In this document: piece after piece, positions 1 to 64,000 of the stretch
How positions within the stretch are numbered: the stretch's first letter is position 1
Layout: the number at the start of each line of letters is the position of its first letter
Assembly (NCBI GenBank): GCA_046704725.1
Contig: JBJKRI010000008.1
Location: 67,711-131,710 of the forward strand
Reading direction: 5' to 3'
Source of the DNA: Candidatus Woesearchaeota archaeon
GTDB lineage: Archaea; Nanobdellota; Nanobdellia; Woesearchaeales; SKIA01
DNA length: 64,000 bases
Notes under the pieces: generated by a model
What the model was told of the DNA's origin: nothing
The model's database searches: none
What the model saw: only the letters and a program-made list of their open reading frames with translations
Position numbers and translations under genes: made by a program

Positions 1-353
1 ATGTCCGCGACGAAACGGATGGTGTTGCGACCGAGGGAGGTCGGAATCCGGATCTCCGGCACCCCCATCCAACCTGTGAGGCGCTCGAGACGCGGCCGGC
101 GCCACCGACGCGGAACAGGGTTGTATGCCGGATGCAAACGGTATATCGGCCGCGCGATCCCCTTCACGCCCTGAGGCAGCCGCGTATTCCGCACACTGGT
201 CAAGACCACATCCTCCACCTCGAGCATGAACTCCTGGAAGTCACGCAGATCATCGACCTTTCCATAGAACGGCCCAGCATCAGGATTGAAGATGCTCGGT
301 CCGAAAGAATACAACGGCGATAGGTTCTCATGGAACCGATGGGTGACTTTCAT
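1..353 (-). CDS. hypothetical protein, runs off the window edge
   Basis: Manual translation from ATG at 353 (MKVTHRFHENLSPLYSFGPS...) stays open to position 1; TAAATA about 25 nt upstream; absent from the ORF track because it has no stop in the window. Confidence 0.6.
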   Translation of the reverse strand, partial: MKVTHRFHENLSPLYSFGPSIFNPDAGPFYGKVDDLRDFQEFMLEVEDVVLTSVRNTRLPQGVKGIARPIYRLHPAYNPVPRRWRRPRLERLTGWMGVPEIRIPTSLGRNTIRFVAD

Positions 354-373
354 GGATGGGTGAAACCACTTCA

Positions 374-1228
374 CTATTTAGTATCGACTGCCGAAAGAAC
401 GGTGTACATGTCGTCTAGCGCAGCGATGATGGACGGTTCGTGGGTGATGACGATCGTCTCGGCGTTGCGCGTGTTCGCGTTCGCGGTCGGGTTGTAGCTG
501 CCGAAGATCGCCGTATCGTCGTCGATGACGAAGGCCTTGAGATGCATGACACCAGGGATGTCCGGGGTCGCGACGGGGATGCCGGAAGCGACGAGCGCCT
601 TATACTCAGAACCGCGACCGTTGGCGTTCTGGGGCTCGATGACGCCGCGCACGTCCACGCCCCGCGCCTCTTTCTGGCGGAGCGTCAGTCCTATCGCGTC
701 GCTCGTGAACGAGAACGTCATGAAACGGATGGAGCTGTCGGCTTTCTCCAACGCGGCCACGACGTGCTCCTCGCACGCATCGCGCGGACAGAACAGGACG
801 GTCATTGAACGGTTGTTGAGCATCCAGGTCTTCGGGTGGCTGCCGGAGCCATCATGCTGGAGGAAGGCGTACTCGGCGCTGAGCGCTCTGGCGAGCGTGG
901 CCGAATGGAAACGGACGACGATGTTCGCGTTCTTCTCCAACCCGTTGGACGTGGGGTTCGCCGTGCCCACGACAGCGTCGGTGCCGTTGAAGCACCACTT
1001 GTCGTGCATGTACTCGGCCACACGGATGGGGGTCCCGACGCCGTGAAAGTTACGATGGTCCACGAGCATGCCCGGCCGGCTCCAATTGGCGTCAGCGTCG
1101 AAGAAGGCGCACGTCGCGAAACCGTCATAGGCCGCCGTGCACGACGGGCAGGTGAAGACCTGCACGGCGCCCTGCTCGCTGACGGTGCACGCGCCGAGAA
1201 GCAAGAGGATGAGGATGAAGGTGCGCAT
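374..1228 (-). CDS. phospholipase D/nuclease superfamily lipoprotein
   Basis: Lipobox-like LLLLLGAC; two HKD-type motifs: MHDKWCFNG...GTAN (degenerate) and MHLKAFVIDD...GSYN. Confidence 0.85.
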   Translation of the reverse strand: MRTFILILLLLGACTVSEQGAVQVFTCPSCTAAYDGFATCAFFDADANWSRPGMLVDHRNFHGVGTPIRVAEYMHDKWCFNGTDAVVGTANPTSNGLEKNANIVVRFHSATLARALSAEYAFLQHDGSGSHPKTWMLNNRSMTVLFCPRDACEEHVVAALEKADSSIRFMTFSFTSDAIGLTLRQKEARGVDVRGVIEPQNANGRGSEYKALVASGIPVATPDIPGVMHLKAFVIDDDTAIFGSYNPTANANTRNAETIVITHEPSIIAALDDMYTVLSAVDTK

Positions 1229-1306
1229 GGAGGGTCGTTGTGCGCCAACCTTTACTGCTGTTCACGCTCTGGAACCGGAAAACACCATCTCCGAAGGGAA
1301 CACAGC

Positions 1307-1795
1307 TCACTTGGAGAGTGGATTGTCCGTGGGGCAGATGCCTTCAAGGGTCTTCTTCACGCAGATACCGTCACAGCACATCTTGACGGTGTGGTTCTCC
1401 CGTGTATCTGTCGGACCGAGCGGGATTGTGCGGGCGAAATCGGTGTAGGGGCACGAGCCGATGCAATCCGGCGTGAGGTTCTGCACGTCGGTCTGGAACC
1501 TGCCGTCCACGAAAGCGGTGCAGCTCTGCGGAATCGCGTGGTACTGGAGTATGAGACTGACGTACGCGACGTCCGTGTAGGGTGCGTTGCACGTGAACGA
1601 GGTGTTGTCGAAGGTCGGGGTGCCGAGGGTGAAGGCGCCCTTGGTCACGCTCGGGCTGTCAAGGCCGATGCCCTGCTGCTGGGCGAGCACCTCGTTGGAG
1701 GCGTACTTCGCGCCCGAGCTCACGACGAAGAATAATACAGAGCCCATGAGCAGCGCGGCCATGGCGATGATGAAGAACAGCACACGATAGTTCAT
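1307..1795 (-). CDS. membrane-anchored Cys-rich exported protein
   Basis: N-terminal hydrophobic helix, several Cys; ATGA overlap with upstream gene. Confidence 0.7.
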   Translation of the reverse strand: MNYRVLFFIIAMAALLMGSVLFFVVSSGAKYASNEVLAQQQGIGLDSPSVTKGAFTLGTPTFDNTSFTCNAPYTDVAYVSLILQYHAIPQSCTAFVDGRFQTDVQNLTPDCIGSCPYTDFARTIPLGPTDTRENHTVKMCCDGICVKKTLEGICPTDNPLSK

Positions 1796-2202
1796 AGCCC
1801 GTATCTGACGTCCCCGTACGCGTCGGCGAGCGCGGACAAGAAGCGCGCTTCGGGCGTGTCGGGGACATACACCTCTGCATCCTCACCGGCGACCTCTTTC
1901 AAATAGGTTTCTATCTCGCTCGCGGTGAGCGAGGACAGTAGCAAGTCAGTGGAAACGTCCTCGTCCTCTGTGTAGGCTTTGAGACGCAGGGCGGCCGCCT
2001 CGTCGCGAGAGCCGCACACCAGGCCGTCCGGCGCGCGCGATACCTCGACGCGACCGTTGAGAGCGTCCCGGAGCAGGAGTTCGGCAGCTCGCGTGTTGCC
2101 TGTGCGCTCCGGAGCGTCGGACAAGACGATCTTCTCGCCCGCGCGGATGTCGCCGCGCTCGCGCAATTCCCGACGGAAACGGCGCAACAGGGCATTGCTC
2201 AT
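1792..2202 (-). CDS. hypothetical protein resembling a collapsed TtcA/TtuA/Ncs6 PP-loop fold
   Basis: ATGA-coupled on both sides; segments RRFRRELRERGDIRAGEKIVLS, GSRDEAA and LTASEIETYL echo the family, but SGGKDS and CxxC are absent. Confidence 0.55.
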   Translation of the reverse strand: MSNALLRRFRRELRERGDIRAGEKIVLSDAPERTGNTRAAELLLRDALNGRVEVSRAPDGLVCGSRDEAAALRLKAYTEDEDVSTDLLLSSLTASEIETYLKEVAGEDAEVYVPDTPEARFLSALADAYGDVRYGL

Positions 2203-3635
2203 CGCGGATCCCTCGCCCGGCGCACGAGCGCCTGCTTGACCGTGTCGGTGGCGTACGCCTGCAGACGCTGGGCTGGCGACTCGTTATCGCCGTGCTCGGC
2301 GAATGTCACGCGGATCGTGCTCACCGCCCAACCGATCGCTGCGGCCATGAACGGCCCTGTTCCTCGCTCTCCGCCGCAACCGAACCAGTGCTGGAAAGCC
2401 TCCCATGCCGGGATGTACTGCGGCTTCCACTCGAGCGTGGTCTTGCGCCAGGCATGCCAGGCGTCCTGCACGCATTGCGGATCGTCGGAGAACGGCATCA
2501 GGCGACCGACGGCAGCCTTCTTGGGAAGGTAGACTGCGCTGTTCTTGGAGATGTGGCGGTAGAGATTGGGGTTGTACCACTGGAGGATCTCTTTGGACAG
2601 TCCCGTCGACCGCTCGAGCTCCCGCACGCTCCATCTACGCGTCGTGATATACCGGTACACGGAATCCTGGGGGGTCGCTGCGAGTGTGGAATCGAGGAGG
2701 GATGTGAGCGAGAGCACCTGGTCAACGTAGGTGAGCGTTGCAGGGCCCATCGAGGGGCTGAAGATGCGCCTGTACTTCCTGCTGTTCGGATACGAACGAC
2801 GGATCTCCAGCCCTGCCAGGTACTGCGCGAAAGGCGTTCCCGAGACGCCCGCCATCCTGCCTAGGCTCTCTATCCTCCTAGCGTTGATATCGCCGCTATG
2901 ATACGCTTGCAATGCCATGATGACCGACCCGTGCTCCTTCGCGAGCACCTGAAGCATGGAAGCGGCTATGGCGACGGGCGTGAAACGATCCTTCCATTCA
3001 TAGACGAAGGGGAGCGCCGAACGGAAATACGCGTCATTGCCAAAGCTGAGCTGGGCGACACCGTGCGCCGCCCAGGAATGCGCGGTCGCGTCCGTGCCGC
3101 TCTCCAGGACGATCTGCGCAGCGAGCTCTCCGGGCAAGGAGAAATCGTTGTAGATGCGAGTGTCCATCGAGAGGAAGGATGCATTCTTCCCGAGGGCCCT
3201 CAAGTGATCATTTCGCCCGCTGTTCCAGGTCATATCCGCATAGGCATGGTCGTTTTTCGCGCTCTGTCTCGCAAGGCGCATGACTCTCTTGGCACGAGTC
3301 TGCCACCATCCCCTCCCGCTTCTCTCGAGGAGGGAATCGAGCTGGGGGGTCACATCGGTGCAGCCGCGCGGCCAGGCGCGTCGCTTGTCGCAGACGCCGA
3401 TGGTGCTGCCGTCCTTGTCGAAGAAGAGGATGTGCTTGCTGTCCGTTCGGGTGAAGACATCCTTCCACAGCCGCGACTGTTCCCGTTGCTCTTGCCAGTG
3501 CGCTTTGCGTATCCTGTACCGTTCGACGAGCGTGGGCGGCTCGACGCCCACCGGCGCGAGCGTGGGCGGGGGCGTCGACGCGCTCCCGAACGTGACTGCT
3601 GTGAGCGCCGCGAGCGCGAGTCCTCTCCATCGCAT
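2199..3635 (-). CDS. secreted lytic transglycosylase (SLT/MltD-like) with LysM-like segment
   Basis: Signal peptide; LPGELAAQIVLES (catalytic Glu), AHSWAAHGVAQL, MALQAYHSG, TLTYVDQV; LysM-like SVRELERSTGLSKEILQWYNPNL. Confidence 0.8.
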   Translation of the reverse strand: MRWRGLALAALTAVTFGSASTPPPTLAPVGVEPPTLVERYRIRKAHWQEQREQSRLWKDVFTRTDSKHILFFDKDGSTIGVCDKRRAWPRGCTDVTPQLDSLLERSGRGWWQTRAKRVMRLARQSAKNDHAYADMTWNSGRNDHLRALGKNASFLSMDTRIYNDFSLPGELAAQIVLESGTDATAHSWAAHGVAQLSFGNDAYFRSALPFVYEWKDRFTPVAIAASMLQVLAKEHGSVIMALQAYHSGDINARRIESLGRMAGVSGTPFAQYLAGLEIRRSYPNSRKYRRIFSPSMGPATLTYVDQVLSLTSLLDSTLAATPQDSVYRYITTRRWSVRELERSTGLSKEILQWYNPNLYRHISKNSAVYLPKKAAVGRLMPFSDDPQCVQDAWHAWRKTTLEWKPQYIPAWEAFQHWFGCGGERGTGPFMAAAIGWAVSTIRVTFAEHGDNESPAQRLQAYATDTVKQALVRRARDPR

Positions 3636-3767
3636 GGCACTCGTGCTTGGCTCCGCCTATTTGTCTGTTGCGGAGAAAAGCATGTGCTGCAGTGTATCCA
3701 TTACAAAATAGTGACAAAACGCAATGTTTTTAAGGGGGGACTCCTCCCACACACGCACTCACCTCTT

Positions 3768-3822
3768 TTCCTGCGGCAGGGGTCCGGAGGGCGTCCGCGT
3801 CCTCTGGCCTGCTGCCCAGGAA
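3768..3822 (+). ncRNA. candidate structured small RNA (long hairpin)
   Basis: Stacked stems 3768-72/3818-22, 3773-80/3808-15 and 3784-93/3798-3807 with TCCG loop; three G-U pairs favour the + strand; TTTTTAAG at 3727-3734. Confidence 0.4.
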
Positions 3823-5463
3823 CTATTTCCTGCGCTTCGGCTTACGGACGAACAGCTCGCGCGCAAGCACCCCGCCCGCGAAACCGATAGCGATGCCCGC
3901 GGCGAACAGGAACGCGCGCGAGAAATCCACCTGGTACGACGGCGGACGCGGCGTGAAATAGATATCGAGCGAGCCGAGCTCCAGAGCATAATCCGCGTAG
4001 AGGTTCGCCGAGTAGGGATCCTTGAGATCCTTGGCGTACTGGTAATACGAGTAGGACAGGACGGGGAAGCTCCGGCGCTGCGCGGACTGCGACAAGAGCT
4101 CACGCGCCTTCTCGATCTTGAGTTGGACCGTCTTGTTGAGGTCGTTGCCGCTATAGAGGGCGCTGATGACAGAATCCGCCTCGGCCTTCGCTTTCGACGC
4201 CTTGAACACGCACAAGGCGTACTCCTTCTGGCGGCGGAAATCATACGCGTCCGAGAGCTCGGTGCGGGTGTCCGTCAACGGAATCGTCGTGAGGTACGTG
4301 ATGTAATTGAGGCGCTCCTCCGCCTCGGCGAGCTTGGTGTCGCAGCTCTGCTGCAACTGGGCGGTCGATAGGTCGAGCCGCTCCGACGGGAGCTTGCCGA
4401 AGAACGTGCTCCAAGCGAGCGCGCTGTTGAACCGCTCAAGCGCGTACGCGACGCCGCTCGCGTTGAGGTGTTGGTAATCCTCCTTGTCCAACGTGTTCGA
4501 AGCGTCCATGAGACGCTCGCGGACAACCATGTAGATCTCGAGATCGCTGATGGTAGTGAAATTCTTCGGGAGCTGATTGTCCGTCTGCTGGATGTCAACC
4601 CGCAACTGGCGATAGATGCTACGCAAATAGTCCTGGGACTGATTGGAGAGCAGCTCGGTGCGCAAGGACAGGTCGGCGGCGAAGCAGAACGAGGCCGCGC
4701 TATAATAATCGCCCTTGTCGCTCGCGTTCACGGCGAGCGCACGGTCCACGATGCTCTCGTTGGTGGGCGCCGTCTCATTGGCCAGACCGTCGGCGCGCGA
4801 GCACAATGTCTGGGCGATGGACTGCATGGTCTGGGAGTACTGCACCGGCACGGTGAGATTGCCCTCCTTGGGACGGATGTCCTTGCCCGTGAAGTACCAG
4901 ATGGCAGTCTCCACGTCGCGGACAGGGATCACGTCGATGCCCGTGATGTTCGCGAGAGAAGCGTTGTACTCCGCAGCCGGGACCAGCACCTTGGAGAAGT
5001 TGCTCGCTCTTGCGGCATCGATCTTCGCAGGCACCCCACCCACCGGACCGAGCAACCCGCCGCTGTTGATAGTCCCGGTCATCACCGTATCCTGACGGAT
5101 CGGGAGGTTCTCGAGCGCGGCGTAGGCAAGGACGGTCATCGCTCCGCCGGCCGACGGGCCGCCGATGATCGTGCTGCGAGCGCGGATGACGTAGAAGAAA
5201 TCGAGCTTGGAGCAATCCCTGTCGGCGAGCTGGCAAGCGTACTCGCGCGCGAAGCGGGCGGAGAGCTGCGTGTCGAGCTTGGTGAGGGGGAAGCTGTCGA
5301 TATAGACCGCGCCGTTTCCCGGACGCACGTCGAGATAGATGTCGGCGGTGCTGCCCTGGCTTGTATTGGCATCGGAGACGGAGAGCACGGTGATATGCTT
5401 CTGCGTAGCCATCACCATGGGCAGCGCGCACAGCACGAGGAGGATGAGCAGGAATCGCTTCAC
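3823..5463 (-). CDS. archaeal secreted Lon-like (S16) serine protease, membrane anchored
   Basis: Signal peptide; GGPSAGGA (Ser) and TGTIN...PVGGVPAK (Lys) dyad motifs; no AAA domain; C-terminal TM helix. Confidence 0.9.
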   Translation of the reverse strand: MKRFLLILLVLCALPMVMATQKHITVLSVSDANTSQGSTADIYLDVRPGNGAVYIDSFPLTKLDTQLSARFAREYACQLADRDCSKLDFFYVIRARSTIIGGPSAGGAMTVLAYAALENLPIRQDTVMTGTINSGGLLGPVGGVPAKIDAARASNFSKVLVPAAEYNASLANITGIDVIPVRDVETAIWYFTGKDIRPKEGNLTVPVQYSQTMQSIAQTLCSRADGLANETAPTNESIVDRALAVNASDKGDYYSAASFCFAADLSLRTELLSNQSQDYLRSIYRQLRVDIQQTDNQLPKNFTTISDLEIYMVVRERLMDASNTLDKEDYQHLNASGVAYALERFNSALAWSTFFGKLPSERLDLSTAQLQQSCDTKLAEAEERLNYITYLTTIPLTDTRTELSDAYDFRRQKEYALCVFKASKAKAEADSVISALYSGNDLNKTVQLKIEKARELLSQSAQRRSFPVLSYSYYQYAKDLKDPYSANLYADYALELGSLDIYFTPRPPSYQVDFSRAFLFAAGIAIGFAGGVLARELFVRKPKRRK

Positions 5464-5493
5464 GGACGCGCCAGCACCCTGCCCCTTATATGC

Positions 5494-6480
5494 TTATTGC
5501 TCGGAGGGCAACGCCTGTGCGACATACCACTTACCCCTGCTGTCCTGCACGACGGGAACGCGCGTCCCTGGCTCGATATCGACGCTGTGCGCGAGCTGCA
5601 CCTCCTGGAACGTGTCGGGATCGAGGATGGTCGGCTTCGGCTTGATGGCGGAGAGCACGGTCTCGTGGATGTCGAGCGGCACCGCGTTCTCGGGACAAGG
5701 GATCGTCGTTCGCTTGCGACGGCGCAAGTCGAAGCACTTGAGCGTGGAACCCATGCGCGTGATGCGAACAAGCCGTTTGTCCAACTCGATGACGTCGTTG
5801 CGCCAGAAGTCGGGCAGGCGCACGAGCGCGGTGAGCCGGAAGACCTGCTTGGAGGTCTGCGAATCGTATGTGTGCAACCGCGACTGCGTCTTGATCGTGC
5901 CGCCGAAACGACGATGCAGCTCGTGTGCGAAGGAGTGGAGGAACTGCTGGTCGGTGAAGGAGAAGTCGATGCCGCCGCGCACGTCGCGCGCCTTGGTGAT
6001 GAGCACCTCGGGCTCTTTTTGCATACGGCGCTCGATATAGGAGACGACCTGCTCGTTGGGGTTGCGCAACTGCAACGTACCCTCGAAATAGGACGACTTG
6101 GCCTTGGCGCAACGGTCGCACTCGCTGTACTCGATGCTGACTGCGACCTCGTACTCCTCGCCGTAGGGTTCGATATGCTCGCTGACCGTTCCCTCGACAT
6201 CGATGGGGAGCACGAACTCCTTGGGACGCTCGGTGAGCACGGGCTGGGGGAAACGCACGTCCGTGATGACAGCGCGCGGATTGAAGACCAATGCGCGGCG
6301 CAACAGGTCAGTGAAGCGCTCGGGCTGCTCCCAATGGCCGTGGTAGAGGACGCGCCCGCACTGGCCGCACGCGATGAGGGAGAAGGGCTTGACCTCTACG
6401 ATGAGGGGCTCTCGCTCGCGCAAGCACGCCTCGCAGAAGACGTCCACCGCCTCCTTGCCGCAGTTCGGACAGAACACCAT
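5494..6480 (-). CDS. nmd3: NMD3 family ribosome-associated protein
   Basis: FCPNCG..FCEAC, CGQCG and CDRC zinc motifs; YFEGTLQLR; start placed at ATG 6480 from the TATA position. Confidence 0.9.
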   Translation of the reverse strand: MVFCPNCGKEAVDVFCEACLREREPLIVEVKPFSLIACGQCGRVLYHGHWEQPERFTDLLRRALVFNPRAVITDVRFPQPVLTERPKEFVLPIDVEGTVSEHIEPYGEEYEVAVSIEYSECDRCAKAKSSYFEGTLQLRNPNEQVVSYIERRMQKEPEVLITKARDVRGGIDFSFTDQQFLHSFAHELHRRFGGTIKTQSRLHTYDSQTSKQVFRLTALVRLPDFWRNDVIELDKRLVRITRMGSTLKCFDLRRRKRTTIPCPENAVPLDIHETVLSAIKPKPTILDPDTFQEVQLAHSVDIEPGTRVPVVQDSRGKWYVAQALPSEQ

Positions 6481-6571
6481 GTATTTCGGAGCGCTCCGCA
6501 TCTTTTAAGCGCTCGTTTTCTCCTGCGTCTGCATCCATCCCTTTTTTAAGGGACGGCAGAATCATCCTTGG

Positions 6572-7339
6572 GTGGACGTCAAGCGAGCGCTCAAACGGAC
6601 ATGGGATTTCCTGTGGCACGATGACAGCGTCTGGTCGTGGCTCGCGAACATCGCGGTAGCGTTCGTGCTCATCAAGTTCATCATCTATCCGTTGATCGGG
6701 CTCGCCTTCGGCACGAGCCTGCCCGTCGTCGCCGTCGTCTCGGGGAGCATGTACCACGGCCCCGAGCAGGGCATGCTGTGCGGTGTTCCCGTGCAGGGGG
6801 CTCCTGACTGGTGGTCGACGTGCAAGGAATGGTACGTGTCGCGCAACATCTCGCACGCCGAATTCAGTTCGTTCCCGTTCTCGGGCGGCTTCGCGAAAGG
6901 AGACATCATGCTCTTGCGCGGGGTCAAGCCCGGAGAGATACACGTCGGCGACATCCTCGTGTACAACGCGGGCGTGAGCTATCCAGTCATCCACCGTGTC
7001 GTACGCATCTACACGCAGAACGGCACGACGTACTACCAGACGAAGGGCGACCACAACGGTGACAGCATACAGGAATACATCCTTCCGGCAGGACAGTTCG
7101 CATACACCTGTTACCAGGTGGTCCGCGGGGCAGTCGAGCCCGCTGTGTGCGGGCCAGGCACCAAGCAGGTCACGCGCAGCACTCCCGGGGCGATCGCCGT
7201 GCTCGACGAGACGCACATCACGCAATCGCAAGTGGTCGGCGTGGCGTGGGGACGCATCCCCTACGTCGGCTACGTGAAGATCTGGTTCGTGGACCTGCTG
7301 CAGCTGTTCGGGTTGCATGCGGGTTCGCAACTTTTTTAA
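6572..7339 (+). CDS. sec11: signal peptidase I, archaeal S26B type
   Basis: VVSGSM (Ser), GDI, VIHRV (His), TKGDHN, IPYVGY motifs. Confidence 0.92.
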   Translation: MDVKRALKRTWDFLWHDDSVWSWLANIAVAFVLIKFIIYPLIGLAFGTSLPVVAVVSGSMYHGPEQGMLCGVPVQGAPDWWSTCKEWYVSRNISHAEFSSFPFSGGFAKGDIMLLRGVKPGEIHVGDILVYNAGVSYPVIHRVVRIYTQNGTTYYQTKGDHNGDSIQEYILPAGQFAYTCYQVVRGAVEPAVCGPGTKQVTRSTPGAIAVLDETHITQSQVVGVAWGRIPYVGYVKIWFVDLLQLFGLHAGSQLF

Positions 7340-7362
7340 ACCGGTCGGGCCTCGGCCGGAAT

Positions 7363-7674
7363 ATGGAGTTCTGCCCCAAGTGCAAAAGCCTGATGCGTCC
7401 CATGCAGAAAGGCGGCAAGACCGTGCTCGGATGCAGCTGCGGCTATGTCAAGAAGGAAGCGGCGAAACCGATCGTCGAGAAGGTGAAAGAGCCCGAAGCG
7501 CTCGTCGTGATGAGCGAGGACGAGGAGACGCTGCCCATCACGGAAGAGGAATGCCCCAAGTGCGGGAACAAGAAAGCGTATTTCTGGCTGCAGCAGACGC
7601 GTGCCGGGGACGAGCCCGAGACAAAGTTCCTGCGCTGCACCAAGTGCAAGCACACCTGGCGCGACTATTCGTGA
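7363..7674 (+). CDS. tfs: transcription factor S (TFS/RpoM)
   Basis: MEFCPKC..CSCGY and CPKCG..QTRAGDEPET..CTKC zinc ribbons; acidic DE hairpin intact. Confidence 0.95.
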   Translation: MEFCPKCKSLMRPMQKGGKTVLGCSCGYVKKEAAKPIVEKVKEPEALVVMSEDEETLPITEEECPKCGNKKAYFWLQQTRAGDEPETKFLRCTKCKHTWRDYS

Positions 7675-8201
7675 GGCAGGCGCTTCATCACCGCGTCCAC
7701 GACCTGCTCGATATCCATGTCGGACGTGTCGATGACGATATCGAAGTTCTTCGGATCGTACACGTCGATGCTGTATAGTCGCAGGAGGTGTTGACGGAAT
7801 CTTTCCGCTCGCGAGTCGGTGGCTTCGAGCGCCTCTCGCCAATCTTTGTACGGCTTCTCCCCTTCCCGGCGTCCCTTGAGGACGCGCTCTCCCCGTATCT
7901 CATCCTCTCCCGTGAGGAAGACCTTGACGCTCTGCGGGAGGAAATGCCATCCAGCACGGGCGTCAACGACGATAGCGTCTTGTTCTCCGAGCATTCTTGT
8001 CCGTTCGTCGAAAGCCACGTCATACTTCTGCGGATCCTTGCGGGACAACGCATCGAACTCCTCGATGGTCAGGCCCATCTCTTTGGCGAGCGCGCGCTTG
8101 ACCTCGCCCATCCCCCACCACCTGTAACCAAGACGCTTCGCGACCAATTTACTGACTGTCGTCTTTCCCGTGCCGTTCTGGCCGGAGAAGGTGATGATCA
8201 T
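7665..8201 (-). CDS. cmk: cytidylate kinase, archaeal type
   Basis: MIITFSGQNGTGKTT P-loop; family-like GEVKRALAKEMGLTIEEF and DIVIDTS. Confidence 0.85.
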   Translation of the reverse strand: MIITFSGQNGTGKTTVSKLVAKRLGYRWWGMGEVKRALAKEMGLTIEEFDALSRKDPQKYDVAFDERTRMLGEQDAIVVDARAGWHFLPQSVKVFLTGEDEIRGERVLKGRREGEKPYKDWREALEATDSRAERFRQHLLRLYSIDVYDPKNFDIVIDTSDMDIEQVVDAVMKRLPHE

Positions 8202-8275
8202 GCAACCGCGGATGAACGGTTCTTTTTGTTGGTATCGGTCGAAGGGTTTATGGGCGAGCTGCGCTGGGAGATGTC

Positions 8276-8521
8276 ATGGAACTTCCTGCCGAACCCGGAG
8301 CAGTCTTCGCGGTACGCGTGCATCCATCCGCGACGCGGACGCGCCTTGTCCGGTACGACGGCGCGCGCGAGGAATTCGTCTTCGATGTGGCGGCGGTGGC
8401 GGACAAAGGCAAGGCGAACGCGGAGCTGCTATCGCACCTGAAGAAGTCGTATGGACTGGCGTGCGAGATCGTCTCTGGAGCGACGAGCAGGAAAAAACTG
8501 CTCCGCGTCCGGAATCGTTAA
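8276..8521 (+). CDS. DUF167/YggU family protein
   Basis: VRVHP, GKANAELL, IVSGATSRKK motifs. Confidence 0.85.
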   Translation: MELPAEPGAVFAVRVHPSATRTRLVRYDGAREEFVFDVAAVADKGKANAELLSHLKKSYGLACEIVSGATSRKKLLRVRNR

Positions 8522-8545
8522 GTACTCCTGGAGAATCGTGACGGG

Positions 8546-8980
8546 ATGTCGACGCTTGCGTACTTTAGCGGACAAGAAGGGACTTCTTCACGCCATGCAT
8601 GGCGACTGCCGGACATTCCTATAGATGCGACAGCGAAGGATGTGAAAAGATCGCTCCCTCGACTGCTCGCGAATATGAAGGCAGCGGGATTGGCCGCTTA
8701 CCTGGACCCTTTCACGAGAGGCATTCCTTGGGAGTGGGAGCTATGGTGGCCTGGTTGTGCGATACAATCGGATAGCATGCATATCGAATATTATCCTGGT
8801 CCGTCACTGTCCATGTCGGAGCTGGTTTTCAAACAGGCCCAGTTGAAGCCAGATCACATCCCTGCTTTCATTGCGCACTTGAATTCGTTGTACGCATCCA
8901 ATGCGTTCCCAGAACTCAGGCCGGGACCATCGCGCCTCAGCCGTGCGAAGATGGGCTTGCGACGACTGATCGGGCGCTGA
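8546..8980 (+). CDS. hypothetical protein
   Basis: 144-aa ORF filling the gap; TTAAGTA upstream; codon usage less GC-biased than neighbours. Confidence 0.6.
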   Translation: MSTLAYFSGQEGTSSRHAWRLPDIPIDATAKDVKRSLPRLLANMKAAGLAAYLDPFTRGIPWEWELWWPGCAIQSDSMHIEYYPGPSLSMSELVFKQAQLKPDHIPAFIAHLNSLYASNAFPELRPGPSRLSRAKMGLRRLIGR

Positions 8981-8982
8981 GC

Positions 8983-9054
8983 CTACTCCTCCTCGTTGTC
9001 GTAGAACTCGTCGAGGGAGGCGCTGGTCTTCATCGCTTTGTAGCTCACTGCCAT
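8983..9054 (-). CDS. putative 23-aa microprotein MAVSYKAMKTSASLDEFYDNEEE
   Basis: ATG 9054 to TAG 8983; host-like codons; TTTATG about 30 nt upstream. Confidence 0.45.
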   Translation of the reverse strand: MAVSYKAMKTSASLDEFYDNEEE

Positions 9055-9141
9055 ACGCCCGCACTCATTAGTCCGATTCATAAACACTGTTGCGGACGAA
9101 ACCTTCCGATTGGATAGGTATTCTCAAGCGATGGAAAACAA

Positions 9142-9624
9142 CTACTCATCCTTGCGCAAGGAGAGGATGCTGTCGAAGTTCTCGCTCACAACCTGCGCGG
9201 TCTTGGCATGCACCTTGACGTTATAGATATGCAGTGTGTCTGTGACGATGGTCACGTTGTACACTGGCTGGTCGTCGATCTTCTGCACGAGCAGGATCGT
9301 CTTTGTCGCGTTGTGGCCGGGATGCTGCTTGGCCAAGCGGTTGTGCGCTTTCGTTGCCGCGCCGACGTACGTGAACAAGACCTCGTCGCGAGCGAGCGGC
9401 GGGACCTTGCCGCCGTCCTTGAAGACGCTCGCCGGCTCTCCGCGGACGACGTGGTCGGCGCTCGCGGTGTACGGCGTGACGGTGTCCGCGTCCGCGTCGT
9501 AGTACCCGACCTGCCAGTCCGACCATGTGCCGTCGTGCGTGAGAAAACCGTGGACCAGATAGCCCTTCTCATCATTGAAGATCGGATGCTTTTCGATGCG
9601 TTCGACGGCTTCGGAGAAATGCAT
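9142..9624 (-). CDS. conserved hypothetical protein with PepSY-like C-terminus
   Basis: WQVGYYD motif; YNVKVHAKTAQVV resembles the PepSY terminal strand motif. Confidence 0.65.
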   Translation of the reverse strand: MHFSEAVERIEKHPIFNDEKGYLVHGFLTHDGTWSDWQVGYYDADADTVTPYTASADHVVRGEPASVFKDGGKVPPLARDEVLFTYVGAATKAHNRLAKQHPGHNATKTILLVQKIDDQPVYNVTIVTDTLHIYNVKVHAKTAQVVSENFDSILSLRKDE

Positions 9625-9715
9625 ATCCTGTGGGGAACGGGTCTGCTATTTAATCTTAGCTCCACAGCAACGACAATAAAGCTTAAGAACAACCGACACG
9701 TCGTCTTCCGCAGAG

Positions 9716-10294
9716 ATGGGGTCGAAAATCGCGTGGAAGAAACTCATCAGTGATTCCGAAACGATATCCTACGTGAAGAACGTCGGCGATTATCGCATCA
9801 TCATCGAGGCGCGGCAGTTCGACGAGGGTTGGGAGATCGTCAAGAAGTATCTCGGCGCCGGACTCAATTTCGTCGAGACGTACAGCGCGCACAGTCCCGC
9901 CGAACTGCGTTCATTGCTCAAGCACCTGCGATCGGAGCGCGACCTGTCGCGCAACGAGATCAAGGACATCTCGCGCTTCAAGAAGAAGACGCTGAAGGTG
10001 CTCGTGCGCCGCGGCTGGAAAGAGCGCACCGTCGAGAAATGGTTCTTTGGAATCAACGACAACTTCAGCAATTACGTGGTCATCCGCTACGGCAAGGAGC
10101 TGGATGTCGACATCGTGATGGAGGAGCAGCTCAAGTACATCGAGGACAAGGTAATCACGAAGCTGTACGAGGTCTTGGGCATCAGCGACACCGAGCAGCC
10201 CATCAACCAGGCCGTCTATTATTTCACCAAGAAGACGAACGCGTACCTCGAGACGGACATCGGGGACTATGAGTTCTCGTTCTACTATGAGTGA
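9716..10294 (+). CDS. hypothetical protein
   Basis: 192 aa with strong host codon bias; TATA-like sequence upstream. Confidence 0.75.
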   Translation: MGSKIAWKKLISDSETISYVKNVGDYRIIIEARQFDEGWEIVKKYLGAGLNFVETYSAHSPAELRSLLKHLRSERDLSRNEIKDISRFKKKTLKVLVRRGWKERTVEKWFFGINDNFSNYVVIRYGKELDVDIVMEEQLKYIEDKVITKLYEVLGISDTEQPINQAVYYFTKKTNAYLETDIGDYEFSFYYE

Positions 10295-10788
10295 TCCGCG
10301 TCCTTCGCCGCACCTGGCCGGAGAGGCATCTCGAGGGTGGTCTCGTAGTCCTTGAAGCCGCTCTTTCGATAGAACGCGACCGCACGCGTGTTCTGCGCTG
10401 AAGCCGTGACGCTCGCGACGTCCGCGCCGTGTGCTCTCGCCCATTCGATGAACGCGGAAACCAAGGCGGTCCCCACCCCCGAGCTGCGGAAATCCTCCTC
10501 CACGAAGATGTTCTCAAGCTCCGCTCTCGTGCGGATCATCCGGAAAGAGGGAATCCGTTCGAGATGGCCGATGCAATATCCGACCAGTCTCCCACCAGCG
10601 TCAGCCGCGAAGGCGGCGCCGTCGGACCCGACGACCCGCTGCAGATAATAATCCGGATTCTCATTCGGCCAGTCCATGTTGTACGTCTCGTCGTACTGCC
10701 GGTCGTTCTCGAAGAGCATCTGGTTGAGCTGCTTGATCCGTGGCACGTCCGTTCGCACAGCGCGCCTGACCGTGAACCTTGTCGTCAT
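10285..10788 (-). CDS. GNAT family N-acetyltransferase
   Basis: ELENIFVEEDFRSSGVGTAL motif A and NTRAVAFYRKSGF motif B; ATGA-coupled start at 10788. Confidence 0.92.
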   Translation of the reverse strand: MTTRFTVRRAVRTDVPRIKQLNQMLFENDRQYDETYNMDWPNENPDYYLQRVVGSDGAAFAADAGGRLVGYCIGHLERIPSFRMIRTRAELENIFVEEDFRSSGVGTALVSAFIEWARAHGADVASVTASAQNTRAVAFYRKSGFKDYETTLEMPLRPGAAKDADHS

Positions 10789-11399
10789 GAATCCTCTTTC
10801 TGCACCTCGATGAGCATGCCGATGGGCCCGGGGTTGACGAGGAGTGTGCGGCCGTGCTGGTGGGTGACCCCCCACGCCTCGTGGATGTGCCCGGACACGA
10901 CGATGTGCGGCTTGAAGCGCTCGATCATCGCGCGCGCGGACATGCTGCCGACAGGTCCCATCCACGGCAGCTCGTCGACCTCCAGTCCGTAGGGCGGGCC
11001 GTGCAGCATCCACACGACGAGGTCGTCTTCGAAATCCTGCTCGTGCGCCTTCGAGAAGAACTCCTCGAGCTCGCGGTTCTGCTGCGCGAATCCCCCACCA
11101 CCATAGGTGACGAGCGTGACTCCCGGCAGGCGAACGACCTCCTCGTGGACGTAGCGCAATCCGGGATATTTCGCCACGACTTCTCTGACGTCGCTCCCCT
11201 CGTGGTTGCCGTGCGTGAGATGGATGGTCTTGCCGGTCTTCTCGGCGAGGGCCTGCAGGGCCTCAAGCGATTCCTCCAGACCGGACGAGAAGTCCGTGAT
11301 GTCGCCGGCGCAGACGATGAGGTCCGCTTGGCTCGCGGGCTCCTCGAGATGCGCGAGATTGGTGTCACCGTGGGTGTCGGCGAAGGCGAGAATCTTCAT
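10785..11399 (-). CDS. calcineurin-like metallophosphoesterase (Icc-like)
   Basis: DTHG, GDITD, GNHE, HGPP and SGHIHE motifs. Confidence 0.92.
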   Translation of the reverse strand: MKILAFADTHGDTNLAHLEEPASQADLIVCAGDITDFSSGLEESLEALQALAEKTGKTIHLTHGNHEGSDVREVVAKYPGLRYVHEEVVRLPGVTLVTYGGGGFAQQNRELEEFFSKAHEQDFEDDLVVWMLHGPPYGLEVDELPWMGPVGSMSARAMIERFKPHIVVSGHIHEAWGVTHQHGRTLLVNPGPIGMLIEVQKEDS

Positions 11400-11471
11400 T
11401 TCTTGCGTGAAACGACGGGCATTTATAAGTGACATGCTTTGCTCTCCCTATGAATCTGTATAGGTATTCGT

Positions 11472-11499
11472 TATTCATTCGTCTTTTAACGAATGAATA
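11472..11499. promoter_or_regulatory. perfect 11-bp inverted repeat in AT-rich divergent intergenic region
   Basis: TATTCATTCGT-ctttta-ACGAATGAATA. Confidence 0.6.
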
Positions 11500-11619
11500 G
11501 ATTTGATAAACTTGTTCTGAACCTCTTCAATCTAGTGATTCGGCGTTCCCGAACCAAGATTTATATAGTCTTTAATACCTTAGTATAGGATACCGTATCC
11601 GTGTATTGCGGGGTGCAGT

Positions 11620-12459
11620 GTGCAGGCGACAATCAGACCAACCAAGGAAGCACTCTCCCGGACCTGGGGCAGGAATACTGAATCAGACGTTCTCGTGGAA
11701 TCCACGCCCGAGGAGATCATCAACCTGCTCACACAGCATGTCGGACCGGAACTCGCGCGGCAGACGATCGAGAGCATCGTCAAGATGACCGCACTGCATG
11801 GACGAGAAGGATACCTGCTAACCTTCGACTCCCTCGACCACTACCAAGAGCACCACCACGGCAGAGGCGTGGACTATAGCAGGGGAGAACTGACGCTGGG
11901 ATTCGCGCGCCGACCCGAAACCTACTCCTCCGAGATCACCGCGGCGGTACTGTACGACCATGCATCGAGCAAAGATCTCCATGACGGACTGAAAGTGTAT
12001 GACCAGTCGCGCGGAGGGCTGCTCGGAATCGGGGCGAACATCGGGTTCGACGGCCGATACATCCGTGAGAACCTCGACCTGTCAGCGCTCGACGAGGCTA
12101 TCGATCGCGGCTGGAGCCACATCGACTGCACGGGCACGCGCAACAGCGCGGCCTTCGTCGTCCACCAACAACGGCCAGTCATCAAGGTGCACAGCAAGGA
12201 GTACAACCACTTTAGCTACCTCGAGCCCGTCACCAAGGACGGATGCCCCTCTTTCCGCTTCCACAGAGTGAAGTTGCCGCCGGAAACCGGTGGGGGAACG
12301 CGCGTTAGACATCCCCGACCCGACGCACCATACCTCGGCATCATCGACACCGACGTCGGTACGATCCGCTTCCCGTTGAGCAAGGCACCGCGACCAGCGT
12401 CCTCAGGGAAGAAATATCGCATCATGCCTGTCGGACCGCTCCATGTGCGCGCAGCATAA
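11620..12459 (+). CDS. divergent DisA_N/diadenylate cyclase (DAC)-fold protein
   Basis: Collinear GYLLTF, LHDGLKVY, GTRNSAA, VHSKE correspond to DAC GALIV, LHDGAVI, GTRHRAA, VSEE. Confidence 0.6.
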   Translation: MQATIRPTKEALSRTWGRNTESDVLVESTPEEIINLLTQHVGPELARQTIESIVKMTALHGREGYLLTFDSLDHYQEHHHGRGVDYSRGELTLGFARRPETYSSEITAAVLYDHASSKDLHDGLKVYDQSRGGLLGIGANIGFDGRYIRENLDLSALDEAIDRGWSHIDCTGTRNSAAFVVHQQRPVIKVHSKEYNHFSYLEPVTKDGCPSFRFHRVKLPPETGGGTRVRHPRPDAPYLGIIDTDVGTIRFPLSKAPRPASSGKKYRIMPVGPLHVRAA

Positions 12460-12490
12460 GCATAAATAGGCCATCTCGTTCGGAACGACC

Positions 12491-13090
12491 ATGGAATCCT
12501 ACCGGCAGACCACGCAATACACGGGTGCATCAGCAGCGCTGCTGATGGCACTGCACCACTACACGCCGGAGGAGTATCCATTGACGCGCGAGAAGGAATT
12601 CAGCATCTGGATGCGCAGCGCGAACCTGCCCACGCGATCGAGCAGCATCTACGCACTGGCGTGCGTGGCGAACGAATCCGGAGTGACCGCGCGCGTGATC
12701 GTCGGCGAGAAAGAGTACGACTATCCCGACTACCGCTTCAAGCGATACAAGAAGCTCGACATCGACCACGCCAAGTACAGCAGCAAGCTCCACGCGCGCC
12801 GCGCGCGAGAGCAGAAGATCCCGATCGAAGAACACGAGTTCACGCTCGAGGACGTGAAAAAACAACTCGCGAAAAGACGCCTGGTCATATTGCGCGTCAA
12901 CGCGGGCATCCTACGGGACCGCAAGGCGACAAGCCGCTACATCCTGATCACGGGGCACGACGACGGATACGCCGTGCAAGACCCCGACCAAGGAGCCCTC
13001 AAGATACCGGATGATGCGATGGAACGGGCGTTCGAGACGCTCGTGACACGCAAGAAGCGCGACCACCGCATGCTCGTGCTCGGCGATTAA
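12491..13090 (+). CDS. peptidase C39-like protein, catalytic residues apparently lost
   Basis: YRQTTQYTGASAALLMAL (Cys position is Gly), SRYILITG (His position is Arg), VQDP retained. Confidence 0.7.
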   Translation: MESYRQTTQYTGASAALLMALHHYTPEEYPLTREKEFSIWMRSANLPTRSSSIYALACVANESGVTARVIVGEKEYDYPDYRFKRYKKLDIDHAKYSSKLHARRAREQKIPIEEHEFTLEDVKKQLAKRRLVILRVNAGILRDRKATSRYILITGHDDGYAVQDPDQGALKIPDDAMERAFETLVTRKKRDHRMLVLGD

Positions 13091-15696
13091 TAGTCCTCTG
13101 CCGTGTGCGGGTCGATCCGATTGACGAAACGCGTGACGCCGCGGGCGATGAGGACCGACAATGCGGTCATGCACGCGATGACGACCCATTCGAGCACGGA
13201 GAGGCGCACGACACCGAAGAAGCTGGCGAGCGGCGTGTAGATGATGAGCAGCTGCAAGATGATCGGCACGAGCACCGCGTAGTTCAAGAAGGGATTGATG
13301 AAGAGACTGACCCCCTCGTCGAAGCGGATGGTCGCCACCCGGATGAAGTGCGAGAAGACCAGCCAGGTGAAGGTCATGGTCTGGGCGAGCTTCATGTTGC
13401 CGGAATACCACAAGGTGAAGAAGAAGATGGTGAGCAGCAAGACGACCTTCGTCAGACCGATGAGCACGGTGAGCCACACGATGTGGCCGTTGATGATCTT
13501 CTCGTCGGCACCCGTGGGCTTCTTTTGCATGATATGCTTGTGGGACGGGTCCACTCCCAAGGCCATGGCCGGCGCGACGTCGGTCACGAAATTCACCCAC
13601 AAGAGCTGTATGGCGGTGAAAGGGAGCTTGCCGATGAGCGCGGCGATGAAGACGACCATGACCTCAGCGACGTTCGAGGTCAACAGATAATTGAGGACCT
13701 TGCGCACATTCGCAAAGACCGTGCGGCCCTGCTGCACGGCGAGGGTGACAGTCGAGAGCTTGTCGTCGAGCAATATGATATCGCCGGCCTCCTTGGCGAT
13801 GTCCGAGCCGCGCTTGCCCATCGCGATACCCACCTCGCCCGTCTTGAGGGCAGGAACGTCATTGACGCCGTCGCCGGTGATGCCGACGCGCTTGCCGCTC
13901 TCCTGGAGCGTGGAGACGATGCGCAATTTGAACTCGGGGGACATGCGCGCGAAGACGTTGTACTCGTCCACGACCTTCTTGAGCTGGCTGGTAGACATGT
14001 CCTTGAGATCGTCCCAACTGATGGCCCTGATGTCGCGGAAGCCGCACTCCTTGGCGATGGCCTCGGCGGTGCGGATATTGTCGCCAGTGATCATCTTGAG
14101 CTCGATGTTCGCGCCGTAGATGGTCTTGACGACCTTCTGGATGCCTTCTTGCGGCGGGTCGTAGATGCCTGCGAAGCCGACGAAGACCTCTTTGCCACGC
14201 TCGCCCTCCTTGTAGGAGAACGCGATGATGCGCAAGGCCTCGGACGAGAACGCGGTGAGCTCGTCCTCGATGCGATGCTTGTCGCGCGCGGTAAGCTTGC
14301 GGGCCTTGCCGCCCGCGAGGATGCTCTTGCAGGCGGCGAGCACCACCTCGGGAGCGCCCTTGCGATACGTGATGGCACGTCCCTTGTGCTTGTGGATGGA
14401 GACGACGCACTTGGTCTCCGAACTGAACGGCGATATCTTGGTGCGCGGATACTGCTTCTGCAGCGCGAAGATGTCCGTGCCGACATCGTTGAACACGTCG
14501 ATGAGCGCGAGGTCCTCGGCGTTGCCCATGAAACCCTTGTCCGTGTCCTTGGCCTCGTTGGCGAGCAATGCGGTGTGGCGCACGGCCTCAAACGTCTTCT
14601 TGCCCGATAGCTTCTTGAGATCCTTCGCGTTAGCGTCATGCACCTCCCCGTCGAACCAGAGCTTCTTGACGGTCATGCGGTTCTGGGTGAGCGTGCCAGT
14701 CTTGTCCGTGCAGATGACATCGATGCTGCCGAGCGTCTCGAGCAATGACTTGCGCTTGACAAGGACGTTGAGCTTGGCAAGACGCGTCGTGGTGCTCGCC
14801 AAGGCGAAAGTGACGATGGCCGGCAAGCCCTCAGGGATAGAGCCGATGACCAATGCGCTCGCGATCATGAAGATATCCACCCAGTGGAAGCCGCGGATGA
14901 ACAAGAAGACCGAGACGAAGGCGATAAGCACGAGAGCGACGTACGTGATCTTGCGCGCCGCCTCGTCCACCTCGGCGACGAAGGGCGAGGGCTTCTCGCC
15001 TCCAAGCGATTTCGCGATACGACCGACCTCTGTGCCAGAGCCGATACCGGTGACCACGATGGTCGCGGTGCCGCGCGTCACGAAAGTGTTCATGTAGACC
15101 ATGTCGGTGCGGTCGGCGAGGCTCACCTCCGATTTCATCGCCTTGACCTGCTTGCTTGAGGCCTTGCTCTCGCCGGTCAACAATGCCTCGTCAACGGCGA
15201 GGTCCGCGCACTCGATGATGCGCCCGTCGGCCGGCACGCGCTCGCCTTCCTCGAGCAGGACGATGTCGCCGACCGTGAGCTCCTCGGCGTCCACCACGGT
15301 CTCCTTGCCGTCGCGACGCACACGGGCCTTGGTCTTCATGAGCGAGGTCAAAAGCTCGGCGGCCTTTTCGGACTTGTAGTCCTGATACGCGCCGATGAGG
15401 GCGTTGAAAACGATGATGAACGTGACGATAATGCCGTCGATGATCTGCTCGTGGCGATTCATCAACGAACCGGTGATGAACGCGAACGCCGCGATGATAA
15501 TGAGCAGCCAGATGATATAGCTCTTGAACTGCTGGAGCAACAAGTGCCAGAACGACGCGCGCTTCTTCACCGCGATCGTGTTCGTGCCGTACTTAGCGAC
15601 ACGGCTCCTCACCTCCCTGCCGGAGAGCCCCTCCTTGCGCGCGTCGAGCGCGGAGAGGGCCTCTTCGGGGGAAAGCCTTGAATACTCGGTTCCCAC
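13087..15696 (-). CDS. cation-transporting P-type ATPase (type II, Ca2+-like)
   Basis: TGES, IPEGL, DKTGT, KGAPE, TGD, GDGVND motifs; start placed at GTG 15696 behind TTTTAAA. Confidence 0.95.
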   Translation of the reverse strand: MGTEYSRLSPEEALSALDARKEGLSGREVRSRVAKYGTNTIAVKKRASFWHLLLQQFKSYIIWLLIIIAAFAFITGSLMNRHEQIIDGIIVTFIIVFNALIGAYQDYKSEKAAELLTSLMKTKARVRRDGKETVVDAEELTVGDIVLLEEGERVPADGRIIECADLAVDEALLTGESKASSKQVKAMKSEVSLADRTDMVYMNTFVTRGTATIVVTGIGSGTEVGRIAKSLGGEKPSPFVAEVDEAARKITYVALVLIAFVSVFLFIRGFHWVDIFMIASALVIGSIPEGLPAIVTFALASTTTRLAKLNVLVKRKSLLETLGSIDVICTDKTGTLTQNRMTVKKLWFDGEVHDANAKDLKKLSGKKTFEAVRHTALLANEAKDTDKGFMGNAEDLALIDVFNDVGTDIFALQKQYPRTKISPFSSETKCVVSIHKHKGRAITYRKGAPEVVLAACKSILAGGKARKLTARDKHRIEDELTAFSSEALRIIAFSYKEGERGKEVFVGFAGIYDPPQEGIQKVVKTIYGANIELKMITGDNIRTAEAIAKECGFRDIRAISWDDLKDMSTSQLKKVVDEYNVFARMSPEFKLRIVSTLQESGKRVGITGDGVNDVPALKTGEVGIAMGKRGSDIAKEAGDIILLDDKLSTVTLAVQQGRTVFANVRKVLNYLLTSNVAEVMVVFIAALIGKLPFTAIQLLWVNFVTDVAPAMALGVDPSHKHIMQKKPTGADEKIINGHIVWLTVLIGLTKVVLLLTIFFFTLWYSGNMKLAQTMTFTWLVFSHFIRVATIRFDEGVSLFINPFLNYAVLVPIILQLLIIYTPLASFFGVVRLSVLEWVVIACMTALSVLIARGVTRFVNRIDPHTAEDY

Positions 15697-15752
15697 CAGG
15701 TTTGTTCCCGAAAATCCTCCTTTAAAAGCTTTATAGAACTTCGAAGGCGTGG

Positions 15753-16850
15753 TCACGCGCGACGGATCGCGTCGTACTCCTCGAGCACGATGACGTCGAG
15801 CTCGTCGGTATCGCTCACCACGGACAATCGGCCGTCGCCGACATCTACTATTTGACGCGCGAGATCCTCGCCCTTCGCGTCCAAGCCGATACCGATGACG
15901 GACACGGCGATACCGGCTGCGCGCGCCTCGGCGACCGCGGCGAGCACATCGGTCTCGGGATCGGAACCGATCGTGGGAAGCGCATCGGTGAGGATGATGA
16001 GATGGTTGGCGCCCTCCTGGCGAGGGAACGTCGTGACCGCGTGGCGCACCACGCCGGCGATGTCGGTCTCGCTTCCCGTGCGCAAGCCCGCAAGAGAGCG
16101 CAATATGCCGCGGAAATCCTTTCCCGGCGGGACGCTGCGCTCGACCTCCTTGCCGAAGACGCACAAGCCGACCTTGTCGCCCGCGGACATCGCCTTCCAA
16201 GCGAGGGCGACTCCCGCGCGCTTTGCCTGCATGATCTTCGCGCCGCGCATGCTTCCCGAGGCGTCGATCGCGTAAATGATGTTCGCAGCACCTTTGGCCT
16301 CGCGCTCAAAGGCGCGCAGGTCCTCGACGCGCAAGGAACGATGCCCCCGGCGCAAGGCGGTCTTGACGGACTGCTGGACGCTCACCGAACGGTATGGCTC
16401 GTCGACGAAGGGCTTTGTTTGCTCGCGCATGCCCGTGACGGCTCGCCGCTTATGCACGCGCTCGCCCAGAAGGCCGCGCGCGTCCAGATGCTCAAGCTCT
16501 TGCACCGCGAGCGATACCGCTGCGAGCTCGAGCGCGTCGTCGGTGAACGCGCCGTCCGCGCCGATGACGCCCTGCTCCTGCAATTCGTCGAAGTTCTGCT
16601 TGATGCGCTCTTGCAGGTGGCGCCGGAACTCGGGGATCGTCGAGTTACGCTCGACATAGTCGGGAGGATAGCCTGTCAACTGACGGACGAGACGGTCGCC
16701 GAACAAGCGCTCCGCCGAGCGATAGTCCTTGACGAGCTTGGCCATGAGCAGCTCGGGCGTGAAGAACATCGCGTTGTTGGACACGGACTCAAGCACCATG
16801 TTCCCGAGATCGATGTCGGGCTTGTCAGCGTCGAGCACCGAATGCATCAA
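15753..16850 (-). CDS. VWA domain protein (ChlD/BchD C-terminal-like); frame stays open upstream without a start codon
   Basis: MIDAS DASGSM, T in GSETDI, LTDA; SVKTALRRG..LRVEDLR segment typical of ChlD. Confidence 0.9.
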   Translation of the reverse strand: MMHSVLDADKPDIDLGNMVLESVSNNAMFFTPELLMAKLVKDYRSAERLFGDRLVRQLTGYPPDYVERNSTIPEFRRHLQERIKQNFDELQEQGVIGADGAFTDDALELAAVSLAVQELEHLDARGLLGERVHKRRAVTGMREQTKPFVDEPYRSVSVQQSVKTALRRGHRSLRVEDLRAFEREAKGAANIIYAIDASGSMRGAKIMQAKRAGVALAWKAMSAGDKVGLCVFGKEVERSVPPGKDFRGILRSLAGLRTGSETDIAGVVRHAVTTFPRQEGANHLIILTDALPTIGSDPETDVLAAVAEARAAGIAVSVIGIGLDAKGEDLARQIVDVGDGRLSVVSDTDELDVIVLEEYDAIRRA

Positions 16851-16968
16851 CCCTTGCTTGTCCGCGTCGCTTCCGGGCTTTCCGGAGATCTCCTCTGCCT
16901 CCGCGAACTCGGAGACATTAACCTCTTCTTGCTCGCCGGCGTCCTCACCCCCGTCGTCGGATTCGGCG

Positions 16969-17946
16969 TTACCCGCCCTCGCCCAGCTGTAACCGGTTCT
17001 CCTCGGTGTAAGCGGAGAACTCCTCGGCCACGTACTGCTGGGCGGTCTTGAGGTAACGCGCAGCGGGCTTCAGGGAAAGACGGTGCGCGAGCACGGACGC
17101 GACCGCCTCCGAGAGGTCCTGCAATGTCGCCGCGTCGTGGCCGGAGAGCGTGGCGTTCGCAGAAGCGCGCTCGATGAGGCCGAGCGTCGCCCTGACGGAC
17201 GGCGCCATCTCGAGGTTCTTGTCCAACCGCAGGCCGCGCACGAAACGCACCGCGTACGTCGTGAGAGCGTCGGGCACCGGCGCGTGGAGGCGCGCGTACT
17301 CCTTGACGATGCGCACCTCGTCCTCGAGGGTGTCCGGATAGGACATGTAGATCAGGTCGAAGCGGTCCAAGAAGACCTTAGAGAGCTCCTCGGTGCTGTT
17401 GTCGTCGGGGTTCATCGTGCCGATGAAGACGAAGGAGGCGGGGAAGTCCACGTCGTAGCTGCCGACAGTCGCCACCCGCTCCTGCAACACTTGGAGCATC
17501 GCGTTCTGCAGCTTGTCCGAGCAGCGGTTGATCTCGTCGAAGAACAAGACGCCGTTGTTCGCCTTGAAGATCTTGCCGGGAGTGAACGCCTCCACAGACA
17601 AGGGACCGTACTCCATGGCGCGCACAGGATCGATATCGCCGATGAGGTCCTCGGCGGTGAGGTCGGGACTGCCCTGGACGCGCACGAAACGCTCCTCGCC
17701 CGAGAAGGTGCGCGTCTTCGCCTTGCCGTCCGGTTCGCGACGAAACGCGTCGTCCGTCAACTCCATGTCCGGGAGCAATCGCGAGACGCTCTTGGCGAGC
17801 GTGGTCTTTCCCACGCCGGGCGGCCCGACGAGGATGACGTGCCTGCCGCTGAGCAGGGCGCTCTTGAGCTGACGCTTCACTCTGTCTTGTCCGATGATCT
17901 CGGGGAACTCCGCAGAAAGGAGGCCCTCGGTGAATTGCGATGGCAT
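16969..17946 (-). CDS. AAA+ ATPase, ChlI/MoxR-like
   Basis: IIGQD, GPPGVGKT, FFDEINR, GTMNP, LDRF, SVRA motifs; ATG 17946 behind TTTTAA. Confidence 0.92.
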   Translation of the reverse strand: MPSQFTEGLLSAEFPEIIGQDRVKRQLKSALLSGRHVILVGPPGVGKTTLAKSVSRLLPDMELTDDAFRREPDGKAKTRTFSGEERFVRVQGSPDLTAEDLIGDIDPVRAMEYGPLSVEAFTPGKIFKANNGVLFFDEINRCSDKLQNAMLQVLQERVATVGSYDVDFPASFVFIGTMNPDDNSTEELSKVFLDRFDLIYMSYPDTLEDEVRIVKEYARLHAPVPDALTTYAVRFVRGLRLDKNLEMAPSVRATLGLIERASANATLSGHDAATLQDLSEAVASVLAHRLSLKPAARYLKTAQQYVAEEFSAYTEENRLQLGEGG

Positions 17947-17979
17947 AGGCGCAGGGGAAAGCACGGACGGGTTAAAAGC

Positions 17980-18681
17980 CTATCCCGTCGTGTTCGTCGC
18001 GTTGCAGTTCGGGACCATGGTCCAGCCCGATGGCACGTCGCACGGCGTGTTGAAGGTGCGGCACTCGCCAGACGAGGTGTTCTCCGCGGTCGTGAGGACC
18101 TGCGCGCACAAGGTCTGGTTGGTCTGGTTCACTGTCTGGCCGACGGGCTTGATGCCCTGGTTGGGCGTGGTGAAGAAGATACGCTCCATACCCTGGCTGT
18201 TGATGAAGACCTGATATCCGAGCTTGTCGTAGTAGAAGATACGCTCTTTCTGGAGGTCCTGGCTCAATGTCGGGACGCCGAACAATCCGTAGATGTCAGA
18301 GAGATTGTGCCTGATGACGGTCTGGTTGACGAGGAACGGGTTAGCGGCCTGCGTGACGAGAATGCCCTGCACCTTGCCCTCCACCAAATGATAGAGGACG
18401 GCGCTCTTGTTCTGGCCGAGGTCGTACTCGATGTTGCGGATCTTGCCGAACTGATAGTCCTGCGAGACGTCTGGCTTGCCGAGGATGGCCTCGATGTGGC
18501 TCTGGTTGTCGCCCAGGCCCGTGCCGAAGACGCGGACCTGGTCCGCGGGGATGTTCTGGAGCAGGACGTCGTGGTAGAGGACCTCTCCAGGGACGTTCGG
18601 GACATTGCTCTGCCACGTCGCCTGATGGGTGCAGGCAGCCAAGAGCAGGAACGCCGTCACGGCGACTAGGAACCATCGCAT
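17980..18681 (-). CDS. lipoprotein with C-terminal Cys mini-domain
   Basis: LLLAAC lipobox; internal repeat (ILGKPD/LFGVPT); CAQVLT..GECRTFNTPCDVPSGW. Confidence 0.75.
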   Translation of the reverse strand: MRWFLVAVTAFLLLAACTHQATWQSNVPNVPGEVLYHDVLLQNIPADQVRVFGTGLGDNQSHIEAILGKPDVSQDYQFGKIRNIEYDLGQNKSAVLYHLVEGKVQGILVTQAANPFLVNQTVIRHNLSDIYGLFGVPTLSQDLQKERIFYYDKLGYQVFINSQGMERIFFTTPNQGIKPVGQTVNQTNQTLCAQVLTTAENTSSGECRTFNTPCDVPSGWTMVPNCNATNTTG

Positions 18682-18723
18682 CCGTGTGCGACGAGTCCCG
18701 CGTTTATAACGCTTGCGAAGGAA

Positions 18724-19191
18724 TCATCGAGCCGCGACGGCCCAGCCCGCGATGCCGAGGACGGAAGCGGCGGTCACGATGACGCCGGCGACGATGACGC
18801 CGGCCACGCACGCCCAGAAGAACGGCCAGAAACCCGTGTCCAACACCTGGCTCGCGAGAGCTCCCGAGTAGACGCCGCTGCCCGGCAAGGGGACGGCGAT
18901 GAAAGCGGCGAGGGCGTAGGCGCCCCAGCGCTCGGTGGCCTTGTGGACCTGGCGGCGCACATGCTCGACGTACCGGTTCGCCAATCGGGAGAACCACTTG
19001 AAACGCATGAACCATTCGTAGAGCAGCTCTAGCGCCCACCAGACGAGCACGCCGATGATGATGTTCGCCACGACACCGAGCAAGAACGCCTGCCACCAGG
19101 GGATGCCGCCGGCGATGCCGACGGGGATGCCCGCGCGCAGCTCCAGGCCGGGGGCGAAGGTGAGGAGCACGAGCAGCAAGTAACTATTCAT
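18724..19191 (-). CDS. putative small multidrug export family (COG2426-like) membrane protein
   Basis: PGLELRAGIPVG and FIAVPLPGSGVYSG motifs. Confidence 0.85.
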   Translation of the reverse strand: MNSYLLLVLLTFAPGLELRAGIPVGIAGGIPWWQAFLLGVVANIIIGVLVWWALELLYEWFMRFKWFSRLANRYVEHVRRQVHKATERWGAYALAAFIAVPLPGSGVYSGALASQVLDTGFWPFFWACVAGVIVAGVIVTAASVLGIAGWAVAAR

Positions 19192-20452
19192 CGGCTTCCT
19201 CGATGCGCTTGACATTCTCGACGGAGATGTGCAGCTGCTCTTTCAAGTGATGGCGCAATGCCGCCGGGACCTGCTCTGGACGGCGCAAGGCGCGCTCGGC
19301 CTTGGTGTGGAGCCGGCCGTCACGCTCGTAGGTCTCCTCGTGGGTCTTCTTGAACCGTTCCGCGTCGGCCTTCGCCGAGACGGGAGGGCCTTGGCGCTCG
19401 ACAAGACGCGGCAATGAATGCTCTTTTGTGACGTACCACGCGTAGGAATCCTCTTTGTGCGCGAAGTGCCAGCCGCGCTCCACGACAGTGAAGCCCGCGC
19501 GCTCAAGAGACGACTCGATGCGCTCGAAAGCTTTTCTCACGCGCGCCCCCGCGATGTCGGGTTTGTCGTCGTCAGGGCTGCGCAACGTCACGAGCACCGC
19601 CGCGCCGGACGCTTTCGCCAGTCGTTCGCGCACGCGCTTCTCGTCGAAGGACTCGATGATGAAAAAGGATTCGGACGGCGAGCGCATGAAGGATTTGCAA
19701 CGAGCGACGAAACGGTCGAACTGCTCCTGGCTCAACGCGGCGGCCGCGTTGCGCTCCGGCTGGACGGGATCAACGATGAGCAGCGGCGCGTGCTTCTGGG
19801 GATCGATGGCGGTCAATGGATCCTTGTGATGGCCTTCAAGGTCGATGACGACGGGCGCCTTCCAGGACGCCGCCGCCTTGGCGAGCTCGTAGAACGACTT
19901 GTAGCGCACGACGAGCAGGTCGATGACATGGCCGGAGAAGCCACGGATATAGGATTCTGCCCCGTAGACTCCCGCGGCCTTGCAGAACTGCTTGGCAAGA
20001 CGCACCTCATCCTGCAATCCTTCTCCATGAGCGCGGAAGTACGTGACGTGCAGCGGGCTCATGTCGGTGACGTTGCGCGCCCGCGTCGCGTCCTCGACGG
20101 CGAGGACGGGGATGACCTCGAAATCGAAATCCCTGTAGGAGAACTGGAAGTAATCGCGGCTGCCGTGGATGCGCTCGGGCTTGAAACGGGAGAGGACGTC
20201 CTCGAGGATGTCCGGCAATTCCTCGTCCTCCATATCATAATCAAGGGCGAAGCGCACGAACACGTCGATATCGTGGTCGTCGCGCAAGAAGGTGTCCTTC
20301 GCGACAGAACCGCCCGGGACCGCCCGAGCCATGACCTGGCGCTTCTCCAACTCGGCATTGATGATGGTGAGGGCCTCGTCGCGCACGTCGCGCACGGACG
20401 GGTCGGGACGCAAGGCCTCCTTGACCTCCTCGAGCATGCTGAACACGGACAT
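19184..20452 (-). CDS. cca: CCA tRNA nucleotidyltransferase, archaeal class I
   Basis: GGSVAKDTFL..DIDVF, DMSPLH, YGAE..GFSG, DPVQPERNAAAALS. Confidence 0.95.
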   Translation of the reverse strand: MSVFSMLEEVKEALRPDPSVRDVRDEALTIINAELEKRQVMARAVPGGSVAKDTFLRDDHDIDVFVRFALDYDMEDEELPDILEDVLSRFKPERIHGSRDYFQFSYRDFDFEVIPVLAVEDATRARNVTDMSPLHVTYFRAHGEGLQDEVRLAKQFCKAAGVYGAESYIRGFSGHVIDLLVVRYKSFYELAKAAASWKAPVVIDLEGHHKDPLTAIDPQKHAPLLIVDPVQPERNAAAALSQEQFDRFVARCKSFMRSPSESFFIIESFDEKRVRERLAKASGAAVLVTLRSPDDDKPDIAGARVRKAFERIESSLERAGFTVVERGWHFAHKEDSYAWYVTKEHSLPRLVERQGPPVSAKADAERFKKTHEETYERDGRLHTKAERALRRPEQVPAALRHHLKEQLHISVENVKRIEEADE

Positions 20453-20489
20453 GACTGCATTGAACCGCTCTCCCTTTAAGTGGGTTGCG

Positions 20490-21182
20490 CTAGGGCTTGG
20501 GGCGCTTCTGGAGCAGGTCTATCTGGAGCTGCTGGATCTCGAGGAGGTGCTGCCACTGCTGCTGGATGAGGTAATCCACCTTCTCGGAGAGGTTGCGTAT
20601 CTGCAGTTCGGCCTTGAGATTGACCTTGTAGTCGTTCTCCGAGCGCAATCGGTCCTTGTCCTCCTTGCGGTTCTGGCTCATCATGATGATGGGCGCCTGT
20701 ATGGCGGCAAGGGTGGACAAGACGAGGTTGAGGAGGATGAACGGGTAGGGATCGAAGGGATGCGCGGCGATGAGCCAGACGTTGAGCGCTATCCACGCGA
20801 ACATCGCGACGCCGAACGAGATGATGAACGTCCAGCTCCCGCCGAAGTCCGCGATGGCGTCCGAAGCGCGCTCGCCGAAGGTGAGCTTGCGGTCGAACAT
20901 GGCATCTACGTTGCGCGCGAGGATCTCGTAATCGACCATGCTCTTGATGACCTCGTGGTCGAGCTTGGTGAGTTCGCCCCTCTCGGCGGCGACGATGCTC
21001 TCTATGTAGTGCTGTCGATAGCGTTTGAGGTCCTGCCGGCAGATGATCGCATCCTGCGAGACATCGGGGTGGTCCTGGATGATGAGCTCCTGCACGCCGG
21101 GACGGACGGTGTGCATGCGCTCGCCGTCCTGCATGCGGCGCTCCTTGCCGCAGAGCGCGCACGTGAAGCTCTTGCCGTTCAT
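20490..21182 (-). CDS. DUF1003 membrane protein
   Basis: TFGERASDAIADFGGSWTF, FDPYPFILLNL, QAPIIMMSQNR. Confidence 0.92.
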   Translation of the reverse strand: MNGKSFTCALCGKERRMQDGERMHTVRPGVQELIIQDHPDVSQDAIICRQDLKRYRQHYIESIVAAERGELTKLDHEVIKSMVDYEILARNVDAMFDRKLTFGERASDAIADFGGSWTFIISFGVAMFAWIALNVWLIAAHPFDPYPFILLNLVLSTLAAIQAPIIMMSQNRKEDKDRLRSENDYKVNLKAELQIRNLSEKVDYLIQQQWQHLLEIQQLQIDLLQKRPKP

Positions 21183-21317
21183 CGATACAGACCCGGCGCG
21201 GCGATTATTTAAGGGTTTGCCGTGGACGGCATGATTCGCGTAGAGCAACGTCCCTATCGCCCGATGGGGGCGTGGCCGCCGCAAACATTCAAATACTCTG
21301 TGGCGCTCAAACGACAG

Positions 21318-22565
21318 ATGGCGCTCTCGGCACTCCCCATCATCACGGACCTGTCGGTGCTGTTGCTCTTGGGGATACTCGGCACGTTGCTCGCGAGGAA
21401 ACTGAAGATCAGCAACGTGCTCATCCTGCTCGTCGGGGGCTTTGTCATCAGCAAGATCGCGCTCGCCCTCGGGCACGCGGACCTGTTCAGCCTGCCGGAG
21501 ATATTCCTCGTGTCATTGGCCATCATCACGCTGGCCGTCGTCGTGTTCGAGGGTACGAGCAGGTTGTCGTACCGTCAGCTCGACACGTTCTCTGTCCCTG
21601 CATTGACGCTCACGCTGTGGCAGATGCTCTTCGTAGCGGTCGCCGTCGGCCTTGCGGCGTACCTGGTCTTCTTCAGCGGCGTCCCGCACGGCATCATCTT
21701 GTCGCTCATCCTCGCGGTCGCCGTGGCCGGAACGGACCCGAGCAGCGTGCTTATCATGGTGCGCGACGCGACGGGAAAGGTGGTGCAATTGCTCACGCTC
21801 GAGGCCATCATCAACACGCCCGTCATGGTATTGATCCCGTTCATCTTGCTCGACACGCTGACGGCGAGCTTCAATCCCGCGCAATTGCTGGACATCCTCC
21901 AGCAGATCATCGTGGGCATCGGGACGGGAGTGGTGCTGGGCATCATCGTGTCCAAGGCGTTGCGCCGCTTCTACGCGCAGAACATCAATCCGGTCGCGGT
22001 CATCGCCGCCACCTTATTGTCGTACATCCTCGCCGAGAACCTGCACGGCAGCGGCGTGCTCGCCGTAGCGACGTTCGGCGTCCTGTTCGGGAACTTCACC
22101 ATCAAGCGAAAGGAAGAGCTGCAGGACTTCAGCTTCGCGTTCAGCAACGTCCTCGAGCTGCTGATCTTCGTACTCATCGGCATCATCATCGGCAAGGACT
22201 ATCCCCTCACGTTCGGTTTCTTCCTGCAGACATTCGCTGTATTCGTCGCCCTTGTCGGCGCACGCGCGGTCGCGGTGTACCTGACCTTCAGGAAGCAGTA
22301 CGACGCCAAGGAGATGCTGTTCGCCGCCCTCACCGCGCCGAAGGGATTGGCCGTCGCAGTGCTGATCTTCACGTTCGCCTTGTACTCGCAGATCCCCGCG
22401 GACATGCTCTACGTCCTGTTCGCCATCACCGTCTATAGCATATTGCTCGCGACGGTGACGGGCGTGTGGTGGGCGAGGGAGCAGTCGAAGCGCATCGCCC
22501 AAAAAGAACAAGAAGCCATACGCAAACCCGTGAAACGCAATGAACCAAGAGCGGATACTGCTTGA
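21318..22565 (+). CDS. cation:proton antiporter, CPA1/NhaP-like
   Basis: Many TM helices; AGTDP, LEAIINTP, SGVLAV, PKGLA motifs. Confidence 0.88.
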   Translation: MALSALPIITDLSVLLLLGILGTLLARKLKISNVLILLVGGFVISKIALALGHADLFSLPEIFLVSLAIITLAVVVFEGTSRLSYRQLDTFSVPALTLTLWQMLFVAVAVGLAAYLVFFSGVPHGIILSLILAVAVAGTDPSSVLIMVRDATGKVVQLLTLEAIINTPVMVLIPFILLDTLTASFNPAQLLDILQQIIVGIGTGVVLGIIVSKALRRFYAQNINPVAVIAATLLSYILAENLHGSGVLAVATFGVLFGNFTIKRKEELQDFSFAFSNVLELLIFVLIGIIIGKDYPLTFGFFLQTFAVFVALVGARAVAVYLTFRKQYDAKEMLFAALTAPKGLAVAVLIFTFALYSQIPADMLYVLFAITVYSILLATVTGVWWAREQSKRIAQKEQEAIRKPVKRNEPRADTA

Positions 22566-22929
22566 TACGAACGTGCTGCTCGCCGTGGCGGACGGCTTCG
22601 ACCTGTTCGGAGAGCTCCGCACGCACTATCCCCACAAGACGCCGAGCATCATGGAGGGAACACTGGGGGAGCTCGAGAAGCTCTCGACCACGGGAACGGG
22701 CGCCCAGAAGGCCGCTGCGCGCCTCGCGCTGTCGCTGGTCCGGGAAGAACATTTAAATATGGTCCCCCACTCCGCCAATCACGTCGACACCGCCCTGCTC
22801 GAAGAAGCGCAGGCCTCCGGGGCCCCGATCGTCACGATCGACAAGGAGCTCTTGGGGCGCGCCCGGGAAGCGGGGGTCGAGGCGTTGACTGTCAGGCAGC
22901 GCAGGCGCATCTCGCCGGCTGGACCCTGA
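22540..22929 (+). CDS. PIN domain protein (Fcf1/Utp24-like)
   Basis: ILLDTN, EL, VDTALL, VTIDKEL; usual position upstream of rpo7. Confidence 0.88.
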   Translation: MNQERILLDTNVLLAVADGFDLFGELRTHYPHKTPSIMEGTLGELEKLSTTGTGAQKAAARLALSLVREEHLNMVPHSANHVDTALLEEAQASGAPIVTIDKELLGRAREAGVEALTVRQRRRISPAGP

Positions 22930-22941
22930 GAAGGAGGCAAC

Positions 22942-23481
22942 ATGTATTACACCATCAAAGTCAAGGATCACATCCGCGTCCCGCCGAACATGTTCGGCGA
23001 GGACCTGTCCGCAGCGATCACCAAGCAGATCCGCAGCAAATATGACGGCTTCATCAGCAAGACCGTCGGCATCGTCGTGGGCGTGGGAGGCGTCGAGGAC
23101 ATCGGCGAGGGCATCGTCATCCCCGGTGACGGCGCGTCGTACTACGAGACGACGTTCTCCTTGCTGTCGTTCCGCCCCGAGCTGCAGGAGGTCGTCGAAG
23201 GGGTCATCAAGGATATCGCCGACTTCGGCGCGTTCATCACGCTCGGACCCGTGGACGGGATGATCCACATCAGCCAAGCCATGAACGACTTCGTGAGCTT
23301 CACGAAGGACAAGACGCTCCAAGGGAAGGATTCCGGACGCGTCCTGAAGGTGGGCGACGCCTGCCGCGCACGCATAATCGCCGTCTCCTACAAGGATGTC
23401 ACCAATCCGAAGATCGGATTGACCATGCGACAGGAGGGGCTGGGGAAACTGGAATGGATATCGGAGGACCTCAAAGAATGA
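22942..23481 (+). CDS. rpo7: DNA-directed RNA polymerase subunit Rpo7 (E')
   Basis: DHIRVPP, GEGIVIPGDGA, S1 domain FGAFITLGPVDGMIHISQ, KIGLTMRQEGLGK. Confidence 0.97.
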   Translation: MYYTIKVKDHIRVPPNMFGEDLSAAITKQIRSKYDGFISKTVGIVVGVGGVEDIGEGIVIPGDGASYYETTFSLLSFRPELQEVVEGVIKDIADFGAFITLGPVDGMIHISQAMNDFVSFTKDKTLQGKDSGRVLKVGDACRARIIAVSYKDVTNPKIGLTMRQEGLGKLEWISEDLKE

Positions 23482-23852
23482 TCACACCGGACGAGTACAT
23501 GTCGAGCCCTGTCATCACCTCGAAGCCCGAGGACACCGTCGAAGCATTGAGCAAGCTGATGGACCTCAACAACATCGGCAGCATCGTCATCGTAGTGGAT
23601 GGCCGCATCGCCGGCATCGTGACAGAGCGCGACCTGGTCCGGAAGGTCCTCTCGAAGAACAAGGAACCGGCCGACGTGCTCGCGAAGGACGTCATGACCA
23701 AGACCGTGCACACCGTCGCCAAGGACGCGACGCTCATGGAGGTCGCCGCGCTCATGAAGAAGCACACCATGCGCCGACTGGTCGTGGTGGACGCCGAGCA
23801 ACCGGTCGGCATCATCACCAGCCGGGATATCATCAGTCTCCTCGTGGAATAA
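23478..23852 (+). CDS. stand-alone CBS-pair protein
   Basis: Two CBS repeats (GIVTERD, GIITSRD); ATGA overlap with rpo7. Confidence 0.9.
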   Translation: MITPDEYMSSPVITSKPEDTVEALSKLMDLNNIGSIVIVVDGRIAGIVTERDLVRKVLSKNKEPADVLAKDVMTKTVHTVAKDATLMEVAALMKKHTMRRLVVVDAEQPVGIITSRDIISLLVE

Positions 23853-23853
23853 C

Positions 23854-24042
23854 ATGGCAAAAACAAAAGTCTGTAAGAAATGCAAGATCTTCGTGGAGGG
23901 CGACCTCTGCCCGATCTGCAAGAAGGACTCCTTCACCACGAACTGGCAGGGACGCATCTACTTCCTGGATGTCAAGCGCTCGAAGATCGCCCAAGAGATG
24001 GGCATCGAGCACAAGGGAGAATACGCGATAAAGACGAGGTAA
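23854..24042 (+). CDS. spt4: transcription elongation factor Spt4 (RpoE'')
   Basis: CKKC..CPIC, WQG, SKIAQEMGI..GEYAIK. Confidence 0.95.
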   Translation: MAKTKVCKKCKIFVEGDLCPICKKDSFTTNWQGRIYFLDVKRSKIAQEMGIEHKGEYAIKTR

Positions 24043-24044
24043 GA

Positions 24045-24500
24045 ATGGAGATCACCGTACTCAACGAATTGACGCGACCGCTGCTGAAGCGGCGCGAAGT
24101 CACCGTCCGCGTGCATTTCGACTCGCACACGCCGAGCCGGCAGCAGCTCGCGGACGCGCTCAGCGACAAGCTCAAGTGCCCGCGCGAACTGCTCATCGTG
24201 CGACAGATAAAGACTGCCTTCGGCGACACCGCCGCGCGCGTCGTGTGCTACTGCTACTCGGACGCGGCCACGCTCAAGGAGATCGAGCGCGACAACATGC
24301 AGGAGAAGCACAAGAAGCAGGCGCCCCCTCCGGAGGAAAAGCCCGCTGAAGCTTCCGCCGAGAAGGCAGAACCGGAGTCGCCGAAAGAAGAGGCGGCCGA
24401 GGAGCCAAAGACCGAAGCCAAGCCTGAAGAGTCCACAGATGGAGAGCCTTCGAAGGACGCGGCGGCGGAGAAGCCGGAAACCCCGGCAGAGGAGAAGTGA
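24045..24500 (+). CDS. rps24e: 30S ribosomal protein S24e with acidic C-terminal extension
   Basis: [18 protein letters not shown] motifs; E/K/P/A-rich tail. Confidence 0.9.
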
Positions 24501-24655
24501 TGGCATACAAGGATTCCTACAAGGTCGAGGGCGGGAAAGTGACTCGCAACAAGAGCTGCCCGAAGTGCGGCAACGGCGTGCTCCTCGCCGAGCACAAGGA
24601 CCGGCGCACGTGCGGCCGCTGCGGCTACGTCGAATACAAGAAAGAATCCGCTTAG
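24500..24655 (+). CDS. rps27ae: 30S ribosomal protein S27ae (51 aa, not in ORF track)
   Basis: Manual translation [51 protein letters not shown]. Confidence 0.95.
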
Positions 24656-24660
24656 ACCCC

Positions 24661-24689
24661 GCGTTTTTCCGGAAACCGTTCCGGAGCGC
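24661..24689 (+). terminator. possible terminator: T-run plus hairpin after rps27ae
   Basis: TTTTT then TCCGGAA-accg-TTCCGGA just after the operon's last stop. Confidence 0.3.
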
Positions 24690-24718
24690 TTTAGTTGTGC
24701 AGAACGCACGAGTATCGC

Positions 24719-25426
24719 ATGGGCCTTTCCGATATCATCGATCGCTTGTCGCGCACGCTCGACCGACGCTTCATCCCAAACCAGAGGAAGCACGCCGACC
24801 TCTACGTGCAGGCGACACCGCTCGAACGGCAACGATACAGGCAGACACGGACGGACCGGGAACGGCTCGACGACATCGCGACGCGGCTCAAGTACAGAGC
24901 GACCACGCACAAGAGCGAGGACCTCGAACGGGCGATACGAGCCATCGACACGCAACGCGAGCGCTACCGCACCATCGGAGACACGACGATCCTCGACCTG
25001 CTCACGACGAAGGGGACGACGTACGCGAAGCGCTTCGAACGCATCGAGCGGCATCTCGAGACGCACGAGGCGACGTACGACGACCTCGCCCTCGCACGCG
25101 CATACCTCCAGAACAATAGCTACCTGCGGCGGATGCGTCATGACGACGGATTCGTGCAGCGGCAGGAGCGGCTGGAAGGGCTTCTGGACAAGAAGCTCGC
25201 GCGTGTCGCGCGCAGTGACCCGGGACGTCGCTGGTACAGTCCAGCCCTCCGGAAGGCGAGAGCGCTGTTCGCACACGATCCGCCCAAGCAGAAGATGGAA
25301 GCGGAACGGCCGTACCGGCTCGTCGGCAAGCGGACCGCGTACCTGGCCAAGGCCGCCGCCGTGGCGGGGATCGTCGCCGGAACCCTCGCTGCGATACCGA
25401 TACCGGTGTATCTCGCGCTGTTGTGA
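24719..25426 (+). CDS. hypothetical helical protein with C-terminal TM anchor
   Basis: Arg-rich helical ORF with host codon bias and hydrophobic C-terminus. Confidence 0.7.
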   Translation: MGLSDIIDRLSRTLDRRFIPNQRKHADLYVQATPLERQRYRQTRTDRERLDDIATRLKYRATTHKSEDLERAIRAIDTQRERYRTIGDTTILDLLTTKGTTYAKRFERIERHLETHEATYDDLALARAYLQNNSYLRRMRHDDGFVQRQERLEGLLDKKLARVARSDPGRRWYSPALRKARALFAHDPPKQKMEAERPYRLVGKRTAYLAKAAAVAGIVAGTLAAIPIPVYLALL

Positions 25427-25480
25427 GCACTCGCGAGGGGGAGTGCAATATCTATAAAGCGCAGTCCTCGGAAAGTGCGT

Positions 25481-26590
25481 ATGCGCGCACGCACCGCTCT
25501 GATGGTCCTGCTCGCGCTCGGGGCGCTCGCGCTCCAGGTGCAGCCGGCGACACAGACCGTGAACGGCGGCATCGGCACGTCGTTCAACCAGGTCTTCACG
25601 GTCGTCAACAACGAGCCGCGGCCGCTCACGATAACCATCGAGCCGGACCCGTACTCATTGTACCTGTCCGGGGCGGCGACGCTGAGCGAGCAGTCCTTCG
25701 TGCTCAAACCGCAAGAGAGCCAGAACGTCCAGGTCCGGGGAGTGGTCCCGACGCTCGGACCCGAGGTGCACAAGCTCATCTATCACGTGCGCAGCGACGC
25801 GGGCGACGACCAGACCTTCACCGTGCGCATCCCCATCGCGGGCACGCCCGTATTGCAGCCGAAGGTCACCGTCACCACGAACGACGTGGTCGCGTCCCAA
25901 GCGGTGGAGGCAAAAGCCACGCTCTTCAACTTCGGGAACGTCATCGCATACTACAACCTCACGCTCACGGTCAAGGACCAGAGCGGCGTATTGGGGACCG
26001 TGCGGTATCCGCGTGCGGTACAGGTCCTTCCTGGCGACCAGAAGGACATCACGCTCTTGTACACTGATGCGCTTGACCCGGGCAACTACGTGCTGCGCGT
26101 GGACGGCGAGGTGAACGGCGTACAGAACGTGTCGGACACCGCACCCTTCCGCGTGATCCTCGCCGACCAGAACAAGAGCGTCAGCGTCGGATCCGACCTG
26201 ATCCTGCACATCAAGCGCTACCAGAACACCACGACGGTCGCGTACACGATCTCGCAGGGCAGCGACGTGCTCATACAGGACACGATCGTCTCCGATTCGG
26301 ACACGCTCACCATCCCGACGCACTCGCTCTCGCCCGGGGACTATCAGGTCACCGTGCGCGTGATCCACGGCGGGGGGGCGGACACGACGCGGATCGGTCT
26401 TGCCGTGCACCAGAAATCGCCGTTCAACGCCTGGTACGTGCTCATCGTCGTGGCGATCGGGATTATCGGATCGCTCTTCACAAGCCCTGTGCGCCTGCGC
26501 GTCCGCATCCTCCTATTGTACTGGCGCATCGGCCGTAGGGAAAAGCAATTAAACCGCTTGCTCGCACGAGCGCATGCATTATCACGATGA
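25481..26590 (+). CDS. exported Ig-like multidomain protein with C-terminal TM
   Basis: Signal peptide; beta-rich repeats (FVLKPQESQNV, NFGNV, VLPGDQKDI, LDPGNY, LSPGDY); TM plus basic tail. Confidence 0.8.
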   Translation: MRARTALMVLLALGALALQVQPATQTVNGGIGTSFNQVFTVVNNEPRPLTITIEPDPYSLYLSGAATLSEQSFVLKPQESQNVQVRGVVPTLGPEVHKLIYHVRSDAGDDQTFTVRIPIAGTPVLQPKVTVTTNDVVASQAVEAKATLFNFGNVIAYYNLTLTVKDQSGVLGTVRYPRAVQVLPGDQKDITLLYTDALDPGNYVLRVDGEVNGVQNVSDTAPFRVILADQNKSVSVGSDLILHIKRYQNTTTVAYTISQGSDVLIQDTIVSDSDTLTIPTHSLSPGDYQVTVRVIHGGGADTTRIGLAVHQKSPFNAWYVLIVVAIGIIGSLFTSPVRLRVRILLLYWRIGRREKQLNRLLARAHALSR

Positions 26591-26703
26591 CCCCTGAACA
26601 ACATATCTCCGCCCTCGAGGAGCGCCTCGCCCGCATAGAGGAGCATATGCATGTCCTCGAGGAATATCTGCACCATTACGAGCAGCAGCGGGAGAAGCAA
26701 TAG
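26587..26703 (+). CDS. putative 38-aa coiled-coil microprotein
   Basis: ATGA overlap with upstream stop; MTPEQHISALEERLARIEEHMHVLEEYLHHYEQQREKQ shows a heptad pattern. Confidence 0.6.
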   Translation: MTPEQHISALEERLARIEEHMHVLEEYLHHYEQQREKQ

Positions 26704-26740
26704 TTTTATATAGTGGTTTTTTGAAGAAAGGGGTACAGAA

Positions 26741-28900
26741 ATGTATACTGACACAGTGACTGGCACGTTTCGTCGGCTGTTTCTCGTATTAGTGATATGT
26801 GTCGTGCTCGCAGGAGCCGCGACAGCATTGAACACACGGCTCAACATCACCATCAAGGAAACGGTCAACCAGAACGTCACGTACGCCAAGAACTTCAATC
26901 TCGTCGAGAACAGGACCTATGCGGTCATCGAGGGCGTCATCACCTTCACGAACCCCGGCAACGAGACGATTTACGACATCAATTCGCGGCTGAACAACGT
27001 CTCGAACCTCGCAACGAACTTCGTCAACACGGGCGGACGCCCTGGCTACGAGGTCGTCTTCCCGCACGTCAACGATTCCGTGCAGAACATCACCGGGAAC
27101 ATCACGACCAGCTGGAAGAGCCTGGGCATGGACCTCGACGAGGACGGCACCAACGACACCGTCCGACTGGTCAATAATACCATCCAGTTCAATCTCTCCA
27201 GCCAATACGACCTGTACACGATCAACCTCTCGAACTCGACGAACGCATCGATCAACATTAGCAACGTCCCTGTGGCGCTGAACATGAACTTCAACCTCAC
27301 GAGCATCACGCACACCGGGGAGTACAACGACAACGTCACCTTCGCGTACGTGACGATCAACGGCACGGAGACCACGGCGGGACAGCTCACGCTCGGCAGC
27401 CAGATCACCATGACGGTCAACAACACCGCCCGCAACTACTCCATCCTGCACATCCCCGAGCTCCGGCCCGGCCAGGACACGATTTTCAACTACAACGTGA
27501 GCTCATTGCTCGTCAACCCGCCGCTCGACATCAACAGCAGCTACACGAATCCCGAATTCCAGACGAAAGTGCTCGCCGGACAGCGCTTCTGGGTGCGATT
27601 GACGGCAGGGAACATCGAGAACGTCGGCACGCTCGAGAACGTGAACGTGACGCTCGCCGCGCAGAGCGTCAACGTCTCGAACGCGAGCTCATCCGAACTG
27701 TTCAACTTCACGCTGCACAACCTGTCGACGAACTCCAGCATCAGCGACGACTATCAATGGGTCGACAACACCACGAACAGGACCTGGTACTGGACGGTGA
27801 ACAACGGCTCGATCGCCATCGGGCACGAGTACAACATCAGCTTCCAGATACAGGCGCCGGACACGGTCTCGTCGAGCGGAACGTACCTCGCCCTGCTGCA
27901 GACGCTGCAGTACCGCATCAACACCACGGCCTCCACGCTCGGCGTGAGCAACGTGCGCGCGCACGCAGCCGTCATCTTCAACACCTCCAAGCGTATCGTC
28001 AGCCCCCAGGACAATCTCAGCAACCATAACGTGACCTGGGAGAGCATCCCCCGCGTGGGAACAAACGATAATATCACCTTCTCGCTGGAGAAGGTCAGCG
28101 TCTGGGTCACCAACACGCTCGACCCCAACCAGCCGACGAACATCAGCAAGAACTACACGCCCGGAACGACGATCAATGCTTCCACGTTGTGGACCGGAGC
28201 GGCCTGGCTGTTCAACTACACGGACGGCTCGAGCGACGCGAACCCGCCGCCGATCGTCTGGGTCAAGCCGTACTGGATCATCAAGAACACGGCCAACCAG
28301 ATCGTCTCGAGCAGCGTGACGGTCAACGGCACCGACCTGTACATGAACTACATCTATGTGGTCAACGGCTACTGGTTGGACGTCCAGAAGAAGGTGCTCG
28401 ACGCGGGCAACAACACATACAATATCCGCATTGTCGTGCGCAACCGTGGCAACGGCTACACGCCGCAGAACATGACGGTCACCGTCTACGACTTCATCCC
28501 GTCGGACTTCAGCGCGTCGAACTTCTCGCCGATGTACAACAACGCAAGCAACGTGACCGGGCAGTTCGCGGGCGTCGCGTACAGGTGGGACGTCGGACTG
28601 CGGACGAACCTGTCCACGAGCTTCGCGCCCAAGGGAGACCCGAGCGGACTCGACTACTACTACCTCAACTACACCGTCAACGGCAGCGGGAACTTCAAGG
28701 TCAGCGACCTGTACATCGTCGGTCTGGACCCGCGGGCGGTCAACGGAGCGAACACCTTCCGGGGGGTCAGCGTGATCAGCAACATCGCCAGCACCTCCAA
28801 GGAGGTCATCTACCTCGCGATCGTCTTGTTCCTCATCGGCATCAACGTCGCCAACTTCATGATGACGAGCCGCATCAACCGCAAGCTCGACCGGAAGTGA
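26741..28900 (+). CDS. large Asn/Thr-rich surface glycoprotein
   Basis: Signal peptide; roughly 50 N-x-S/T sequons by eye; DUF11-like module (VQKKV..VYDFIP); C-terminal TM. Confidence 0.85.
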   Translation: MYTDTVTGTFRRLFLVLVICVVLAGAATALNTRLNITIKETVNQNVTYAKNFNLVENRTYAVIEGVITFTNPGNETIYDINSRLNNVSNLATNFVNTGGRPGYEVVFPHVNDSVQNITGNITTSWKSLGMDLDEDGTNDTVRLVNNTIQFNLSSQYDLYTINLSNSTNASINISNVPVALNMNFNLTSITHTGEYNDNVTFAYVTINGTETTAGQLTLGSQITMTVNNTARNYSILHIPELRPGQDTIFNYNVSSLLVNPPLDINSSYTNPEFQTKVLAGQRFWVRLTAGNIENVGTLENVNVTLAAQSVNVSNASSSELFNFTLHNLSTNSSISDDYQWVDNTTNRTWYWTVNNGSIAIGHEYNISFQIQAPDTVSSSGTYLALLQTLQYRINTTASTLGVSNVRAHAAVIFNTSKRIVSPQDNLSNHNVTWESIPRVGTNDNITFSLEKVSVWVTNTLDPNQPTNISKNYTPGTTINASTLWTGAAWLFNYTDGSSDANPPPIVWVKPYWIIKNTANQIVSSSVTVNGTDLYMNYIYVVNGYWLDVQKKVLDAGNNTYNIRIVVRNRGNGYTPQNMTVTVYDFIPSDFSASNFSPMYNNASNVTGQFAGVAYRWDVGLRTNLSTSFAPKGDPSGLDYYYLNYTVNGSGNFKVSDLYIVGLDPRAVNGANTFRGVSVISNIASTSKEVIYLAIVLFLIGINVANFMMTSRINRKLDRK

Positions 28901-28964
28901 AGGTTTTTCGTATCCGCCGAAATATCGGAACGTTTTTAAACGAAAACGGGCGGGACACGGTCGT

Positions 28965-29786
28965 ATGAGGATGAGAGGGATTCTGTCTGCAGCGCTTCTC
29001 CTCGTGGTGTGCGCGACGTTGGCCGCATCGCTCGCGTCGGCGGAGGTCGTGGTCTTCGATCAGTACAACACGACAGCCACGATCGGGAACGGCAATATCC
29101 ACATCCTGCGCACCGTACGCATCCGGAACGTTGGCGAGACGCCGATCATCCCAGGCGAGCTGCATTTTCGCCTCTACCAGAACCAGGGGGGCACGAAAGT
29201 GCCGATACCAGTCACGAACCTGACGGCGAAGGCCGCGACAGGGACCGCTCTTGGGACCACGATCGCGACGCGCGACGGGGAGACCGACCTGTCCGTGCAG
29301 GTCTGGGACCCGCTCCTGCCGGGGTTCTCGTACACCTTCACCATGGAGTACAACCTCGACTTCCATCCTTCGGGAGTCCTGTTCTACGAGCTCCAGCTGC
29401 CGCAGGAGGAGACGACGATACCGATCACCCATGAGACCACGACGTTCAAGCTCGCGGACGGCTATCATGTGACGTACGCTCCCGGCGGAGCGGTGAGCAG
29501 CGCATCGGGCAACACCGTCGTGCAATGGGACAAGACGAACCAGGAGCGCGTGGTCGAGTATTCCTGGGTTCCCTTCCCCGAGCTCGGCATCCGCGCGGTG
29601 AACGTCTTCTGGCTGATCATCATCGTCGCGCTGGTCGCGGTGTTCGTCCTCTCCGTGCGCAGGCAGCGCAAGCGCTCCAGACGACCGCCACGACACGGCG
29701 GCGGGCCCTACCAGCAATACCAGCAGCCGTACGGCCAGCACTGGCAGCAACAACCGCGGCAGCCGCCGCACGGAGGGCAGGGATGA
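28965..29786 (+). CDS. exported beta-rich membrane-anchored protein with Q/P/Y-rich cytoplasmic tail
   Basis: Signal peptide, TM helix, tail GGPYQQYQQPYGQHWQQQPRQPP. Confidence 0.8.
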   Translation: MRMRGILSAALLLVVCATLAASLASAEVVVFDQYNTTATIGNGNIHILRTVRIRNVGETPIIPGELHFRLYQNQGGTKVPIPVTNLTAKAATGTALGTTIATRDGETDLSVQVWDPLLPGFSYTFTMEYNLDFHPSGVLFYELQLPQEETTIPITHETTTFKLADGYHVTYAPGGAVSSASGNTVVQWDKTNQERVVEYSWVPFPELGIRAVNVFWLIIIVALVAVFVLSVRRQRKRSRRPPRHGGGPYQQYQQPYGQHWQQQPRQPPHGGQG

Positions 29787-31354
29787 AATGGCCTGTACTG
29801 GCGCTCCTCCTCCTGCTCGTGCCCGTGGCCAGCGCGAGCACGCTGACGGTCAACCTGCATGAGCACGGGCGCATCACGGACTACCTGAACACGTACTGGG
29901 TGGTGAACGTCAATGGCACAGGGACCATCGTGAATCCCTCGTCGACCGACCTGTTCACCGTCCGGCTCTACTTCGACATCCTCGGGCTCAACCTCATCGA
30001 CAAGGGGGGTGACGGACAGTTCCAGGGGGACTCGCTGTACTTCAACAGGGTGCCGGCGAACAGCACGGAGACCTTCAGCTACCAGATCGTCGGGATCACC
30101 GCGGTCCCACCGACGCTGACGGGCAAGGGCGTGCTGTACACGGGCATGGCCAAGCGATCCCCGCGCATCTACGCCGACGTGTTCGGCTCGTTGCAGAAAG
30201 CGCCGCTCGAGAATCCCGCCTACACCGGAAGGCCCGGACGCCTCGTGTCGGTCACGCTCAACAACCCCACACAGCTGCAGTTCACCATCCAATCGCTGCG
30301 CGTGCTCAAGACGCCGAGCAGGGACCCGAACAACATCCTCAGGGAGTGGGACGTGGTCAACGACACGAACCCGCGCGTGCTCGAACCGGGAGGCATCTAT
30401 GTCAACGACATCCTCGACAAGAACTCCGCCGACGGGGAGGTCTACTGGCTGCAGAGCGACGTATACATCAGCAACGTGGATCTCGTGGACCAGAGCAACA
30501 TCACGCGCTACACCGAGCAGAACCTGACGGTGCCCGTCGAGCTGCTCAACTACACCAACGTGTCCACGAACGCGACGAAGAGCTACGTCACGTCGGGATA
30601 CGTGCTGACCAAGGAGGCCTCCGACACCGTGGCGACCCCCAAGCAGCCCGTCACGCTCACGCTCATGCTCTACAACCTCGGCGACCAGCTCCGGCAATAC
30701 TCTGTGCAGGACACCCTTCCACAGGGCTTTCTTGCGAGCAAGGACCCGTTGACGTGGAGCGGGCAGGTGCCCGCGCACGGCTCCGTGTCACTGTCGTACA
30801 ACGCGACGCTCAACGACACGTCGCTGGCAGGCCTCGACGCTTTCCCGCGCGCGCAGGCCACCATCGGCGGCACCACGATATACTCACAGGAGGTCCCCTT
30901 CATCCGCCAGTACCTGCCGAAGGACAAGGTCTACGTCCAGAAGCGCGTCACCTACCAGGGCAACAACCAGGTCTCTGTCACGGTGTCCGTGCAGAACCTC
31001 GGGAGCAAGACCGTCGACGGCACGACGCTCAAGGAGTTCCTGCCCGACTCGGCGGTCTTCTCGGAGATCAGCGTGACGCCGGAGGGCAAGGGGGTGTGGA
31101 AGGTTCCTCCCCTGTCCCCTGGACAGACCTGGGACGTGACGTACGTGACCGACCAGGGCCCGTCACTGAACACGCTGCCAATGCTCTACGGCATCCCGTC
31201 GAGCAGCGTGCTGCGCAGCATCGTGCTCGAGAACGTGGTGAACGAGGCGTGGCAGTTCGTCAAGGCGCGCGGCATCGAGTTCGTCGGCCTCGGAGTCGTC
31301 ATCCTCCTGCCGCTGCTCTATGTCCTTGGGAAGCGCTTCTCCTGGTTCACCTAA
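29783..31354 (+). CDS. surface protein with two DUF11-like Ig modules, likely paralog of 26741..28900
   Basis: ATGA-coupled start MKWPVL; LTKEAS..VQDTLP and VQKRV..LKEFLP modules; C-terminal TM. Confidence 0.8.
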   Translation: MKWPVLALLLLLVPVASASTLTVNLHEHGRITDYLNTYWVVNVNGTGTIVNPSSTDLFTVRLYFDILGLNLIDKGGDGQFQGDSLYFNRVPANSTETFSYQIVGITAVPPTLTGKGVLYTGMAKRSPRIYADVFGSLQKAPLENPAYTGRPGRLVSVTLNNPTQLQFTIQSLRVLKTPSRDPNNILREWDVVNDTNPRVLEPGGIYVNDILDKNSADGEVYWLQSDVYISNVDLVDQSNITRYTEQNLTVPVELLNYTNVSTNATKSYVTSGYVLTKEASDTVATPKQPVTLTLMLYNLGDQLRQYSVQDTLPQGFLASKDPLTWSGQVPAHGSVSLSYNATLNDTSLAGLDAFPRAQATIGGTTIYSQEVPFIRQYLPKDKVYVQKRVTYQGNNQVSVTVSVQNLGSKTVDGTTLKEFLPDSAVFSEISVTPEGKGVWKVPPLSPGQTWDVTYVTDQGPSLNTLPMLYGIPSSSVLRSIVLENVVNEAWQFVKARGIEFVGLGVVILLPLLYVLGKRFSWFT

Positions 31355-31653
31355 GGAGTGAGGGTGATGTTGTCCGTCGTCAGGTTCTGCGAGGCGAGAT
31401 ACTCCTGGTTCTGCGCTTGCATGGTCTTGAGCATGGCGTTGGCCTGGTCCACCTGCTCGGTGATGTTGTGGCTGAACAGGTTGGGCGAGCAGTCCGTCAG
31501 GGGCTCGGCCTTGAACGCGCAGTCGATCGCGTTCACGGAGTCTTGCGAGAATTGGATGGTCCGGTCGGAGGCCTGCTGGCCGAGGACCTGGATATTGGCG
31601 AGCATCCCCAGGATAATGGCGGCCGCGATCGGAGCGAAATACCAACTAGTCAT
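31351..31653 (-). CDS. small exported hypothetical protein
   Basis: N-terminal hydrophobic helix, Cys pair; TTTAAATA upstream. Confidence 0.7.
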   Translation of the reverse strand: MTSWYFAPIAAAIILGMLANIQVLGQQASDRTIQFSQDSVNAIDCAFKAEPLTDCSPNLFSHNITEQVDQANAMLKTMQAQNQEYLASQNLTTDNITLTP

Positions 31654-31754
31654 TACTGTACGGTAGTATTACATTATATTTAAACGTTCCTACTGTAACT
31701 ATTATAAAGTGGAGTCACAATGGTTTATAATGGAAGGAGCGTCCCCCCGCACGC

Positions 31755-31825
31755 GCGCCCGTGGTGTAGCGGTAACATGCGGGCTTCCCAAGCCTGCGCT
31801 CCGGGTTCGACTCCCGGTGGGCGCA
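31755..31825 (+). tRNA. tRNA-Gly(CCC), intronless, CCA not encoded
   Basis: Acceptor stem GCGCCCG/TGGGCGC-A; anticodon loop TTCCCAA (CCC at 31787-31789); GGTTCGACTCC T-arm; TTTATAA upstream. Confidence 0.97.
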
Positions 31826-31876
31826 GCCGGCGATAGGTTTATAACGTATTTTTAAGAGGAATCCGCAGGAGCGACG

Positions 31877-34246
31877 GTGGAATCCCCTCTTGCAGAGCGA
31901 CGTCGGCAATCAGTGCACTCCATACTCCTCCTGCTCGTTGTGTGCATCGCATTGCCAGCGGCGACAGCGCTCACGATCACCAGCCCGACCGGGGACATTA
32001 CAGCAAACAGCCTGCCGACGACGGTGACGATCAGCTGGACGGGAAGCACAACGAACACGACAGTCACCCTCAACGGGACAACGGCGTACAACAAGACGCT
32101 CAACGGGACGAACACGACAGTCAGCCTCGGCGCGGGGACCTACACGCTCGACGTGACGGGCAACGGGAGCGCGAACCTGGACTTCTCCGTCGGACAAGGG
32201 GCGCCGATACTCACCCTGAGCAGCCCGCAGAGCAGCTACAGCGTGGGAGACATCGTGCACCTGACCGCGACAGCGGACCGCGCGGTGAACGCGAACCTGA
32301 CGATATCGCTCAACAGCACGCCGATCGAGAACTACACGCTGAGCATCGACAAGAGCGTCGACCTGTTCTACATCCCGCAGAAGAGCGGGACCTACCAAGC
32401 GGTGCTGCGCGCCCAGGGCTCGAGCGCGACAACCAGCTGGACCGCCACCCAGCCCCAGCCATTGGCCGCGGACTACACGTACGACAGCCCGATCGTGCGG
32501 CAAGCGGCTACCTTCAGCGCGCAGGCCAGCGGCGGGACGCCGCCATACACCTATGACTGGAACTTCAGCGACGGCACCACCAGCGCCGGCCAGGACAGCA
32601 CCCACTACTTCTTCACACCAGGCACGCAAAGAGCGACGCTCACGGTGACGGACTCCGCAGGCCACACCGTCAACGCGACACACACGTTCACCGTCCAGGA
32701 AGCGACCTACACCGTCGAGGTCACCGTCCGAGACCAGAACGACCAGTACCTCCAGGGCGTGCAGGTCGATCTCACAAGCACGGACGGCAAGCAGAACAAG
32801 ACAGGAGATACCGACTCCACGGGAACGGCGCGGTTCACCGGCATGCTCGGGAACTACACGCTGAAACTGACCTTCCTGGGAACGAACTACCTCAACGACA
32901 CGATCAATGTCTCGGACAACGACAATCTGCTCTACAACATCACCCTGCCGCAGCAGAACACTACCAATACTACCAACACCACGAACACGACAGCGGCGAC
33001 GAACACCACGAACACCACCACGAACATGACGAATACGACGAACACGACCGCGCAGCAGCTCGCGGTCCCGAAGCAGACCGCCGCACAGACGGCGGAACAG
33101 GCACTCGCGGCGGCGCGTGCCGCCAACGTGAGCATGCTGTCCCAGCGCAAATTCGACCTCAAGCTCTCCGCGGACAAGGACCGCGTGCTCGCGCACCTCG
33201 GGCTGTACGCACGCTTCGACGAGGCGACGACCAAGATCCAGCAGGCCACGAGCGATGCGGACATCACGAACGCGCTCCAGGACGTCCCCGTGAACGTGAC
33301 CATCGACAGCCAGGAAACGACCATCACCTACCCCGACCCGAGCACGCTCCACAACGCCATACAGGCCTTCCTCCAGGCGAAGGGGGTGACCGACAGCACG
33401 CTCCAGCAGCAATACATCGACAGCATCACCGCGCTCACGAAGAACGTGACCATCAAGACGACGGTCACCAAGGCGACGATCGGCTATCCGGGCAAGAAAG
33501 AGACGCAGACGCTCGTGTCACGGACCATCACCGCGCCGAGCGGGAGCTACGCGGTGGAGAACATCCCCAAGACCTTCGCCAAGGACGTGAGCGTCCTGAA
33601 GATCGACGGCGACTACGACGTGCTCCAATCGGACCCGATCCTCCGGTTCAACAGCGACAACTACACCTACAGCGCTCCCGGATCGCTGACGGCGCCAAAA
33701 CCGCCGCTCGTCGTCCCGCAGCAGCTCCTGCCGAAAGGAGGGCTCTCGGGATTCCTCAGCATCTCCCTGGGCAAGAGCAACCCCGTACGCACGGCGATAT
33801 ACGCGATCGTCATCGGCATGTTCCTCGCGGGACTCGTGGTCGGTCGCAAGGTCGCGCGAAAGCGTGAACAGAACGCGTTGTTCGACGAGTTCAGCGATGT
33901 CGCGACGCACGCGATCGAGCTCATCAACGCCGGAGAGGGAGCGCACGCGGCAGAGCTCACATCCGACGTGCTCGCCGTGTACGGGCAATTGTCGCCGGAG
34001 CAGCAGGCCATGCTGTCCGACGTGATCGGGCACCTGGACCGCAACGCACAAGAACAATCGTTCCTCCAGACGATCGAGGGCGCGTACCGGACCGCCACGG
34101 AGCACCCCGACGACATCAACATGGTCTCGAGGGTCTACGAAGAGGCGATCAGCGCGTACGAGACGCTCCCGCAGGAGTCGCAGGCAACGCTCAAGCCGCG
34201 CCTGGAGGAGCTCGACACGCACCTGGAACGGATACTCAGCGCATGA
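31877..34246 (+). CDS. PKD/Ig-domain surface protein with Thr/Asn linker, TM and helical cytoplasmic domain
   Basis: GGTPPYTYDWNFSDG PKD motif; carboxypeptidase-regulatory-like Ig domain; TM near the C-terminal region. Confidence 0.85.
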   Translation: MESPLAERRRQSVHSILLLLVVCIALPAATALTITSPTGDITANSLPTTVTISWTGSTTNTTVTLNGTTAYNKTLNGTNTTVSLGAGTYTLDVTGNGSANLDFSVGQGAPILTLSSPQSSYSVGDIVHLTATADRAVNANLTISLNSTPIENYTLSIDKSVDLFYIPQKSGTYQAVLRAQGSSATTSWTATQPQPLAADYTYDSPIVRQAATFSAQASGGTPPYTYDWNFSDGTTSAGQDSTHYFFTPGTQRATLTVTDSAGHTVNATHTFTVQEATYTVEVTVRDQNDQYLQGVQVDLTSTDGKQNKTGDTDSTGTARFTGMLGNYTLKLTFLGTNYLNDTINVSDNDNLLYNITLPQQNTTNTTNTTNTTAATNTTNTTTNMTNTTNTTAQQLAVPKQTAAQTAEQALAAARAANVSMLSQRKFDLKLSADKDRVLAHLGLYARFDEATTKIQQATSDADITNALQDVPVNVTIDSQETTITYPDPSTLHNAIQAFLQAKGVTDSTLQQQYIDSITALTKNVTIKTTVTKATIGYPGKKETQTLVSRTITAPSGSYAVENIPKTFAKDVSVLKIDGDYDVLQSDPILRFNSDNYTYSAPGSLTAPKPPLVVPQQLLPKGGLSGFLSISLGKSNPVRTAIYAIVIGMFLAGLVVGRKVARKREQNALFDEFSDVATHAIELINAGEGAHAAELTSDVLAVYGQLSPEQQAMLSDVIGHLDRNAQEQSFLQTIEGAYRTATEHPDDINMVSRVYEEAISAYETLPQESQATLKPRLEELDTHLERILSA
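32957..33049 (+). repeat. NTT tripeptide tandem repeat (sequon array)
   Basis: NTTNTTNTTNTTAATNTTNTTTNMTNTTNTT encoded with degenerate 9-nt units. Confidence 0.85.
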
Positions 34247-37053
34247 ACAACAGAAAAGAGGTGAGCATCGTCCTCGCGCTGGCAGCGATGCTGCTGCTCG
34301 CGGGGCTCGCGGGAGCGTACGAATACCCCATCAAGGAGGGCATCTTCCTCGTGCGGCCGGACAACAGCTTCATCGACTCCACAGGGATACCGCACTACCT
34401 GCAGAACGAGGACCTCATCTTCTTCGCGTGCCTCGAGAAGACAGGCATCCCCATCCATCTCTCGGTGCTGTGCACGGACAACAACCAGTTCGAGGACGTG
34501 CAAGCCTACCGCTGGGGGCCGGACAACTGCTATATCGGCGCGACGAACCTGCAGAACTTCGACTGCACGCAGGCAGTGGTGCAGGCAGACTACGTCCAGG
34601 ACGGGGAGAACCTGCAACTGACGCAGCCCATACGCATCAACAAGTTCTCTAACACGCTCAACCGCATCGTCCAGACGCAATACTCGGACGGCGGCTGGCA
34701 GACTCCATTGGACACCGCGTACGGATTGTTCGTGATCGCGCACTTCCCGAACATCTTCGAGCAGCGCATCCAGCAAGCCATCGAATACCTCAAGCTCAAC
34801 CGCGACCAGAAGAACAAGTGCTGGCCGGCGAGCGGCTGCAAGATCAGCACGACGGCGAACATCCTGTTCCTGCTCAATCAAGCGGGGTTCTCGGACCTGC
34901 GCATCCAGCACGACGCCGCGCTCTACCTGCAGCACAAGCAGAACTACCTGTCCGGCGCGAAATGGAACATCGTCCTCGGAGACCACATCCTCAACCAGAA
35001 CAACAGCGTCAACACGAGCTGCGTGTTCGACTACCAAGACTCGCCATACACCCTCAACCTGAGCAAGTACCCCGCGAACACCACCATCAACCTCACGCCC
35101 GTGTACGACGCGCACATCGGTATCGTGTGCACAGAGAACGTGTACGTCACGCTCTACAACCGCTACAACGAGAGCCTGCTGCGCTACCAAGGGGACAACT
35201 TCTCGTACACGATACCCGGAGCGTGCTGGACCCTCAACGACGAGAATATCAGCTGCGACGTGCGATCGACGCTATTCGCGGCCAACGACGGCCTGGCGAG
35301 CTCGCAGACGAGCGCGGCGAAGAGCTATCTGGCGAGCATCCTGACCACCGACCGGCTCGCCGGCAAGAAAGTGGGGCTGAACGCGACAGCGATCGACGAC
35401 GCGCTCTACCTCGTGCTGAAAGGGACCTCGAGCAATGACGTGCTCACCAGCGTGCTCTACCACCAGCAGAACCTCGGCGGCTGGCAGCTCAACAGGACCT
35501 ATTACAAGAACACGTATTTCGAGGCGTCCCCGGACCAGGTGACGAACCTGTACGACGAGATCACCGACAACGTGAGCAAGGATATCGTGGCGACGGGCTA
35601 CTCCATCATGGGACTGATCGCGAACGGCTACAACCGTAGCGACGAACCCGTCGTGGACGCGGAGCGCTGGGTCAGCCTCATGGAGGACCAGACAGGGCTC
35701 AACTACACCGACAAGCAGCTCACCGACGCCAAGACGGCCGCCGCCTACGCGGGGAACAAGAGCCTCATCCTCAATGACACCAAACGAAACGCCATGGCGT
35801 TCTACGTGCTAGAGAACAACGCGCGACCATTGCTGCAGGCGAAACCACGAATCGTCATCATGGACCGGCCGACCGTCGCCGTGGATGTCGTCAACCCGAC
35901 GATATTCGACCTGAACAAGCTCACCTACAAGCTCTCGAGCAACCTGCAGAGCCAGATATCCGTGGACGAGAAGGACAGCGTGAGCGCCTACAGCTTCCGC
36001 CGCATACAGATACACCTCAAGACGGACACGCCGACGGCGGACATCGGCTACCTGCGCATCCTCGAAGGGAACAACGAGTACCTCAAGCTGCCCATCATCG
36101 TCGAGAGCACTCCCCACCTCAACATCACCCTACCCAAGCGCATCACGGTCTTCGGCAGCACAGCCATCCTGCCGTTCACCATCGACAAGAGCGCGCACAA
36201 CTTCACGTGCAGCCTCGAATGGAACAGCACGGGCATCAGCAGCGGAAGCGCCTTCGATATCAACGGCGTGAACGGCACGACCTATAACTATCCCGTGCAG
36301 TTCGCCAAGCTCGAGACGGAGAACGCCATATACGGCGGAACGATCACGTGCAGCGCGAACCTCGTCACGTTCGTCATCCCGTTCGCGACCAACGTGGTGC
36401 GCTTCAGCAGCAGGCCGTTGCACGTCACGCCGACGTACCTATCGGTGAACGACAGCCTGCCGCAGACGGTGACCGTGGAGAACATGCTCGACCAGAGCGT
36501 GGACGTGGAGATGAAGCTCGTGAAACAGGACCCGCTGGTCGTGCTCTCGGACCCCTACTTCACCCTCTATCCAGGGGAGAGCAAGAACGTGAGCGTCCAG
36601 GTCATCCCCGACAAGAACAGCGGGTACAACACGACCAACGCCGTCGTGTTCTCCACGTACGGCGTGGAGAACCGCGTGGTGCTCGACGTGAACATCCATC
36701 CACCCGGGCCGGGATTCCTCTCGGGATGGGTGCTCTGGGGACTGCTCGCGGTGCTCGTCGTGCTCGGAGGAGCAGGAGCATACTTCGGCTACCGCTACCG
36801 CGAGGCCATCGGGAAGTGGTACGACGCGCGCTTCCGCAAGGAGGACTCGCGGTTCAATGTCTTCAAGAAAGTGAGCGAGATGGAGACGCAGGAAGAACAG
36901 GTCGCCATCCGCAACATGATACGCATCCTCAAGCTGCAGGGGCTCAAGGACACAGAGGTCCGTCAACGGCTCCAGAAAGACGGCTACAGCGCGGCGGATA
37001 TCGACGCTGCCCTCACGACGCAGGAGGATGCAGGGCGTGGTGCAGCTCGATGA
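34243..37053 (+). CDS. large exported protein with prenyltransferase/squalene-cyclase-like alpha-barrel repeats and Ig domains
   Basis: QYSDGGW and QQNLGGW QW-type motifs; Cys pairs; C-terminal TM and tail ending VRQRLQKDGYSAADID. Confidence 0.75.
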   Translation: MNNRKEVSIVLALAAMLLLAGLAGAYEYPIKEGIFLVRPDNSFIDSTGIPHYLQNEDLIFFACLEKTGIPIHLSVLCTDNNQFEDVQAYRWGPDNCYIGATNLQNFDCTQAVVQADYVQDGENLQLTQPIRINKFSNTLNRIVQTQYSDGGWQTPLDTAYGLFVIAHFPNIFEQRIQQAIEYLKLNRDQKNKCWPASGCKISTTANILFLLNQAGFSDLRIQHDAALYLQHKQNYLSGAKWNIVLGDHILNQNNSVNTSCVFDYQDSPYTLNLSKYPANTTINLTPVYDAHIGIVCTENVYVTLYNRYNESLLRYQGDNFSYTIPGACWTLNDENISCDVRSTLFAANDGLASSQTSAAKSYLASILTTDRLAGKKVGLNATAIDDALYLVLKGTSSNDVLTSVLYHQQNLGGWQLNRTYYKNTYFEASPDQVTNLYDEITDNVSKDIVATGYSIMGLIANGYNRSDEPVVDAERWVSLMEDQTGLNYTDKQLTDAKTAAAYAGNKSLILNDTKRNAMAFYVLENNARPLLQAKPRIVIMDRPTVAVDVVNPTIFDLNKLTYKLSSNLQSQISVDEKDSVSAYSFRRIQIHLKTDTPTADIGYLRILEGNNEYLKLPIIVESTPHLNITLPKRITVFGSTAILPFTIDKSAHNFTCSLEWNSTGISSGSAFDINGVNGTTYNYPVQFAKLETENAIYGGTITCSANLVTFVIPFATNVVRFSSRPLHVTPTYLSVNDSLPQTVTVENMLDQSVDVEMKLVKQDPLVVLSDPYFTLYPGESKNVSVQVIPDKNSGYNTTNAVVFSTYGVENRVVLDVNIHPPGPGFLSGWVLWGLLAVLVVLGGAGAYFGYRYREAIGKWYDARFRKEDSRFNVFKKVSEMETQEEQVAIRNMIRILKLQGLKDTEVRQRLQKDGYSAADIDAALTTQEDAGRGAAR

Positions 37054-38770
37054 GCGTCGAGGCGCTCCACGCCTGGCACCAGCAACCGAACGGCTCCTGA
37101 CGGTCCGCGCTGCTGATCTCCGAGCAATGCCCGGCGGCCCCCTGCATGAGCAGGTCCTTGACCGACGACGCGTAGAGGCGTTCGGCCAGGGGACGGAACG
37201 ACGGGTCGATGCGCAGCAAGGAGATTGCCACCAGATTATCCACGAAATACCACGCGTCGCCGCGATGGTACGACCGGTCGTCCATGCCCGTGTGGCTCCC
37301 ATGGAAGAAGACGTGCTCGCGGTCGATGGATGACAATCCGCCCCAAGGCGTGGTGAGCTGCGAGAGGAGGTTCTTCGCGACGACGGACCATTCCTCGGGA
37401 GAGAGCAGGTCGGGGAAGATATAATGCGCGAGCAGCGCGTTCGGACGGATGGTGCCGTCGTGATGACCGTCCACCCAGCCGTCGAAGAGCATGGCACGCT
37501 CGGCATCGAAGAGCCGTTCGCGCACCGCCGCGATAAGGGTTTTCCTGCGCTGCGCGAGGCTTTCTCGGCGCTCACCGTCGCATAAGCGCTCCGCGAGAAA
37601 AAGCATGCGCAGGGTCAACGCCTGGATCTCGATGCGCGCGCCCTCGCGGCCGTCCGGGTATCCGCCAGTGGTATCCATCCAGGTCTCCTGCCAGCCGTTC
37701 ACGACAAGACCGTCCTCCATGCGCAGCCGGTCGAGGGACGTGAGGAGTTGGTCGCGCACGAACGACCACTGCTCGTCGGAGAGGGTCTTTTCCGCTTGTT
37801 CATGGAGCTGGCACAAGCGCAGGAACGACCAGCCGACGCCGTCGGCGGAGCCGGTCTGCGAGTGCGGGAACCGATTGGGCACCCGGCCGTCGGCGAGGAT
37901 GCGCGATATCTCGCGCAAGAGGATGCGTCCAGCCGTGCCGAACTGGCCCTCGCAGAGCAATGCGCCCGTCGCGATCGCCTCGTCGCGCGTGTAGATCTGG
38001 AAGAACCATGGCAGTCCGGCGAGGATGCCGGTGTCGCCGCGCGGCGTCTCGGTGAGCAGGCCGTGGAGCGAGCGCGTCGCGAGCGAGAGGGCGAGCGGGC
38101 GGTCGAGCGGCTCGTCCGTGCGCGTCCATAGGTCCGCGGACGAGAAGAACATGCGCGCCTCTTGCGCGCGAGCGGCGGGAGCGATGACCACGCGCGCCTC
38201 CTTGTCGACGTGCAATCGCAGGCCGTCGTAGACCCACCAGGATGATTCCGCGCCGCGACGGGCGTCGAACGAGACATCGGCCTTTTCCCAATCATCGTTC
38301 ATGGAGGCCTCGCAATCGCAGAGCACGACGAACGAGCGGTTGCGACAGCTCACGCGGAACTGGTGCAGTCCCGCCGGAGCGTGCTCCTCGGCGAGATGAT
38401 GGGTTCGCCCGTCCGCGCGCAGGTCGTACAGGTCCCGGACGTCGAAGGTCATCGCCACGTCCCCGGAGCCGCAGACGTGATAGCACGCGATACGGTCGCG
38501 GAAGAAGAAACGCTCCTCCCACCCTTCGGACAGACGGCTCACGGCGTCCCTGGAGACCCGGAGGGAAGGCGCGGCGGAATCCACGGGGTGGATGCCATGG
38601 ACGGCCTTCTCCATGGTGTACGACGATAGGTCGAGAAAGGAGATGCCGTCGAACGACGAGATGTTCTGCTCGGCGCCCAAGAGGATGAACGAGCCGTGGT
38701 CGGCGACCATGACGGACGCTTCGTGCGCGTCGACCACCGTTCTTGGTTCGACGGCATACTCGATCCTCAT
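37013..38770 (-). CDS. amylo-alpha-1,6-glucosidase (glycogen debranching enzyme)
   Basis: AGLPWF..TRDEAI, SADG, ETWMDT, IEIQAL, IRPN, YHRG, QAWS motifs. Confidence 0.92.
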   Translation of the reverse strand: MRIEYAVEPRTVVDAHEASVMVADHGSFILLGAEQNISSFDGISFLDLSSYTMEKAVHGIHPVDSAAPSLRVSRDAVSRLSEGWEERFFFRDRIACYHVCGSGDVAMTFDVRDLYDLRADGRTHHLAEEHAPAGLHQFRVSCRNRSFVVLCDCEASMNDDWEKADVSFDARRGAESSWWVYDGLRLHVDKEARVVIAPAARAQEARMFFSSADLWTRTDEPLDRPLALSLATRSLHGLLTETPRGDTGILAGLPWFFQIYTRDEAIATGALLCEGQFGTAGRILLREISRILADGRVPNRFPHSQTGSADGVGWSFLRLCQLHEQAEKTLSDEQWSFVRDQLLTSLDRLRMEDGLVVNGWQETWMDTTGGYPDGREGARIEIQALTLRMLFLAERLCDGERRESLAQRRKTLIAAVRERLFDAERAMLFDGWVDGHHDGTIRPNALLAHYIFPDLLSPEEWSVVAKNLLSQLTTPWGGLSSIDREHVFFHGSHTGMDDRSYHRGDAWYFVDNLVAISLLRIDPSFRPLAERLYASSVKDLLMQGAAGHCSEISSADRQEPFGCWCQAWSASTLIELHHALHPPAS

Positions 38771-38856
38771 GGGCTCACCTCGCCCGGACGGCGCGAAGGA
38801 GCCTTTTAAACGTGCCGGTCGCAAAGCTTTAAACGCTCGCTCCGGTTGCTCCACGC

Positions 38857-39558
38857 ATGAATACGGTGCGTGTCCTCTCGGTCCGGAAGGAATCCCCGGA
38901 CGTGAACACCCTGCTCCTCGAGAAGCCCGAAGGCTTCACGTGGACGCCCGGGCAGTTCGTCGTGCTCCAGCACGACGTGGAGGGAAAGCCGATGCGGCGC
39001 TCGTACAGCATCGCGAGCGCTCCGCACGAGGACACGATCGACATCACGGTCAAGCGGCAGGAGAACGGGCGATTCTCGCCCGTGCTCTACGGACTGAAGG
39101 AAGGGGATTCGCTGGGATTGCTCGGACCGTTCGGCCGCTTCAGCCTGCCCGATGATGAACGGCCGCTCGTCTTCATCGCGGCGGGGACGGGTATCGCGCC
39201 GTTCGTGAGCTTCCTGCGCACGCTGGCACGCACCGCCGACGGGCGGGACGTACTGCTCGTGGACAGCAACCACACGCCGGAGGACATCCTCTACCGCGAA
39301 GAGGTCGAACGCCTCTCCGGACGCCTCTCGTTGGACGTGAAGCACACCATCACACGCCCCACGCCGGAGATGGGATGGACCGGCATGACTGGACGGATCG
39401 ACGCGAAGAGCATCCCGGAAATAGGGTTCCCTGACGACGCGTGGTACCTGCTGTGCGGCTCGACGCGCATGGTGCTCGACGTGATCGCCGCGCTGCGCGA
39501 GAACGGCGTGGGTCTAGACCGCATACGCACGGAGAAGTTCGGCAATATCGTCGCCTAG
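38857..39558 (+). CDS. ferredoxin-NAD(P)+ reductase family FAD-binding oxidoreductase
   Basis: PGQF, RSYSIAS, GRFS, GPFG, AAGTGIAPF, LCGS motifs. Confidence 0.92.
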   Translation: MNTVRVLSVRKESPDVNTLLLEKPEGFTWTPGQFVVLQHDVEGKPMRRSYSIASAPHEDTIDITVKRQENGRFSPVLYGLKEGDSLGLLGPFGRFSLPDDERPLVFIAAGTGIAPFVSFLRTLARTADGRDVLLVDSNHTPEDILYREEVERLSGRLSLDVKHTITRPTPEMGWTGMTGRIDAKSIPEIGFPDDAWYLLCGSTRMVLDVIAALRENGVGLDRIRTEKFGNIVA

Positions 39559-39761
39559 AGGATGGGATCGCGCATCCCATATGCGAGAAGGACTATCACG
39601 AACATGGCCGCGGTTACCGCGGCGAGGATGAACAGTATCCCTGCGCCGCGCATATCAGGGTGCAGGCTGAGGACCTCGAAACTGCCTTGGACGGCCGGAG
39701 CGGCCGCGACCGCCGTGGCTCCCACGGCGAGGAGGCTAAGGAGCTTTGTGATGTTTCTCAT
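39555..39761 (-). CDS. small two-helix membrane protein
   Basis: 68 aa with two hydrophobic segments; overlaps the end of the GT3 gene. Confidence 0.55.
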   Translation of the reverse strand: MRNITKLLSLLAVGATAVAAAPAVQGSFEVLSLHPDMRGAGILFILAAVTAAMFVIVLLAYGMRDPIL

Positions 39762-41511
39762 ACGCGAGCAGGTGTGCCTGGAAATAATTCTTGATAAACC
39801 TTTCCCACTGGGTCAGCATGACGAGGCGTTTGGCGGCGAGCTTCTCGTCGTTGCGTCCGTACTTGTCCAGGCCGCAGTAAGCGACCATGACGGACAGCAG
39901 GTCCGAGACGACCTCCTCGTGGCTGCGGTAATGCCTGCGCAGCACGGTGACGCCCTTCTCGGCCTTGTCCTGGATGAAGCGGCCGAAGCCAGCGAGGTCG
40001 CTCGTGACGGCCGGGACGGCGAGGGCGGCGCACTCGACGGGGGTGTAGCCCCACGGCTCGTAATAGCTGGGGAACAGGCCGAGATGGCTGCCCGCCACCG
40101 CTTCGGTGTACGTGAGGTCGAGCAGGCCGTCGGCGCCGGTCAAGTAGATGGGGTAGCGGATGACCTTGACCTTGTCCTCCTCGCGATTGAGCAGGCCGTG
40201 CGCGTGGAATCCCGCGATGATCGCATCGTTCTCCTCGCTCGGGATGTTGTGCGTGCACAGCGGCGGGAGGTTCTCGTGGCGCATGGCGTCGGCCAATTGC
40301 GCGACGTGGCGCCGTGCGCTCTCGTCGAGGAGGGCCGTGCAGTCCACGCGGTCGAGCTGCGCGGCGTTGCGCAGGATTGTGCGCACGATGGTCCGGCTGT
40401 TCTCGCCGACGTAGTGCTGGAGGTGCGTGAAGGCCGCCCGCTCCTCGAGCAGCTCGGTCTTGATGCCGTGGGTCTCTCCGGGGATGAAGTAGAAGACGAT
40501 GACGGTCTTGCGGTGATTGGCGCGCTTGAGGTGCTCGTTGAGCCTTCCAAGGGCTTCGGTGAGGACGTCGAGTCCCTTGTTGCGGTACTCGTAGCGGCCG
40601 CTCACGAAGAAGATGAGGGATTGCTCGAGGTCGAAGGTGTAATGGCTGAAGAAATAGTAGTCGAGGAAGTCGCGGATCTGCTCGCGGGCGCGACGATGCA
40701 GGACAGAGGCCTCCTCTTCGGTCGGGTACTTCGTGGAGTCGACGCCGTTGAACAAGAGCACGTCAGGCTTTCTGCCGAGGAGGTGCTCAGCCTCGATGCC
40801 AGTGATCTCCGAGACCGTCGTGAAGACATCGGCGGTCTGGGCGCAGGCGACCTCTGCGGTGTGCTTGTCGGCGACATGGAGTTGTCGCGCCAGGGCGGCG
40901 GCGTCGAGCTTGTCGAGCTCGTCATAGAGTTGGATGTCGGTCGCGCCGCTGATGGTGCGTCCGAGCATCGTGGCGTGCGTGGTGAAGACCGTCGCTGTCG
41001 GCACGTTGTGCGAGTGCAGATAGAGCAGGCCGAAGCCGGACAGCCACTCGTGGAACTGCGCGACGATCGGCTCTTGGGAGTTGCGTTGCAGACGCTCGAT
41101 AAGCATGCCGACTCCCCAAGACCAGCGGAGCGGCTCGTCGAAATCATAGGCGCTGCCGAGCGAATCGACCTTGTACGCCTCCCAGAGCCGCCGCTTGATT
41201 TCATTTGTGTCGAAAGAGGCCTGGCGGGCGTCCAGCAGCACGACCTGCGGTTTCCCGCGGATGAGCCAATGGCCATAGACGCAATGGATGCCGGTCTCTC
41301 GCAGCTCCTCGAAGGCCTGGCGGAGCCGCTCGGGCGGCGGGGCCTCCTCGAAATCGGCGTTGCGCTTTCCCTGGAGCAAGGGACCGACGAGCAGGTAATC
41401 GTCGTAGTGATCGACGAGCAGGTCGGCCTTGCTGCGCACGACCGTATTGATGCCGCCGACCTTGTTGAGGACCTCCCAGGAGACCTCAACGACCATGGAC
41501 GGGTCGCTCAT
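39736..41511 (-). CDS. glycogen synthase, GT3 (eukaryote-like) family
   Basis: EVSWEVLNKVGGINTV, FHEW, FTTHATMLGR, GRYEYRNKG, PSYYEPWGYTPVE. Confidence 0.93.
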   Translation of the reverse strand: MSDPSMVVEVSWEVLNKVGGINTVVRSKADLLVDHYDDYLLVGPLLQGKRNADFEEAPPPERLRQAFEELRETGIHCVYGHWLIRGKPQVVLLDARQASFDTNEIKRRLWEAYKVDSLGSAYDFDEPLRWSWGVGMLIERLQRNSQEPIVAQFHEWLSGFGLLYLHSHNVPTATVFTTHATMLGRTISGATDIQLYDELDKLDAAALARQLHVADKHTAEVACAQTADVFTTVSEITGIEAEHLLGRKPDVLLFNGVDSTKYPTEEEASVLHRRAREQIRDFLDYYFFSHYTFDLEQSLIFFVSGRYEYRNKGLDVLTEALGRLNEHLKRANHRKTVIVFYFIPGETHGIKTELLEERAAFTHLQHYVGENSRTIVRTILRNAAQLDRVDCTALLDESARRHVAQLADAMRHENLPPLCTHNIPSEENDAIIAGFHAHGLLNREEDKVKVIRYPIYLTGADGLLDLTYTEAVAGSHLGLFPSYYEPWGYTPVECAALAVPAVTSDLAGFGRFIQDKAEKGVTVLRRHYRSHEEVVSDLLSVMVAYCGLDKYGRNDEKLAAKRLVMLTQWERFIKNYFQAHLLAYEKHHKAP

Positions 41512-42086
41512 CCGATCACCGCGCGCAAGAGCGCGAAACCGATCACCCCGATAGCGATTCCGAGCACGAAACCGATGAGGAAGTCGCGCAGGGCATGGAT
41601 CGGGTGCTGGGCGACGAGCGCGTGGTGCGGCGGCGGCTCGTGGATGGTCCGCGGGACGTCGGGGGACTGCTGCTGTGGTATGGCGACGCTTTCGTCCTCG
41701 GTGCGGGTCTCCTCGGGGATTTCGGGCTCTTCATAGAGAGGCTGGGGTTCGGGCCGTTCCTCCGGCTGCGAGTCGTGCGCTTCGGACTCCTCGGCGTCCT
41801 CCTCTGGAAGTGGTCCTTCGGAAGGTTCTTCGTGCGCATCCTCCGGTCCTTCGAGGAACTCTGTGAGCACGTGCTCGGCCTGCTCGACAGAACGGCATTT
41901 CTCCAAGCGCCGAGCGAGCTCCTCCTCATGATGGACGTAGCGTGCCCAAGCCGCATAGTCGTTGCGCTCCTCGGTGATATGATAGGCGGTGAGCTCGTGG
42001 GGAGCGTCGCGCAGCTTGTCTCGAAGCTCTTCTAGCGTGTCGGTGGCGCTGCCGTCCCCGAAGAAGAACGCGTCCGGGCGAGTCAT
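41508..42086 (-). CDS. DUF5752-like domain plus acidic linker plus C-terminal TM
   Basis: AFFFGDG..TLEEL..YHITEERNDYAAWARYV; E/P-rich linker; FLIGFVLGIAIGVIG. Confidence 0.7.
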   Translation of the reverse strand: MTRPDAFFFGDGSATDTLEELRDKLRDAPHELTAYHITEERNDYAAWARYVHHEEELARRLEKCRSVEQAEHVLTEFLEGPEDAHEEPSEGPLPEEDAEESEAHDSQPEERPEPQPLYEEPEIPEETRTEDESVAIPQQQSPDVPRTIHEPPPHHALVAQHPIHALRDFLIGFVLGIAIGVIGFALLRAVIG

Positions 42087-42090
42087 GCTC

Positions 42091-42546
42091 TCACCAGACC
42101 CGTCGGACGATGTGGCGGTAGATTGCGCGCTGGTGCTGGTGCGGGTTGCGCTCTGTGCCGCGCAATTCCTCTGCGAGGGCCTGCTCGTGCAGGACCTCTT
42201 CCACCCAGTTCGCGAAGTCGTGCCGCATGTCGTTGACGTGATGGTCGAAGACGTGTTGCGCCATGTCCTCGAGGGCTTCTGTCAGATCGCGCAGGTCGGC
42301 GAGCGTCTTCCCGTCGGTGACGACGAAGACCCTGTCCGCGGGCGCGCGCCGGTAGTGGTCGCGGGCCCGTGCGATGATGTCTTTCATCGCGCTCGCGGCG
42401 GCCTTGGCGGCGTTCTTCTTCGCCGCTGCCGTCTTCTTGGGAGCGGACTTCTTGGTCCGCTTCGCAGCGCGCTTCTTCGTTGTCTTCGTCGTAGATTTCT
42501 TGGCAGAAGCCTTCTTCGCGGTCTTGGCCGCTCTCTTTTTCGCCAT
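42091..42546 (-). CDS. DUF5752-like protein with N-terminal histone-H1-like Lys/Ala tail
   Basis: GAGGTGA SD then MAKKRAAKTAKKASAKK...; FVVTDG..LRDL..HHVNDMRHDFANWVEEV. Confidence 0.75.
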   Translation of the reverse strand: MAKKRAAKTAKKASAKKSTTKTTKKRAAKRTKKSAPKKTAAAKKNAAKAAASAMKDIIARARDHYRRAPADRVFVVTDGKTLADLRDLTEALEDMAQHVFDHHVNDMRHDFANWVEEVLHEQALAEELRGTERNPHQHQRAIYRHIVRRVW

Positions 42547-42551
42547 ATTGC

Positions 42552-43760
42552 TCACCTCTTGATCATGCCGACCTCTTCCTTGCGCGACAAGCGCAACTGG
42601 AGGTCCTGGAGTACGTTCATGAACGCGATGAAGCCCTCGTACGGGCTGTCGTACGCGTTGAAGTACTTGTGCACGTCCCCATCCGCGAACCACTTCGTAC
42701 ACATGTAGTAAAAGTGGTCGCTGGTCGTCAATCCCCGCCAGTCCCTTATAATGTTTTCGTCGCCTGACTCTTTCACTTCTTTCTCGAGTCCGTATAGCGC
42801 TTCGATGGCGGAATGCTGGAGACGATTGCCCAGCCAGGCGGAGAGGTCTCGTTCGACGTCCGCCCAGGAGATGAAATTGTGCGCGTCGTACACGCCGCGC
42901 GCCTCGTACCTGTCGACGGCCTCGCTGACCGTGACGAAGTCGTTGTCGGGATGCCGCAGGACGGCCTCGGGAAGGTGCCGGAGGAACTCGAAGATGCCCG
43001 TGTCCTCCCACTGGTGCTCCCCGAAGGTCTCGTAGTCCATGAAGAGATTGACGACCTCGCCGTTGCCGTTGGTGGCGTTGAGCCATTGGACGTACTTGTC
43101 CACGGTGAGGGGATGCTCCTTCCACTCCTTGTTGGAGAAGCGGAACGCGATGTCGTCCGACAGCTTGTAGTTCTTGAGCAATACCTTGATGCGCTTTGTC
43201 GCGGCGGGGCGGTAGACGAAGTTGGGGCTGCGCCAGCCGAGCAGGTGGTCGGCGCCCTCGGCGAGGATGCCCGCGTAGCCCATCGCCTCGACGCGCTGGG
43301 CGACCTCGTTGTTGAAGATGAGCTCGGTGTGGCGGAAGACGCGCGGCGTCTGCCCGAAGAGATCTTGGATGCGCTTGGTGTGCATGCGCACCTGTTCATC
43401 GAACTCCTCCTTGCTGTAGAGGTAGGCGAGGCTGTGGTAATAGGTCTCGGCGAGGAACTCGACATGGCCGGTCGCGGCCAGGCGCTTGAAGCTCTCGAGG
43501 ACCTCGGGCGCGAAGCGCTCGAACTGCTCCAACGCGGTGCCGGTGATGCTGTAGGAGATGCGGAACTTGCCGCCGAAACGGTCGATAAGCTCCTGCATGA
43601 CCGCGTTCGCCGGGAGGTATGACTTGCGCGCGACCTTGCGCGCGATCTCCGCGTTGAGCGTGTCGTCATAATAATCGCTGTGCTCGCCGATCTCGAACAT
43701 ACCGTAGCGCTTGAGCCGGTGGGGCTGGTGGACCTGGAAGTACATGCAGACGGATACCAT
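42552..43760 (-). CDS. glycoside hydrolase family 57 (alpha-amylase-like)
   Basis: FQVHQP, SYLP, ETYYHSL, FRHTEL, FMDYETFGEH, TSDHFYYM. Confidence 0.95.
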   Translation of the reverse strand: MVSVCMYFQVHQPHRLKRYGMFEIGEHSDYYDDTLNAEIARKVARKSYLPANAVMQELIDRFGGKFRISYSITGTALEQFERFAPEVLESFKRLAATGHVEFLAETYYHSLAYLYSKEEFDEQVRMHTKRIQDLFGQTPRVFRHTELIFNNEVAQRVEAMGYAGILAEGADHLLGWRSPNFVYRPAATKRIKVLLKNYKLSDDIAFRFSNKEWKEHPLTVDKYVQWLNATNGNGEVVNLFMDYETFGEHQWEDTGIFEFLRHLPEAVLRHPDNDFVTVSEAVDRYEARGVYDAHNFISWADVERDLSAWLGNRLQHSAIEALYGLEKEVKESGDENIIRDWRGLTTSDHFYYMCTKWFADGDVHKYFNAYDSPYEGFIAFMNVLQDLQLRLSRKEEVGMIKR

Positions 43761-43762
43761 GA

Positions 43763-44998
43763 TTATCTCCCCACGAGCAGGGGCGTGACCTGCTCGTAGA
43801 CGTGCCGGACCTGGTCGGCGGTCTTGTCCCAGGTCATTGTCCGGACCTCGTAGCGTCCGTGCTCCTTGAGGGTGTGGTGCAGCTCCTCGTACTTGAGGAC
43901 CGCGAGTATCTTCTCGGCGAGCTCCTCGGTGTCCCAGAAATCCACCTTGAGGACGTGATGGAGGACCTCGGACACGCCGCTCTGCTTGCTGATGATCGTG
44001 GGCGTTCCCACGCTCATCGCCTCGAAGGGGACGATGCCGAAGGGCTCTGAGACCGACGGCATGACGAAGACGTCGGCCATGGCGAACAATCGCTCGACGT
44101 CGTTTCGGGTGTAGAATCCCGGGAACAAGAACCGGTCGGCCAGGCCGAGGTTCGCTGCGAGCTCGATCATGCGGTGGAGCATGTCGCCTGTGCCCGCCAT
44201 GACGAACTTGACGTGCGGGTCGTGGTCGGCCACTTTGCGCGCGGCGTGGACGAAGTACTCGGGTCCCTTCTGGGCGGTGATGCGGCCGGCGAACAAGACG
44301 ACCCTGTCGCCGGGACTGATGTCGGGCGCGGGGACCTCGTTGAGGGTCTGCGCGCCCCAGTGGATGACGTGGATCTTGGACTGGTCCACGCGATAGTGCT
44401 GCTCGAGCATGTTCTTGACGTAGTGCGAGATGCAGATGACGGCGTCGGCCTCGTCGAGGGCAAGCTGCTCGATGTCTTTCTCCACCTTGTTGTCGCCGGA
44501 AAGGTAGCGGTCATAGACGGTGTTGTGGACGTGCACCACGAGCGGCTTTCCGGTGAGGCGCTTGATCCAGACCGCGGCGGGGACGGTCATCCAGTCGTGG
44601 CAGTGGATGACGTCGAAGTCCTCCTCGAGCGCGATGCGGGTGGCGCGGTGCGCGAAGTTGTGCACCTCCTGCATGAGGTCCTTGCCGTAGAGTTGCTTGC
44701 TCGTGCCGGGATTGACCGCCTCAAGCATGGTGGACTTGTACCTCTGGTCGTATTCCTCCGAGGACATGTAGGCGTGCATCAATGTCTTAACGGTCCGCAC
44801 CTTGAGACGGGGAGCGATGTTCTCGGCGATGAGCATCTTGTGCAGGAAGCCCGGGTCAACGTCCTGGGGACCGAAGGGCATGATGTAGGTGATCTCGACG
44901 CCTTGCTGGGAGAGTGCTTTTGAGAGCTCGTAACAGACGATACCGATACCTCCCGCGAAGTATGGTGGGAACTCCCACCCCAGCATGAGGACTTTCAC
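43763..44998 (-). CDS. GT4 glycosyltransferase (alpha-glucan synthase-like)
   Basis: MLGWEFPP..GGIG, HCHDWMT, GRITAQKG, PSVSEPFGIVPFEAM. Confidence 0.93.
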   Translation of the reverse strand: MKVLMLGWEFPPYFAGGIGIVCYELSKALSQQGVEITYIMPFGPQDVDPGFLHKMLIAENIAPRLKVRTVKTLMHAYMSSEEYDQRYKSTMLEAVNPGTSKQLYGKDLMQEVHNFAHRATRIALEEDFDVIHCHDWMTVPAAVWIKRLTGKPLVVHVHNTVYDRYLSGDNKVEKDIEQLALDEADAVICISHYVKNMLEQHYRVDQSKIHVIHWGAQTLNEVPAPDISPGDRVVLFAGRITAQKGPEYFVHAARKVADHDPHVKFVMAGTGDMLHRMIELAANLGLADRFLFPGFYTRNDVERLFAMADVFVMPSVSEPFGIVPFEAMSVGTPTIISKQSGVSEVLHHVLKVDFWDTEELAEKILAVLKYEELHHTLKEHGRYEVRTMTWDKTADQVRHVYEQVTPLLVGR

Positions 44999-45118
44999 TT
45001 CTCACTCCACCTCTGCATTCCGATTTTTGGCTGCCGCCGTTCATTTAAAAGTCTATTGTATATTTTTTCGTTAACTATATAAGTCAATTAGGTGCATGAA
45101 TTAATTAAATATCTAAGC

Positions 45119-45760
45119 ATGGAGCCCGAACAGCTTTTCACCGGCAGTAAGTGGGAACTCCTCGAGCAGCTCGCCAAGCGCCCGCAGAGCACGAGCGAGC
45201 TCGCCAAGAAACTCCGAACGAGCCAGGCGAATGTGAGCCAACAACTACGCCAGCTCGAGCTGGCAGGCATCGTCTCGCGAGAGCGCACCGAACGCAAGAA
45301 CGTGCACTACCAATACACGATAGCCGAACCCTTCTTGTACGTGGTGACTGTCGGTCCGCGGACAGCGCAGAAAAAGACCTTCCACAACGACCGATACCAA
45401 CGATTCTTGGCGGGGCTTCTCATGAACCGGCACGGCGGGGCATTGCTCGCTCTGGTGGCAGGGCAACCGGACGTGTTCAAGCGATTCGACGCGGTGGGCG
45501 TGCTCGATCGGGAACGGCCCGAACTGTTCGTGCTCGCGCAAGGCGTGGACGAAATCAGGCAGCACCACGCGAACATCGAGGTGAAGACCCCCGAGGGGAA
45601 CGCGCGCGTCGTGGTCTGGTCGCACACGCCAGAAGAGCTTCGGGATGGGCTCACGAGGAAGGAAGGCTACTTCGCGGACATGCTCAAGGACATCACGCTC
45701 CTCTACGACCCGGAAGGGACGCTCGAGGACGCAATCACAGAGACGGAGGCGATACAGTGA
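45119..45760 (+). CDS. winged-helix (ArsR-like) transcriptional regulator with C-terminal extension
   Basis: KWELLEQLAKRPQSTSELAKKLRTSQANVSQQLRQLELAGIV; divergent from the glycogen operon across an AT-rich spacer. Confidence 0.85.
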   Translation: MEPEQLFTGSKWELLEQLAKRPQSTSELAKKLRTSQANVSQQLRQLELAGIVSRERTERKNVHYQYTIAEPFLYVVTVGPRTAQKKTFHNDRYQRFLAGLLMNRHGGALLALVAGQPDVFKRFDAVGVLDRERPELFVLAQGVDEIRQHHANIEVKTPEGNARVVVWSHTPEELRDGLTRKEGYFADMLKDITLLYDPEGTLEDAITETEAIQ

Positions 45761-46032
45761 ACAAATTGGCGAGGATAATACAAGGACTCGACCACGAGGA
45801 GCTCCTGCTCCTCCAGAAGGACATGGACAGCGGAACCATCGAGAAGCTCATCAGCGCGCGGCTGCAGGAACTGCAGGAGAAACACGCGAAGACCTGCCCG
45901 GTCTGCGGAGCGCTTGTGGACCCAAAGACTGCACTGCGGCTGGAGTTCGGCACGCCCGACCTGAGAAGGCAAGCCTTCTTCGACGCCAAGGACTGCCTAC
46001 AGTTTTTTATGGAGCACAATCTCCCGAAGTGA
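45757..46032 (+). CDS. small TRASH-like metal-binding protein
   Basis: GTGA overlap; CPVCG...FFDAKDCLQFF. Confidence 0.7.
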   Translation: MNKLARIIQGLDHEELLLLQKDMDSGTIEKLISARLQELQEKHAKTCPVCGALVDPKTALRLEFGTPDLRRQAFFDAKDCLQFFMEHNLPK

Positions 46033-46059
46033 GGAAGCGATATGAGAAGAGGTGAGGGC

Positions 46060-46521
46060 ATGGGACGCAAGGGATTATCGCCGCTCATAGCGACGATACT
46101 GCTCATCGCGTTCGCGGTATCATTAGGGGTCCTGATAATCAGCTGGGCGCAGCCGCCCAAGCAAGCCGAAGCGCCGCCGAACCCGTGCGAAGGGATCAGC
46201 CTCTCGCTGCAGCAGGTGCCCGGCGGGTCGGCCATCTGCTACGCGTCCCAGACAGGGCATCTCGTCTTCGTGGTGAAGAACACCGGGACAAAGCAGATAC
46301 CGCTGCTAGTATTGCGGGGCCTGGACGAGCAGCTCAATGTCAAGGAACAGCAGGTCACCGCGCAGCTCGCGACGGGGGACTGGGCCAAGTTCGACATGCC
46401 CTATAGCACCTCCACACCGAGCAACCTCACAGCCGACATCATCCCTGCGGTGATGGTGAGCGGGCAACGGCACCTGTGCGTGACAGAGGACATCCAGAAG
46501 GTCGGCGTCCCCGCCTGCTAG
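46060..46521 (+). CDS. archaeal type IV pilin/archaellin-like protein
   Basis: Class III signal peptide MGRKG/LSPLIATILLIAFAVSLG; GAGGTGA SD. Confidence 0.9.
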   Translation: MGRKGLSPLIATILLIAFAVSLGVLIISWAQPPKQAEAPPNPCEGISLSLQQVPGGSAICYASQTGHLVFVVKNTGTKQIPLLVLRGLDEQLNVKEQQVTAQLATGDWAKFDMPYSTSTPSNLTADIIPAVMVSGQRHLCVTEDIQKVGVPAC

Positions 46522-46552
46522 GATTCTTATAGGGCGCGTCATTCCAAGGCGC

Positions 46553-47332
46553 ATGCGAATCGCACTCGACCTGTCGAAGACCATCGAGGAGAACGCCTCT
46601 GGCTATTTCGAGAAGGCGAAGCGGGCTCGCAAGAAGCACGAAGGAGCCGTCGAGGCGATGGAAGCCACGAAAGAGCGCCTCGCCGCCCGGAAAGCCGAAG
46701 AGGCGGAAGCGCGCGAGCACGCATCGCTGCAGAAACCGCCGGAACGCTGGTACCACAAATACCGCTGGTCGTTCACGAGGAACGGCCACCTGCTCGTGGG
46801 CGGACAGAACGCGGGCGCGAACGAGACGCTCGTCAAGCACCATGCCGCGGAGGGGGACTGGGTCTTCCACACGGACATGGCGGGATCGCCCTTTTTCATC
46901 CTCAAGCCCGAAGGGGACGTGACGGATGGGGACCTCGAGGACGCCGCGACGCTCACCGCGTGCTACAGCAAAGCATGGGCGCGCGGGATGGAAGGGGTCG
47001 CTGTCGCACGCGTGCGGCCAGAACAGGTGAGCAAGCAAGCACCGAGCGGCGAGTCGTTGTCGCACGGAGCGTTCATGCTCCTGGGAAAGACGTACACGCA
47101 CAACCCGCCCCTCGTCCTGGGGGTCGGGGTCATCGAACAAGAAGGAGTGCTGCCCGAGGTCTTCGTAGGGAGCGTGGAGGCGTGCAAAGAGCGGTGCGCC
47201 AAGCACGCCGTGCTCGTCCCGGGAGACCGCAAGACGAGCGATGTGGCCAAGGAGCTGCGAAGACGGATGGGCGGCGAACTCGACGCGTACGTGAAGGCGA
47301 TGCCGGCGGGCGGCAGCCGCATCCGGCAATAG
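46553..47332 (+). CDS. NFACT-R (DUF814) domain protein, short Rqc2/NEMF-like
   Basis: ENASGYFEKAK coiled coil; WYHKYRW, GGQNAGANE, FHTDMAGSP, QVSKQAPSGE..GAFM. Confidence 0.88.
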   Translation: MRIALDLSKTIEENASGYFEKAKRARKKHEGAVEAMEATKERLAARKAEEAEAREHASLQKPPERWYHKYRWSFTRNGHLLVGGQNAGANETLVKHHAAEGDWVFHTDMAGSPFFILKPEGDVTDGDLEDAATLTACYSKAWARGMEGVAVARVRPEQVSKQAPSGESLSHGAFMLLGKTYTHNPPLVLGVGVIEQEGVLPEVFVGSVEACKERCAKHAVLVPGDRKTSDVAKELRRRMGGELDAYVKAMPAGGSRIRQ

Positions 47333-47376
47333 GATTATAAGGGGCGCGTCGCGGCAACAGGGTAGGAGGTGACGTA

Positions 47377-49053
47377 GTGGGACCCGATCTGCTCGGCTTT
47401 ACAGCGATACTCGCACTCACGACAATCATCGTGCTCGTGCTGCGGCTGCTCAAGCAACCGAGCATCATCGCGTACATCGTGGCGGGACTACTCGTCGGCC
47501 CCGCAGCGCTGGACATCGTCTCCCAAGTGAGTTTCCTGAGCACGTTCAGCAGCATCGGCATCGCCTTCCTGCTCTTCTTGGTGGGTATCAACCTGGACCT
47601 GCGCACCGTGCGCCGCATCGGGCCATCGGCATTGCTCTTAGGCATCGGGCAGATCGCCCTCAGCCTCATCCTCGGGCTCGGCGCCGCGTGGGCGATCGGC
47701 GTGCGCGGCGCGGAATCCTGGTACGTGGCCGCCGCGGTCACCTTCTCGAGCACGATCGTGGTCGTGAAGCTCCTCAGCGACAAGAAAGACCTCGACAGCC
47801 TGTCCGGACAGCTCGCGGTCGCGGTGCTGGTCATCCAGGACCTGGTAGCGGTCATCGCGCTGTCCGTCGTCGCCGCGGTGGGGAGCCACGGCGCATCGAG
47901 CCTGCTCGCCGTGCTCGGGAAAGCCATCGCGCTCGGCGTGGTGGCGTTGCTCACGAGCAAGTACATCCTCCCCCCGTTATTGCACGCGGCGGGCAAGAAC
48001 CAGGAGACGCTCTTCTTGTTCAGCATCACGTGGTGTTTCGTGCTCGCCACCCTGTTCTGGTCGGTGGGGCTGTCGCTGGAGATCGGCGCGCTGGTCGCAG
48101 GGCTCCTGCTCGCGAGCACGCCCTACAGCTACGAGATATCCAGCCGGATCAAGCCGCTGCGGGACTTCTTCATCATCTTGTTCTTCGTGGTGCTCGGCGC
48201 CCAGATGCACCTGGTCAATATAGAGAACGTGCTGGTGCCCGCGATCATCCTGTCTGGCATCCTGCTCCTGGGAAAGCCGCTCATCATCGCTTTTCTCATG
48301 GGACTGCTCGGCTTCTCCAAACGGAGCGCCTACCACACCGGAGGGACCCTCGCCCAAGCCAGCGAATTCAGCCTGATACTCGCCTCGCTCGGAGCCTCGT
48401 TCGGCCACGTGGCCCCACGAACCATGACCACCCTCGTCCTGACCGCACTGCTCACGATCACCGGCTCGGCATACTTCATGACCCGGAACACGAAGCTGTT
48501 CCGCCGTATCGGGCGCTTCCTGCCGTACGTGCAGCGCGGGACGCACCATCGCGAACCCCGTCGCAGCCACAAGGGGGAGCACGAGGTCATCATCTTCGGG
48601 TGCGACCGCGTCGGGAGCGCGGTGGTCGAGCACTTCCACAAGAGCGGCAAACCATTCCTTGTGGTGGACTACAACCCGGACATCGTGCTATCGCTGCAGG
48701 AACGCGGTGACGAAGCGCTGTTCGGGGACGCCGACGACGTCGAGCTGTACGAGGACATCGGTCTTGAGCGCGCGAAGCTCGTCATCAGCACGATCACCGA
48801 GCCCGACACGAGCGAACTGCTCCTGCGGCAGGCGCGGCTGCGCAACAAGGACGCGTACGTCATCCTGACCGCGTCCCAGCCCGAGGACGCGCTCGCGCTC
48901 TACGAGCACGGCGCGGACTACGTGATCATCCCCCACATCGTGGGCGGAGACCACGCAGCGGTCATGCTCGACCTCCTGTTCAACGACATGAACGGTTTCC
49001 TGCGCAAGAAACAGACGCACGTCGCGCAATTGCGGGCGCGCAAACGCACATAA
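47377..49053 (+). CDS. Kef-type CPA2 cation:proton antiporter with TrkA-N (RCK) domain
   Basis: FSSTIVVVKLL, QD, PLRDFF, QASEFS; IFGCDRVG..VDYNP..GDA. Confidence 0.93.
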   Translation: MGPDLLGFTAILALTTIIVLVLRLLKQPSIIAYIVAGLLVGPAALDIVSQVSFLSTFSSIGIAFLLFLVGINLDLRTVRRIGPSALLLGIGQIALSLILGLGAAWAIGVRGAESWYVAAAVTFSSTIVVVKLLSDKKDLDSLSGQLAVAVLVIQDLVAVIALSVVAAVGSHGASSLLAVLGKAIALGVVALLTSKYILPPLLHAAGKNQETLFLFSITWCFVLATLFWSVGLSLEIGALVAGLLLASTPYSYEISSRIKPLRDFFIILFFVVLGAQMHLVNIENVLVPAIILSGILLLGKPLIIAFLMGLLGFSKRSAYHTGGTLAQASEFSLILASLGASFGHVAPRTMTTLVLTALLTITGSAYFMTRNTKLFRRIGRFLPYVQRGTHHREPRRSHKGEHEVIIFGCDRVGSAVVEHFHKSGKPFLVVDYNPDIVLSLQERGDEALFGDADDVELYEDIGLERAKLVISTITEPDTSELLLRQARLRNKDAYVILTASQPEDALALYEHGADYVIIPHIVGGDHAAVMLDLLFNDMNGFLRKKQTHVAQLRARKRT

Positions 49054-49075
49054 AGGGCGGCGTGTTCTTCCCCCC

Positions 49076-49300
49076 ATGGATACCGTGCATCTGCGCGTCG
49101 GCAAGAACGGCATCACCGAAGGACTCCTCGAAGAGATCCGATCGCAGCTCCAGCGCACCGACCCGCTCACGATACGCCTGCTGCCGAGCTTCTGCGAGGG
49201 CAACGACCGCAAGGCGGCAGCGCAGGACATCGCGTCCCGCACGAAGAGCAGGGTGCTCAAGCTGACCGGCGGAACGCTCCTTCTCACGCGAAAGCGTTAA
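49076..49300 (+). CDS. yhbY: YhbY/CRM RNA-binding protein
   Basis: LRVGKNGITEGLLEEIRSQL motif. Confidence 0.85.
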   Translation: MDTVHLRVGKNGITEGLLEEIRSQLQRTDPLTIRLLPSFCEGNDRKAAAQDIASRTKSRVLKLTGGTLLLTRKR

Positions 49301-49326
49301 ATACGCTCCTTGCGCAGGAACGCACG

Positions 49327-50889
49327 ATGCGGACCTATCTTCCCGGTGACAGCGCGAGCATGCGCCCAGCAAGAGAACTCTTGTTCCTCCACGGCTTCCT
49401 CAAGGACGGCCACCCGCTCAAGAGCAAGAGCGAGGACGAGCGCAAGCAAGCGCTGAAGGCGGCCGACGGCGACGAGCGAAAGGCATTGCTCAGCGCGGTC
49501 GCGCAAGAGCGCATCGAGACCGCCGACGGATACATCAACACCACGCCGTACCCCGCGAGCGGCCTGCACCTGCGGCTCGTGTACGAGAGCCCGAACAACA
49601 GCCTGGAGACCCCGTACTTCTGGATCCTCGAGCACATGCGGCAGGACCGCGGCTTCTTCGATATCATCAAGATCACCGACGTCTATGCGGCGAGCGAGGC
49701 GAGCGCTTTCTGGGGAAACCAGCAGCAACGCATCAGCGCCCAGCAGAACCAGGCGCAGGGCTTTCTCGCCAACATCGGCAAGTTCGTGAAGGAGATATTC
49801 CAGATGGTGCGCGAACTGCGCATCATCGACGAACGCCTCGACGCGTACGAGGCGTGGAGCCACAAAGAGGACGACGGTTCCACGAGCCACAGCGCGAGCG
49901 CGGACGTCACGCTCAAGAGCCTGTTCACCGACCAGGTCGAAGGAGGCACGAAGAACCCGCAGAGCGTGTTCGGCCTCGCCCAAACGGTCGGCTTCACCAT
50001 CCTGCCGGACCTGTTCTTCAACACGCGCGTGTACAGCACGAAAGACCTGGAGAAGAAGGTCGAGACGCTGGATTACAACACGAGCGTCAAGAACGTGCTG
50101 CGCAGGAAGCTCTACCAGTTCCTCGTCTGGCGCGAGCGAACCCACAAGGAGCTGTTGAACAGGAAGGAGTTCAACATCCGCTACCTGCGGCAGCACTGGA
50201 CGATCATCAAGATGTACATGAGCTGGGTCAAGCCGTACCTGCGCAACGTGCAGCGCCTGCAGATGCGCAGCGACCTGGACAACGACCCGGACATGGTGAG
50301 CAGCTTCGACCAGAACATCACCGAAGTGGAATTCCTCGCTAAGCGGCCCAAGAAGGGGGGCTATTATCCGGTCGTCATCGTGAACTTCACCTTCAGGACG
50401 CGGCCGGACATGACGATTCGCCGCGAGTACCAGCAAGGCCCCGCGCACATGGGACGCATGGACATGAACGTGCGGGCGTACGCCTGGAACGACGACGAGA
50501 TCGCGGCCTACCAGAAGATGAAGCAGCACGAAGAGATCGAGCTGCTCGGCGTGCTCGACAAGAGCCTGCCCGAAGTGATGCGTGCGCTCGAGGACGAGTT
50601 CGAGAAGTACGTCCTCGACCAGGAGAAGACCGTTCCTGAACGCGATTCCGAGAAGGAGAAGAAAGAGAAGCGCGAGAGGGCCCGCGCCAACCTCAAGGAG
50701 ACTGCAGAGCCGTTCGTGGCGCTCGTGCAGGGCTTCGGCGAGGTCTTCGGCTTCCTCGTTCCCAAGATGGGAGGCAAGAAGGGCAAGAGGAAGAGCGGCA
50801 GCCGCGGAGGGGCGCTCGGCGACGCGAAAGCGAACGCCTTTCTCACCTGGCACATCTACAAGAAAGCCCAGCGGTTCCTCACCTGGTAG
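49327..50889 (+). CDS. conserved hypothetical helical protein
   Basis: 520 aa with strong codon bias; motifs LETPYFW, SEASAFWG, VELR-like VRELRIIDERL, YMSWVKPYL. Confidence 0.8.
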   Translation: MRTYLPGDSASMRPARELLFLHGFLKDGHPLKSKSEDERKQALKAADGDERKALLSAVAQERIETADGYINTTPYPASGLHLRLVYESPNNSLETPYFWILEHMRQDRGFFDIIKITDVYAASEASAFWGNQQQRISAQQNQAQGFLANIGKFVKEIFQMVRELRIIDERLDAYEAWSHKEDDGSTSHSASADVTLKSLFTDQVEGGTKNPQSVFGLAQTVGFTILPDLFFNTRVYSTKDLEKKVETLDYNTSVKNVLRRKLYQFLVWRERTHKELLNRKEFNIRYLRQHWTIIKMYMSWVKPYLRNVQRLQMRSDLDNDPDMVSSFDQNITEVEFLAKRPKKGGYYPVVIVNFTFRTRPDMTIRREYQQGPAHMGRMDMNVRAYAWNDDEIAAYQKMKQHEEIELLGVLDKSLPEVMRALEDEFEKYVLDQEKTVPERDSEKEKKEKRERARANLKETAEPFVALVQGFGEVFGFLVPKMGGKKGKRKSGSRGGALGDAKANAFLTWHIYKKAQRFLTW

Positions 50890-50919
50890 ATTCTTATAAT
50901 CGCGCTCCATAGGGAGCGC

Positions 50920-51642
50920 ATGCCGTTGTCGCCGCAAGAACGCCTCAAACGTCTCGAGGCGGTCCTCAAGGAGAAGGAGAAGAAGAAGCGCAAGCTCAGC
51001 GAGGAGGAGAAGCAGACCGCTGAGGAGGTCGAGAGCGCCAAGCGACAGGTCGCCGAAGGGCTCGAGGAATTGCGGCGCGACGAGGAGGTCGCACAGCTCC
51101 AGGAACGGATAGCGCTCTTGGAGAGCCAAGGACGCGGCGACGACACGATCGTCGCCGAGCTGTCGCGTCGAGGCATCGACCCGGGCACGTTGCAGCGCGC
51201 GATGCGATTGCACGCCCACGACCATCCCGGGCACGAGCACGAGATGCAGCTCGAACGCTCGCTCGAGGAGCTCGCCGAGGACGCTCCCGAGGAGAAGCGC
51301 GACGGCGGGGTCTCGTACGACCCGCGGCGCAACAGGGGACCGTTGTACGACCTGGCGTCACGGGCGCAGGGCGCCAAGAACTTCTACGAACTGGCGTCGA
51401 GGGACATGTACGATAGCCTCACGGAGCTCGAGCGGCAGGTCAAGAACAAGGGCTTCCTCGGCGAGGACGAATACAACACGCTCAACGCCTTCCAGGAACA
51501 GCTCGAGCAGCACCAGCACGGCTACCAGGACTCGGCCGCCTACGCGAGGAGGGAGAACGCGGTCATCGAGCGCATCAAGGAGCTCGCCGGGCAGCAGGGA
51601 CGCACCTTCTACGAGCGCCACATGGGCGGCGACCAATGGTGA
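50920..51642 (+). CDS. coiled-coil hypothetical protein
   Basis: E/K/R-rich heptads; TTATAA upstream. Confidence 0.75.
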   Translation: MPLSPQERLKRLEAVLKEKEKKKRKLSEEEKQTAEEVESAKRQVAEGLEELRRDEEVAQLQERIALLESQGRGDDTIVAELSRRGIDPGTLQRAMRLHAHDHPGHEHEMQLERSLEELAEDAPEEKRDGGVSYDPRRNRGPLYDLASRAQGAKNFYELASRDMYDSLTELERQVKNKGFLGEDEYNTLNAFQEQLEQHQHGYQDSAAYARRENAVIERIKELAGQQGRTFYERHMGGDQW

Positions 51643-51677
51643 GACAACCTTATAAAGGCGTTTTCCTGTAGAAGAGC

Positions 51678-53720
51678 ATGCCCGTGCCGAACTACCTGCA
51701 GCCGTCGTATTTCGGGGCGATGGACCAGAGCAACTACTTCGCGGGGCTCGACGCGGCCGCTCCGGTGTATATCCCGATCAACGCGAACGAGGGCATCGCC
51801 TCGAGCGGGCTCTCGGTCACGGACCTCGGAGTGACCAACCATCCTATGCAGAACCAGCTGCAGGCCTTGCAGGCGAAGATCCGGGAGGGCGCGAGCAAGA
51901 TGGAGTTCGAGTTCGCCGGGACGGGCAAGGGCAACAGCCAATCGAGCACCCCCGAATCCTACGGTCAGGAGGAACGCCTCATGATGCGAAAGCTCGCCGA
52001 GGAGAACAAGCTGCTCACGAGCACGCACGCCTCTTTCGGTGTCTCGGGCCTAGCGGGCATGGGGCAGCGCGGCTTCGACAAGCGCGCGCAGCAACAGACC
52101 GTGCAGGAGGTGCAGCGCGCCATCGATTTCGCCAAGGACGCGACGACGGGCGGCGCGATCGTCGTGCACACGGGCGAATGGCAGCGCCCCGTCTCTCACT
52201 ATTATCCCGACTTCGAGCAGTGGGACGAGGAGGACAAGGACGCCCAGCTCCTCGTCGTGGACAACGAGACCGGGGAGTTCATCCAGGGCATCACCAAGCG
52301 GCGCATCGTCGCCACGCCGCGATGGATGACCGCGAAGGACATGGAGGGACAGCTCAAGCAGGACATCATCGGCAAGCCCCGCGTGGACGTGTTCGGCAAC
52401 ACGCACGAAGGCACGATCCAGGAGGACGATTTCGTGGACGTGAACGGCAAGTGGATCGACCCGACAGAGACCGATCAGTTGTTCCGCCGCGTACCCGATT
52501 ATGACGAGGAGAACAGCCGCTTCAACGTGCGTGAACTTGAGTGGAACGACCTGCAGAAGGAGACGGAGAAATGGAACGAGAAGTATGGCTCGAAGAACGG
52601 CGGACGCGACCTGACCCCCGAGGAGTACTTCGCCCAATTGCAGATAGACAACCAGATTCTCCAGTCGAAAGGGCAGAGCACCTACTATATCCAGCCGTAC
52701 GAACGCGCCATGGAAGAGCACGACGCGGCGCGAAAGGCCCTTGAGTTCTACGAAAGCCTCGAGAACAGCCTTCCTGCCGAGGAGAAATGGCGGATCATGC
52801 AAGAGCACAAGGTGCTCGGAGGGCTTGCGCCCTCGAAAGAGGTATCCATCCCCGACCAGCTCCGGGAGGTCATCCACCAGACAGAGCTGCAGATGCGGCA
52901 CATACACGAGGCTTCGTCGGCGGCCGACGCGCGCGCCAAGGAACTGGAGCGGCAGCGCGGCAACATCCGCACCATCAAGGAGTACGGCCTCGAGCAGACC
53001 GGACGCGCGCTCGCGCGCCTGGCCATGGAGGCCATGGAGAAGACCGAGCAAGGAAAGAGGATGCGCAGCCCCGACGAGCGCTTCGACCCGTTGTTCATCG
53101 CGCCGGAGAACTGGCACCCATCCCAGTTCGGCAGCCACCCTGAAGAGCTCTTGGAGATCGTGCGCGAGGGACGAAGACAGTTCAAGGAGAAGCTCGGAGA
53201 ACGCGGCATCACCGGGAACAAGGCGGACAAGCTCGCGGAGACGCACATCAAGACGACGTTTGACATCGGACACCTCAACATGTGGCGCTCCATGCTCAAG
53301 CGCAAGCAGGGCGAGAGCGAGGAGCAGTTCGACAAGCGCTTCAAGGGTTGGGCGATGAGCCACCTGGACGCGTTGGACAAGGAGAACGCGATCGGACACC
53401 TCCACCTCACAGACAACTTCGGCTACAACGACGAGCACCTCGCGATCGGGCAGGGCAACGCCCCGGTCAAGGAGTTCGTTGAGTGGGCGCTCAAGCACAA
53501 GCACAAGGACTTCATCGTCGAGCCGGGCAGCTACAACGGCACGACGATCATGCCCGACGCGTGGTCTTTTCTCGGGGCGGTGAACTGGAAGCGCGGGGGA
53601 GCGCCCTTCCGGCAAGAGCACCTCGGGCACGCGGGCTGGTACGCCCCGCCCAACTATCTTGTCGGTGCGTACGTGCCCTCGAACGAGTGGACGCTGTGGT
53701 CGCAGGTCCCGCTCGAGTAG
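51678..53720 (+). CDS. xylose isomerase/AP-endonuclease-2-like TIM barrel protein with large insertion
   Basis: THAS, VVHTGE, APEN, TFDIGHLN, HLHLTDN..DEHL..GQG, IVEPG metal-binding motifs. Confidence 0.8.
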   Translation: MPVPNYLQPSYFGAMDQSNYFAGLDAAAPVYIPINANEGIASSGLSVTDLGVTNHPMQNQLQALQAKIREGASKMEFEFAGTGKGNSQSSTPESYGQEERLMMRKLAEENKLLTSTHASFGVSGLAGMGQRGFDKRAQQQTVQEVQRAIDFAKDATTGGAIVVHTGEWQRPVSHYYPDFEQWDEEDKDAQLLVVDNETGEFIQGITKRRIVATPRWMTAKDMEGQLKQDIIGKPRVDVFGNTHEGTIQEDDFVDVNGKWIDPTETDQLFRRVPDYDEENSRFNVRELEWNDLQKETEKWNEKYGSKNGGRDLTPEEYFAQLQIDNQILQSKGQSTYYIQPYERAMEEHDAARKALEFYESLENSLPAEEKWRIMQEHKVLGGLAPSKEVSIPDQLREVIHQTELQMRHIHEASSAADARAKELERQRGNIRTIKEYGLEQTGRALARLAMEAMEKTEQGKRMRSPDERFDPLFIAPENWHPSQFGSHPEELLEIVREGRRQFKEKLGERGITGNKADKLAETHIKTTFDIGHLNMWRSMLKRKQGESEEQFDKRFKGWAMSHLDALDKENAIGHLHLTDNFGYNDEHLAIGQGNAPVKEFVEWALKHKHKDFIVEPGSYNGTTIMPDAWSFLGAVNWKRGGAPFRQEHLGHAGWYAPPNYLVGAYVPSNEWTLWSQVPLE

Positions 53721-53754
53721 GACGCGCGTTCCAGGACGGGACGCTCAGGCGCGC

Positions 53755-54177
53755 CTAACACGGGTTCATGAACTGTCCGAGGAGCTGGTCGCCTTTCGCT
53801 ATGAACTGGATATCTCCGCAGATCGACCGCGCCGCAGGCGGGGACGGTGCGGCCTTCCCGGTCCGGATACGCTCGAAATATTGCATCGTTCCGCACACGT
53901 GGTAGGTGACGATGTACGGACCGTGCACTGTCCCGTTCGTCATCGGTTCTGCTCGGATATCGCTCGCGTTGAATGCGATGCCCTGCGAGGCCAGATACTC
54001 TGTCAACATGCTTTTCGCGGTCTCGTTCGACGACGCCTTGTAGGTAGCGTTGTACACCGGCTTCCAGATCAGGCATGGCCCGAATCCTACGGGGATGTTC
54101 GCTTCCTGCACTAAGACGATGGCGCCAACGAGCAAGAAGACTGCCAGGACAATGATGGCAATAAGTTCTTTTCTCAC
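53755..54177 (-). CDS. exported hypothetical protein
   Basis: GTG start at 54177 behind TTTATA; N-terminal TM; several Cys. Confidence 0.65.
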   Translation of the reverse strand: MRKELIAIIVLAVFLLVGAIVLVQEANIPVGFGPCLIWKPVYNATYKASSNETAKSMLTEYLASQGIAFNASDIRAEPMTNGTVHGPYIVTYHVCGTMQYFERIRTGKAAPSPPAARSICGDIQFIAKGDQLLGQFMNPC

Positions 54178-54279
54178 GCTCGTATCGGGGAACCGGCACC
54201 GTATAAACTTGTTGGTAGCCTGGCGCGACGGCTTTCGTCCCACTCGGTATTTATAAGCCACGCCTCGTTCCTCGCCCGC

Positions 54280-55527
54280 ATGGCGTTCCCGGACAGCCCG
54301 CACATCGCCCTCGGAGAGGGATCGCAGGTCGGTATCATCACGCTGTGGACGAGAAAAGAGCATGTATTGTCCAAGGTGCCGTCTTCCTTGTACGCCGTCG
54401 CGTCCCAGCTGTACAGTCGGGACGAGGGCATCAGCGCTCTTGTGCGTAACCTATTGGCGGACAAGCGCATACGAGACATCATCATCGTGGGGGCCGACCT
54501 GAACACCTGCGCAGAGACGTTGCTCGCGTTGTGGGAGAACGGCGTGTCCGACGGGCGCGTTACTGGTGCTGCGGGCTACGTCGATCCGGAGATACCGTCT
54601 GAAGCGATCGACCGGCTGCGCAAGAACGTAGAACTGCATGACCTGCGGGCCGAGAAGGACTACGCGAAGGTCGCCGCGTTCATCCAGAGATTGCCGAAGA
54701 AGGCTTCCTGGGGGAAGAGCGAGATGTTCCCTGAACCGCGCATCACGCCGCCCGATGTCTTTCCCACCGCGCACCAGCATGCCATGCGGCACGAGAGCAT
54801 CGACCGCGCGGCCATCGAGCTCGCGCACCTCACCGGGCGCTTCGGCGACCTGCTGAATGTGCAGGTGCACCTCACCGCGAGTGGAAAAGTGCCTGCGGAG
54901 CTGCAGGACCAGGAGGAGGCGTACACCGCGCATGTATTGTCGCGCGAGGAAGGGACGTACGGCGAGCGGTTGCACGCGGCCGGACTCGACGCGTTTGTCG
55001 GACGGTTGACGAGCGAGGACGTGTCCGTGCTCCTCGTGGAAGGAGCGTCGCTCGACCTGCTCGAGGTGGCGCGGAAGGACGGGCTGCATCTGTCCGCGCA
55101 CGCCCGGACGAGCACCCTGTCGGAACTGCCGCTCTTGTGCAGCGCGTTGTTCTCGCTGCTCGAGACGATCGCTTCAGAGCTCGATGAGACCGCGGGGACG
55201 GTGACCGTGACCGTCGGCAGGTTCTCCGGGAGTCCTCGGCGCCTGCGAGAGGCGTTGCAGGCGCGCGCGCATGTCCTGCGACGCACAGGGGATCCGCGCA
55301 GCAACATCCTCATCCGCATCCGCGACGGGCGCATCTGGGTGACGCACCTGTCCCCCGAAGGAAAACGCTTGGAGGAGTTCAGCGGCGAGAACGCGCGCGA
55401 CCTGTACAAGAGACTGGTCGTGGAGCACCGCATCACCGACCTGTCGCACGCAGCATACCTCGGGTACGAGCTCGCGCGCGCAGAAGAAGCGTTGCGTAGC
55501 GGAGGATTGTATGAGCAGGACGCGTGA
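54280..55527 (+). CDS. MtrA-like / degenerate thymidylate-synthase-like / DUF4346 fusion protein
   Basis: TLWT..QLYS..GISALVRNLLA (MtrA-like); TYGERL; SHAAYLGYELARAE (DUF4346). Confidence 0.7.
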   Translation: MAFPDSPHIALGEGSQVGIITLWTRKEHVLSKVPSSLYAVASQLYSRDEGISALVRNLLADKRIRDIIIVGADLNTCAETLLALWENGVSDGRVTGAAGYVDPEIPSEAIDRLRKNVELHDLRAEKDYAKVAAFIQRLPKKASWGKSEMFPEPRITPPDVFPTAHQHAMRHESIDRAAIELAHLTGRFGDLLNVQVHLTASGKVPAELQDQEEAYTAHVLSREEGTYGERLHAAGLDAFVGRLTSEDVSVLLVEGASLDLLEVARKDGLHLSAHARTSTLSELPLLCSALFSLLETIASELDETAGTVTVTVGRFSGSPRRLREALQARAHVLRRTGDPRSNILIRIRDGRIWVTHLSPEGKRLEEFSGENARDLYKRLVVEHRITDLSHAAYLGYELARAEEALRSGGLYEQDA

Positions 55528-56050
55528 GGAATCGTTCGCTGCCATCAAGGAGGCCTTCCAGAAGAAAGACGAGGCGCTGCTCAAGAAGGGGCAGTTGCCC
55601 ATGCGCAGCACCGAGCGCGGCTTCTGGGGCGTGAGCAACCTCGACGACGTGCACAGCTTCTTTTTGGCGAAGAAGTTCCCTTCAAAGACGCGTTTCTGCG
55701 ATCTCGGTTGCGGGGACGGGCGCGTGGCTATGGTCGCGTCGCTCTTCGTGGAAGCGACGGGGATCGAGTACGACAAGGAGCTCGTCGAAGAAGGGGAACG
55801 TTTGGCGAAGGAGCTCGGACTGGATGTGGAATTGCTGCGAGAGGATATCCGCGACGTGGACCTTTCAGCGTTCGACGCGCTCTACATGTACGCGGACCAG
55901 CGGTTCGATTTCCTCAAGAACAAATTGTTGCGGGAATTGCGCGGCACGCTCTACTTGTACCACGACACGTACCACCCGGACTTTCTCGAGAAAGGAAAGA
56001 TCTTCTGGGCGGGACAGATTCCGATCTTCAGCTACACGCGCAAGATATGA
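55511..56050 (+). CDS. class I SAM-dependent methyltransferase (DOT1-like)
   Basis: FCDLGCGDGRV, GIEYD motifs. Confidence 0.85.
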   Translation: MSRTREESFAAIKEAFQKKDEALLKKGQLPMRSTERGFWGVSNLDDVHSFFLAKKFPSKTRFCDLGCGDGRVAMVASLFVEATGIEYDKELVEEGERLAKELGLDVELLREDIRDVDLSAFDALYMYADQRFDFLKNKLLRELRGTLYLYHDTYHPDFLEKGKIFWAGQIPIFSYTRKI

Positions 56051-56472
56051 GCGTAGGGTCTGATGACCATGGCTTCATAATCTCGGGAAGAAAAATCGAT
56101 CTTCTCAAACTCCCCCGGCGCGATGCCATGCCCTCCGATCGCGGCATCACGCAGCGCGTGCCATGCAGCGTCTGGATCGCCATGGAGCGCTTCGTGGAAG
56201 CGCTGGAGGTACGCCTGCGGCATCTGCGCTCGAGCGCTCCATCCCTCATACGTGTGGTAGGCGCCGGTCCCGACGCGACGCTCGAGGCTGTACAATCTCA
56301 CAGAATCTATGGGTTCGATGCGAACCATGGAGAGCAGACGGCCAGGATGCTCTTCTGCGATGACCGCGACCCGTCCGTTCCGCGACGGAGTCGCGAAACC
56401 GAACATCACCCTTCCGTTCCGCTCGAGCTCAGCGCGCCAACCCGGAGCCCGCAACAGCATCTTGTCGCTCAC
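56032..56472 (-). CDS. hypothetical protein
   Basis: GTG start at 56472 behind TTATATA; fills the gap between + strand genes. Confidence 0.55.
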   Translation of the reverse strand: MSDKMLLRAPGWRAELERNGRVMFGFATPSRNGRVAVIAEEHPGRLLSMVRIEPIDSVRLYSLERRVGTGAYHTYEGWSARAQMPQAYLQRFHEALHGDPDAAWHALRDAAIGGHGIAPGEFEKIDFSSRDYEAMVIRPYAHILRV

Positions 56473-56569
56473 GGATGCGTTCTCTTGCGCGCGTATATAA
56501 TCCTGTCGACCGTAGCTCCTCGCGAAGAGTAAAGAACGTTTAAAAGGGTTCTTCGGGGGTGAGAGGACG

Positions 56570-57358
56570 ATGGAGTTCCCGCTCGAGCGCCGTGAGCCGC
56601 ACCAGGAAGAGTTCGACGAGGACGTGCTCGACGTCGCGTACGATTTCACGAAGAAACTGCACAAGGAGCTCGGCACGATCATGCGCGCGGTCGTCTTGTT
56701 CGGCAGCGCCGTCGAGAAGGACGATCCGCACGACATCGACATCCTGGTCATCATCGACGACATCCAGCTCGCCTTCACGCCGGAGCTGCAGCAAGCGTAC
56801 CGGGTCATCGTGGAGAACGTGGTGCAGGCGGTGAGCACGCGACTGCACATCACGACGCTGCGCTTCAGCAACTTCTGGGAGTATGTGCGCACAGCGGACC
56901 CAATCATCGTGACCGTGCTGCGCGATGGAAAGCCCTTGATCGACACGGGCTTTTTCACGCCGTTGCAACTGCTCTTGGAGCAAGGAAGGATCAGACCCAC
57001 GCAAGAGGCGATCTGGGCGTACTACGCAAGAGCCCCGCAACTGGTCATCGCGAGCAAGTGGAAGGTCATGCTCGGCATCATCGACCTGTACTGGGCGTGC
57101 ATCAACAGCGCGCACGCGGCGCTCATGGCGGCCGGCGTGACCCCGCAGACGCCAGAGCACGTGGCCGGGCTTCTGAAAGAGCACTTCGTGGACAAGGGAC
57201 TGCTCGAGGAGAAGTACCCGGGAATCCTCGAGAAACTGTATCGCCTGCAGAAAGACATCTACACGCGGCGCATCGAGAGCGTGTCCGGAGCGCGGTTCGA
57301 GAAGCTCCACGAGGAGGCCGACGACTTCGTCAAGCGCGTGCGCATCCTGCTCGAATGA
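56570..57358 (+). CDS. minimal nucleotidyltransferase fused to HEPN-like domain
   Basis: LFGSA..DIDILVIIDD; C-terminal helical AHAALM..PQTPEHV. Confidence 0.85.
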   Translation: MEFPLERREPHQEEFDEDVLDVAYDFTKKLHKELGTIMRAVVLFGSAVEKDDPHDIDILVIIDDIQLAFTPELQQAYRVIVENVVQAVSTRLHITTLRFSNFWEYVRTADPIIVTVLRDGKPLIDTGFFTPLQLLLEQGRIRPTQEAIWAYYARAPQLVIASKWKVMLGIIDLYWACINSAHAALMAAGVTPQTPEHVAGLLKEHFVDKGLLEEKYPGILEKLYRLQKDIYTRRIESVSGARFEKLHEEADDFVKRVRILLE

Positions 57359-57398
57359 TATCTCTCTTTATTGATACGTAGCTAGAATGCTATGGGCA

Positions 57399-57563
57399 CT
57401 AAGACCTTCCAACTAAGTAGAATAGGAAGGCGCCTAGAGCGATTAGCAGGACTCCACCAAATACGTTCTGGGTGAACCATTGATATATTCCCCAAAGGAC
57501 TAGCGCTAGCGGAACTCCTCCCGTAAGGAGGACGGATACATCGCCTTTCGCTTGTTTTTTCAT
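57399..57563 (-). CDS. putative 54-aa two-TM microprotein in an AT-richer patch
   Basis: Manual translation MKKQAKGDVSVLLTGGVPLALVLWGIYQWFTQNVFGGVLLIALGAFLFYLVGRS. Confidence 0.65.
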   Translation of the reverse strand: MKKQAKGDVSVLLTGGVPLALVLWGIYQWFTQNVFGGVLLIALGAFLFYLVGRS

Positions 57564-57669
57564 TCATTGTTTTCAAGCGGACGGTCTGATATTGGTATTG
57601 TCCGTACTGCATATACTTGCTATTCTGGATACCAATACGCCCATAAAGCAGCAGTATCTCCGCTCCTCC

Positions 57670-58275
57670 ATGACGTTCGACGAGAGGAAAGAGCGCGTGC
57701 TCGAGGCGATGCGCGAGAACGACCGCAGCAAGAAGGGCTCTGTGGACAAGAGCGTGATGCCGCTTCTCGACGCGATCAACGCGCTGCCGGACTATTACAC
57801 GACCTCGAGCTGCGGGGGGCGCATACTGCTCCTGGACGAGCCCGCGTCGGGCAAGAAGAACGCCTATGGCTGGCCATTGGTCACGCACGAGGAGGCGGAC
57901 GCCAAGGAGTTCGTGAAGGCGCTGCACGAGCTCACAGGAGATACGGTGTGGCTGCGGATGCAGACAGTGATCGTGCATGTCGCGTGCAAGGACCTGGAAG
58001 CGGCCGAACAGCTCTTGGAAGCCTTCTACAGCCACGGCTGGAAGCGCAGCGGCATCTTCTCCTTGCGAAACGATGTGATGGTGGAATTATTGAGCGTGGA
58101 AGGGATGGACGCGCCCGTCGTCGTCGAGGGGGAGCGCGTGGTGGACGACGACTACGTCCGCGCGTTTGTCCGAATAGCGAACGGGAAGCTGGCGACGGCG
58201 CACGAGAAGATTGCGTCGGCCGTGGAGCGCGTGGAAAAGCTGGCAAAAAACAGCGCCAGGAAGGAAAGCCTTTAA
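57670..58275 (+). CDS. taw3: tRNA wyosine-pathway methyltransferase Taw3/TYW3
   Basis: DRSKKGSVD, YYTTSSCGGRI, VTH, IVHVAC, GWKRSG. Confidence 0.93.
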   Translation: MTFDERKERVLEAMRENDRSKKGSVDKSVMPLLDAINALPDYYTTSSCGGRILLLDEPASGKKNAYGWPLVTHEEADAKEFVKALHELTGDTVWLRMQTVIVHVACKDLEAAEQLLEAFYSHGWKRSGIFSLRNDVMVELLSVEGMDAPVVVEGERVVDDDYVRAFVRIANGKLATAHEKIASAVERVEKLAKNSARKESL

Positions 58276-58299
58276 ATCCAGATGCCTCCCGGTACGGGC

Positions 58300-59214
58300 A
58301 TGGGCATCCGCATCTCCTTTTACGATCCAGACAAGAAACGGCGCAAGCACAAGAACTCGGGCTTCACCATGGATTGGATCTCCGAGCTGGGCTGGAAGAA
58401 GGACCCCTTCGCGAACGCGCCGCTCGCCGACTTCGAGGACGAACGGCAAGAGGTCAACCTCTTCTTCATCAAGAAGCGACGCTTCGGCGTCATCCAGGCC
58501 GCGCACGGCATGGGGAAGACCACATTCCTCAAATGGCTGGCCAAAGAGCTCGAGGATTACGACAATATCGACCCGCACTACATCTCGCTCGCCGACAACC
58601 CCTCGGACGAAGGCTTCCGATCGATGCTCGCGGACGCGTATCGCGGCGTGTTCGGGCGCGGAAAGCACATCAGCACGACAGAGCTCACCGAGCTCGTGAC
58701 CGACAAGGCGAAAGGGCGCTACGTGTTGCTCGTCGACGAGGGACAGAACCTCACGGAAGGGCAGGTGCAGACGATCGGGGCATTGTGCGACACGGACGCC
58801 GCGGTCATCATCACGACGGACCGGACGGTGAAGAACACGCCCAAGGACGAGCTCAAGCTCGCGCTGAAGAAACGCACCTCCGAGCAGTACGAGAAGATCA
58901 TGTCCGAGCGCATCGCCGATGCCGGCGGGGAGGGCTTGTCGCCGTTCACCTCGAAAGTGGTCGACCGGATGGGAAAGGACACGGAGACCACGCGGGAGTT
59001 CCTCGACGTGGCCCGTGAGACGGCCATCAACATCGCGCTCAAACGCGTGAGCCTCGATGACGCCAAGGTCGATCCCGAATCACTGGCGGACGCCGAGGAG
59101 GAGAAGGTCGAGCGCAAGAAGGGCAAGAAAGTGCCTGACGAGCCGAAGAAGGACGAAGAGAAGAAGCGTACCTACGACGAGCTCATCGAATCACTCAGCA
59201 AGGACCTGGATTAG
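58300..59214 (+). CDS. ExeA-like P-loop ATPase
   Basis: LGWKKDPF, AAHGMGKTT, LLVDEGQNL; start may be 58300 or 58369. Confidence 0.8.
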   Translation: MGIRISFYDPDKKRRKHKNSGFTMDWISELGWKKDPFANAPLADFEDERQEVNLFFIKKRRFGVIQAAHGMGKTTFLKWLAKELEDYDNIDPHYISLADNPSDEGFRSMLADAYRGVFGRGKHISTTELTELVTDKAKGRYVLLVDEGQNLTEGQVQTIGALCDTDAAVIITTDRTVKNTPKDELKLALKKRTSEQYEKIMSERIADAGGEGLSPFTSKVVDRMGKDTETTREFLDVARETAINIALKRVSLDDAKVDPESLADAEEEKVERKKGKKVPDEPKKDEEKKRTYDELIESLSKDLD

Positions 59215-59804
59215 TTCTTCCGCTTGGCGAAGTTGAACATCTCGTTCAAGTCCACCTTCTCCTGCTGCGGTTTCTTCGGAGAAGGCTGTGATTGGATCTC
59301 CTTGGCGCCCGTGGCGAGGGGCTCGCGCTCCTCCGGGGCGGGAGGCGTGGGCGCTGGTTGTGGTGCTGGAGCGGCTTGCGGCACGGGTTCTGGTGTGGGT
59401 GTTGGTTCCGGTTTGGGAGTGGGTGCTGGTTGGGGTGCCGGCTGCGGCGCGGGCTCTGGCGTCGGTTGCGGAGCCGCCTGCTTCGGCTCTGTGGTGGGTA
59501 TGGGAGTGGGTTCTGGGGCTTTCTCAGCGACGAGATCGGAGATCGGCGTGTTCGCGTCCGCGCCCTCGACGTTGATTCTCTGCGCGTGCTGCTCCACGCG
59601 TTGTATTGCGGCGTTGACGACGCGCTGCTGGGGATTGACGTCAGGGTCGAAGCGCTTTCGCTCGTGGTCGGCGAGCTGCTTTCGCTCGGTGCGCACGATG
59701 TCGGCTGCCATCTCGCGGGCGCGGGTCTCCGAGGCGGCGATGCCTTGCGCCTTGAGCGTTGCTGCGAGCTGCTTGACTCTCTCTTCGAACTGACGGTCGT
59801 CCAT
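59211..59804 (-). CDS. hypothetical protein with Pro-rich linker
   Basis: Helical N-terminus LKAQGIAASETRAREMA; (PA/PE/PT/PQ)n linker; C-terminal KVDLNEMFNF. Confidence 0.75.
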   Translation of the reverse strand: MDDRQFEERVKQLAATLKAQGIAASETRAREMAADIVRTERKQLADHERKRFDPDVNPQQRVVNAAIQRVEQHAQRINVEGADANTPISDLVAEKAPEPTPIPTTEPKQAAPQPTPEPAPQPAPQPAPTPKPEPTPTPEPVPQAAPAPQPAPTPPAPEEREPLATGAKEIQSQPSPKKPQQEKVDLNEMFNFAKRKN

Positions 59805-59832
59805 AATCTGTATACCAGGGTACTCTGCCTTT

Positions 59833-60315
59833 TTAATTGTTACGTAGCAAGAGCAGGGTATCGTGGGGGTCGTCGAGAGTCTTGACGGTCGTGAACCTCG
59901 CTTTGAGGGCCTGTACGATGGCATCATGCTGCGGAGCCTTCTTGAGCACGCCGACGATAAGCAGGTTGCGGGCGATACGCGCGAGCTCCTTGATGCCCTT
60001 TCCCCAATCGTCGTAGTTGTGGAGGGCGGTGAGGGAGAGCACGAGATCCTGGGAGGCATCGGGAAGGGGTATGTCCTCGCCCTTCGCGCAGATGACCTTC
60101 ACACCGTCCGGGGCCTGTTCGAGCAAGGGCCGGGACGGGTCGATACCTATGTATGACTGTTGCGCGAAATACGGGGCGAGGTGCGCGGTGCCGCAGCCGA
60201 TGTCCGCGACGGCCATGCCCGGCTTCAAGTCGACGAAATGAAGGATGCTATCGAGCTTGCCGCGCTGCTCGGCGCCGTGCAATGCGTTGTAGGAAGGAGC
60301 GATATCGTCGTACAT
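59833..60315 (-). CDS. class I SAM-dependent methyltransferase
   Basis: ADIGCGT, GIDPS, EDIPLPDASQDLV. Confidence 0.9.
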   Translation of the reverse strand: MYDDIAPSYNALHGAEQRGKLDSILHFVDLKPGMAVADIGCGTAHLAPYFAQQSYIGIDPSRPLLEQAPDGVKVICAKGEDIPLPDASQDLVLSLTALHNYDDWGKGIKELARIARNLLIVGVLKKAPQHDAIVQALKARFTTVKTLDDPHDTLLLLRNN

Positions 60316-60944
60316 CAGGACACCTCGTTCGTCGACAAGAACCGCGCTTTCGCGAGCCTCGTGGGCACGAGCTGCGGGACCATCCGGAAGGAGACGTCCT
60401 GGCGCTCCAGGAAAGCGGAGAACCCTTCGGTCTTCGCTGCGGGGACCATGAATGTGTTTCCCGCGACACGGACGCCGTCGACGAGTTGCAGCATGCCCTC
60501 AGCGCCCCTGCCATTCAACGCGTAGTAGAATTTCGTGCGTCCCGTGTTCGAGAGCGCGCTCGTGTCCGTGAGGAACAGCCCCATGCCCTCATAGCCGAAA
60601 CGATGCGCGAGCGGTTCTCCGTTGATGAGGCTGATGCCCTCGAACAGGATGCTGTCGCGAGCGGTGAACGACGGTTCGAGCGATTGCGCGATCGTCTTTC
60701 CCAAAGGGGCGATGGGGATGTCCGGAAGCGCGTGACGCAGCTCCTGCGCCGCCGCGGGATCCACCTTATCCTTGAAGAGGATCAAGACGTCGATGTCGTG
60801 CGGGTGGTCGCTCCCGCGCGCTGCCGAGCCGAACAAGATGATGTCGTAGAGCGCGTAGCGCTGCTCCAGTCGCTTGGCGGCCTTACGCAAGCTCTCTTTC
60901 AGCGAGTCGCTTGACTGTCTTTCTGATCCGTTCGCAGGTTTCAT
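60315..60944 (-). CDS. MNT nucleotidyltransferase with extra C-terminal alpha/beta domain
   Basis: ILFGSAARG..PHDIDVL; C-terminal KFYYALNGR..FMVP; exact start uncertain. Confidence 0.8.
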   Translation of the reverse strand: MKPANGSERQSSDSLKESLRKAAKRLEQRYALYDIILFGSAARGSDHPHDIDVLILFKDKVDPAAAQELRHALPDIPIAPLGKTIAQSLEPSFTARDSILFEGISLINGEPLAHRFGYEGMGLFLTDTSALSNTGRTKFYYALNGRGAEGMLQLVDGVRVAGNTFMVPAAKTEGFSAFLERQDVSFRMVPQLVPTRLAKARFLSTNEVS

Positions 60945-61203
60945 GGTCGATTGTGCGGGCGTACGTGTCGCGGTAGGTGTCGAATTCCTTATCGAGGGCC
61001 GTGTAGTCGTCCGGGAAGCGTTTCTCGAGCATGCGGAACCGTTCGCCGTGGTCTTTCGGGGCGCGTCCTTCCTTTTCGAGGCACAGCATGTCGAGGAGCG
61101 CGAACCAGGTCTTGAAGTACAAGATGGTCGCGCTGGTGTAGTCCTCCTTCTCGTACAGTGTCTCCGCAGAGGAGAGGAACATTCGCACCTGTGCGGCATC
61201 CAT
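60883..61203 (-). CDS. HEPN-like helical protein (putative toxin partner)
   Basis: FLSSAETLYEKEDY..LYFK..PKDHGERF; directly upstream of and overlapping the MNT gene. Confidence 0.7.
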   Translation of the reverse strand: MDAAQVRMFLSSAETLYEKEDYTSATILYFKTWFALLDMLCLEKEGRAPKDHGERFRMLEKRFPDDYTALDKEFDTYRDTYARTIDHETCERIRKTVKRLAERELA

Positions 61204-61299
61204 GTTATCCAGTATAACACTGGGGGTTTATATCATTTTCGCCGTTATATGGTATAAACTCTTGCTCTTCTGCACATCCAGTTGTTAGATAATATAACA
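61203..61299. promoter_or_regulatory. three TGTTAT-N5-ATAACA palindromes at 40-bp period
   Basis: 61203-61219 (12/12), 61243-61259 (9/12), 61283-61299 (11/12). Confidence 0.7.
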
Positions 61300-61313
61300 A
61301 AAAAGGAAAGGAA

Positions 61314-61736
61314 TCACTTCTTGCGTGGCTTGCCATGCATATCGGTGCGCGGCCAGTCGCACGACCACTTGCCGCCGCCCGTGAACATCAACGCGAGCAC
61401 GGAGAACAGCAAGAGGACGGTGAAGCGTCCCGAGTTCCAACCGTGCGGCAGCGTGACCGTCAACGACGCGACGAGCATATCGATGGCCAACGGGATGGCC
61501 GCGTAGCGGACCCACCAACCGATGATGAGCATCGCGCCGGCCACGATCTCGACTGCCCCCACGAAATAACCGAGCGGGACTGCCATAGAGCCGGCCCACG
61601 GCGTCATCATCGTGAAGAAGTGGGCCTGGCCGAAGAACACCTTCTGTATCCCCGAGACGAGGAAGATGGCGCCAACGAGCACGCGGATCAGCAATGGCCC
61701 CCACGCACGGTACTTTTCCAATCTATGCAAACACAT
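61314..61736 (-). CDS. DoxX family membrane protein
   Basis: LLIRVLVGAIFLVSGIQK, EIVAG, GGGKWSCD. Confidence 0.88.
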   Translation of the reverse strand: MCLHRLEKYRAWGPLLIRVLVGAIFLVSGIQKVFFGQAHFFTMMTPWAGSMAVPLGYFVGAVEIVAGAMLIIGWWVRYAAIPLAIDMLVASLTVTLPHGWNSGRFTVLLLFSVLALMFTGGGKWSCDWPRTDMHGKPRKK

Positions 61737-61796
61737 TTCTCTATCACCCCAATGGTGTTGGACTGCAGCGCGGACGCTGCTTAATATACTCTATGC

Positions 61797-62771
61797 TCAA
61801 TATCTGATCGACTGCCAGTAATAGTAGAGCTTCCTGACCCATTCGCCGATGATGCCGTGGAACCAGAGATGCGGGGTGTAGACGGCGCCGACAGGACCGA
61901 GGCTGAGCATACGGCCCTTCTCCTTATACTTGAAGGTGAGAAGCGGCTTTCGCTTGAGCATGTGGCGGACGTTCCTCACGACGAGATCCGCCTCCTGCTG
62001 GGCGGCCTGGGCGGTCATGGGATTGCCCGACTGGGCGCAATCGCCGGCGGCGAAGACGTTCTTTGTCCCTTTGACGAGCAGGTGCTTATCGACGAGGATG
62101 CCCTTGTCCTTGGGCAGGCCGTCGAGGGTGCGGCTGTGCATGCCGCCGGCCCAGATGCACACGTCGAAGGGCACGCTGTCTTTTTCCGTGTGGACAGTGT
62201 CTTTCTCTATCTTGGTCGCTCGAACGCTTGTCCTGACGCGCACACCCTCGAGCTTGAGACGGGACAACGCGTAGTCACGCACGCGGTCGGGGACCGCGGG
62301 CAATATCTGTTGGGACGCTTGGAGGATGGTCGTGGACTTGGCGTGGCGGGCGACCTCGCAGGCCACCTCGACGCCGACAGCGCCGCCGCCGACTATCACG
62401 ATATCCCTTGTCGGAAGGCGTTCGGTGAGCTCTTTTGCGTCTTTCGCCGTGTAGAAGGGAATGCAGTGCTCTTTCGCGCCCGCGACGGGGAGATACGGTT
62501 CTGCGCCGATGGCGACGACGAGCACATCATAGTACAAGGTGCGGTCCTCGAGGACGACCGCGTGCTGCTCCGTGTCTACACGCTTGACCGTGCCGACGAC
62601 GACGTTGGGCAACGAGAGGGGCTTGGTGCAGAAACGCCCTCCCTCGTTGATCATGTCGGGGACCTGCGGGGTGAAGGTGAAATATGACTGTTTGGCCACG
62701 AGCGTGGCGTCAAGGCGTTTAGCGATGCGCAGGCCGGCGATGCCGCCCCCGATGACGATGATACGAGCCAT
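61797..62771 (-). CDS. NDH-2-like FAD-dependent pyridine nucleotide oxidoreductase
   Basis: Two Rossmann motifs GGGIAG and GGGAVGVE; FAAGDCA, TAQAAQQE, KGRMLSLG. Confidence 0.9.
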   Translation of the reverse strand: MARIIVIGGGIAGLRIAKRLDATLVAKQSYFTFTPQVPDMINEGGRFCTKPLSLPNVVVGTVKRVDTEQHAVVLEDRTLYYDVLVVAIGAEPYLPVAGAKEHCIPFYTAKDAKELTERLPTRDIVIVGGGAVGVEVACEVARHAKSTTILQASQQILPAVPDRVRDYALSRLKLEGVRVRTSVRATKIEKDTVHTEKDSVPFDVCIWAGGMHSRTLDGLPKDKGILVDKHLLVKGTKNVFAAGDCAQSGNPMTAQAAQQEADLVVRNVRHMLKRKPLLTFKYKEKGRMLSLGPVGAVYTPHLWFHGIIGEWVRKLYYYWQSIRY

Positions 62772-62905
62772 ACACTGCGCGGTGGGAAAGCCGCTTAAAA
62801 AGGATGTGCAACAAAGCCCTAGAGGATTGGTCCTGGCATCCCTCCTGCGGCGTCGTTACAGCGCACACGCAACCTATATAAACAGTCTACAGTAGCATCC
62901 GAGGG

Positions 62906-63589
62906 ATGGGCGAGCACACCGCATTGTGGATATTCGTGTTCTTGCTTGTCGTCGTCATCGTCGGGAGCCTGTACCTCCTGCAGGGCCGCTCGATCGGTCA
63001 AGCGGCATCGAACACTATTCCCGAATCGAGCAGCTGCGCGAACGGATATCGACAGCAGTGCGTGACCCCGCAGGGGTTCATCGGCTATCATCTCTGCTTG
63101 AACAACGCATACACGAACCAGTGCTACATCGGCACGCTCGACGACTGCAAGCTCACGCCGAGCATGACCTCCGCCTTCTGCTGCAAGGCCCCAGGACAGA
63201 ACGTGAGCGACTGCACCGGACGGACGACGTTCCCCGCCGGCGAATACCTCCTCATCAAATGGAACCTGCAGCGAATCGTGCAGACGCGCCTGCCCACGAT
63301 GCAGACGTACGTGGCGTGCATCGACACCACGCTCGATCAATCCAACACGTATGACCCGTCGCACTATACGGAAGCAGCGACGACGGGAGGGACCTGGACA
63401 TGCTCGAAGACACTGTCTACCGCGGACTACCACATCGGCGCGGTGCAAGGACGGATTGCTTCAGGCGACAGCAACCCTGCGACGCTCTACATCTTCCCCG
63501 CAGGCACGAGCGTGCCCGACAAGGCGACGCTCGACAAGCTCGAGCCCTCGGCGCTTTTGACCGTCCCCTGGGCGGTGCGTGCGACATGA
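62906..63589 (+). CDS. membrane-anchored Cys-rich exported protein
   Basis: N-terminal TM followed by SIGQA; multiple Cys; TATATAAA upstream. Confidence 0.75.
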   Translation: MGEHTALWIFVFLLVVVIVGSLYLLQGRSIGQAASNTIPESSSCANGYRQQCVTPQGFIGYHLCLNNAYTNQCYIGTLDDCKLTPSMTSAFCCKAPGQNVSDCTGRTTFPAGEYLLIKWNLQRIVQTRLPTMQTYVACIDTTLDQSNTYDPSHYTEAATTGGTWTCSKTLSTADYHIGAVQGRIASGDSNPATLYIFPAGTSVPDKATLDKLEPSALLTVPWAVRAT

Positions 63590-64000
63590 AGACTGCGCTC
63601 TTGTTGCTCATCATCGCCGCTGTCATCGTCCTGAGTGTCCGGATGGTCGTAGCACCGCCGGCCATGGACGGCGGCTCAGGAACAGGGTATTGCGGCGATT
63701 ATATTCCACAGTGTCCGAACAACGCGAGCGTCTGCGAGCAGTGCGACGCTGGCGTGAACAATGGCCTTGCGTGCTCTCCCGCGTACGGAAGCTCCTGCGT
63801 GTACTGCAGCAACTCCTGCCAGAACGTGACGGTGCAAGGCGGCTATTGCGGTGATAACATCGTCAACGGGAACGAACAATGCGACGCCGGCTCGAACAAC
63901 GGCGTGGCGTGCACGCCGAGCTACGGCGGGTCATGCACGTACTGCACGACATCCTGCACCAACGCGACCGTACAAGGCTCTTACTGCGGCGACGGTGTGT
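63586..64000 (+). CDS. secreted Cys-rich repeat protein (Myxococcus Cys-rich/DUF4215-like), runs off the window
   Basis: ATGA-coupled MKTALLLLIIAAV...; repeated YCGD...EQCDAG.NNG.AC.P.YG.SC.YC..SC.N.TVQG. Confidence 0.85.
   Translation, partial: MKTALLLLIIAAVIVLSVRMVVAPPAMDGGSGTGYCGDYIPQCPNNASVCEQCDAGVNNGLACSPAYGSSCVYCSNSCQNVTVQGGYCGDNIVNGNEQCDAGSNNGVACTPSYGGSCTYCTTSCTNATVQGSYCGDGV

Follow-up and report, generated by a model that had tools for sequence, protein, structure and literature searches.

A candidate stop-dependent +1 frameshift joining a ChlI-like AAA+ ATPase to a VWA domain in Woesearchaeales

The AAA+ and VWA reading frames

The window, a 64,000-nucleotide stretch of a Woesearchaeota genome, carries on its minus strand two reading frames that meet with an offset of +1 from the AAA to the VWA frame. 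The upstream frame, ORF1 (16969..17964), encodes an AAA+ ATPase of the ChlI/MoxR class, with a Walker A motif (P-loop GPPGVGKT, residues 47-54, 17803..17826) located by translation and alignment. It spans 331 amino acids from a GTG at 17964, or 325 from an ATG at 17946, and its end at GGG TAA defines the product of normal termination. The downstream frame, ORF2, is intact over 406 codons. It begins with a start-less acidic linker of 40 codons in the +1 frame (16851..16970, residues 332-371 of the predicted fusion) and continues over 15753..16850 with a helical middle domain and then a VWA domain, ending in a stop at 15753. The MIDAS motif D-x-S-x-S of the VWA domain lies at 16251..16265 (D567, S569 and S571 of the fusion).

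The first-pass annotation had described an AAA gene that ends GGG TAA C and is followed, in the +1 frame, by 40 codons free of start codons; re-reading the minus strand gave the same picture. The 3' end of ORF1 reads CTG GGC GAG GGC GGG TAA C GCC GAA, with the TAA at 16971..16969, and the proposed shift site, made up of the last sense codon, the stop and the following C, occupies 16968..16974. Read in +1 past the stop, the sequence proceeds as (GGG) AAC GCC, which translates to ARAG NAESDD across the junction. For the fusion translation we took TAAC as N, giving a single shift, and discarded the option of taking GGGT as G, which shifted the frame at both G331 and G371.

The VWA frame is open from about 17055 through the AAA stop and contains no ATG, GTG or TTG ahead of 16850, the first starts lying +121 and +124 nt past the stop. 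The sole canonical start of ORF2 is thus the TTG/ATG at 16850/16847, within a conserved K-L-M-H-S-V-L motif; a non-canonical start in the window was judged unlikely by eye from the open-frame translation. The linker codons read as the annotation had written them, and their GC3 of 0.75 (0.41 and 0.77 in the other two frames) reaches the value of at least 0.72 that we took as gene-like in this genome of 60.6% GC. Furthermore, ORF2 shares 53-60% identity with same-genus orthologs whose start falls in the linker.

Just upstream of the stop lies a Shine-Dalgarno (SD)-like element, GGCGAGG (16977..16983, minus strand, with GAGG at 16977..16980). The proposed shift codon GGG has its cognate tRNA, tRNA-Gly(CCC), encoded on the plus strand of the window (31755..31825), and tRNA-Gly(UCC) and tRNA-Gly(GCC) are located elsewhere in the genome. 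No downstream stimulatory RNA structure was found in the window, where the 109 nt past the stop fold no better than shuffled sequences (z = 0.19). A scan of this genome for other places where a long +1 ORF follows the end of a gene returned 136 adjacent pairs, nearly all with ordinary starts close by, and no second clear cassette among them.

Domain searches place ORF1 in the MoxR/ChlI clade. Its Pfam matches are AAA_5 (2e-21), Mg_chelatase (2.4e-20), AAA_3 (9e-18) and AAA_lid_2 (5e-9); its sequence matches in the PDB are ChlI (6l8d, 2.6e-15) and BchI (1g8p), and the fold of the AAA module matches MoxR-like 2r44, NorQ (TM-score normalised to the target 0.75-0.79), BchI and CbbQ. Residues G47, G50, G52, K53 and T54 of the P-loop are invariant in the family alignment, as are the columns of the MIDAS residues. 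ORF2, in turn, matches VWA_2 (1e-12), VWA (2.3e-11) and the VWA domain of BchD (2x31_A, 1.4e-5). In the predicted model of the fusion, confident AAA (1-322) and VWA (513-735) modules flank a segment predicted to be disordered (328-379, pLDDT <50), which suggests an architecture like that of ChlD, BchD and CobT: AAA+, disordered linker, VWA with MIDAS. The junction lies where this predicted disordered linker begins, between the confident AAA module and the helical-plus-VWA module.

The locus combines a MoxR/ChlI-clade AAA+ fold with a VWA domain encoded adjacent to it, and it scores far below the cut-offs of both curated chelatase models searched: 109 bits against 499.6 for the BchD-ChlD model TIGR02031, and 149 against 779 for the putative cobaltochelatase model TIGR02442. 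As the annotation had suspected, a search for CobN/ChlH (PF02514) that was positive in 5 of 14 control genomes found no such gene in this genome, which is 99.7% complete; this points to a different client for the AAA-VWA motor. MoxR-class AAA+/VWA systems (NorQ/NorD, CbbQ/CbbO, RavA/ViaA) share the AAA fold matches and the VWA partner with MIDAS, and probably also the logic of an AAA+ hexamer acting through a VWA adaptor. In the PDB entries matched, on the other hand, they appear as two separate proteins, while here the VWA part is start-less in the window and would be fused to the complete ATPase.

The junction in related genomes

We compared the window with orthologous loci from published Woesearchaeota and Nanoarchaeota genomes, labels that fit the DPANN origin proposed for this DNA. 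Among the matches listed (184 matches lie outside) there are 224 unique loci, in which the offset is +1 in 218, -1 in two and zero, as an in-frame fusion, in four. These 218 loci come from related genomes and are not independent samples; the GC content of the loci ranges from 27 to 66% (n=150). In the order as a whole, 401 genomes were sampled and 328 have the AAA/VWA pair, counting 10 unpublished genomes. All 218 +1 loci keep the VWA frame open through the AAA stop and, together with the constancy of the offset, this is more than chance.

The linker itself carries a conserved motif, E-E-L-x-G-K-L (E in 191 and G in 195 of 216 loci), about 20 residues upstream of an only semi-conserved methionine, the M of K-L-M-H-S-V-L (167 of 214 loci). 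A start at this internal Met was rejected, given its presence in only those 167 loci and the conserved protein upstream of it. The linker is conserved as protein and, as far as sequence can tell, translated. Homologs with a single ORF (683-803 aa) also exist; their alignment to the predicted fusion spans 94-99% of it and stays colinear across the junction, and one Woesearchaeota fusion retains CCGTAGT out of frame at this point. The two products announced by the annotation, of 325 and about 730 residues, agree with the 325 or 331 and about 736 residues predicted here.

A second line of evidence comes from the codon that precedes the stop. In the 218 +1 loci it is CCC (62), CTT (54), CGG (33), GGG (28), CCG (17) or ACC (17) in 211 cases, while the same six make up 5.8% of codons within the same AAA genes and are the last codon in 10.0% of the 1357 putative genes of this genome. 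The position encodes no conserved residue in either frame. On a gene tree of 149 AAA proteins, built with the last 12 codons left out, we count a minimum of 63 changes of the last codon and 47 of the stop, and both stayed within their sets. The stops are TGA in 104 loci, TAG in 85 and TAA in 29; with all three occurring at the site, reassignment of a stop codon was rejected.

The base after the stop is equally restricted. A C follows directly in 170 of 218 loci, against 19% of the putative genes of this genome, and at the synonymous third position C/(C+T) rises from 48% for the same codon pairs within gene bodies to 86% at the junction. The C is present in 54 of 54 loci ending in CTT, 32 of 33 in CGG, and all 17 each in CCG and ACC. 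It is missing in more than one third of the loci with the slippery codons CCC and GGG, and almost never with the non-slippery ones. The cassette CTT TGA C occurs in 41 of the 218 loci, and GGG TAA C was found in loci other than the window. The conserved junction that the annotation had proposed to look for takes the form of a shared cassette of prfB type, in which GGG is one of six permitted last codons.

In the window, tRNA-Gly may re-pair from GGG to GGU, as the annotation proposed, or the A site may simply be read out of frame. The +1 sites hold runs of only 3-4 identical bases (CTTT, CCCT, GGGT) or none (CGGT, CCGT, ACCT), and CGG, CCG and ACC (67 of 218 loci) offer no +1-frame re-pairing by standard rules, so that one slippage mechanism does not cover all loci. 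In yeast, certain P-site codons (CUU, CCG, GCG and similar) promote +1 shifting without good re-pairing.

Further upstream, the loci share complementarity to the anti-SD. The 16S rRNA of this genome ends in ...GGAUCACCUCCU, and this tail, read in this genome only, was assumed to be the same in the genomes of the other loci. Since exact matching undercounts GGTGGT, we replaced it with a scoring that allows G·U pairs. With this scoring, at least six contiguous pairs with the 16S tail form within -17..-5 (counted from the AAA stop) in 168 of 218 loci, compared with 2.6% of 64,276 windows from the same genes. One of the hexamers GGTGAT, GGTGGT, AGTGAT, AGTGGT or GGAGGT sits at -12..-7 in 146 of 218 loci, leaving a spacer of 3 nt, or one codon, to the last codon. 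GGAGGT, found in 10 loci, is in a different register and creates no +1-frame start at -11; the cassette of locus L083, for instance, reads GGAGGT TAT CTT TGA C. This genome does use SD elements, as SD 5-mers peak at -13..-9 ahead of its start codons. The element of the window sits where its relatives carry the -12..-7 hexamer, and it matches the SD consensus exactly over no more than 4 nt (GAGG), among the weakest in the family. The suggestion of an SD-like aid just upstream is supported for the family and poorly exemplified by the window's own GAGG.

Two overlapping genes or one recoded gene

The main alternative is that these are two ordinary overlapping genes: the VWA gene would start at the GTG or ATG at -11 through coupling or re-initiation, and no fusion would be made. 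In the window, where this codon is GCG, the start would have been lost, and the VWA protein would either lack its linker, being made from the TTG/ATG at 16850/16847, or be missing altogether. We consider this reading unlikely. A usable GTG or ATG does lie 11 nt ahead of the AAA stop in 158 of 218 loci, with another start within -30..0 in 34 more, and a fixed overlap would likewise hold the offset constant; in addition, initiation at the downstream ORF has been described beside frameshifting in some constructs, according to the available portions of Antonov et al. 2013 (PMC3711429).

Several details of the -11 position, on the other hand, speak against a start codon. GTG outnumbers ATG there by 155 to 6, a ratio more in keeping with anti-SD pairing than with selection for initiation, and in the 63 loci in which the position is not GTG it is ATG in 6, TTG in none and a non-start codon in 57. 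The GTG belongs to the SD-like GGTGAT, lying inside the SD-like sequence and not downstream of it, and we read it as a by-product of that element. Sixteen of the 218 loci, among them L083, L130 and the window, have no ATG, GTG or TTG in the open +1 frame ahead of the stop; in three loci the GTG at -11 is closed by an in-frame TGA (GTG xTT TGA), and in a fourth the +1 frame opens only at -5. In the 16 start-less loci and the three with a closed GTG, the ORFs are nonetheless intact and the linker is conserved. Overlapping genes would also give no reason for a last codon confined to six choices through so many changes, and would leave unexplained the C after the stop, the GGAGGT-register variants devoid of a -11 start, and the in-frame fusions of the same family.

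It had been proposed that orthologs with a proper start ahead of the linker and a variable offset would speak against recoding. The outcome is divided: most orthologs do have such a start, while 16 do not and the offset is +1 in 218 of 224 loci. Because usable or nearby starts are so common, a free linker-VWA protein may be initiated, independently or by coupling, in most of the family, and this could coexist with frameshifting.

A fusion arising in the RNA, through slippage of the polymerase or editing, is highly improbable. Locus L025, one of the two -1 loci, has an A10 run at which transcriptional realignment could take place, as discussed for chlD A-runs in the available text of PMC3711429. 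The runs at the +1 sites are short or absent, and the conserved stop and anti-SD-complementary element are ribosomal, not polymerase, features. The least probable explanation of all, that the window is an artefact (a one-base assembly error splitting an in-frame AAA-VWA gene) or holds a VWA pseudogene, could appeal to the four in-frame loci and to bases taken from the assembly alone, but is very unlikely because the same offset, with its cassette, recurs in 218 independently assembled loci and ORF2 is intact, with an invariant MIDAS, gene-like linker GC3 and clear similarity to same-genus orthologs.

We therefore consider that ORF1 and ORF2 are, judging from the sequence, probably one gene recoded by a programmed +1 frameshift. 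The original proposal of a stop-dependent +1 shift yielding a ChlI-like protein and a ChlD-like fusion finds support in the offset, the cassette, the start-less orthologs, the linker and the single-ORF fusions. We also lean, more cautiously, towards a wider interpretation, in which the signal would be an archaeal stop-dependent +1 frameshift stimulated by SD/anti-SD pairing, convergent with that of prfB and conserved in Woesearchaeales and sister orders.

Mechanistically, most ribosomes would terminate at the TAA and release a free ChlI/MoxR-type AAA+ ATPase of about 330 residues, while a fraction would shift by +1 with GGG in the P site and the stop in the A site. The shifted ribosomes would then read AAC, translate the acidic linker and proceed to the VWA domain, producing an AAA-linker-VWA protein of about 736 residues with ChlD-like architecture. 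The internal SD-like element could pair with the 3' tail of the 16S rRNA. We infer from the conserved sequence both this role of SD/anti-SD pairing and the occurrence and frequency of ribosomal shifting itself. If ChlI/ChlD, CobS/CobT and NorQ/NorD are a guide, a mixed AAA+ motor with VWA adaptors would assemble from the two products.

Known recoding systems and implications

The closest parallel to the cassette is bacterial prfB, in which CTT TGA C is the canonical site and an SD-like element lies 3 nt upstream (bioRxiv 10.1101/2024.09.24.614795, available portions). The archaeal loci share with it the internal SD-like element, the 3-nt spacer, the shift-prone last codon, the in-frame stop and the C that follows, and in both the +1 partner of the last codon uses the T of the stop. 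The lack of a prominent downstream RNA structure in the window is a further point of resemblance to prfB. They differ in tolerating six P-site codons where prfB has only CUU, and in an SD-like element that matches the GGUGAU part of the consensus and not AGGGGG. The site also ends a complete functional ORF here, unlike in prfB, so both products are probably used. With all three stops in use, autoregulation by a specific release factor, as in prfB, is not implied. Termination in archaea uses aRF1, not RF2.

The gene organization, in turn, resembles that of frameshifted chlD, in which a ChlI-like small subunit and, by frameshifting, a ChlD-like medium subunit come from a single locus (PMC3711429, PMC5009743, PMC9227772, available portions). 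Common to both are a ChlI-like AAA ORF, an overlapping linker-VWA ORF, homologs fused in frame and the usual annotation as two adjacent genes. In the available portions of these papers, the chlD signals are -1 shifts on A_AAA_AAR or A-runs (PMC3711429, PMC5009743), or AT-rich slippery sites with downstream structure, and +1 cases are mentioned as rarer (PMC9227772, citing Antonov 2020, doi 10.1093/molbev/msaa081). Since the chlD frameshifts described in PMC3711429 and PMC5009743 are -1 on A-runs, the signal here is a different one: it is +1, stop-dependent and SD-associated, in a genome in which no CobN/ChlH was found. Of the 224 listed loci, 218 are +1 at a stop, and L025 alone has an A-run, which with its -1 offset is the chlD recoding signal described in the available text of PMC3711429. 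We regard the cassette as a new type of signal within the known group of frameshifted chlD-type genes.

Eukaryotic antizyme and yeast Ty, ABP140 and EST3 likewise shift by +1 at the codon 5' of a stop (PMC1874602, available portions), but they belong to another domain of life and rely on polyamines, pseudoknots or rare A-site codons in place of an SD-like stimulator. For archaea, the available text of PMC8211752 gives the -1 shift of Sulfolobus fucA1 as the only proven programmed frameshift in a cellular gene and mentions the +1 type only for a haloarchaeal virus. In the portions of the literature accessible to us we found no demonstration of SD-stimulated frameshifting on archaeal ribosomes, and no paper that describes, for these archaeal genes, a signal that is +1, stop-dependent or SD-associated; related cases may be covered by Antonov 2020.

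If this recoding takes place, the shift would compete with termination by aRF1, coupling the ratio of free ATPase to ATPase-VWA to the termination capacity of the cell, and the permitted P-site series (CCC, CUU, CGG, GGG, CCG, ACC) would define shift-prone archaeal tRNAs. The 218 loci, with their wide GC range and dozens of natural substitutions in each element, amount to a ready-made mutational series with which to address the action of SD/anti-SD pairing on elongating archaeal ribosomes, the shift-prone tRNAs and the contexts that are poor for aRF1. For annotation, most Woesearchaeota genomes call this highly retained pair as two genes or give the VWA part an arbitrary start. Under the frameshift reading, the strategy of drawing two subunits from one chlD-like gene would extend to organisms that lack chelatase H/CobN.

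As regards the genomic surroundings, no universal partner gene was found among 89 loci; a metallophosphoesterase-like ORF lies downstream in 27 of them, and each other neighbour in at most 13.

The frame change in the window and its relatives

The AAA+ ATPase gene of the window (ORF1, 16969..17964, minus strand) ends with CTG GGC GAG GGC GGG TAA, then C. The frame of the VWA gene (ORF2) lies at +1 relative to it, being open from about 17055 and running across the stop as GGT AAC GCC GAA, with its first ATG, GTG or TTG codons at 16850 (TTG) and 16847 (ATG), 121 and 124 nt past the ORF1 stop. The 40 codons between this stop and 16850 encode an acidic linker with a GC3 of 0.75. The first-pass annotation, which had proposed a programmed +1 frameshift giving a ChlI-like ATPase and a ChlD-like AAA-VWA fusion, described the ORF1 end, the +1 frame and the start-less linker correctly.

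Homologs of the VWA protein were found in 37 of 41 related genomes, in 328 of the 401 genomes sampled from the order (E <= 1e-30, 10 flagged unpublished included) and in 149 of the 251 sampled from the phylum, 13 of these belonging to other orders of the class. The relatives are mostly labelled Candidatus Woesearchaeota, Nanoarchaeota or Nanoarchaeia archaeon, and some otherwise (e.g. uncultured Methanosarcinales archaeon). Junctions were read from the returned loci of the 41- and 401-genome searches, plus 120 more in listed order, passing over unpublished genomes and a place whose upstream DNA was too short. To these were added 80 loci from public records, 12 of the 13 other-order genomes and 15 of the weakest-scoring matches of the same order. 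After removal of duplicates, one locus lacking the VWA part and two that belong to unpublished genomes, there remained 224 unique loci, whose order-wide part was drawn from among the matches listed, with 184 further matches outside it.

A recurrent cassette at the ORF1 stop

Conservation of the +1 offset among orthologs, a check named in the first-pass annotation, held: ORF2 lies at +1 in 218 of the 224 loci, at -1 in two and in frame in four. At the +1 loci ORF1 nearly always closes with one of six sense codons (CCC 62, CTT 54, CGG 33, GGG 28, CCG 17, ACC 17; 211/218), the other seven loci having CCT, CTC, TTT, CAA or GTT. The stop is TGA (104), TAG (85) or TAA (29), and the base after it is C in 170. 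One codon separates the last codon from a hexamer at -12..-7 (counted upstream from the ORF1 stop), which reads GGTGAT (60), GGTGGT (54), AGTGAT (11), AGTGGT (11), GGAGGT (10) or a near variant. Frame 0 reads the last codon as P/L/R/G/T and frame +1 as P/F/G/R, with a conserved residue in neither.

Since the 16S rRNA of the window's genome ends ...GGAUCACCUCCU, these hexamers are pieces of the Shine-Dalgarno (SD) consensus. This genome uses SD elements at starts, SD 5-mers before its putative starts peaking at -13..-9 (37 vs a background of about 7). With G·U allowed and the tail read in this genome, at least six contiguous pairs form within -17..-5 at 168/218 loci, against 2.6% of 64,276 equal-size in-frame windows within the same AAA genes. 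GGT makes up 20% of glycine codons in gene bodies vs 88/119 at -12. The upstream SD-like element, suggested in the first-pass annotation as an aid to the shift, is supported for the family and less so for the window, whose own element is weak; the window is one member of a large archaeal family.

The six last codons account for 5.8% of codons in AAA gene bodies (150 loci) and end 10.0% of 1357 putative genes of the window's genome, 19% of which have C after the stop. Read in the VWA frame, this base falls at a third position where C and T are synonymous (GAY, AGY, AAY); C/(C+T) reaches 86% at the junction vs 48% when these codon pairs occur in the rest of the genes. The loci span 27-66% GC. 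On a FastTree phylogeny of 149 AAA proteins with the last 12 codons removed, a minimum of 63 changes is needed at the last codon and of 47 at the stop. Three rows were kept out of this tree, two too short and one (L150, G025:C11) with one internal stop in its AAA translation. From the contrasts with controls and this repeated turnover it follows that the pattern is kept by selection and not simply passed down.

The following C is nearly invariant after CTT (54/54), CGG (32/33), CCG (17/17) and ACC (17/17), mostly with a strong SD-like element, and less strict at the slippery codons CCC (27/62) and GGG (18/28). This codon-by-codon dependence may hint at mechanism. CUN, CCN and CGG codons are decoded by m1G37-bearing tRNAs, known to be prone to +1 shifts, and in eukaryotes termination is weakest where C follows the stop.

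The bacterial prfB motif, as outlined in bioRxiv 10.1101/2024.09.24.614795, consists of an SD-like AGGGGG, 3 nt, CTT T (this T opening the TGA stop) and then C. The family shares with it the SD-like element, the 3-nt spacing and CTT TGA C itself, found in 41 of the +1 loci (CTT TAG C in 13); one junction (L083) reads GGAGGT TAT CTT TGA C.

Frameshifting weighed against an overlapping start

Taken together, the family cassette, the prevailing +1 offset and the existence of start-less loci support two products from one locus, as first proposed: one gene would most likely yield an AAA+ ATPase and, through a +1 frameshift that depends on the stop and resembles that of prfB, an ATPase-linker-VWA fusion. 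Our main reservation on this sequence-based reading is the GTG that co-occurs at -11, which GGTGAT carries in the VWA frame. At most loci, a free linker-VWA protein may instead come from coupled initiation at a start overlapping ORF1. A usable ATG, GTG or TTG lies at -11 in 158/218 loci; 34 more have one elsewhere within -30..0, and 10 have one solely beyond that range upstream. As the sole mechanism, however, an overlapping start would not explain why the last codon, the position of the stop and the C after it are constrained. The ten loci in the GGAGGT register retain anti-SD complementarity and lose the -11 start, three others (L042, L183, L247) have the GTG closed by an in-frame TGA (GTG xTT TGA), and in L172 the VWA frame does not open until -5. 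Of the 63 loci with a codon other than GTG at -11, six have ATG, none TTG and 57 a non-start codon; the GTG:ATG ratio of 155:6 is more in keeping with rRNA-tail pairing than with start-codon selection. Finally, 16/218 loci, the window among them, have no start at all, yet their ORFs are intact. A start before the linker combined with a variable offset had been named as evidence against frameshifting; the former is common (158/218 at -11), and the offset is +1 in all but six of the 224 loci.

The VWA frame is open over the ORF1 stop in 218/218 +1 loci, opening at -2 at the latest. About 20 residues upstream of a K-L-M-H-S-V-L motif, the linker carries a conserved E-E-L-x-G-K-L (E 191/216, G 195/216, L 162/215), and judged by this conservation it is translated as protein. 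Because this conserved linker lies upstream, and the Met of the second motif is present in only 167/214 loci, the window's internal TTG/ATG is not the family's start.

Natural fusions point the same way. A search with P0001, the predicted single-shift fusion product of the window, returned homologs encoded as one ORF; they are 683-803 aa long, span 94-99% of P0001 and are colinear with it through the junction. One of them, with 46% identity, is a hypothetical protein from a Candidatus Woesearchaeota archaeon. The four in-frame loci read as DNA come from two Woesearchaeota, one MAG labelled Methanopyri and one Undinarchaeota. In one of the former (L155, PEYS01000044.1) the junction AAG GGA AGC CGT AGT TCT GAA holds CCGTAGT out of frame, apparently a remnant of an ancestral +1 cassette whose two frames were joined by a small deletion; this is a single anecdote.

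Frameshifted 'magnesium chelatase' or chlD genes yielding two subunits have been published (PMC3711429; PMC5009743; PMC9227772). The likeness would lie in two subunits from one gene; the signals described in those accounts are -1 on A-rich sites, whereas the shift proposed here is +1 at a stop, and +1 chlD cases are rarer according to PMC9227772, citing Antonov 2020. One locus (L025, G108:C3) has a -1 offset and ten A just before the ORF1 stop in place of the +1 cassette; it has apparently swapped its signal for the A-run type published for chlD (PMC3711429; PMC5009743). The other -1 junction, TTG GGG TAA C with a G4 run (L126, same as L225), could reflect either -1 slippage on G_GGG or, in a gene otherwise fused in frame, a homopolymer error of one base. 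In another order, L238 (G406:C14) reads GGTGAT TAC CCC CAG C, with the stop replaced by sense CAG, a C5 run and ORF1 ending two codons on; this may be a +1 site (CCC_C) that needs no stop. As summarized in a review of archaeal recoding (PMC8211752), -1 at fucA1 is the only proven case, and +1 is confined to a haloarchaeal virus. No description of the cassette was found in our literature search, supplements lying outside it.

Protein identity and genomic surroundings

Pfam assigns ORF1 to AAA_5/Mg_chelatase/AAA_3 ATPases with an AAA lid, and ORF2 to VWA. Sequence searches of the PDB returned ChlI (6l8d, 2.6e-15), BchI (1g8p) and the BchD VWA domain (2x31_A, 1.4e-5). The protein fails the chelatase membership tests, scoring far below the cut-offs of TIGR02442, putative cobaltochelatase (1.4e-43, 149 bits vs 779), and TIGR02031, BchD-ChlD (2.2e-31, 109 bits vs 500). 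In an AlphaFold2 model (14 sequences, mean pLDDT 79.6) the AAA module is confident (1-322), and disorder sets in at the junction (328-379), ahead of a helical domain and the VWA domain (513-735). The best Foldseek matches were MoxR-like 2r44, NorQ (of NorQ-NorD complexes), BchI, CbbQ and ChlI, and the MIDAS D-x-S-x-S is invariant in the alignment with fused homologs. The product would be an AAA+ motor with a VWA adaptor, ChlI/ChlD- or NorQ/NorD-like. A chelatase H subunit, noted as missing from the window, was not found genome-wide either: a search for the CobN/ChlH family, positive in 5/14 control genomes, gave no hit in this genome, which is 99.7% complete. In 11/13 fused homologs the AAA module contains a Cys-rich, zinc-ribbon-like insert (C-P-x-x-C ... 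C-P-x-C; alignment columns ~80-100); P0001 is shorter there and lacks those cysteines (equivalent to about 17700..17760, minus strand).

No universally conserved neighbour was found across 89 loci. Two minus-strand ORFs lie upstream of ORF1: one of 233 aa (17980..18681), whose N-terminus is signal/lipobox-like, and one of 422 aa (19184..20452), with homologs upstream of the AAA gene in 10/89 loci. Downstream of the VWA gene, 27/89 loci have a metallophosphoesterase-like ORF; the window has a P-type ATPase there instead. ARAGORN found 36 tRNAs in the genome, tRNA-Arg(CCG) not among them. Two of its calls on contig C5, outside the window, a 96-nt tRNA with a four-base anticodon (atgg; 231656..231751) and a 93-nt tRNA-Tyr(ata) (269574..269666), are probably mis-parsed intron-containing tRNAs.
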